Below are positions 1 through 28,399 of a DNA stretch of 28,399 nucleotides, one piece after another (within the stretch, counting starts at the first letter, position 1; the number at the start of each line of letters is the position of its first letter). A program made the position numbers and the translations under genes. This DNA is from a virus (lineage: Duplodnaviria; Caudoviricetes), in IMG/VR virus record IMGVR_UViG_3300028553_000130, positions 1 through 28,399 of that record; one strand, given 5' to 3'. The notes under the pieces are model-generated. The model worked only from the letters and a program-made list of their open reading frames with translations, made no database searches and was not told the origin of the DNA.

Positions 1-76
1 CGTAGGCGCCCGCCCAGCGGCGGGCTTGGCGGACGTGGTGGCGTTGTTGGCGGCGGGTCAGGCGCGCGCGTGACAT
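1..76 (-). CDS. Partial hypothetical protein running off the left edge (MSRARLTRRQQRHHV...)
   Basis: ATG at 76, 4 nt after the stop of the upstream gene; frame open to the window edge. Confidence 0.4.
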   Translation of the reverse strand, partial: MSRARLTRRQQRHHVRQARRWAGAY

Positions 77-80
77 TGGG

Positions 81-2501
81 TCAGCGGCTGGCCGGGAAGA
101 TGTGGGGGAGGGATTTCGCCAGCGGCGCCTTCAGCTTCCGACGCTCCTCCGCCAACCGGGCGCGTGACCGCTCCTCCGCCGCGGGGACGGCATCCCGCAC
201 CTGCTGCTTCATCGCTTCCAAGGCATCGGATTTAACGTGATCGCCGGCGCGCAGCGCCGCGTTCATCCGGTTCGTCAGCTTGAGCAGCGCCCTGTCCAGG
301 TCTGTCCGCGTGGTCTGCGGGTCTTGCAATTGCTTCGCGATATCGGGCGCAGGACTTGCCTTGGGCTTGGCCGCGCGAGCGGGCTTGGGGGCGGGGGGCT
401 TAGCTGGGGCGGCTGGCTTCTCAGCACCAGGCGACCGAACAGCATACCGATCGGCAAGTGCCTTCTTCTGCGCAAGCATGTCCTCATACTGCTGCTCGAT
501 CTTGTGTCCCTTTTTGCGCAGGTCATCCAATCCATTGCGGTCTCTTTCGTACTCCCACTGCGTCACGTCCGCTTTAATATGGGCCGCGGTCTCCGCGTCG
601 ATCTCAGGCGGGAATGGCTTGAACTCCCCGGAATCAAGGATACCCACTTCCATGTCACGCTTTAGATCAGGAAGCCATACCTTGAAATAGTTCGTATCAA
701 ATGCACGCGCCACAAAGCCGACTCGGAACGGCTTGCGCGGGGCTTTCTCTGTCAACTGTTTCGGGGTGATCGATAACGGGTCGGGGGGCTCGGGCTTCGC
801 GCTGGCCGGCGCGCTTGCGGGCTTGGGCTTGGCGTTAGGCGCCCCCGCAATCGCCGCCCGATCGGCAGGGGTTGATCCGATGAGGGCGCGGGGGGCGGGG
901 GCCTGGGGTGACTTCGCCCCCATCCACCCCGGCTTCTCCACCGGCTTGAAGTCCCGGAAAAACTCCGCCTCATCCGCGGTCAGGTCGACATTCGGCGTGT
1001 TGTCGACGAAGTATTGACGCGCGATCTCGCGCCGCTTCGGGTCGTCGATGCTGTCGAGTTGCTTGCCGACGCGGCTGTAAAACGACTCCAGGTTATCGCG
1101 CGAGTTCTTGTAAGCCTCAGCCGCATACCGGCCTTCGCCCTGAAACTGCTTGTCGGTCTTGCGCGCCCGGTCCAAGCCTTCGCTGAATCGCTTGGCAGGA
1201 TCGAGAATGGAATCAAAATGCTGCTTTGCGGATTCGGGGATTTCTTCGCGCTCAGGCTCCGCAGGCTTCTCCGCCGCCCGCACAATCTTCACCGGCTTTT
1301 TCCCGACGGTGCCGGCCGCTTTCCTGCGCTCGAAATCGTCTTTCACCTGGGCCGCTACCTGCCGCGACAGCACCTCGCGCTTTCGCTTCAGGTTGCCGTG
1401 GATCGCTTCCATCAGCGCCTTCTTGCTGCCGAAGTCCTTTGCATCGTGCTCAGGGTCGACCAGGAACAGCCGGCGCGCCAGCGAGTGAGAGTCATCGGCG
1501 TTCAGGTCGTGGAAGGCGTGCAAGGCTTCACGCTGCCGCCCATGCGCAAGGTGGTGCAGGACATGCTCTTCGCGATGCGACATGTGAGCGAACTCGGTCC
1601 GGCCGCGCTCCGGCCGCTTATCGGTGTAACTGTCGACCCAATGCCGTTGGCCGGTCTTGGCGTTCAGCCGGTAGTGGCCGTGGATGTAGGCTTTGACCAG
1701 GGCGTGATGAGCGGGGTTGGGAAAGATCAATAGCATGGGCATGGGTGCGGTCTTGCGTAGGGGGTTGGGATGGTCGATACTGAACGCTGCAGCCGCCTCC
1801 GCGTGAGGTGATGTCTGGCCGCTACCAAGTGCTGCACTGGTGACACCGAAGGGGATCACTCCCGCCCCATGGGGGCTTGAAGCATCGGGGAAGGCGGACG
1901 ACGGCTCGCTTTTTTGGAGCGGGCCGTTATTTTTTCTAGGGTTCTGTCGACGAAACAATCGTGTGACATCCTCTATCGTCTTGAAGTGCGCGCTGCTGAA
2001 CCGATAGGTGTCGCCAGCCTCCCACTTCAATACCACGGTGTAATGCCTCCCGCCGATACGCTGTTCCAACAGCAAATCGGCATCCCAATCACGCAGCCGG
2101 CGCTGCGGATGATCGATGACTTGCAACAGCCGCCCCAGAGCGTGGGCGCGATCGGGATCGAAACCCCTCTTTCCGGTTTTCTGCTGGCCCCCGATATCGG
2201 CCGTGAAGGCATGAGTATTGTCAGCATCAAACCGCACCTTGATCGGATACGCCTTCCCGCCCGAGTGAACCGTCAAGGCCAGGGTCTTGCCGCCCAGGTG
2301 CGCCCGCCACCAGGCGCGGGCCTCGTCCAGCGTGGACAGGCTGGCGCTGCTGGGCAACACCGGGGCGCCAGTTCCGGCGCTACCTCCTGAGCCCGGACCC
2401 TGGGGCGCCTGCTTGACGTGACTTCCGCCGTGCTCCGTGCCCCACCAGCCGCGGGCCTTGGAGAAGAACAGGGCGCGCGGTTGGTGGGGTTGTGTGCTCA
2501 T
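81..2501 (-). CDS. Large polyvalent (probably head-packaged) protein with an N-terminal PBECR-like RNase domain, further unknown domains and Pro/Ala/Lys linkers
   Basis: Start chosen at MSTQ (ATG 2501), 7 nt after a copy of the late motif. N-terminal domain pattern H..R...L..VI.HP...YTVV....F.SAH fits BECR-fold nucleases. Repeated FSKA/LQKS/LVKA/LAKS motifs. Lies downstream of the capsid genes. Confidence 0.65.
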   Translation of the reverse strand: MSTQPHQPRALFFSKARGWWGTEHGGSHVKQAPQGPGSGGSAGTGAPVLPSSASLSTLDEARAWWRAHLGGKTLALTVHSGGKAYPIKVRFDADNTHAFTADIGGQQKTGKRGFDPDRAHALGRLLQVIDHPQRRLRDWDADLLLEQRIGGRHYTVVLKWEAGDTYRFSSAHFKTIEDVTRLFRRQNPRKNNGPLQKSEPSSAFPDASSPHGAGVIPFGVTSAALGSGQTSPHAEAAAAFSIDHPNPLRKTAPMPMLLIFPNPAHHALVKAYIHGHYRLNAKTGQRHWVDSYTDKRPERGRTEFAHMSHREEHVLHHLAHGRQREALHAFHDLNADDSHSLARRLFLVDPEHDAKDFGSKKALMEAIHGNLKRKREVLSRQVAAQVKDDFERRKAAGTVGKKPVKIVRAAEKPAEPEREEIPESAKQHFDSILDPAKRFSEGLDRARKTDKQFQGEGRYAAEAYKNSRDNLESFYSRVGKQLDSIDDPKRREIARQYFVDNTPNVDLTADEAEFFRDFKPVEKPGWMGAKSPQAPAPRALIGSTPADRAAIAGAPNAKPKPASAPASAKPEPPDPLSITPKQLTEKAPRKPFRVGFVARAFDTNYFKVWLPDLKRDMEVGILDSGEFKPFPPEIDAETAAHIKADVTQWEYERDRNGLDDLRKKGHKIEQQYEDMLAQKKALADRYAVRSPGAEKPAAPAKPPAPKPARAAKPKASPAPDIAKQLQDPQTTRTDLDRALLKLTNRMNAALRAGDHVKSDALEAMKQQVRDAVPAAEERSRARLAEERRKLKAPLAKSLPHIFPASR
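1753..1781 (+). promoter_or_regulatory. Putative sigma70 promoter, antisense and internal to the polyvalent gene
   Basis: TTGCGT (1753-1758), 17 bp, GATACT (1776-1781). Confidence 0.55.
1787..1915 (+). ncRNA. Putative structured small RNA antisense to the linker just after the PBECR-like domain
   Basis: Closing stem AGCCG-CC-TCCGC (1791-1802) / GCGGA-CGA-CGGCT (1894-1906); internal hairpins 1828-1838, 1852-1863, 1864-1876; T6 at 1910-1915. Confidence 0.5.
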
Positions 2502-2506
2502 GGGCG

Positions 2507-2911
2507 TTAGTGTGGCGTCACGACGCGGCAGGCAGCGTCCCGGCGCTGATACTCCTCCGCATACCGGGCGACGCGCTCCCACAGGGAATCCTTCAACTCA
2601 CGATAGGGCGTCCGCCGCTGGATTAGTTGCGCCAACAACTGGTCCAGGTCGAACTTCAGTTGCTCAACGTGACGCAGCATGGGTTCCGGCATTTCCTTGA
2701 TCTTGTAGCCGTAGCGCAGGGTTATCCGCCGGGCCACCGAGATCATGATGCCCTTGAGACTTTCGGCTTTTGGACCATCGCCGTTTTCGTCCTGATACCC
2801 GGCCAGGCTCGACACGCGATCCGTGAGCGCCTTCTGGGCTACCGCCTCCGCCGACAGGGCAATCTCGCGGCGGTTGTGCTCCACCGTCAAGGCGGTTGAC
2901 TTCTTACTCAT
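2507..2911 (-). CDS. Hypothetical protein (134 aa)
   Basis: GGAGG RBS upstream; start overlaps the end of the upstream gene. Confidence 0.65.
   Translation of the reverse strand: MSKKSTALTVEHNRREIALSAEAVAQKALTDRVSSLAGYQDENGDGPKAESLKGIMISVARRITLRYGYKIKEMPEPMLRHVEQLKFDLDQLLAQLIQRRTPYRELKDSLWERVARYAEEYQRRDAACRVVTPH
2509..2524 (-). promoter_or_regulatory. Putative late promoter motif, copy 1 (GTCGTGACGCCACACT)
   Basis: Same 12-mer as copies 2-5; 7 nt before ATG 2501. Confidence 0.7.
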
Positions 2912-3908
2912 GGTCGAACCCTCCGGAGATAGCCAGACGTATCATCTCGGCCAGTTGGTCGATTTTCTTCGCCCCGTGCTCCCACTCGCGGCGAATCTCC
3001 TCGGGGGGCGCCCCGCCATGGGCCGGGTCGAAGGCGTCACTGATCAGGACCGCAATGGAGTTGATCAGATGGTCAGCCTCTACGATCCGGGGGCGGTGAC
3101 GGGCAACCGCCTGGTTGGCTTCGGTCAACGGCTCCAGTTCGCTCTTCAGGAACGCGATGCGCTGCTCCAGCGATACCAGTTGGGCCTCGCGCGAGTCGAG
3201 GGTGGATTGCTGCTCGCGCAGCTTGTTGGTGACGCCCCGCTGGATCGCATCCTCGCGCTCGTGCTTGAGGCTCTTGATGGTGTCCTTGAGTTTGTCGGCC
3301 TGTTCCTTGGAGTGCCGAATCTCGGCTCGGGCTTCCAGGACCTTGGCCTGAGCTAACCGCTCGGCTTCCAGGGCGAGGGTGCGGCGCAGCGTGGCGGCTT
3401 CAGCCTGGGCCGTCTCGGCCTTCTGTTCGGCAACCGTGCGCGTCTTCTTTTCGCCGATGGCTTGTTGGCGCCAGGATTCTTTTTCCTCTTGGAGTTTGTC
3501 CACGGCTTCCTGAACCAGCCGGGCCGTCAGCTTGCGACCGTCCTCTTCGGCTTTGGCGGTCGCTTCGGCCCAGACGGTGCGGCGTTCTTCATCGGACAAG
3601 GGAGCGAGGGGGCGCAGTTGGCTCTCTGGGGTAGAGTTGCCAATTGGCAACTCAAGCACTTTTTCTATCGCAGCAGCATTCGCAAGGCGATGAAGGTAAA
3701 CGTTCTCATACCCGAGTTCCGCCTGTCCGTATTCCTCAAAGGAGGCATACCCAAGCGCCTTCCATCCTTTGCGGTCCCGCATGTCGAGCAAGAGTGCGCG
3801 CAGGGTCGTGATGCCGGCCTTGATGGCGGTATTGGTCCGCCGGGCTTCGGCCTGGGTCATCTCCGCGAGGGCGATCTGGTCGGTTGGGGGTAGGGTCATG
3901 TCGTTCAT
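2904..3908 (-). CDS. Phage protein with WKALGYASFEEY motif, possible HTH and long coiled coil
   Basis: ATG 3908 coupled (ATGA) to the upstream HTH gene with GGAGG RBS; heptad-rich C-terminal half. Confidence 0.65.
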   Translation of the reverse strand: MNDMTLPPTDQIALAEMTQAEARRTNTAIKAGITTLRALLLDMRDRKGWKALGYASFEEYGQAELGYENVYLHRLANAAAIEKVLELPIGNSTPESQLRPLAPLSDEERRTVWAEATAKAEEDGRKLTARLVQEAVDKLQEEKESWRQQAIGEKKTRTVAEQKAETAQAEAATLRRTLALEAERLAQAKVLEARAEIRHSKEQADKLKDTIKSLKHEREDAIQRGVTNKLREQQSTLDSREAQLVSLEQRIAFLKSELEPLTEANQAVARHRPRIVEADHLINSIAVLISDAFDPAHGGAPPEEIRREWEHGAKKIDQLAEMIRLAISGGFDHE

Positions 3909-4120
3909 ACCCCCACCTCCGACAGCGTCTCGCCCCGCGCCACGGCGTCTACCTGATCGGCCGGCCACAGCCAACGTCGGTTCGCGAGCTTGACCGGCCG
4001 CAGGCCCAGGTACTCGCCGCGCTCGCGCAGCCGAACATGGATGGTTGGTATCTGGACCCCGAGTACCGCGGCGGTCTGCGCCGTGGAGTAACCGCGGGGT
4101 GGTTGGGTGTTGGAAGCCAT
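3905..4120 (-). CDS. Small excisionase/AlpA-like HTH DNA-binding protein
   Basis: YSTAQTAAVLGVQIPTI...P.KL.N.R.LWP pattern typical of phage winged-HTH proteins. Confidence 0.7.
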   Translation of the reverse strand: MASNTQPPRGYSTAQTAAVLGVQIPTIHVRLRERGEYLGLRPVKLANRRWLWPADQVDAVARGETLSEVGV

Positions 4121-4165
4121 GATGGCGATACTCAGCAAGGCACCGGAGCATACCGGTATAAAGCA

Positions 4166-4181
4166 ATGCTGGCGTCACGAC
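4166..4181 (-). promoter_or_regulatory. Putative late promoter motif, copy 2 (GTCGTGACGCCAGCAT)
   Basis: Exact 12-mer, intergenic, just past the terminator at 4211-4251. Confidence 0.6.
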
Positions 4182-4210
4182 ATTCGGCGCGCCAACATCA
4201 TTTCATACAC

Positions 4211-4251
4211 AAAGCAAAAAAGCCGGCCCGGTCGGGAGGATACGGGCCGGC
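4211..4251 (-). terminator. Rho-independent terminator of the capsid operon
   Basis: GCCGGCCCG / CGGGCCGGC stem followed by TTTTTTGCTTT on the minus strand. Confidence 0.75.
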
Positions 4252-4357
4252 AAGACGCTCAGCAGAATGAGCGACGAGGAGGACAGGGGAGCGGACCGGC
4301 CGCGGCCGGTCCGTAAAAACAGGGACGCCGCACGCAACGGCGCGGTGTCATGCGTAT

Positions 4358-4630
4358 TCATGCCGACGCCGCCGCCGCGCCCTCCTTGCGCCGGCGCCGC
4401 TCCAGTTCGGCCGCCGCTCGGACCGCGCTCGACAGCGGGGCGGCTGGTGCTGGTTCGACGGCTGGTTCCGGCGCCACTTCCGCCACCAACACATACCCCG
4501 GAATCCGCACGAACCGCGCGGCCTCATCCGCCGTGAGCGGGTCCGACAGCATCCCGCCGTCGGTCGGCGCGAACCGCACCCCGCTGATCAGCGTGCCCGC
4601 GTGGGGCAGCGTGCACAGGACGCGCATCAC
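4358..4630 (-). CDS. Small head-operon protein with C-terminal RAAAELERRRRK
   Basis: Coupled to the upstream gene; last gene before the terminator. Confidence 0.65.
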   Translation of the reverse strand: MMRVLCTLPHAGTLISGVRFAPTDGGMLSDPLTADEAARFVRIPGYVLVAEVAPEPAVEPAPAAPLSSAVRAAAELERRRRKEGAAAASA

Positions 4631-5202
4631 GCCAGGTCCGGCAGCGCCGCGGCGGTCAGCGCCAGCGCCGCGGTGTTGACGTAGGTCACGGCAATGCCGG
4701 TCGCGTCCAGCGCCGTGGTCCCGCCGACGAAGTTTGAGCCGCTGGTGTTAGTGACCACGATGTAGCCCACCCGCACCTTGTTGGCCGACACCGCGGCCAA
4801 GGCGGCGACAGCCAGGTCCGCCGTGGCCACGTCCGCGGTCTTGGCGAGGGTGGTCAAGGTCCCGGCAGCATCCATCTCGAAGGCCCAGGCCGCGCTCTTG
4901 GCGGTGGCCAAGGTCCCGGCGAGGGCGGCCATGTCGGTGGCGGCCGACTTGGCCACGGCAACGCCCGAGATCATCGCCGCAAAGGCCCCGGTGGACTTCA
5001 CCAGGACCCCGGACGCGGCCTTGATGGCCAAGGTCGGTGCCGTGGTGAGATAGGCGTTGGTGGTCTTGAGCGTCACCACATCGGCCCGCAAGGCGTTGAT
5101 GGTCGTGATCAAGGACGTGAGAAAGTCCCCCAGCGGCAGGCGCGCGAGGGTCGGCGATTCGCGGTTCAAGGCCGCGACCAGATCAGTCTGTACGATCGTC
5201 AT
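4627..5202 (-). CDS. Probable capsid decoration / minor head protein
   Basis: Ala/Thr-rich; directly after the major capsid gene; start MTIVQTD. Confidence 0.55.
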   Translation of the reverse strand: MTIVQTDLVAALNRESPTLARLPLGDFLTSLITTINALRADVVTLKTTNAYLTTAPTLAIKAASGVLVKSTGAFAAMISGVAVAKSAATDMAALAGTLATAKSAAWAFEMDAAGTLTTLAKTADVATADLAVAALAAVSANKVRVGYIVVTNTSGSNFVGGTTALDATGIAVTYVNTAALALTAAALPDLA

Positions 5203-5274
5203 GGGTTGGACTTCCAGCGAGGGACGCGCCCGATCCATCCGGACCAGGGCGCACCAAGGGCAGCAGGACCGGCC

Positions 5275-6708
5275 TTAACCAAACGGCTTCCAAGCCGCGT
5301 TGGTCGGGACGATGTTCTTGATCACCACATGATGCTGGCGCTTGCTGACCCTGAGGTAGCCCATGTGCAGCAGCGCCCACGGTACCGTCGCCGCCGCCGT
5401 CGGATACAACTGGAACTCGGTCAGCGGCAGCATCTGCCGCCAGGTCATGGCGGTATGCACCGGGCTGAGATTCAGCAGATAGGCGCGACTGGTACCGGGA
5501 ATTTCGCGGTTGGTATCCACCCAAGTGGTGGTCGCTCCGGCCTTGGCCACCTTGGCGACATACCGAAAATCGGTGGTCGCGTTGGTGCCGTTCAGGCGGC
5601 TGCGGTAGATCACATAACCGGTTTCGGTGCCCGCCGCACTGGCCGTGATGGTCAGCGTCACCTTATCGCCCGCGGCCACCGCCACCTGGGCCGACTTGAC
5701 CACCACCGACTCACCGAACTTGTTGATGCCGGTGACCGCGTAGTAGTAATTGCCCGCCTGGCCGGCCGCGAACTTGCTCGACACCTCGGCCGCCGCCACT
5801 CCGGCCACGGATACCGGCACGAAGGCGTTGGCGGTCGCGGTCGCGGAGAACGCCACCTCGAACGGCAGTTGAAAGTTCTCATCGCGGATGTAGATGTCCC
5901 GCGTCACCACCACATCCCCCTGCGAGGTGATGATCCCGCGCACCGGGGTCCCGCGCTGGCTGGCCTGGCCGTTGGGCAGCGCCACGCGCATCGCCGGGTC
6001 GAAGTTGGTATCCATGTCCGCACCGACCAGCGGGGAGATCAACAGATCGGTCGGGATGCCGTAGTTACCGCGCCCGGAGATCACCGCCGCCGCCTGGGCG
6101 ATGGCATTCACCGAACTCAGCGACTGCCCCTCCGCGTCGATGATGTGATCGGCGCTGTTGAGTGCCACCATCTGCGCGTAGATGCCGTCGAACTCCTCCG
6201 GCACCACGGCGGTATCACCCTCGAAGCAACCCAACTCCGAATCCTGCAACAGCCGCAAGGTGCCGTTGACGTTCTCCTGCGCCTTGAGGTTGATGAACGC
6301 CCCCTGCGTCATCGCCACATAGGTGACCTCACAGCGCGTCATCTGGAACGCCACCCGCCCGGTGCGGCGGTTGTAGGTGCCTTGGCCGGCCGCGATGTTG
6401 CCCGCCTCCGAGTTGAACGAGGACCCCGGATGCGCGCCGACCGCGGACAACTCCATCCACTCATCGATGGTCGCCACCGCTTGCGGCTTGGGCAGCTTGT
6501 TGAACAGCACAAAGTGCGGGTTGCCCATGATCACCGACTGCAACACCGGATCGATGGACTGCACGCGCACCGCCGCGCCGCCCGTGAGGGTCGACAGATC
6601 GGTGCCGCCCCCCGCTTCGATGGCTTTGCGCAGCGCCTCGGCATCTTGCTGGGTCGCAATGCCGGCCCCGACATCGCCCCGGTTCTGTAACTGCGGAAAA
6701 GGGAACAT
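5275..6708 (-). CDS. Major capsid protein, SPO1/K/A511 (Herelleviridae)-like
   Basis: Motifs LRKA-IEAG..TD....GAAVR, EFDGI, IIDAEG.SL, YG.PTD, YVIYR, D.N.EIPGT, terminal VIKNI recall Herelleviridae capsids; order protease-scaffold-capsid. Confidence 0.85.
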   Translation of the reverse strand: MFPFPQLQNRGDVGAGIATQQDAEALRKAIEAGGGTDLSTLTGGAAVRVQSIDPVLQSVIMGNPHFVLFNKLPKPQAVATIDEWMELSAVGAHPGSSFNSEAGNIAAGQGTYNRRTGRVAFQMTRCEVTYVAMTQGAFINLKAQENVNGTLRLLQDSELGCFEGDTAVVPEEFDGIYAQMVALNSADHIIDAEGQSLSSVNAIAQAAAVISGRGNYGIPTDLLISPLVGADMDTNFDPAMRVALPNGQASQRGTPVRGIITSQGDVVVTRDIYIRDENFQLPFEVAFSATATANAFVPVSVAGVAAAEVSSKFAAGQAGNYYYAVTGINKFGESVVVKSAQVAVAAGDKVTLTITASAAGTETGYVIYRSRLNGTNATTDFRYVAKVAKAGATTTWVDTNREIPGTSRAYLLNLSPVHTAMTWRQMLPLTEFQLYPTAAATVPWALLHMGYLRVSKRQHHVVIKNIVPTNAAWKPFG

Positions 6709-6740
6709 GACTGATTGACTCCAGGCAATGGCAGGGAAAA

Positions 6741-7379
6741 TTACGCGGTCAGCGCTTTCATCAGGTGGGCCGGCACCGGCTCGCCCATATTGAGGTAACT
6801 GTTCACCTCGGCGACCTCGACTGGCCCCAGGCGTTGGATCGCCTTGGCCAGCAGGGCGTCACGGTCGGGCGCGTCGGTCGCCGCCGCGGGCGCCGCGGGC
6901 GCGTGCAACACGCTCTGATGCCCGCGCGATTGCTTGACCATGCGCTGCTGATCGCGCCGCAGGGACTCCAGGTCGGCGGACATGGATTTCAGCAGGGTGA
7001 CGGTGTTACTCAGGACCTGATGCGTGGCCGCGTTACGGGCATCGGCCTGTGCGCGCAGACCGGCCAAGTCAGTGCTCAGCGCCAGCAGGGCATCGGTGCC
7101 GTCCAGGGCTTCGACGCTGGACCCGTCGGACAGGGTGACGGCGAAGGCTTTGCTGATGGGACGCGCGTCGTCGTCATCAGCATCGCCGGCGCGATCGGGG
7201 GCGTCGTCGTCATCATCATCGTCCTTGTTGTCGTCCTGGCCGTCCTGGTGGTCCTCATCCTTGGCCGCCGCGAGGATCTTCGCCTCGTCGTCCTGTTTCG
7301 GCTCCGGGGACTTGACCGCTTTTTGCAGCGTGGTCAGGTCCTCCAGCAGCGCGTCAAACTCAGTGTTTGCAGTGCTCAT
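6741..7379 (-). CDS. Probable scaffolding protein
   Basis: Asp-rich tract, coiled coil, several K-A/K-S motifs, located between protease and capsid. Confidence 0.65.
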   Translation of the reverse strand: MSTANTEFDALLEDLTTLQKAVKSPEPKQDDEAKILAAAKDEDHQDGQDDNKDDDDDDDAPDRAGDADDDDARPISKAFAVTLSDGSSVEALDGTDALLALSTDLAGLRAQADARNAATHQVLSNTVTLLKSMSADLESLRRDQQRMVKQSRGHQSVLHAPAAPAAATDAPDRDALLAKAIQRLGPVEVAEVNSYLNMGEPVPAHLMKALTA

Positions 7380-8245
7380 CCGATGCTTCTCCGGTTCTGT
7401 GTATGCGCCAATACATCGCGCAAAAAGCGCTCGACCCAGCCGGAAGCCTCGTCGGGCGGTACATGGAAAGTGGTGATGAGGTAGTCAGCCATCGGCTGCG
7501 GCCGGGGCTCGCCGCCGCTGCGCAGGTAGCGCGCCAAGGCTTCACGCACGGGGACATAGTCGACCTGGGGCTGGATGACCTGCGGGGCCGGATCGATCGA
7601 CTCGACACGCACCGCCGCGCCGCCGGTGAGGGTCGCCACGTCGGTGCCGTAGCCGGCTTCCAGGGCCTTGATCGCCGCGCCGCCCATCAGACATTTGGCG
7701 AGGACCCCGGCCTCCATGACGGCCGCGGGCGGGACCATGGTATTGACCGGGGTGCGCGACAAGCCGATGTTGCTCCACAGCACGCTAGTGACCGTGGTCT
7801 CCTGGGTCACCGGATCGACCTGCCGGCCGCCGCTCGGCACATGACCGGCGACGCTCGGATACCAGGGCGTTGGCGGCGTCACCTTGGTCATGGAGTCCCA
7901 GACCATGTTCGCATTGGCCGCCACCGGGCTATCGCCGCGGTACAGTTGCGCCTTGACCAGCGTGCGGGTGTCATCGCCCGTGACTGCAATCGGCTGGCCG
8001 ATGGCCCACAGATAGGGGTTATCGCCCACCGCCGCGCTGCGCTGGGTGCGATGGTCCAGGTCGATCACGCCATAGCGCAGAAAATAGTCACTGGACGCTT
8101 GCAGCGATTTCGCCAACACCCGCTCGCCCTGCAAATCCAGGTGCTCGTTGCTGGCCTCCATGTACAGAATGCGCTCGCCGCCCTCTTCGGCCGGACGCGC
8201 CTTGAACAGGCCGGACACCACCAGGACATCGTTGCTCGTATTCAT
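7376..8245 (-). CDS. Prohead protease
   Basis: EAS.E.LD.QGE, IDLDH (catalytic His), YPSVAG (catalytic Ser), LSR.PVN. Confidence 0.8.
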   Translation of the reverse strand: MNTSNDVLVVSGLFKARPAEEGGERILYMEASNEHLDLQGERVLAKSLQASSDYFLRYGVIDLDHRTQRSAAVGDNPYLWAIGQPIAVTGDDTRTLVKAQLYRGDSPVAANANMVWDSMTKVTPPTPWYPSVAGHVPSGGRQVDPVTQETTVTSVLWSNIGLSRTPVNTMVPPAAVMEAGVLAKCLMGGAAIKALEAGYGTDVATLTGGAAVRVESIDPAPQVIQPQVDYVPVREALARYLRSGGEPRPQPMADYLITTFHVPPDEASGWVERFLRDVLAHTQNRRSIG

Positions 8246-8252
8246 GGGCGGC

Positions 8253-8268
8253 AGTGTGGCGTCACGAC
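8253..8268 (-). promoter_or_regulatory. Putative late promoter motif, copy 3 (GTCGTGACGCCACACT)
   Basis: 16/16 identical to copy 1 and again 7 nt before the ATG (8245). Confidence 0.75.
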
Positions 8269-8301
8269 AGCGCGGGGTCGATCATTGGGCTTCATACCGA
8301 C

Positions 8302-8341
8302 AGCATGGCGTCACGACGCGCGCCTGTCGTGACGCCATCAT
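8302..8341. promoter_or_regulatory. Back-to-back late motif copies 4 (minus, 8302-8317) and 5 (plus, 8326-8341, facing the portal)
   Basis: ATGGCGTCACGAC-N8-GTCGTGACGCCAT inverted pair in the divergent protease/portal gap. Confidence 0.7.
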
Positions 8342-8406
8342 CACCGCAGCGGCACCGTCCGGGCGGTCGGAGCCCGTCCTCCCGCCACCTGATTGGACCG
8401 GCCTCT

Positions 8407-10881
8407 ATGACGACGTATGCCACCGCGCACGATCCGCGCGCCCCTCACGACGAACGCAACGACGCCCTGGGGCAGTTGCAGCAGACCTACCTGCCGACGC
8501 CAAGTGACCTGATCCCGCGGGCGGACCTCGCGCCGGTCATCGACTTCATCGCCGATCAGTACGCGCAGCAGGACGCCGCCATCCTGCGCAAAGCCCAGGC
8601 GATCGACTTCATGGGACGGCCCCGCGCCAAGACCGGAATGCAATCGGTCCGCCTCGACCCCCTGCAAGCCCTGGCGTTCGGCAAGTATTACGAGCGGCCC
8701 AGCGTGCTGAACACCGACGCCTTGCGCGCCATGGTCGAACAGACCCCAATCCTCAACGCCGTGCTGCTGACCCGCATCCGCCAGGTGCAGCGCTTCTGCC
8801 AGCCGCAAGACGGCGGTCGCGGTCCGGGGTTCATGATCGCCCACGTCGACCCGCAGCACGACATCACCCCGCCCGAGCAACGCGCCCGCGAAGCGCTGAC
8901 GCGATTCCTCACCCACAGCGGCTGGGAATCCCGCCCGCGGCAACGCGCTCGCCTGCGCCGCGACCCGTTCAGCACCCTGATCGCCAAGGCAACGCGCGAG
9001 TCATTGACCTATGACGCGCTGGCGATCGAAACCGAGACCCAGCGCGGCACCGGCCTGCTCGATGGCTGCTACGCGCTCGACGGCTCCACCATCCGCCTCT
9101 GCCCGGAAACCGGCTACCGGGGCGATCCCGACGTGTTTGCCGTCCAGGTCGTCACCGGCCAAGTCGTCACCACCTACACCCACGACGACCTGATCTACAC
9201 CCCGCGCAACCCGCGCGCCGATGTGCGCCTGGGCGGCTACGGGCTCGGTGAGACTGAGTTGCTGGTGCGCGTCGTCACCGGCTTTCTCAACGCCATGACC
9301 CACAACAGCAAGGGCTTTGACGACAACAGCTTTCCGCGCGGCTTCCTGTCGCTGTTCGGCACCATCGACACCAGCCAGCAAGAAGCCTTCAAGCGCCATT
9401 GGCACAGCATGGTGCACGGCCCCAACAACCACTGGCGGATGCCGGTCCTGTTCAGCCAGGACCCAACCGGCAAGGCCGAGTTCACGCGCATCGATGTCGC
9501 CGCCGACGAAATGCACTTCGCCAAGTGGATGACCTTCCTCACCTCGCTCATCTGCGCCATCTACGGCATGTCGCCGGCCGAGATCAACTTCGATTCCTTC
9601 ACCGGCGGCAACACCTCGGCCCTGGCCGGCAGCGACACCGCGCAAAAACTCGCCGCGTCCAAGGATTCCGGTCTGCGCCCGTTGCTGTCGTACCTGGAAG
9701 GGGTGTGCTCGGATGACCTCGTCGGCCGCTTCAGCGATCACTACTGCTTCCGCTGGACCGGGCTCGACGAGGACGACGCCGCGCAGCGCCTGGAAATCCG
9801 CAAGCTGGTGTTGACGGTGAACGAGCTGCGCGCCGAAGAAGGCTACGCGGCGCTGCCCGGTCCGTTGGGGGATGCGCCCATCAACCCGTCCCTGATCGGG
9901 CCGTGGATGCAAATTGCGACCGGTGGAGGACAGACAGATGATACGAGCGGCGCGGACGCGCGAGAGCAAGACGGGGCCACTGCAAGCGCGGACAGCAGCC
10001 AACCGGGCGGACCCGACGCGGGCGATCAGGGCGATCAGAAAGCGGCTGCGGCGGCTGCGACTGAGGACGCGCCGACAGCGGGCCGCCGAGGCCGTATGGG
10101 GGCTGACGGCGCAGGACGTGGCGACGGGGCTGAGGACGCTGGGGGGCGGTTAGCGAAGGCTGATCCTTATCATGACGACGATGGGCGATTTGCACGATCC
10201 CCGCAAGTGCACTACGAGAAACGCCAACTTCATGAACTCTACGACTTCACGCTGAAGCATCCATTGGCGGCGCCAGACGCCATGCTGGTGCGTCTCCAAG
10301 CATCCGACCTGGTTGCGCAGTTAGACAAAGGGCCGGCGGTAGAGGCCAGCGACGGATCGATCAAAGTGACAGGAAAGCAGTTGAGTCGTCAGCCGGGCGG
10401 CACGGCGCGCGGATATGGCTTGGTCAAGTTTATTTGGAAACACGGGGAGCGTGCGGGCGAGACGGCTGGCTATCATGTGACGCGCGGCGACGTACTGGCT
10501 CTGCCGGAAGTCATCCGCTCAACGCCGACGGCGATCGTGTCCGATGCCACCGGTCATCCGGTGCATTGGGAGTGGCGCCGCACGCGCTTCGATGGCAAAA
10601 CAGCGGTCTATGGCGCCAGCCGCTTCACGTCCAGCGATGACCGCAACCATCTGGTGACGCTCTACATTGAGCAACCGGGACGGGTACAGAAAAGCGGCTC
10701 AAATCTCGGAGAGGGGCTGTTTACCCCCATGCCCCGGATACCGGCCTGTGACCTTTCAATCGTTCAACAGGCGGTTGAGCCGCTCACGATCTATTATTGC
10801 CCTGCCCAGACCGAAGTCAAGGACGCCATGGAAAAGGCCCTCCACGCCGTCGACCCCCAGGTTTGGACCATCGCCACGTGA
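8407..10881 (+). CDS. Portal protein (Herelleviridae-like) with C-terminal acidic linker and PBECR-like nuclease extension
   Basis: ILNAVLLTRIRQV..FC.P, DGSTIR, R.PR.D....GYG..E.E, F.KW..FL...ICAIYGM.P.EINF, SKD.GL.PLL, LTVNELR; extension contains DPYHDDDGRFA and GYGLVKFIWKHG. Confidence 0.85.
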   Translation: MTTYATAHDPRAPHDERNDALGQLQQTYLPTPSDLIPRADLAPVIDFIADQYAQQDAAILRKAQAIDFMGRPRAKTGMQSVRLDPLQALAFGKYYERPSVLNTDALRAMVEQTPILNAVLLTRIRQVQRFCQPQDGGRGPGFMIAHVDPQHDITPPEQRAREALTRFLTHSGWESRPRQRARLRRDPFSTLIAKATRESLTYDALAIETETQRGTGLLDGCYALDGSTIRLCPETGYRGDPDVFAVQVVTGQVVTTYTHDDLIYTPRNPRADVRLGGYGLGETELLVRVVTGFLNAMTHNSKGFDDNSFPRGFLSLFGTIDTSQQEAFKRHWHSMVHGPNNHWRMPVLFSQDPTGKAEFTRIDVAADEMHFAKWMTFLTSLICAIYGMSPAEINFDSFTGGNTSALAGSDTAQKLAASKDSGLRPLLSYLEGVCSDDLVGRFSDHYCFRWTGLDEDDAAQRLEIRKLVLTVNELRAEEGYAALPGPLGDAPINPSLIGPWMQIATGGGQTDDTSGADAREQDGATASADSSQPGGPDAGDQGDQKAAAAAATEDAPTAGRRGRMGADGAGRGDGAEDAGGRLAKADPYHDDDGRFARSPQVHYEKRQLHELYDFTLKHPLAAPDAMLVRLQASDLVAQLDKGPAVEASDGSIKVTGKQLSRQPGGTARGYGLVKFIWKHGERAGETAGYHVTRGDVLALPEVIRSTPTAIVSDATGHPVHWEWRRTRFDGKTAVYGASRFTSSDDRNHLVTLYIEQPGRVQKSGSNLGEGLFTPMPRIPACDLSIVQQAVEPLTIYYCPAQTEVKDAMEKALHAVDPQVWTIAT
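10688..10788 (-). ncRNA. Putative structured small RNA antisense to the linker after the portal PBECR-like domain
   Basis: Perfect 10-bp closing stem AGCGGCTCAA (10693-10702) / TTGAGCCGCT (10775-10784); internal hairpins; ends in TTTTCT. Confidence 0.55.
10793..10820 (-). promoter_or_regulatory. Putative sigma70 promoter antisense within the portal 3' end
   Basis: TTGACT, 16 bp, AATAAT on the minus strand, about 8 nt before the closing stem. Confidence 0.5.
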
Positions 10882-11081
10882 CGCCGGTCCAGGTCGCCTG
10901 CCGCGCCTGTGCCCACTGGGTGCGCGACACGGTAGGCGATGGCACGGGGTTGGGGTCCTGCCTGGCGCAGGCCCCAGCGAGCAAGCGGCCCGGCAGCTTA
11001 TGGCCGGGATCTTGGTGCGTCTGCCGGGACTATCAGGAAGCGCCGAGCGTTCCAAGCCGATCGGCCATCACGGGCCGCTGA
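10878..11081 (+). CDS. Small Cys-rich protein (CxxCxHW...C...C)
   Basis: GTG overlaps the portal TGA. Confidence 0.55.
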   Translation: MTPVQVACRACAHWVRDTVGDGTGLGSCLAQAPASKRPGSLWPGSWCVCRDYQEAPSVPSRSAITGR

Positions 11082-11583
11082 TGCTCCGCCGCTTTTTGAC
11101 CACCACCGTGGGGCGCTTGGAGGGTGCCGCGACGGGCGGGGCAGCGACCTGAACCACGGCCGTTGTCGGCTGCTTGGCTGGCTTCGCCGCCGCCGGTAGC
11201 TTCGCCTGCGCCGCCGCGTGCCGCTCCAACTGCTGCGCCCGCGCAAGCGCCTTCGTCGCCGCCGCCGCGCGGTCCTGCTCGACACTCACCCGCGCCAACT
11301 GCGCCGCGGCGGCCGTAACCACTCCAACGGGCGCGCCCTGCAAGTTGATCCGCGTCGCGCCCTCAATCAGCAGCCGGCGATAAGTGATGCGGGTGCAGTG
11401 ATACGCGAGGGCCGCGTGCACCTGCTTGACGTTCACCTCCGGCCGGGTGGCGGTCCAGGCCAGGATCGGCTCCCGAATCCCGATCGCCAGCGGGCGCAGC
11501 GCGGCATCGTCGGCGGGGAAGGCCAGCGGGAACGCTTCGCGCAAGGCCAACAGCGCGCGGGAGGGGGGTTTCTTCAAGCTCAC
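11068..11583 (-). CDS. ProQ/FinO-family RNA chaperone
   Basis: L...FP.AF......PLAIGI...I, AL..H.....Y...L..GA.RINL.G...G.VT signature. Confidence 0.85.
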   Translation of the reverse strand: MSLKKPPSRALLALREAFPLAFPADDAALRPLAIGIREPILAWTATRPEVNVKQVHAALAYHCTRITYRRLLIEGATRINLQGAPVGVVTAAAAQLARVSVEQDRAAAATKALARAQQLERHAAAQAKLPAAAKPAKQPTTAVVQVAAPPVAAPSKRPTVVVKKRRSISGP

Positions 11584-11643
11584 GTCGGGATGCTCCGTGG
11601 TGGGGGCCGCGTCCGTGCGGCCGGGGTTATCGGCGCCGATGAT

Positions 11644-12789
11644 TCACCAGTCGGTCAACGCCCACAGCGTGTCGGGTAACGCTGGCGTCCAGGGCAGGGA
11701 CTGGTCCAGCGCCGCGGACGCCTGGCTCCGGAACGCGCGCCACATCTGCGTGGACGACAACAGGATGCCGCGCAGGGCGTGGAACTGGATCAGGGCGCCG
11801 TTCACGTCGTGGCCATCGGCCTTGAGTTGGCGCAACAGGTCGCCGAGCGGCGAGCCGATCTGATTGAGCCAGGCCGAGCTGTTGATCATGCCGTCGGCGC
11901 TACGCCGGTCGGGCTTCGCCAACTCCGCCGGGTAGTGGTAGCGCGTGGCCGCCGCCCGCGCGGGGGCAAAGCGGTCAATCACCTCGCCGAGGATCGTGGG
12001 GGAGGCGAGCGCCACCGGCGCCGGTTCCGGCAACGGCGCGATCCCGACCAACACCCCGTCGCGCAGCGTCACCAGGGCGCGTAGCTGGATCTCGACGCCT
12101 GCGCCGGCGGGCGGCGGCAGGCGCGAACCGCCGAGCGCGCCGAGCGTATCCAACACCGTGCGCGTCCACTCGCGCAGTCGGGCGGCGCGCGGGGTATGAA
12201 TCAGCAGGCACAGCAGGTAGACACCCCACACCGAGAAGATGCGCACCTGCGGCGTGCGCCCGTCACGGATCACCGCGGACATGCCCGCGAACTGGCCCCG
12301 GTTGCGGTGGAAGGTGTTCTGCACCAGGTGAAGACCTTCGCCCAGGGCGGCGGCGAGCGTTGAAGCGGCCAGCCAGGGGGCGCCGTCGCGCTCGATCACA
12401 CGCAGGGTGGTGCCCTCGAAGTCGATGGTGGCGGGGATGGGTTGGGGCACGGCAGAGGGAGCCGCGTACCGTCCGGTCTTGCGGATGGTCGGGAGAATCT
12501 CCTCCACCACCAGGCGCTCGAACGCCTGGGCGCTGTCCAGGGTGGAACCGAAGATTAGACGGTAGAGGTCTGGCTCGCGGATGACGCGGGCCTCCTGCAT
12601 CCGCCCCAAAGCATCCGGGATGGGGTGCAATTCCTGCACCCCACGGCAGTGGGACTTAACGGCAGTTGTCGGGTCCTTGTAACCGAGGGCTTCAGCAACG
12701 TCCTTGGCGACAAACAGCGGTTCGCCGTTGTCGTCGGTCAGGACGCGGACTTTGTGGGACTCAAACGAAAAGGGGACCAGGTTGGTCAT
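11644..12789 (-). CDS. Bro-N family antirepressor with a second Bro-N-like domain
   Basis: F.FE...VRV.....EPLFVAKDVAEALGY...HC, EPDLYRLI..S, EEILPTIRKTG.Y; GGAG RBS before ATG 12789. Confidence 0.88.
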   Translation of the reverse strand: MTNLVPFSFESHKVRVLTDDNGEPLFVAKDVAEALGYKDPTTAVKSHCRGVQELHPIPDALGRMQEARVIREPDLYRLIFGSTLDSAQAFERLVVEEILPTIRKTGRYAAPSAVPQPIPATIDFEGTTLRVIERDGAPWLAASTLAAALGEGLHLVQNTFHRNRGQFAGMSAVIRDGRTPQVRIFSVWGVYLLCLLIHTPRAARLREWTRTVLDTLGALGGSRLPPPAGAGVEIQLRALVTLRDGVLVGIAPLPEPAPVALASPTILGEVIDRFAPARAAATRYHYPAELAKPDRRSADGMINSSAWLNQIGSPLGDLLRQLKADGHDVNGALIQFHALRGILLSSTQMWRAFRSQASAALDQSLPWTPALPDTLWALTDW

Positions 12790-12833
12790 GGCATAACTCC
12801 AGAGCGTCTTTCCCGATGTCAAACGGGGATAGC

Positions 12834-12899
12834 GGACCGTGCGAGGTTGACATACCGGGCTCTGGGTCCGGCGCACCCGAAAGTGCCCCCGCACGGCCC
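12834..12899 (-). ncRNA. C4-type antisense RNA (P1/P4-like immunity RNA)
   Basis: Closing stem with internal GCAC-TTTCGG-GTGC hairpin; exposes CCAGAG and ATGTCAA, complementary to flanking TTGACAT...CTCTGG targets at 12955-12976 and 12799-12822. Confidence 0.8.
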
Positions 12900-12925
12900 T
12901 AAACTGGAGCCGCGCGTTCGTCCAT

Positions 12926-12949
12926 AAAAAAACCGCCAAGGCGGCGGTT
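12926..12949 (-). terminator. Attenuator terminator between the upstream C4 target and the C4 RNA
   Basis: AACCGCC-GCCTT-GGCGGTT continuing into a T-run. Confidence 0.75.
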
Positions 12950-13007
12950 GTCCGCCAGAGTCTTCCGGGATGTCAAGCCCGACCGCTGGGACCCCAGCGG
13001 CCCGCAG

Positions 13008-13037
13008 AGCATAGGTCGGGCGGGGCGCGGGTGTCAA
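13008..13037 (-). promoter_or_regulatory. sigma70 promoter of the c4/antirepressor operon
   Basis: TTGACA, 18 bp, TATGCT. Confidence 0.7.
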
Positions 13038-13053
13038 GGCAACACAGGCGCGC

Positions 13054-13087
13054 TTGACGGTATGGATAATTGTCTATATCGTTATCC
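13054..13087 (+). promoter_or_regulatory. brnTA promoter with probable autorepression operator
   Basis: TTGACG at 13054; inverted repeat GGATAA-N12-TTATCC at 13064-13087. Confidence 0.55.
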
Positions 13088-13089
13088 GC

Positions 13090-13362
13090 ATGAACTTCAC
13101 CTGGGACGAATCAAAGCGCACCACCAACCGGAAGAAACACGGGATGGACCTGGCCGCTGCGGCAACGGCCTTCACCGGGCACACGTTCACCTTCGAGGAT
13201 CGGCGCTTCGCCTATGGCGAACACCGATTTATCACCCTGGGGCTGTTGGGTGTCACCGTGGTCGTGATCGCACACACGGAAACATCCGACACGATTCACG
13301 TCATTTCCCTGCGCAAGGCCGATAAACATGAGCAACGCCACTATTACCAGCAAGTGGGATGA
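13090..13362 (+). CDS. brnT: BrnT-family ribonuclease toxin
   Basis: F.WDE.K...N..KHG, D.RF.YGE.R...LG, IHVISLRKA...E. Confidence 0.92.
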   Translation: MNFTWDESKRTTNRKKHGMDLAAAATAFTGHTFTFEDRRFAYGEHRFITLGLLGVTVVVIAHTETSDTIHVISLRKADKHEQRHYYQQVG

Positions 13363-13624
13363 TACCGACCTGGATACGGCGCCGCCGGTGACTCAAGAGG
13401 ACCTGGCCCGTGCCGTTCACCGCGTCGGACTACAGCCCGCGCCGGGTAAAAAAACCAAGATCAGCATTGCCCTGGACCCGGACGTGGTGTCATGGTTCAA
13501 GCACCAGTCAGGCGAGCGCGGCTATCAGACGCTGATCAACGCCACGCTGCGCGAGGCCATGCAGCGCCGCACCCTTGAAGACACGTTGCGGCGGGTCATC
13601 CGCGAAGAGCTTCATCCCGCATGA
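13328..13624 (+). CDS. brnA: BrnA-family antitoxin
   Basis: K..ISI.LD.DVV.WFK......YQT.IN..LR; overlaps brnT. Confidence 0.92.
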   Translation: MSNATITSKWDDTDLDTAPPVTQEDLARAVHRVGLQPAPGKKTKISIALDPDVVSWFKHQSGERGYQTLINATLREAMQRRTLEDTLRRVIREELHPA

Positions 13625-13670
13625 TGTGGACGCGCGAGGGTGGGCGGCGCGCAGCGGCCCCGTCAGTGAC

Positions 13671-15695
13671 TCAAGCGCCGCCCTCAGACCACCACAGAGC
13701 GCACCCCGGATCACCCGCCTGCACCCCCAGGTCGCGCTCCTGGCAGCGCCCGGCCACATAGGCGGAACACGTGCCACAGGTCGGGCGCGGGGCGCCTTGC
13801 GCAGCCGTCAGAGCGGCCATCTGATCGGGCGGCAGCGCCACGGGCGCATCCATGAACATCACGCTGGCCCCGCCATAAGCCCGCGCCCAGGCCACATCGC
13901 ACAGCATGTTGGCGTAGGCAAAGTGCGGGTCCATGCCGACCTTGCTCACCTTGGTCCGCCACCGCCCGGTCTCGCCGTCGCGCTCCGAGATCAACGCGAC
14001 ACGCGTCAGATGCTCAAAAATGATGTCGCGCAGCAACAGCACGCGCCGCGGCGGCCCATCGCGATAGTCGCACTCCAGGCCGCCCGGATCGGGGAACAGA
14101 CAGGTCGCCCCGGTGATCCGCGCCACCGAGGCTTGCATCGCCTTGTACTGGTTCAGCCGCACCGTCCAGCGGTCCCGGTCTTCGGTGTTGGTCTTCTGGT
14201 CGGTGCGCGCGATCTGATCGCCCCACACCTGGGTATCCGCCTGATCGCCATAGCTGGCCACGAACACCCGACCCGCCAGCCGGTTGGCGAAACGCTTGGC
14301 GTCATTCCAGTTGGGCAGCCCCTCCACCACGCAGCACTGCACCCCGTACTGCGCCATCAGCACGTCGCACCGTGCGAAGGGATCGGCGTCGAAGATCGCC
14401 TCGGCATGAATCAGCGCTTGGCGGCCGTCGGGCAGCCGCGCCTTGATCAGCACGCAGTTGAACCCGCCCATCTGATCGATGCCCATGAAGGTCTCGCGCC
14501 CGCTGGTCTGCCACCGCACCCCGACCAGGGCGCCGGCCGCCACGCACGCCTGCAGGTGGTCGCGCGTCACCGGGATCTGTGACGGGTCGGCGTAGGGCCG
14601 CCCGAGCTTGCGGTTGTAGAAACTCGCCCGCTGCTCGCCGGTCTGCATCGCCTGCCACTCGGCCAGCAACTGCCCCGCGGTCACCGTCGGGCTCAACACC
14701 TGCGACAGGCTGTAGCTCTGGATCGTCCGCTCGGGGAACTGCGCCCGCCACTCCCCGTGCTGCGGGTCAGCGATCCAGGCCCGGCACGTCGGGCAGCGGT
14801 ACCGGTAGATGTCGGTGGCGGGGTCCAGGGCGATCACCTTGCCCAGCCGCTCGGGCAGGTACTCCGACAGCACGGCACTGTTCCCGCACCCGGCGCAGCG
14901 CGTCCAGAACTGATGCTGAGTCCCTTGCAGGTACCAAAAATGAATGTCGGCATCCGGCCATTGCGGAGTCGACAGCAGCAGCGTGAAGCGAATCAGCGAC
15001 GCGCTCAGGCGCTCGCGCACCTTGCTGACGTCGCCGGGGCTCATGTTCTGCACCTCGTCGAACGACACCACGTCCGCGGGGAAACTCTCCGTCATCGTCG
15101 CGCCCGATGTCCAGAGGAACAGAAAAATCGACTCCCCCAGGGTGCGCGTCAGCACGTTACCCTCGCCGGTGCGCTTGCTCGCCCCGTCGGCGTCGACGCT
15201 GATCGTCATCCGCTTGTAGATGTCCGGCACCGAGCGGACCAGGCGCATGAACCGGTGGGTCGACTTGTAGGGCGCCAGCTTGGAGTCTGGCACGTACAGG
15301 GCGATGGTCGCCGGCTCCCACTTCATGGCCATGTAGAGATCGGCTAAGACTTCCCACACCGTCAGGCCCATCTGGGCGCCTTTCATCAACACGATCATCC
15401 GGTCATAGGCGTCGGCCGGATGGGTCGGGATCAGGTCATAGATCGCATGGAGCGCGGGCCGGTTGTCCAGCGTGAAGGGATGCCCGTCGACCGCCAGGCC
15501 GGCCGCCGCCAGCCTCCCGCACCAGGCCCGAAACGACTCGTCCTTTCCTGGGGCGATGCTGGCATCCGTGGCCAGGGCGCGCTTGCGGCGGCGGCGCTCA
15601 AGCTCGGCGGCGGCGCGAGCCTTGGCGGTTAGGGCGATGTCAGGCGCTCCCGTCGCGGTATCGGCGAAATCTCCTGATACATCGCATCCCCCCAG
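13671..15695 (-). CDS. Terminase large subunit (GpA-like); frame open to 15695 but first ATG at 15398
   Basis: KGAQMGLT (Walker A), VVSFDEV (Walker B), LLSTP, paired CxxC, MGIDQ nuclease motif. 5' boundary uncertain. Confidence 0.88.
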   Translation of the reverse strand: MGGCDVSGDFADTATGAPDIALTAKARAAAELERRRRKRALATDASIAPGKDESFRAWCGRLAAAGLAVDGHPFTLDNRPALHAIYDLIPTHPADAYDRMIVLMKGAQMGLTVWEVLADLYMAMKWEPATIALYVPDSKLAPYKSTHRFMRLVRSVPDIYKRMTISVDADGASKRTGEGNVLTRTLGESIFLFLWTSGATMTESFPADVVSFDEVQNMSPGDVSKVRERLSASLIRFTLLLSTPQWPDADIHFWYLQGTQHQFWTRCAGCGNSAVLSEYLPERLGKVIALDPATDIYRYRCPTCRAWIADPQHGEWRAQFPERTIQSYSLSQVLSPTVTAGQLLAEWQAMQTGEQRASFYNRKLGRPYADPSQIPVTRDHLQACVAAGALVGVRWQTSGRETFMGIDQMGGFNCVLIKARLPDGRQALIHAEAIFDADPFARCDVLMAQYGVQCCVVEGLPNWNDAKRFANRLAGRVFVASYGDQADTQVWGDQIARTDQKTNTEDRDRWTVRLNQYKAMQASVARITGATCLFPDPGGLECDYRDGPPRRVLLLRDIIFEHLTRVALISERDGETGRWRTKVSKVGMDPHFAYANMLCDVAWARAYGGASVMFMDAPVALPPDQMAALTAAQGAPRPTCGTCSAYVAGRCQERDLGVQAGDPGCALWWSEGGA

Positions 15696-15902
15696 CTAAA
15701 CCGCATCGCCCTTGAGCATCACCGGCTTCGCGAAAAACACCGGACAGTCGCGCCCATCACCCAAGTGCCGACAGGCGCTCGGGCTATCTGGCGCCCAGTA
15801 CGGTACATCGGTGCGTCCGACAAGGGCGCGGCAGACGCCAGCGTTCATGTAAGTCGCCTTCCAGTGCCAGCAGTTTCCGCAGAGCTTTGGGGCGTTAGAC
15901 AT
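15696..15902 (-). CDS. Small Cys-rich protein, in frame with TerL across a single TAG
   Basis: CGNCWHW...C...C...C; start overlaps the upstream gene. Confidence 0.6.
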   Translation of the reverse strand: MSNAPKLCGNCWHWKATYMNAGVCRALVGRTDVPYWAPDSPSACRHLGDGRDCPVFFAKPVMLKGDAV

Positions 15903-16092
15903 CGACCAACAACTCCAGCACGGCCAGCGACGCTTCTTTGTTCTTGTGCTGCGACCGGCGATTGCTGCACTCGACCGCGCACCCCGTGGGTAAGTGGACG
16001 ATGCGCACGCCGGTGTTTGGTTTTCCAGTGATCATGCCCGTGGTCGGCTTGGGTGGGTGGATTGTGATGATCAGGTCTTCGGGGTTGAGCAT
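15895..16092 (-). CDS. Peptide chain release factor domain-3-like protein lacking GGQ
   Basis: GVRIVHLPTG..V.C...RSQHKNK..L resembles the RF1/RF2 segment after GGQ; TGMITG sits where GGQ is expected. Confidence 0.8.
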   Translation of the reverse strand: MLNPEDLIITIHPPKPTTGMITGKPNTGVRIVHLPTGCAVECSNRRSQHKNKEASLAVLELLVDV

Positions 16093-16093
16093 G

Positions 16094-16255
16094 TCATCGC
16101 GTCCAATCGTGCTCTAAGTACCCTGACTCGCTGTCGATCTCGACAGCTTGCCGCGGGGTCAGTCCAGCGGCCTTGATGGACGCGCACATAGCCTCTTTTG
16201 CAGATTCAGACCCGGCGGCCCAGGCTGATCGAAGGTCTGCGACGCTGATGATCAT
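16094..16255 (-). CDS. Hypothetical protein
   Basis: GGAGAGG RBS; coupled to neighbours. Confidence 0.5.
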   Translation of the reverse strand: MIISVADLRSAWAAGSESAKEAMCASIKAAGLTPRQAVEIDSESGYLEHDWTR

Positions 16256-16467
16256 ATTAAAGCCTCTCCCGAATAATCGCACCACGCTTTGCGAGCCCGT
16301 GCCCACGCGCCCATAAACTGCTGCACGGTCGTGATCTGCGGTTCACCATGAAACCCAGGCATCGCAGCGTCAAACGCATCTGCTGCGACGCGTAACGGAT
16401 GATCATCAGGCAATTCGTCAGCGTCGGCACGGGCGCGCATTTTTTTGGCTATGTCAGTTACGCTCAT
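16252..16467 (-). CDS. Hypothetical phage protein
   Basis: Tightly packed in the operon. Confidence 0.6.
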   Translation of the reverse strand: MSVTDIAKKMRARADADELPDDHPLRVAADAFDAAMPGFHGEPQITTVQQFMGAWARARKAWCDYSGEALI

Positions 16468-16565
16468 TGCTCGTCGGCCTCGCGCATCGCCTGATCAATC
16501 CGCAGCAGTTCGGCTTTGTAGATCGCAGCGTCCATCGCGGCCTTTTCTTTCTTGGTCATCGCCAT
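16464..16565 (-). CDS. Possible 33-aa peptide (MAMTKKEKAA...)
   Basis: Fills the gap between TerS and the next gene, ATGA overlap; below the ORF track cutoff. Confidence 0.4.
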   Translation of the reverse strand: MAMTKKEKAAMDAAIYKAELLRIDQAMREADEQ

Positions 16566-16566
16566 G

Positions 16567-17085
16567 TCATTTACCCCTCACCATCGCCTCAAGTTCCGCG
16601 TCGCTCAGCTTCGTGATGTCTTTCGGGCCGGGGTCGTCGAGTGACCACGCCTTGCGCTCCAGCGAATGGATGTTCATGAGAACCTCGCTCGATATCTTTG
16701 CCGCCTTCAAGTCGTCGAACGCCAGCGCCTTGGCCTGCTTATCTTCGGCCGCCTTGTGCGCCCTGACCGCGGTGTACAGCATTCCCCGAACCACCCCAGG
16801 CTCCTCCTGGTGGCGCCGCTGGACTTCCGCCGCTCGGTCGGCTGCTGCATTGATTGCTTCGGCTTTTTTAACGGGGTCTGCGTTGACTACGCCGTTGACC
16901 TTTGCGTTGACTTTTGCGCGAATCGCTGCGCCAACATCATCAGAAACGCGCCATTCTCCGCGGGTTGCCTTGCGCGAGATCGCCGCCTTGTCAACATGGT
17001 GCCGGCCTTCAAGCTCGCGCAGGGTGGCCCCCGCCTCAAACTCGGCGCGAACCGTCTCCCACTGGTCTGCGGTTAGCCTTGGCAT
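16567..17085 (-). CDS. Terminase small subunit
   Basis: N-terminal HTH (W..VR.EFE.G.TLREL...H.V....I.RKA....W); C-terminal DITKLSDAELEAMV. Confidence 0.75.
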   Translation of the reverse strand: MPRLTADQWETVRAEFEAGATLRELEGRHHVDKAAISRKATRGEWRVSDDVGAAIRAKVNAKVNGVVNADPVKKAEAINAAADRAAEVQRRHQEEPGVVRGMLYTAVRAHKAAEDKQAKALAFDDLKAAKISSEVLMNIHSLERKAWSLDDPGPKDITKLSDAELEAMVRGK

Positions 17086-18518
17086 AGCGTCGGGGTCCGC
17101 CCGGTATGGTCCTGGTATCGTTGAAGTGCGACCGCAACATACCCAGGGGATATTTCGCTCGCCCGCACGCGTCGGCCCAGGTTCTCGCCTGCGATAATGG
17201 TTGTTCCGGAGCCAGAGAATGGTTCGTAAACCAGCTCGCCCGTGTCGGTGGTGAGTTTCATGAAGAAACTCGGCAGCGTCACAGGGAACATGGCCGGGTG
17301 GTCAGCTTTTTCCATATTGTTTCGCAGCCAAAGCACATTACTCGGCCTTGCGATTCCGCTTCGATACTTTCCGTCAACCCCGACATTTCCATTCGCAGAC
17401 AACCCGCTTTTGTCCTTGTCGTACACCCTGATCATTTTCGACTCCTTACCCGCGCATCTCGGGTTAAACTTTATTTTTTCCCGTCTCGTAAAGTGATAAA
17501 TATCCTCATAAAGATCCACCATTGACGCATCACCAATGTCAGCAAATCTTTCGGTATCGACATCAACGCACTGAACCATCCAGGTTATCTTGTCCCTTTT
17601 CGTGAAAAAATGCACTGGCTCGAAATCATTCTTCAACCTGTCCATCCAGGCACCAGGCAACCCCGGCTTAGCCCAAATCAACTGATCGACATAGCGCCAT
17701 CCAGCAGCCCGTAAGACCTTAATCGTCTCGAAAACATACAGCGACCGCTCGCCGTCTTCGACGTGCTCCTTGATGTTGACGAAGAAGCTCCCATCGTCGG
17801 CCAGGTACCGCTGCACATTTGCTGCCACGCCCGCGAACCACTCCGGATACTGATCGACTGGCGTTCCACCATAACTGCTTTTGCGCTGCATGGCGTAAGG
17901 CGGCGAAGTAAAACAACAGTTGGCGAGTTCCCCGCCCATCAGCCGACCGATGTCCGCTTCCGACGTACAATCCCCGCACAGCAGCCGGTGATCACCAAGA
18001 GCCCACAACTGGCCCGTGACAACACCCCACTTCTTGCGCAACTCCTCTGCTTGATCAACCTGCGGCGCGGTATCCGCATCAGCGTCTCTGTCCCCATCAG
18101 GCGTCGACTCGACCCCCCCCATCAGCGCATCCAACGCCTCCGCATCAAACCCCGTCAGGTCCAGGTCGTAGTCCTCCAGCCGCAAATCCTCAAGCTCCAG
18201 CGCCAGCAACTCTTGATCCCACTCGGCAAGATCGGCCATCCGGTTGACGCTGATCCTGAACGCCTTGATCTGTGTGTCAGTCAGGTCATCGGCCAGCAGC
18301 ACCGGGACCGTCTCAAGGCCCAGGCTGCGCGCGGCCTTCAGGCGCAAGTGACCGTCGACCACCAGTCCGTCCGATCTCGCCAGAATCGGCACTTTGAACC
18401 CGAACTCACGGATCGCTGCGGCAACGCGAGGCACCGCATGATCGTTCTTGCGCGGGTTGCGCGCGTACTCAACAAACCGATCCAGCGGCCAATACTCAAG
18501 CTCTTGATGCTCAATCAC
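17073..18518 (-). CDS. ParB/Srx domain fused to a beta-class N4C/N6A DNA methyltransferase
   Basis: Y.RNPRKND, IREFGF.VPI, VDGHLRLKAA; TSPPY; HPAMFP; EPFSGSGTT. GTG 18518 overlaps the upstream TGA. Confidence 0.9.
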   Translation of the reverse strand: MIEHQELEYWPLDRFVEYARNPRKNDHAVPRVAAAIREFGFKVPILARSDGLVVDGHLRLKAARSLGLETVPVLLADDLTDTQIKAFRISVNRMADLAEWDQELLALELEDLRLEDYDLDLTGFDAEALDALMGGVESTPDGDRDADADTAPQVDQAEELRKKWGVVTGQLWALGDHRLLCGDCTSEADIGRLMGGELANCCFTSPPYAMQRKSSYGGTPVDQYPEWFAGVAANVQRYLADDGSFFVNIKEHVEDGERSLYVFETIKVLRAAGWRYVDQLIWAKPGLPGAWMDRLKNDFEPVHFFTKRDKITWMVQCVDVDTERFADIGDASMVDLYEDIYHFTRREKIKFNPRCAGKESKMIRVYDKDKSGLSANGNVGVDGKYRSGIARPSNVLWLRNNMEKADHPAMFPVTLPSFFMKLTTDTGELVYEPFSGSGTTIIAGENLGRRVRASEISPGYVAVALQRYQDHTGRTPTLCQG

Positions 18519-18796
18519 GAATGCACTCCCGCAGGCTCCCCCACAAACTTCACCACCACCCGGCTCGGCTGCTCCAGCGTCGGCTTTGGATTCAGCACGC
18601 ACGCCAGGCCCGCCAGGCGCCCGTTCGGCATCGCCGCCCCGCAGGTGCAGATCGCCTCAACCCGGTCGGGCGCCTCGGCTTCGCACTGCGAACACCGGTA
18701 CACCGCCCCCCCGGCCGGCCCCTGACGGCGCATGACCCGGCCAAAGCAGACCCGGCACACGTGATTCGTAAACTCCCACAGCGCGCCATCAGCCAT
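18515..18796 (-). CDS. Cys-rich (zinc-binding) hypothetical protein
   Basis: CRVC, CSQC, CTC; coupled on both sides. Confidence 0.7.
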   Translation of the reverse strand: MADGALWEFTNHVCRVCFGRVMRRQGPAGGAVYRCSQCEAEAPDRVEAICTCGAAMPNGRLAGLACVLNPKPTLEQPSRVVVKFVGEPAGVHS

Positions 18797-19262
18797 GCGC
18801 GGACACCCCGCGACTGATCAGCGCTCCAGGCGCCCGCGACGCGGCCCACAGGGCAGCCTCAACCAGTGACGCGGCAGAGCGCGCCACGGGGCGCCCGTCG
18901 ACCACCAGCAGCAGCGGCGCCAGCGGCACCGCCCGGCACGGCGGTTGCCCGCGGCGGTTCCGCCCGATCCGCACCTCCCGCTCGCGGTTGTAGCAACTCA
19001 CGCAGATCCCTGTCGATGCGATGATCCGCAGGTTGGACCTCCCGCAACGCACGCAGACATGGCCCGCAGGCACCGCAGGAGCGGCCTGGGAGCCCGCGCC
19101 GGCATGTTCCGCCCCGATCGTACAGCCGCGGCACAGCCGGGCGGCATTGGTCGCGTCAGCGGTCAGCCCGCGCTGCCACAGCTTGGCGCACGCCGACGGC
19201 AAAAGCAGAAGCCCTCCCGATTGCCTGGGGCACAGAAAGGTTTCAGCAGAGTGATTGCACAT
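18789..19262 (-). CDS. Cys-rich (zinc-binding) hypothetical protein
   Basis: CRGC, CVRC, CVSC; GGAG RBS. Confidence 0.7.
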   Translation of the reverse strand: MCNHSAETFLCPRQSGGLLLLPSACAKLWQRGLTADATNAARLCRGCTIGAEHAGAGSQAAPAVPAGHVCVRCGRSNLRIIASTGICVSCYNREREVRIGRNRRGQPPCRAVPLAPLLLVVDGRPVARSAASLVEAALWAASRAPGALISRGVSAHG

Positions 19263-19306
19263 CGTTCGGCTCCGGTGTCAGGGCTGCTGATGGATTCGAT
19301 CACGCG

Positions 19307-19669
19307 TTAGAAGGGGATATCGTCGTCCCATGCCTGTTGGTCGGGCGGCGGCGCGTCGGCGCGTCCTGGGGCCGTTGGCGCGGCCTGGGAGTAGCTTCCG
19401 CTGCCCAGCATCGCCATCACCTGCTCGGGGTCGATACGGAACGCCCGGCCCAGCACGGCGGCGGCGCGCGTCTCGGCGGACTCGTCGCGGGTCCGGGGCT
19501 CGAAGGCCAGGCTGAAGAACCGGCCCTTGCTGCCATCCTTGACCCATGCCGAAATCCAGAACTCGGCGCCGTCGATCAGGGCTGATCCCTTGTGGGTCGG
19601 GTGCCGGTCGGACGTGGCTTTGTCGTTGCGGAAGAGGGCGCCGGACAGGTCGCGTGGTTCAAAGGCCAT
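19307..19669 (-). CDS. Phage single-stranded DNA-binding protein (DUF736-like)
   Basis: GALF.N.K....HP...G...I.G.E.W.SAW.K......F.SL; SSB-type acidic tail DDDIPF. Confidence 0.75.
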   Translation of the reverse strand: MAFEPRDLSGALFRNDKATSDRHPTHKGSALIDGAEFWISAWVKDGSKGRFFSLAFEPRTRDESAETRAAAVLGRAFRIDPEQVMAMLGSGSYSQAAPTAPGRADAPPPDQQAWDDDIPF

Positions 19670-19892
19670 GGCTAGGGGTCTCGGTGTTTCGCTCAGCTTC
19701 GTCTGAGCCGGGTTCGTAGTCGGCGCGCGGGCAGTCGGCCAGCGGGGCGTTAGGCCACGTTTTTTGAGCCATATAACAACCAGTTGGGCGGGTATGCGCG
19801 CATGACCAGCAGGTCAAGGATGGCGTTTTTAGGTTGGTTATTTCGCAAGGTTGGTTACACCGTTGGTTACGATTTTTTTCTTTATATTTCAT
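19659..19892 (-). CDS. Small Cys-rich protein; start uncertain, overlaps the iterons
   Basis: CWSCAH...C...C..YEPG; 3' end overlaps the SSB start. Confidence 0.4.
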   Translation of the reverse strand: MKYKEKNRNQRCNQPCEITNLKTPSLTCWSCAHTRPTGCYMAQKTWPNAPLADCPRADYEPGSDEAERNTETPSHGL

Positions 19893-20104
19893 ATCTATAA
19901 CCAACCTAACCAACCTAACCAACCTAAAAGAGAGTTATATAAAAATCGACGACAATAATCGACGACAATACCAAGGGGCCATATTGCTATTTCCTGGCGA
20001 AGAAATGAAAAACGCAAAAAGGTTGGTTAGGTTGGTTATGCCTTTGATGTCCTTAATAAAAAGGTTGGTTACTGAGGTTGGTAAGAGGTTGGTTAGGTTG
20101 GTTA
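19831..20104. repeat. AT-rich iteron cluster, putative replication origin
   Basis: GGTTGGTTA at 19832, 19849, 20021, 20030, 20063, 20087, 20096; inverted x3 at 19898-19924; 1-mismatch copies at 19861 and 20076. Confidence 0.8.
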
Positions 20105-21415
20105 TTTTTTCTTTGGCCGGTAACACCACCCGCCTCCTGTAAGCTGCTTGCGCTCCCATCCTGCGCGCTTGAAGATCGCCGACACCCGCATCTGATCGGA
20201 TCGAGTCTGCTTGCCCTTGTCGATGTTCAGGCAGGTGAACAGCGCGTCATACGTGGTGGTCTCCGGCTCTACTGGCGGAAATTTCAGGGGCGCATCCTTT
20301 ATGATCTGAGCAAGCATCGCATGAATCGGCGTTTCCCATGGGTCCCCCACATAGCTTGCTTCCTGGTGCTCGATAGCATTGGGTATCGACCACCACTTGC
20401 CGGTCGTCCCATTAGCGACCCATGTCATGGCTTCGGCAAACAACTCGTCGCGCACCGCGGTAACGCCTTCGGCATCGATCTCGCTGTTCACGCGCACCGG
20501 AAGGAATCGACGCGCACCGGTGGAGTCTGTTTGCCAACTGTCGCTGTTGGTTCCGCCGACGAAGATGCACTGGCGAGGATGGCGCTGATGTCCGGTCTCA
20601 AACAGCCCGCGGTAGTTGTCCGTTTGGCTGGTAATAACCTGCTTGATCCGCGTCGTCTCGGCCTTGCTGAACTGGTCCAGTTCGCCAAAGTCCGCGCACC
20701 ATATTCCGCGCAGACCGATGAAAAAGTCTTTGCTGTTGAGGCTATCAACCACTTCGGCGTACCAAGGGGAAAACAGCGCAGACCATAGTTTTGTCTTGCC
20801 TGCCCCCTGAACGCCCTCAAGGATCACCATCAAATCGACCTTGCACCCTGGCTTGATGATACGCAGTACAGCGGAAATAAACAGCGCTCGCGCGACTGCG
20901 ACATGATAGGGGTCTTCCCGCTTCGTTCCGCAGAACACACTGAAAAATTCATCAATACGCGGCGTTCCGTCCCATTTCAGCCCATTCAGATAGTCGAGCA
21001 CTGGGTTGAACTGGTTGTGCTCCGCGACTGCTGCCAGGGCTTCCGCAACATCCGTAGTCGGGACCTTCTCGCCGGGTATCCAATGCCGCTCGATTTCGGC
21101 CTTGATCTTGGTTACCGCTACCTTTTTGGCATCCTGGCCGTCGATGCTGACCTGCTCAGAAAACAGGTTCAGCTTGATGCGGTCCTTGAACATCGGCGCG
21201 TTCTGAAGGATCAGGATCAGGTTGTGAACCCGGCATACTACTTGGTCGCTGCCGTCATTATTGACTTTGACGATCAGCGCGTCGCGCCAATCGCCCGCGG
21301 CGCGTCGTGGCGCCTCCTGCTTTGGCTTAGACTCCGGCTTCCGCTTGATCCGGTCCAGAATATTGGCGACCACCGCGGGCTCTTGCCCCGGATCGGTGGG
21401 CTTATGGGTCATCAC
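20102..21415 (-). CDS. VapE-family P-loop ATPase (replicative helicase)
   Basis: FNPVLDYL..L.WDG.PR, PGCKVD, LEG.QGAGKT, ELD, R.CIFVG.TN, D.TG.RRFLPV, RD.LFAEA. Confidence 0.9.
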   Translation of the reverse strand: MMTHKPTDPGQEPAVVANILDRIKRKPESKPKQEAPRRAAGDWRDALIVKVNNDGSDQVVCRVHNLILILQNAPMFKDRIKLNLFSEQVSIDGQDAKKVAVTKIKAEIERHWIPGEKVPTTDVAEALAAVAEHNQFNPVLDYLNGLKWDGTPRIDEFFSVFCGTKREDPYHVAVARALFISAVLRIIKPGCKVDLMVILEGVQGAGKTKLWSALFSPWYAEVVDSLNSKDFFIGLRGIWCADFGELDQFSKAETTRIKQVITSQTDNYRGLFETGHQRHPRQCIFVGGTNSDSWQTDSTGARRFLPVRVNSEIDAEGVTAVRDELFAEAMTWVANGTTGKWWSIPNAIEHQEASYVGDPWETPIHAMLAQIIKDAPLKFPPVEPETTTYDALFTCLNIDKGKQTRSDQMRVSAIFKRAGWERKQLTGGGWCYRPKKK

Positions 21416-22056
21416 GCCTTCACCCCATAGATCGCGTAAAGCGCCACCACCAGCCGTTTCGCGGCCAGTATCTCGCGCTCCGAGATCGCATCCGGGACCG
21501 CCTGGATGTGCTGGTAGCGATTGCGCGTGGCTGCATCGATCTGTCGGTAGGTCACCCGCTCGCCGATCGCCATATCCAGAATCATCAGTTCCGGCCAGGC
21601 GGCGGACTCAAGCTCGCGCTGCATCGCAACCGCGCGGCGGCGCTTGGTCTCGCCGCGATCTTCAGGCTGAAGATCCATCCCGGCCCGGCCGGCGAGGGCT
21701 TCCAGCGCCTTGCGGAAGCTCAGTCGGTCATACTCTTGAAGCCAGTCCAGGGCATCGCCGTGCGCCCCGCAACCAAAACAGTGATAGAACTGCTTGCTCG
21801 GGCTGACCGTGAACGATGCGGTTTTCTCGTCATGGAACGGGCAGCACGCTTGATAGTCGGTCCCGGCCTTGCGCAGTTCGACGGCATCGCCGATCAGATC
21901 GACGATATCGGTCGCGGCAAGAATGGCGCCGATATCGCACCGGTGGATGGTGTTGAGCGTCCGCGGGCGGTCGCTCGGTTTCTGACCGGCTGGCAGACAG
22001 TCATAGATCAGGTCCATACTGGGGCGGATTGCGGCCTCGTAGTCCTCGCGACTCAT
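21412..22056 (-). CDS. CHC2 zinc-finger (primase zinc-binding domain) protein
   Basis: CPFHDEKTASF.V......YHCFGCGAHGD; no TOPRIM domain follows. Confidence 0.88.
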   Translation of the reverse strand: MSREDYEAAIRPSMDLIYDCLPAGQKPSDRPRTLNTIHRCDIGAILAATDIVDLIGDAVELRKAGTDYQACCPFHDEKTASFTVSPSKQFYHCFGCGAHGDALDWLQEYDRLSFRKALEALAGRAGMDLQPEDRGETKRRRAVAMQRELESAAWPELMILDMAIGERVTYRQIDAATRNRYQHIQAVPDAISEREILAAKRLVVALYAIYGVKA

Positions 22057-22421
22057 GTCAGGTCCTCCGGTGACCGGGCCACGATGGCGAAGCCGCCCGC
22101 ATCGGTAACGTGATCGCGGAAATGCTGCTGCTTGACTCGCTCGCGCCCGACCAAAGTCTTGACCTCGACCGCAGCAAACTGCGCGATGGTCGTCCCAATG
22201 TCATCAAGTCTGATGATCCTCGCGCGGTAACCGATCAAGTCTGATGATCCCTTGCACAGCCCGGCGTGAAGCGGGCGCGGATTTTTAATCAGCACTGAGC
22301 CGTCGGGTAAGTGGACGACTTTCCCAACCCAGCCAACCCCGACGTTGTTCCTCCAGAGGGTCAGCCCAGCATTGCTTGCAACCAAGCGAACGGCGTTCTG
22401 AATGTCGTGCTCGACTGTCAT
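22053..22421 (-). CDS. VRR-NUC family nuclease
   Basis: E..IQ, LWRNNVG, GL..GSSDLIG, F.AVEVK, Q..F...V...GG.A.VARS. Confidence 0.85.
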   Translation of the reverse strand: MTVEHDIQNAVRLVASNAGLTLWRNNVGVGWVGKVVHLPDGSVLIKNPRPLHAGLCKGSSDLIGYRARIIRLDDIGTTIAQFAAVEVKTLVGRERVKQQHFRDHVTDAGGFAIVARSPEDLT

Positions 22422-23845
22422 GCCGTCACCTGCTGCGCCGCCCGTTGCTCAGCCTTCGCCTGCCGGGCCTGCCACACGAACCGCGCCCAGCCGGGCTTAT
22501 GCCCCAGCTTGCGGCCCAGTTCTTCGAGTTCTTCGATGGTCTTCGCCGCCGCTTGGGCCTGCTTCGCAGCGCGCCGTACTTCCATCGGGTCCACCTGCTC
22601 TAGCTCGCCGTCGACCTCTTCGATCTCGCGCGCCTGGACCGGGTACAGGAATCCGCACTTCGGGCAGCGGGGGGCGGGGCGGTGGACGTGGTAACAGTTG
22701 TCGCACTGGCGAACCGGCAGCGCGTCCGGATCGGCGGGTTTCTTGGCGCCTTTGGGGCGGCCCATCAGCGACCACTCGCGATCGTCGTCCGGAAGGCCGT
22801 GGCGATAGACGTTGCCGACGTGATCGAGCACGACGGCGCGGGTCTTCCCCGGCGCCGGGCGCAGCACGCGTCCGACTTGTTGCAGGTACAGCCCCAGCGA
22901 TTGCGTCGGCCGCAGCAGGATCGCTGCCGACACCACGGGAACGTCAACACCCTCGCTGATGATCTCGCAGGACGTTAGCACCTGGAGCCGGCCGGCACCC
23001 AGGTCAGCGATGCGCGCGGCGCGTACCCCCGCATCCATCTTGCCGTCGACGCTGGCCGCCGAATACCCAGCCGCGATGAATTGCTCGGCCACATGCTCAG
23101 CATGGGCGACGCTGGCGCAGAACGCGATTGCGGGCTCGCCTGGGCACAGCCGCCGATAGTGAGCGACCGCATCGCCAGTGATGCACGGCTTATCCATTGC
23201 GGCGGCAACCTCGCCGGCGGCGAAATCACCGCCACGGGTGGAGACTCCGGACAGATCGATCGGCGCACCGCGTGGGGCGTAGACCACAGCAGGCGACAGA
23301 TAACCGCGGGCCGTCAGCTCGGCCACCGTCGGGCCTTGAATCATGTGATCGAAGATTCCGCCAGCAACAACGCCCAGCCCCTGGCCGTCCAGCCGCTGCG
23401 GGGTCGCCGTGACACCGAGGATGCGCGCGTCATCGTAATAGGCCAGCACCTGACCCCATGTCGTTTTCCCGGTCGCATGGTGGGCCTCGTCGACAATGAT
23501 CAGGTCCGGTCGCCAGCGCAGCCGCTCCATGCGTTTCACCAGGGTCTGCACGCTGGCGATCTGCACCCGGTGACCCTGAAACGTCGACATGCCCGCGGAA
23601 ATCGAACCGTGCGCGACGCCAAAGTCATCGAGCGTCCGCGAGGTTTGGCGCAGCAATTCGCGCCGATGCACCAGGATCAGCACGCGTTTCTCTTTCGCTG
23701 CGGCCTGGTCGGCGATCGACGCGAACGTGACCGTCTTGCCCGAGCCGGTCGGCATGACCAGCAGCACGGCGCGCAGCCGACGGGCATAGCACGCCCGCGT
23801 CTGCGTTTCCGCACTCGACTGGTAGTCGCGCAGAATGATACTCAC
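22418..23845 (-). CDS. Superfamily 2 DEAH helicase with C-terminal zinc ribbon
   Basis: LRDYQ, PTGSGKT, DEAHH, TATP, EGVDVP, QQVGR.LR, CxxC...CxxC. Confidence 0.92.
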   Translation of the reverse strand: MSIILRDYQSSAETQTRACYARRLRAVLLVMPTGSGKTVTFASIADQAAAKEKRVLILVHRRELLRQTSRTLDDFGVAHGSISAGMSTFQGHRVQIASVQTLVKRMERLRWRPDLIIVDEAHHATGKTTWGQVLAYYDDARILGVTATPQRLDGQGLGVVAGGIFDHMIQGPTVAELTARGYLSPAVVYAPRGAPIDLSGVSTRGGDFAAGEVAAAMDKPCITGDAVAHYRRLCPGEPAIAFCASVAHAEHVAEQFIAAGYSAASVDGKMDAGVRAARIADLGAGRLQVLTSCEIISEGVDVPVVSAAILLRPTQSLGLYLQQVGRVLRPAPGKTRAVVLDHVGNVYRHGLPDDDREWSLMGRPKGAKKPADPDALPVRQCDNCYHVHRPAPRCPKCGFLYPVQAREIEEVDGELEQVDPMEVRRAAKQAQAAAKTIEELEELGRKLGHKPGWARFVWQARQAKAEQRAAQQVTA

Positions 23846-24027
23846 CGCCGCGCCCCCTCACGCTCCCGCTGACACCCCACGCACCGCCCATAGTGCCGCC
23901 GTTGCTCGGTCAGCGCCTCGCCGCAGTCCGGGCAATGGGTCGCATACCGCAGGGTGCCACGGGCGTGCTCGATGGCGCGGGCCAGGTCGGCCTCGATGCG
24001 TTGTTGGGCGAAATCGGCGTCATCCAT
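23842..24027 (-). CDS. TraR/DksA C4-type zinc-finger protein
   Basis: MDDADFA (DxxDxA), CPDCGE.L...RR, CVGCQ; ATG overlaps the rha TGA. Confidence 0.8.
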   Translation of the reverse strand: MDDADFAQQRIEADLARAIEHARGTLRYATHCPDCGEALTEQRRHYGRCVGCQREREGARR

Positions 24028-24707
24028 CAGGCAGCTTCCTGAGCAAACAGACTGTCTAAAACCCACTTTGGGTATTGGTTGACGATGCCGAAGCGCGGGT
24101 CGGGGACGTGACCGATGATGATGTCGTGCTCCTTGCAGAAAGTCGTGGCGACCTTGCCCATCTTGGCCGCGTCGGCATACGGCAGGCTGCCGCCGAGCTT
24201 GGCGTAGCGGTGCCAACCGATGACGGTGAAATAGTCGTTGGCGGTTTCGATCTGCTGTAACTGGCGAGTGTTGCTGTCCATCTGCCGCTGCATGGCGGCT
24301 TGCGCGACCTCCACGGCCAGTTGCCGCTGCTTGAGTTGATCGACTTCGACCAGCGCGCGAATGTGGGCAGCGATGATGGGGTCGGTCACTGCTGGGGCTG
24401 CGGTCTTAGCTTCAAGCTCCTGCCAGCGATCGACCAAACGGCCGGTGAACTCGGGGGAGAGTTGGGCAACTACGATGATGGAATCACGTCGCCCAGTCTC
24501 TCCGGAAAATCGGTAAATCTTGACGGATTTTGGTCCGGGACCATCGTTGTGTACTTCCTGAAATTCAGGAAGTGTTATAACTCCTTGTTCAGCAAGCCGC
24601 ACTATCAGCGCCCTCACGTTGTCGTGACGCTTCTCGACCAATGTGGAGATATCCAAACTGGTCACGCTCGCCGTCGCGCTAGGAAGTGCTACAATTTCAT
24701 TCGTCAT
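24027..24707 (-). CDS. Rha-family phage regulatory protein
   Basis: TS.DI..LVEKRHDNV...I, RDSIIVVAQLSPEFT.RLVDRWQELE. Confidence 0.85.
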   Translation of the reverse strand: MTNEIVALPSATASVTSLDISTLVEKRHDNVRALIVRLAEQGVITLPEFQEVHNDGPGPKSVKIYRFSGETGRRDSIIVVAQLSPEFTGRLVDRWQELEAKTAAPAVTDPIIAAHIRALVEVDQLKQRQLAVEVAQAAMQRQMDSNTRQLQQIETANDYFTVIGWHRYAKLGGSLPYADAAKMGKVATTFCKEHDIIIGHVPDPRFGIVNQYPKWVLDSLFAQEAA

Positions 24708-24791
24708 CGATCGATACCTCTATCTATCGGTTGGTGATCGCCGGCCCGGTGTTTGCGTCACCGTGTCGGCATTTTTTTGTGTTCGTGGCGT

Positions 24792-24980
24792 TCAATCCCG
24801 CCAGTCCGGGTCTTCGACAAACGGCACGCCGGCCGTGCGTTCCTGCTCCGACTCGCCCAGCGATTGCAGGCGCGCCATCCGGCAGCCCTCGCCCATCGGG
24901 ACGGTGCGCTGCAAACACCCAAGCCCGTGAGGTGACCATGCCTCGCATCCAGCGCAGATTTCCGGATTTGCCTCGCTCAT
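24792..24980 (-). CDS. Small Cys-containing hypothetical protein
   Basis: ATGA coupling; CAGCEAW. Confidence 0.5.
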   Translation of the reverse strand: MSEANPEICAGCEAWSPHGLGCLQRTVPMGEGCRMARLQSLGESEQERTAGVPFVEDPDWRD

Positions 24981-25327
24981 TGGTACGCCCTCTCGGTGCG
25001 ATTCCCCGACACCACGACGGTGATCACCGGCCACAGGAACCCGGTCGCGTCGCGTTCGCCCACGCGCTCATCGAGCGGAAGCTGGATCTTCGGCTTGGTC
25101 TCTTTGCAGGCCGCGCACTGCATCGGCGTGCCGCCCGCCTTGTCCATCTGCGCCTGCCGCCGCGCGAGCCCGCTATGGTTGTAGGTCGCGCGCGTCCCAC
25201 AGCAGCAGGTCTCCACCTCGTAGAACGATCGCTCTTGCTGATGGGCCGCGATCGTGATCTGGATGACCCGCGTATTGCCGACCACATCCCCCGGCCGGTA
25301 ATGCCTCCATGTCTTGGAGCGGCTCAC
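24977..25327 (-). CDS. Hypothetical zinc-binding protein
   Basis: CCCG and CAAC; coupled both sides. Confidence 0.55.
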   Translation of the reverse strand: MSRSKTWRHYRPGDVVGNTRVIQITIAAHQQERSFYEVETCCCGTRATYNHSGLARRQAQMDKAGGTPMQCAACKETKPKIQLPLDERVGERDATGFLWPVITVVVSGNRTERAYQ

Positions 25328-25557
25328 CGGTCACCCCCGCGCCCTACAGCGCCCCGCATATCCCTATCCTGCGCCGCCTCGCCACTGGCGTTTTCGTGAT
25401 GCAGCGCCGATGCTTTCTCCGCAAGGTCGGCAGCAATCAGCCGCCGCACGTAATAGGAAACGCTGCGGTCTTCGGCCTTCGCCGATGCTTGCAGCGCCAG
25501 ATAGGTCTGCGCGTCAACCCAGATTTTTATGTCGTGATCCACGAGTGGGGGTCTCAT
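25324..25557 (-). CDS. Ribbon-helix-helix DNA-binding protein
   Basis: IKIWVD...Y.AL...A..EDRSVS.YVR.LI. Confidence 0.7.
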   Translation of the reverse strand: MRPPLVDHDIKIWVDAQTYLALQASAKAEDRSVSYYVRRLIAADLAEKASALHHENASGEAAQDRDMRGAVGRGGDR

Positions 25558-25577
25558 CAGTGGCGTCCATTGCATCC

Positions 25578-25613
25578 AAAAAAATGCCCGCCCGCGTTGC
25601 CGCGGACGAGCGC
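25578..25613 (-). terminator. tR1-like terminator in the early operon
   Basis: GC-rich stem with GCAA loop followed by T7 on the minus strand. Confidence 0.6.
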
Positions 25614-25648
25614 AAACCCCGCGAACGGGGACGAGGAGGACCTGGAGA

Positions 25649-25834
25649 TCATTGGCCCGACGGGCACGGCGGTGCGGCCAGTTCGGCTTCGAGTGTCTTG
25701 ATGCTGTCGTCGACGGCCAGGCGCTGCACTTCCCAGACGGGGTCATCGGCGCTGTATTGGACCAGGCGGTCCAGGAGGGCGCGCTGGCCGATCATCGCGG
25801 AGAGGAGTTCTTCGAGACGGCCGCGGTTGTTCAT
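25649..25834 (-). CDS. Hypothetical protein
   Basis: GAGG RBS, ATGA coupling. Confidence 0.55.
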   Translation of the reverse strand: MNNRGRLEELLSAMIGQRALLDRLVQYSADDPVWEVQRLAVDDSIKTLEAELAAPPCPSGQ

Positions 25835-26025
25835 GGCGAGACCTCGGTGGGTGCGGGAAGGCGAGCGGGGCAGGGCTCCGACGCTGGCAGGTCAGCGCGG
25901 CGCAGCGCGCAGGCCCAGGGCGTGCGCAACGGGTCGGTGTTGCGGTCTTCGAACCGTCGGCAACCGATGCGCTCGCTGCCGCACGTGGTCCCCAGGCAGC
26001 GGCAGATATCGATGGGCAGGCTCAT
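25831..26025 (-). CDS. Small Cys-rich protein (MSLPIDICRC...)
   Basis: GAGGAG RBS, ATGA coupling. Confidence 0.55.
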   Translation of the reverse strand: MSLPIDICRCLGTTCGSERIGCRRFEDRNTDPLRTPWACALRRADLPASEPCPARLPAPTEVSP

Positions 26026-26219
26026 AGCGCCGTCTCCTCCGTGATGGCGTCTGCCCAATCGCGCAGCAGAACCACTGCGCCGGCCAGCTCGGCCGCGTGA
26101 TGGGGCCAGGGATCGGCGGTGATCTGGGACATGTCGGCGGCGACCGCCGAGAGGCTGTCGGCGTGAATCCTCATCCTGACGGCGATCATCAGCGGATTGG
26201 GCGGGAGAGGCGTCGTCAT
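26022..26219 (-). CDS. Hypothetical protein
   Basis: ATGA coupling. Confidence 0.55.
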   Translation of the reverse strand: MTTPLPPNPLMIAVRMRIHADSLSAVAADMSQITADPWPHHAAELAGAVVLLRDWADAITEETAL

Positions 26220-26425
26220 GCCGCTGCCTCATAGCCAGAGCACACCGGAAGTTCTGGCCGCTCCGCGTGCTGGATGATGCGTTTGCTCGGCTCGGACAGG
26301 TGATCAGGGTGAGAGCACCCCGCCACGTAGCCGCGCCCTGGAACCACGTCCCGCGGCGGTGGCGGATGGCGGTCCGACTCAATGACGTGACGGCATGTGC
26401 CGCAGTGCTGCGGGGCAGTGGTCAT
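26216..26425 (-). CDS. Small Cys-rich protein
   Basis: CGTCRH...C...C.GY; ATGA coupling to cro. Confidence 0.55.
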   Translation of the reverse strand: MTTAPQHCGTCRHVIESDRHPPPPRDVVPGRGYVAGCSHPDHLSEPSKRIIQHAERPELPVCSGYEAAA

Positions 26426-26673
26426 GCCGCCCGCTCCTGGGGCTCGGGCGCAGTCGGCGGTAGGCCAGGCGCCGGCCCGAAGATATCCGGGCGCAGGTCA
26501 TAGACCGTGACGGCGCCGTTGGTAGCGTGCTGGATGGCACGACACAACTGGGGTGCCACCGGGCGTATGTTCGTAACCATTTGATATAGATAGGCAGGGG
26601 ATATCGTCAGGTCCTTTGCCAAGGCCCGGCGACCGCCGCTCGGTAACGAATCGTAGTAAGTGCGGATATCCAT
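26422..26673 (-). CDS. Cro-like (YdaS family) repressor
   Basis: HTH LAKDL.ISPAYLYQM, AI..AT.GAVT..DLRPDIFG; divergent from the cI-like gene. Confidence 0.88.
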   Translation of the reverse strand: MDIRTYYDSLPSGGRRALAKDLTISPAYLYQMVTNIRPVAPQLCRAIQHATNGAVTVYDLRPDIFGPAPGLPPTAPEPQERAA

Positions 26674-26680
26674 GTGCAGA

Positions 26681-26740
26681 AATATAGCCTCTGCTACATG
26701 TTTACGCAATAGCCAAAGCTACACTAGCGGCTGCTATTGT
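26681..26740. promoter_or_regulatory. OR region: PR promoter, three operators and probable PRM -10
   Basis: TAGC-N4-GCTA at 26685, 26710, 26725; minus strand TTGCGT-17-TATATT; plus strand TATTGT at 26735-26740. Confidence 0.85.
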
Positions 26741-26746
26741 GCTGTC

Positions 26747-27166
26747 ATGTCCAGACGTGACCAACTTCAGTTATTAGTAGACACCCGCGCCGAGGGCAAC
26801 CAGGCCGCGTTTGCTCTCATGGTGCACAGAACACCGCCTGTGATCTGGCAATACCTGAGCGGGCACAGAGAGATGGGGGAAAAATTCGCCCGTCATATTG
26901 AGAAATGTTTGCGGCTCCCCGCTGGCTGGATGGACCAACCCCACGACGCTTTGCCCGATCGCCCCGCTCCCACCCAGCAGCCCGCGGAGGACAGCCCTGT
27001 AGGCGTGGCAGCGTCAGCCCTCACGCCACGCCAGCAGGCATTGCTCGGCTACTTCGACGGACTCACCGAGGCGCAGCAAGAGGCCGTGCTGCGAGAACTT
27101 TCGGAAAAGAAACAGGTGAACCAAGCGATCGTCGCGCACTTTCTCGCCCGGCAGAAAGCGTCGTGA
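26747..27166 (+). CDS. CI-like repressor (HTH, no S24 peptidase domain)
   Basis: RR..L..L......GNQAAFA......P..I.QYLSG.R.MGEK.AR.IE..L.LP.GWMD. Confidence 0.85.
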   Translation: MSRRDQLQLLVDTRAEGNQAAFALMVHRTPPVIWQYLSGHREMGEKFARHIEKCLRLPAGWMDQPHDALPDRPAPTQQPAEDSPVGVAASALTPRQQALLGYFDGLTEAQQEAVLRELSEKKQVNQAIVAHFLARQKAS

Positions 27167-27172
27167 CGGGCG

Positions 27173-27475
27173 ATGAGCGCGACCCCGGTGTATCGCAAGA
27201 AGATCACGCGGCCAGACGGGCTGGTGATTGAGGCGGTGGTGTGGCGCGTGGCCCCGCCGGTGGCGGGCTGCACCCACCCCTTCAAGTATCGGCTGTACGC
27301 GGGGCGGGACGGGCGCTGTGTGGTGCGCTACGACAACGAGCGCGGCAAAGGCGACCACAAACACCTGGGGCGGGTCGAAGTGGCCTATGCGTTCCGCTCC
27401 CTGGATCAATTGATGGCGGATTTCAGCGCGGACGTGAACCGGCTCGGAGGTCATGATGGCGAAAGCGGTAATTGA
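27173..27475 (+). CDS. TumE-like (DUF6516) putative toxin
   Basis: E.VVW.V..PV.G..H.FKYRL, VVRYDNERGKGDHKH, Y.F.S...L..DF. Confidence 0.8.
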   Translation: MSATPVYRKKITRPDGLVIEAVVWRVAPPVAGCTHPFKYRLYAGRDGRCVVRYDNERGKGDHKHLGRVEVAYAFRSLDQLMADFSADVNRLGGHDGESGN

Positions 27476-27827
27476 ATTATCTGACTGGCAGCAGATGCAG
27501 GCCGAGCTGCGGCAGACGGCCCGCCGCTTAGACGCGGGTGCCGACCTGCCGGAAGCAGACTATCACCTGGGGTACGCCACCGCGGCGCAGCTCCTCGCGG
27601 ACCTGACCCCGGCGCGGCTGACGCTCCTGGACACGCTCAAAGGGTTGGGGCCAGTGGCCGTTGAAGACCTGGCCGCGCGGTTGGAGCGGCCCCTCGGCCG
27701 CGTCCGCACCGATATTGCCAAGCTCCTGGATCTGGAGTTGATTACGCAGGATGCCGCGGGGGCAGTCGGTGTCCCGTGGGATGAAGTCCTGATTCGCCTG
27801 GCCAGCGTTGGTGCCCAGGCGGCCTGA
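27453..27827 (+). CDS. HVO_A0114/TumA-like HTH putative antitoxin
   Basis: LTP.R..LL..L...GP.....LA..L.R....V..D...L..L.LI, V.VPWDE; overlaps the toxin gene. Confidence 0.78.
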   Translation: MMAKAVIELSDWQQMQAELRQTARRLDAGADLPEADYHLGYATAAQLLADLTPARLTLLDTLKGLGPVAVEDLAARLERPLGRVRTDIAKLLDLELITQDAAGAVGVPWDEVLIRLASVGAQAA

Positions 27828-27933
27828 GATGTCGTCATCCGAGGCGGCCGGCGTCGCCTCGTTGGTCATCAAGTCGTTCTTCTGAGTCGCCGGGGCCGGG
27901 GAGCATCCCCTGCCCTGCCCCCCTGACCCCCTG

Positions 27934-27956
27934 ACCCGCTTCGGCGGGTTTTGTTT
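27934..27956 (+). terminator. Rho-independent terminator of the cI-TA transcript
   Basis: ACCCGC-TTCG-GCGGGT followed by TTTGTTT. Confidence 0.8.
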
Positions 27957-27974
27957 GCCTGCGCAATAAATATG

Positions 27975-28015
27975 TAGCAAAAGCTATTGACGCGGAATAT
28001 AGCGATTGCTATATT
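27975..28015 (+). promoter_or_regulatory. OL region: PL promoter and two operators
   Basis: TAGC-N4-GCTA at 27975 and 28000; TTGACG-17-TATATT (27987-28015). Confidence 0.85.
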
Positions 28016-28062
28016 TTATCCCAAGCCAGCCACATCGGCCGGCACCCACGGGAGACCGCCCC

Positions 28063-28266
28063 ATGATCGCCGCAGCCCCTGCTGACCTGTACTTCCCAGG
28101 CATTACCACCGAGCACCTGGATCGCCGCGCCGTGCGCCGGGCGCACAACCTGCCGCGCACCGCCCGCGGGTTCGACCTTTACAGCACCAGCGGCCACCGC
28201 GGCCGGCAGATGCTCAAGCGCCGCATCCGGCGCCAGACCGGCTTGACCTCAATTCGCGGCCTGTAA
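28063..28266 (+). CDS. First gene of the PL operon, basic hypothetical protein
   Basis: GGAG RBS; Arg-rich. Confidence 0.6.
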   Translation: MIAAAPADLYFPGITTEHLDRRAVRRAHNLPRTARGFDLYSTSGHRGRQMLKRRIRRQTGLTSIRGL

Positions 28267-28276
28267 GGAGAACGCC

Positions 28277-28399
28277 ATGTACAACCCCCGCCTTGTGCTG
28301 GATGAAGACGACGCACTGGAGTTCGCCGCCGAGGAGAAGCGCTCGGAACTCGACGATCAGCCTTTCCGCGATGCGGTGATGGAACTGGTCTCGGGTCTG
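28277..28399 (+). CDS. Partial hypothetical protein running off the right edge
   Basis: AAGGAG RBS, ATG 28277, open frame. Confidence 0.6.
   Translation, partial: MYNPRLVLDEDDALEFAAEEKRSELDDQPFRDAVMELVSGL

Follow-up and report, generated by a model that had tools for sequence, protein, structure and literature searches.

In the type I toxin–antitoxin pairs bsrG/SR4 and txpA/RatA, which reside in prophage elements of Bacillus subtilis, a structured small RNA with its own housekeeping promoter is encoded convergently with the toxin, the two genes overlapping at the 3' end of the toxin gene; SymR overlaps the 5' end of symE. In type III systems (ToxIN and others), a structured RNA binds and neutralises an endoribonuclease, the antitoxin being an array of tandem repeats which precedes the toxin gene on its own strand and which the toxin processes. 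In P1/P7-type immunity, the c4 antisense RNA and its target share a transcript, with c4 upstream, and c4 is not nested antisense after a nuclease domain. Nuclease-type toxins under small-RNA control are described in the consulted sections of the papers on RalR/RalA, located on a cryptic prophage, and SymE/SymR (PMC4041452, PMC1891008); RalA is encoded in trans and complementary over 16 nt, and SymR is a cis-encoded RNA. Fusions of portal proteins with PBECR domains are covered in Iyer et al. 2017 (PMC5512222), where portal and polyvalent proteins with a predicted BECR-fold RNase are presumed to enter the virion and be delivered; "antisense", "small RNA" and "noncoding" do not occur in that paper.

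The window, that is, the whole analysed stretch of 28,399 nucleotides, contains two RNA genes that are conserved structured elements, type A after the C-terminal domain of the portal protein and type B after a domain of the protein encoded by gene 1 (Table 1); as stated in the preliminary description, the RNA-bearing domains sit in virion proteins, portal and polyvalent. In both families the RNA gene is convergent with the protein gene and extends over the final codons of the domain; as far as gene layout is concerned, the transcript of a putative toxin is thus overlapped by an antisense RNA gene, as in type I pairs. In gene layout the likeness to bsrG/SR4 and txpA/RatA consists of the prophage setting and a structured, convergent, 3'-overlapping RNA; at the same time, the putative toxin, which is a small membrane peptide in those pairs, is here an RNase-like domain of ~140-160 aa within a portal or polyvalent protein, both RNA families are new, and the RNA gene can be situated fully inside the ORF, its complement being translated as an interdomain linker. 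With RalR/RalA and SymE/SymR the locus would share the pairing of a nuclease-like toxin with an RNA antitoxin, but neither of these, as presented in the sections consulted, sits inside a multidomain virion protein or is mobile as a domain cassette. Unlike type III antitoxins, the RNA genes here are single-copy and convergent, lie on the opposite strand and have their own promoter-like sites, and none of the 20 largest direct-repeat families listed falls in either RNA region. The portal and polyvalent proteins resemble those in Iyer et al. 2017 (PMC5512222) in carrying a putative RNase domain, but the window domains match no Pfam PBECR model. A c4 RNA is present in the same window; it is, likewise, a structured small RNA of phage origin that keeps a harmful gene of the phage (ant) under control, but the RNA family, position and target are different. 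An antisense small-RNA gene nested after a phage nuclease-like domain was not found in the libraries or literature searched.

Table 1. Features of the two domain–RNA loci and the c4 RNA in the window.
Feature	Coordinates	Strand	Remarks
Gene 1, polyvalent-type virion protein, 806 aa	81..2501	-	ATG at 2501; mechanical ORF from GTG at 2582
Type-B weak promoter-like site	1754..1782	+	TTGCGT-17-GATACT; 7/12, under scan threshold
Type-B small RNA body, antisense to gene 1 linker	1783..1899	+	minimum-energy fold
Type-B terminator	1900..1938	+	hairpin 1900-1928, T-run 1929-1938; complement translated as RKNNGPLQKSEP
Gene-1-type nuclease-like domain	1945..2366	-	conserved His at ~2213 and ~1988
Portal gene	8407..10881	+	probable ATG 8407; mechanical ORF from 8254
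Portal C-terminal PBECR3-like domain	10204..10684	+	W-K-H-G ... N-H motif
Type-A U-tract	10687..10693	-	after the 3' arm of P1; complement of QKS codons
Type-A small RNA, ~100 nt	10693..10785	-	three-way junction; fold and covariance-model match
Type-A promoter-like site	10793..10820	-	TTGACT-16-AATAAT; scan score 10/12
c4 antisense RNA, P1/P7-type immunity	12825-12904		Rfam RF01695

The portal gene is identified by Pfam Phage_portal (E 3.9e-18) and phrog_12 (E 4e-37), and GC3 goes up at ~8400, near the probable start codon. The gene 1 protein had no matches in the Pfam and PHROG searches. Its ATG forms the end of a 27-nt element that is also present at the start of the protease gene, and its portion past the linker, by our own reading of the similarity, resembles the polyvalent protein P0005, in which Pfam recognises LPD1, PBECR3 and LPD3.

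At E <= 0.001 the portal-type domain occurs in 13 proteins (the window's own cluster, 11 portal fusions and P0005), and the gene-1-type domain, in 76 cluster representatives. The former has the motif W-K/R-H-G ... N-H, with W96, H98, G99, N166 and H167 invariant in 8/8 sequences; in the latter, H97 is nearly invariant and H172 is invariant (12-sequence alignment). The colicin-like active site of PBECR domains, as given in the consulted part of a preprint (10.64898/2026.08.28.747851), has Lys-His preceding the core helix and another His located on the last strand. In the language-model comparison (Atlas) the portal-type domain has PBECR3/PBECR1 clusters as neighbours (0.92), a lead only, and the gene-1-type domain, a mix of LPD3 and PBECR3 (0.90). 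The best local hhalign match of the portal-type domain to PBECR3 portals spans the K-H-G ... VT motif at a non-significant E of 0.13. The gene-1-type domain occupies the place of PBECR3 in an orthologous portal, and one of its 28 members matches PBECR2 (E 0.0014).

The Pfam PBECR models (PF18809-PF18814) gave no family for either window domain even at E <= 10, and no match for 14 distant portal-type homologues. Thus, the earlier label of PBECR-like domains retains the motif and the neighbours for the portal type and the replacement of PBECR3 for the gene-1 type, but has no counterpart in Pfam for either domain, and both are putative nucleases. Shared ancestry of the two domains was unsupported by hhalign. 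A sequence search of PDB chains with the domains yielded nothing meaningful, and GenBank phages gave no DNA matches and no protein matches for either domain; in the scan of genome contigs the sole find was one short Lamprocystis purpurea contig, which ends inside the domain.

The type-A RNA is closed by P1 (10785-10775 with 10702-10693), which encloses P2 (10774-10740) and P3 (10739-10703); thus, the ends of the RNA pair as had been proposed, but around two hairpins, not about three. The core GUAUC, the complement of 10737-10741, is invariant. The covariance-model match spans 10685-10792, and the fold z-score is -3.1 on the minus (RNA) strand against -1.1 on the sense strand. The U-tract of this RNA is, as described before, the reverse complement of the QKS codons (CAG AAA AGC, 10687-10695). 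The window by itself does not show that such features are above chance; this follows from their conservation in homologues.

We grouped homologues of the type-A domain into 28 distinct sequences with 28-58% identity, and constructed the covariance model R1 from nine sequences and its second round, R2. Of the 28 homologues, 27 had an R1/R2 match on the antisense strand at the domain's 3' end (E 4e-28 to 0.033); eight of these 27 were training sequences, and R1 alone recovered nine non-training groups at E <= 0.001. Paired cells constitute 83.1%, compared to 61.9% in shuffles, and the covariation score is 0.422 vs 0.148, a value reached in 0/500 shuffles and falling to at most 0.138 when the partners are slid. 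In P2, both-sided changes are seen in 6/6 pairs. As the register of P1 varies among sequences, there are no alignment columns for this stem and its support comes from single-sequence folds, where the P1-closed junction was re-formed in 17 of 20 distinct full-length RNAs. A promoter-like score of at least 8/12 was observed at 13/20 loci, compared to 45/1000 control stretches (mean best score at the same relative position 8.3/12 vs 5.86 in controls), and a U-run past P1 is seen in ~14-15 of 20 homologues (own reading of printed rows). Thus, type A has a promoter-like site, a covarying structure and a U-tract, as expected of a small-RNA gene, and antisense promoter-like sites and covariation, which the preliminary description suggested to look for downstream of homologous domains, were found.

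Depending on the homologue, the invariant type-A core is translated as RIP, RDT or GYT, that is, in all three frames, and a protein-level cause is therefore excluded. Synonymous sites in this region are unusually conserved: identical residues are encoded by the same codon in 67-87% of cases in the RNA region and in 40-50% in the domain (6/6 pairs). The motifs kept across deep divergence are the junction GUAUC and the P2 loop C-GA...AA-G. Mismatches in P1 (own reading), and in the type-B terminator as well, are G-U on the antisense strand only. A protein-blind DNA-pattern scan for type-A cores returned just two contigs, both already known. R1 had no match in the Lamprocystis purpurea genome and 151 sampled genomes of its class, a result that says little, as 25 candidates per genome were all that was scored.

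For type B, the earlier claim of a sigma70-like promoter and a structured RNA stands in part. The terminator was called and the body forms a closed multi-hairpin at minimum energy; the promoter-like site in the window is below the threshold, and the z-score of the window body (-1.9) is weak, z-scores of type-B bodies being generally modest (-1.4 to -2.2). The body structure is poorly supported (six sequences, with one more relative, L060, matched), and the R3 match at 1780-1948 involves a window sequence that was itself used for training of R3. The terminator is found on the RNA strand at 6/6 loci scanned (the window, L063, L065, L066, L067 and L068), with stem columns UG:3/CG:3 and AU:4/GC:2. 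The promoter reached the scan threshold in only 2/6 loci, L066 (TTGACC-17-TATAGT, 10/12) and L068 (TTGCCT-17-TAAAAT, 9/12); by our own reading, L067 (TTGCAT-17-GATACT) and L063 (TTGAGC-17-TAGACT) have promoter-like sites at a similar spacing to the terminator. The motif RKNNGPLQKS of the gene 1 protein is the translation of the terminator hairpin and T-run, but the complement of QKS (1908-1916) constitutes the hairpin loop and it is the R-K-N codons (1929-1937) whose complement gives the U-tract, hence the assignment of the gene 1 U-tract to QKS has to be corrected.

The position of the RNA gene relative to the ORF varies. In L059/L069 and L060 the ORF stops within the type-B terminator hairpin, hence the RNA gene is external to the ORF and convergent with it, and when further domains are fused downstream, the ORF reads straight through the RNA gene. 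In L068 a portal-sense terminator is situated past the RNA gene, and therefore its mRNA would hold the full complement of the RNA.

The linkers in both genes are poorly protein-like, as had been noticed, with GC3 of 0.53-0.67 compared to 0.8-0.97 in the adjoining coding sequence. Each domain family carries its own antisense RNA family with sigma70-like promoters and terminators, conserved according to covariance models and terminator/promoter scans. As also suggested earlier, the two RNAs have no detectable common sequence: R2 and R3 do not cross-detect, R3 revealing no type-B RNA in type-A loci and R2, no significant type-A RNA in type-B loci. A common origin was not accepted, its sole trace being an R2 match at 1816-1915(+) of the window with E 0.7. 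Orthologous portals have the gene-1-type domain with RNA B (L069), PBECR3 (P0097-P0100) or nothing (L070) at this place; the C-terminus of the P0097-type PBECR3 portals is KKKKA. The association was found mostly from the domain to the RNA, and RNA genes without a domain would thus be under-counted.

Rfam 15, searched over the whole window at E <= 1, had no match at either RNA site, and at E <= 10 in two sub-regions there were chance-level rows only. A tRNA-like element was discarded (ARAGORN, 0 tRNA/tmRNA), as was an invertible portal segment, for which flanking inverted repeats were not found; an integron attC-like or other DNA-level site was rejected in view of the promoter and terminator signals and the one-strand G-U pairs.

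Several variants of function may be considered. We tentatively favour, as quite possible, the one in which each RNA is the cognate antitoxin of the neighbouring putative nuclease domain, acting mainly by pairing with the mRNA that it overlaps. From its sigma70-type promoter, the RNA would be produced by the host RNA polymerase in the lysogen and at the onset of infection, and would pair with any leaky late transcript bearing the nuclease domain; as with type I pairs that overlap at their 3' ends, the resulting duplex would either prevent expression or lead to cleavage, and a toxic cassette could thereby be tolerated in the prophage. Later, strong late transcription would exceed the supply of the RNA, and virions would be assembled with the domain. 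As judged by sequence, the convergent overlapping layout of both families fits such plain antisense control at least as well as the immunity of lysogens to an injected nuclease, put forward in the preliminary description. Vice versa, pairing with the essential portal mRNA could be costly for the phage, and the GUAUC junction and the P2 loop are not needed for cis-antisense pairing and therefore point to protein recognition.

If the RNA is a protein-binding antitoxin or decoy similar to those of type III, its junction would act as a ligand of the RNase-like domain or as a mimic of the domain's substrate, keeping the domain inactive in the producer and neutralising domains injected into the lysogen by related phages. 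We regard this as a possible but rather doubtful variant. It would explain why the GUAUC junction and the P2 loop are kept at 28-58% protein identity in any reading frame and why there is strictly one RNA family per domain family; an intact RNA B adjoins a broken domain in L065, which is reminiscent of an orphan immunity gene, and the domain and RNA shift as a cassette, as toxin–immunity pairs do. However, a protein-binding RNA needs neither convergence nor overlap, yet both families have them, the tandem repeats of known type III antitoxins are lacking, and the conserved junction could serve folding alone. The broader proposal, that shuffling nuclease cassettes each bring a nested antisense RNA immunity gene whose dedicated fold binds and disarms the cognate RNase, seems to us similarly doubtful.

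It is unlikely that the RNA does not neutralise the neighbouring domain at all and instead regulates targets in the host or the phage, serves the virion protein as a cofactor or cargo, or stops transcription between modules, travelling with the domain only through the terminator overlap. Such a role would be consistent with the RNA B of P0083, which has no adjacent gene-1-type domain, and the overlap of the terminator with the domain end indeed makes recombinational separation unlikely. A three-way-junction RNA near a portal may also recall the pRNA of phi29, but the type-A RNA tracks the domain, not the portal, occurring N-terminally in the giant protein of L035 and internally in P0005; we rejected a phi29 pRNA-like role as the main reading because the RNA accompanies the domain into these non-portal proteins. 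Moreover, identical placement of two unrelated RNA families after two unrelated domains is hard to explain by hitch-hiking alone.

Finally, it is highly improbable that there is no functional RNA and that the conserved nucleotides are a signal in the DNA itself or the structure of a low-complexity linker is accidental, since the modest z-scores of the type-B body are opposed by compensatory stem changes, G-U pairs on one strand only, and a promoter and terminator at fixed, conserved spacing.

Thus, two candidate structured RNA families outside Rfam 15 recur in uncultured phages and metagenome contigs, in an unusual layout, with a complete small-RNA gene inside a coding frame that translates the complement of this gene as an interdomain linker, which matters for the reading and delimitation of linkers in polyvalent proteins. 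As the domain and the RNA behave as one transferable cassette, which orthologous portals may have, lack or exchange, they provide a handle on the exchange of effector domains. If binding were shown, cognate RNase–RNA pairs would be useful as orthogonal parts. The system also gives a testable answer to the question of how a phage or lysogen tolerates a virion-borne RNase ahead of its delivery. If the RNA-immunity reading is true, many "disordered linkers" of polyvalent proteins would be complements of small-RNA genes, and these RNAs would be a counterpart to the protein immunity genes of polymorphic toxins.

The preliminary description proposed that PBECR-like RNase domains in two dissimilar genes of this phage, here identified as the portal gene and gene 1, are each followed by an embedded antisense structured RNA. 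For the portal gene, whose C-terminal extension comprises approximately 340 residues beyond the Phage_portal core, this layout is seen in the window: an antisense promoter-like site, which is one of only two in the 12 kb scanned; an RNA with paired ends (type A), predicted to start just downstream of this site, where the two hairpins P2 and P3 are enclosed by helix P1; and, after the helix, a U-tract complementary to the portal QKS codons. The fold z-score of this region against shuffles is -3.1 for the antisense strand vs. -1.1, no better than shuffles, for the sense strand. Third-position G+C in the linkers after both domains is 0.53-0.67, compared to 0.8-0.97 in the surrounding genes. Over both cassettes (1800-2300 and 9870-10800) it is approximately 0.5-0.8, vs. 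about 0.9 in the portal core, which fits a recent acquisition of the two nuclease cassettes from elsewhere.

Features of the two genes and of their antisense RNAs in the window
Feature	Position	Strand	Basis or remark
Gene 1	2501-81	minus	ATG at 2501 closes a 27-nt element recurring before the protease gene
Terminator-like hairpin (type B RNA)	1900-1928, T-run to 1938	plus	terminator scan
Weak promoter-like site TTGCGT-17-GATACT (type B RNA)	gene 1 region	plus	7 of 12, read from sequence
Portal gene	end at 10881	plus	core matches Pfam Phage_portal
Promoter-like site TTGACT-16-AATAAT (type A RNA)	10820-10793	minus	promoter scan; inside the portal gene 3' end
P1 of type A RNA	10785-10775 paired with 10702-10693	minus	RNA ends paired in the fold

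The viral contig has a G+C content of approximately 65% and encodes the terminase large subunit, an Ant-type anti-repressor, the portal, the prohead protease and the major head protein (Pfam/PHROG); three viral-contig records hold identical copies of the window. As the sole bacterial-genome match is a short contig of Lamprocystis purpurea (98% protein identity), and the source of one portal homologue is named "uncultured Thiodictyon", the host is probably a purple sulfur bacterium. In the segment 7376-15398 the plus strand encodes the portal, and the minus strand the terminase, the protease and the major head protein; the portal and protease genes are divergent, with a spacer of about 160 bp, and no inverted repeats flanking the portal segment were found. 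Two copies of the 27-nt element (2498-2524 and 8242-8268, 93% identical) end at the ATGs of gene 1 and the protease gene, and a third, shorter one (8298-8317) is found in the protease-portal intergenic region, 50 nt farther upstream; the element may serve in late-gene control or as a translation signal. An 83-nt direct repeat (6546-6628 and 7588-7670, 82% identical) encodes a 27-residue stretch, with 22 residues in common between the copies, that is located close to the major head protein N-terminus in one case and within the C-terminal part of the protease ORF in the other; it may correspond to a shared assembly or cleavage segment. On the minus strand at 12825-13014, at the 5' end of the Bro-N/Ant anti-repressor gene (11644-12939) and upstream of it, Rfam matches the c4 antisense RNA (50.1 bits, above the gathering score) and, both just below the gathering scores, the a1/b1 target element of c4 RNA and isrK; this region looks like the immunity I region of the P1/P7 type.

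Homologues of the portal C-terminal domain occur in other portals and in the polyvalent protein P0005; DNA of the relatives was taken from viral and metagenome contigs. Between the window and locus L015, with 54% protein identity over the compared region, part of the linker DNA is nearly identical, synonymous sites included. All 11 homologue antisense strands compared contain a promoter-like site and a U-rich end, as well as a common core centred on GUAUC. As the reading frame of this core differs between homologues, all three frames being represented (CGG ATA CCG in the window, CGG GAT ACC in L037, GGA TAC ACC in L035), it is conserved at the nucleotide, not the protein, level. In six of six pairs, identical residues are encoded by identical codons at a rate of 67-87% across the RNA and promoter region vs. 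40-50% in the domain.

RNAalifold applied to nine sequences yielded compensatory changes in 14 of 21 pairs. The covariance model of these nine sequences (R1), run over 38 sources, matched the strand opposite the domain, directly after it, in almost every locus, and recovered nine non-training groups (E-values from 3e-14 to 7e-4); the second-round model, R2, with filters off, added L045, L047, L008, L043 and L039 (E from 6e-6 to 0.033). When the loci were grouped into 28 distinct domain-bearing sequences, the window's own copies not being counted, R1 and R2 together matched 27, L024 being the sole exception. In a model-guided alignment of 25 distinct rows, which is fitted to the structure and hence favours both scores, paired cells constitute 83.1% vs. 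61.9% in shuffles, and the covariation score is 0.422 vs. 0.148, with none of 500 shuffles reaching the former value; once the pairing partners are slid, the score is at most 0.138. Single-sequence folds produce the P1-closed three-way junction in 17 of 20 distinct full-length RNAs (all except L051, L009 and L042). The P1 mismatches in L015 and L016, as read from the sequences, take the form of G-U in the antisense strand, which corresponds to C-A in the sense strand. Upstream promoter-like sites score on average 8.3 of 12, compared to 5.86 in control stretches, and scores of at least 8 are seen in 13 of 20 loci vs. 45 of 1000 controls. No Rfam family matches the type A RNA. Judging by these comparisons, it is a conserved structured RNA gene, and the antisense RNA observation is confirmed, being well supported for this type.

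For the RNA after the gene 1 domain (type B), two details of the preliminary description have to be amended. The U-tract after the stem is the complement of the R-K-N codons, the complement of the QKS codons being the hairpin loop, and the promoter-like site is a weak one. The domain has 76 cluster representatives. The motif K-N-x-G-P-L-Q-K recurs in the relatives read, followed by an odd linker of one of a few kinds, and at the DNA level it is the complement of the terminator hairpin and T-run. The hairpin is conserved between the window and L003 (58% identity of the domain proteins), with the loop free to vary, and A-rich codons, expected to be rare at about 65% G+C, lie exactly under the T-run. 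The terminator is present on the RNA strand in all six loci scanned; one stem column (n = 6) has U-G three times and C-G three times, another A-U four times and G-C twice. The ORF stops directly after GPLQK in L059, L068 and L069, and directly after GGLQKK in L060, so that in these loci the RNA gene lies beyond the ORF, as a gene of its own that converges on it. In L066 (10 of 12) and L068 (9 of 12), threshold-level promoter-like sites precede the RNA on its strand; those in the other loci are weaker. A closed multi-hairpin body precedes the terminator in four of six single-sequence folds (z from -1.4 to -2.2); the body alignment, with six sequences of three subtypes, is too small to establish a structure. 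The type B model, R3, matches the non-training sequence L060 (E = 4e-4). R3 has no match in type A loci, and R2 no significant match in type B loci; therefore each RNA family is specific to one domain family. With hhalign the two domain families showed no relation to each other.

Neither domain is covered by a Pfam, NCBIfam or PHROG model. The proposed PBECR-like nature of the portal-type domain is favoured by its protein-language-model neighbours, the PBECR3 and PBECR1 clusters (0.92), but the best local hhalign match to PBECR3 portals is non-significant (E = 0.13); it falls exactly on the W-K/R-H-G motif, which, like N-H, is invariant in the domain alignment. Colicin-like BECR RNases, PBECR3 included, have Lys-His ahead of the core helix, with a further His on the last strand, according to a 2026 BECR preprint (10.64898/2026.08.28.747851). 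The evidence for the gene-1-type domain is weaker, with Atlas neighbours that mix LPD3 and PBECR3 and a PBECR2 match (E = 0.0014) in one of 28 members. The best argument for reading it as PBECR-like comes from an orthologous portal where it stands in place of PBECR3: the L069 portal is 91% identical to P0097 over residues 1-507, beyond which P0097-P0100 have the Pfam PBECR3 domain, and L069 has the gene-1-type domain and then RNA B. The L070 portal (80% identical) terminates with neither.

The portal-type domain with its RNA also occupies the N-terminal position in a giant polyvalent protein (L035), P0005 contains the same domain and tail module internally (at the protein level), and a giant protein in L003 begins with the gene-1-type domain, accompanied by RNA B. 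Both cassettes occur together in one more phage contig (L036/L058). Wherever further domains follow, the frame is open through the RNA gene. In a rearranged cassette (L065, 477-938) an N-terminal piece of the gene-1-type protein lies on the strand of the RNA, the other strand retains only the C-terminal tail, and the domain middle is missing; the type B RNA gene and terminator are intact beside this broken domain. In P0083 the translation of RNA B is present and the domain is not adjacent. At the sequence level, the two RNA genes are conserved, each converging on a nuclease-like domain, the end of which it overlaps, and each restricted to one domain family; both have housekeeping-type promoter signals and form one inherited unit with the domain. 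The motif K-A-N/D-P-x-H-D-x-x-G-R-F (window approximately 10156-10195) precedes the portal-type domain in the aligned homologues P0004-P0015, and in P0005 it flanks the entire module at either end; it may mark a domain boundary or serve as a processing signal.

The RNA would be the antidote of the cassette, exerting antisense, type I-like control of the domain-bearing mRNA. We tentatively rank this reading first, because two unrelated RNA families both keep a costly convergent, overlapping position, and because the sense mRNA must hold the full complement in every context. Direct binding of the domain by the RNA, or decoy action, as suggested in the preliminary description, is ranked second, as somewhat less likely; it best accounts for the motifs conserved irrespective of reading frame, and for the RNA remaining intact next to the broken domain. 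An RNA role unconnected with the domain is still less probable, and it is very hard to believe, given the covariation, that there is no functional RNA at all. The RNA may plausibly be considered the cognate RNA partner of the domain. The portals with true Pfam PBECR3 (P0097-P0100) end in ...YIKKKKA; the Lys codons of this run would give a T-run on the complementary strand, and therefore canonical PBECR3 may likewise be followed by a convergent RNA gene.

Portal-PBECR and MuF-PBECR fusions have been described by Iyer et al. 2017 (PMC5512222), a paper in which "antisense", "small RNA" and "noncoding" do not occur; nor does the BECR preprint contain "antisense", "small RNA", "RNA antitoxin", "type III" or "noncoding". 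No mention of such an RNA was found in the PBECR literature searched, covered by full texts or, for some papers, by the title and the opening of the abstract, and abstracts on antisense RNA, portals, prophages and toxin-antitoxin systems yielded only known type I systems and unrelated work. The nested antisense arrangement is absent from the literature searched, which does not prove it unpublished. The RNA, if an antitoxin, would belong to an RNA-antitoxin system of unusual layout, its gene being nested antisense at the end of a nuclease-like domain.
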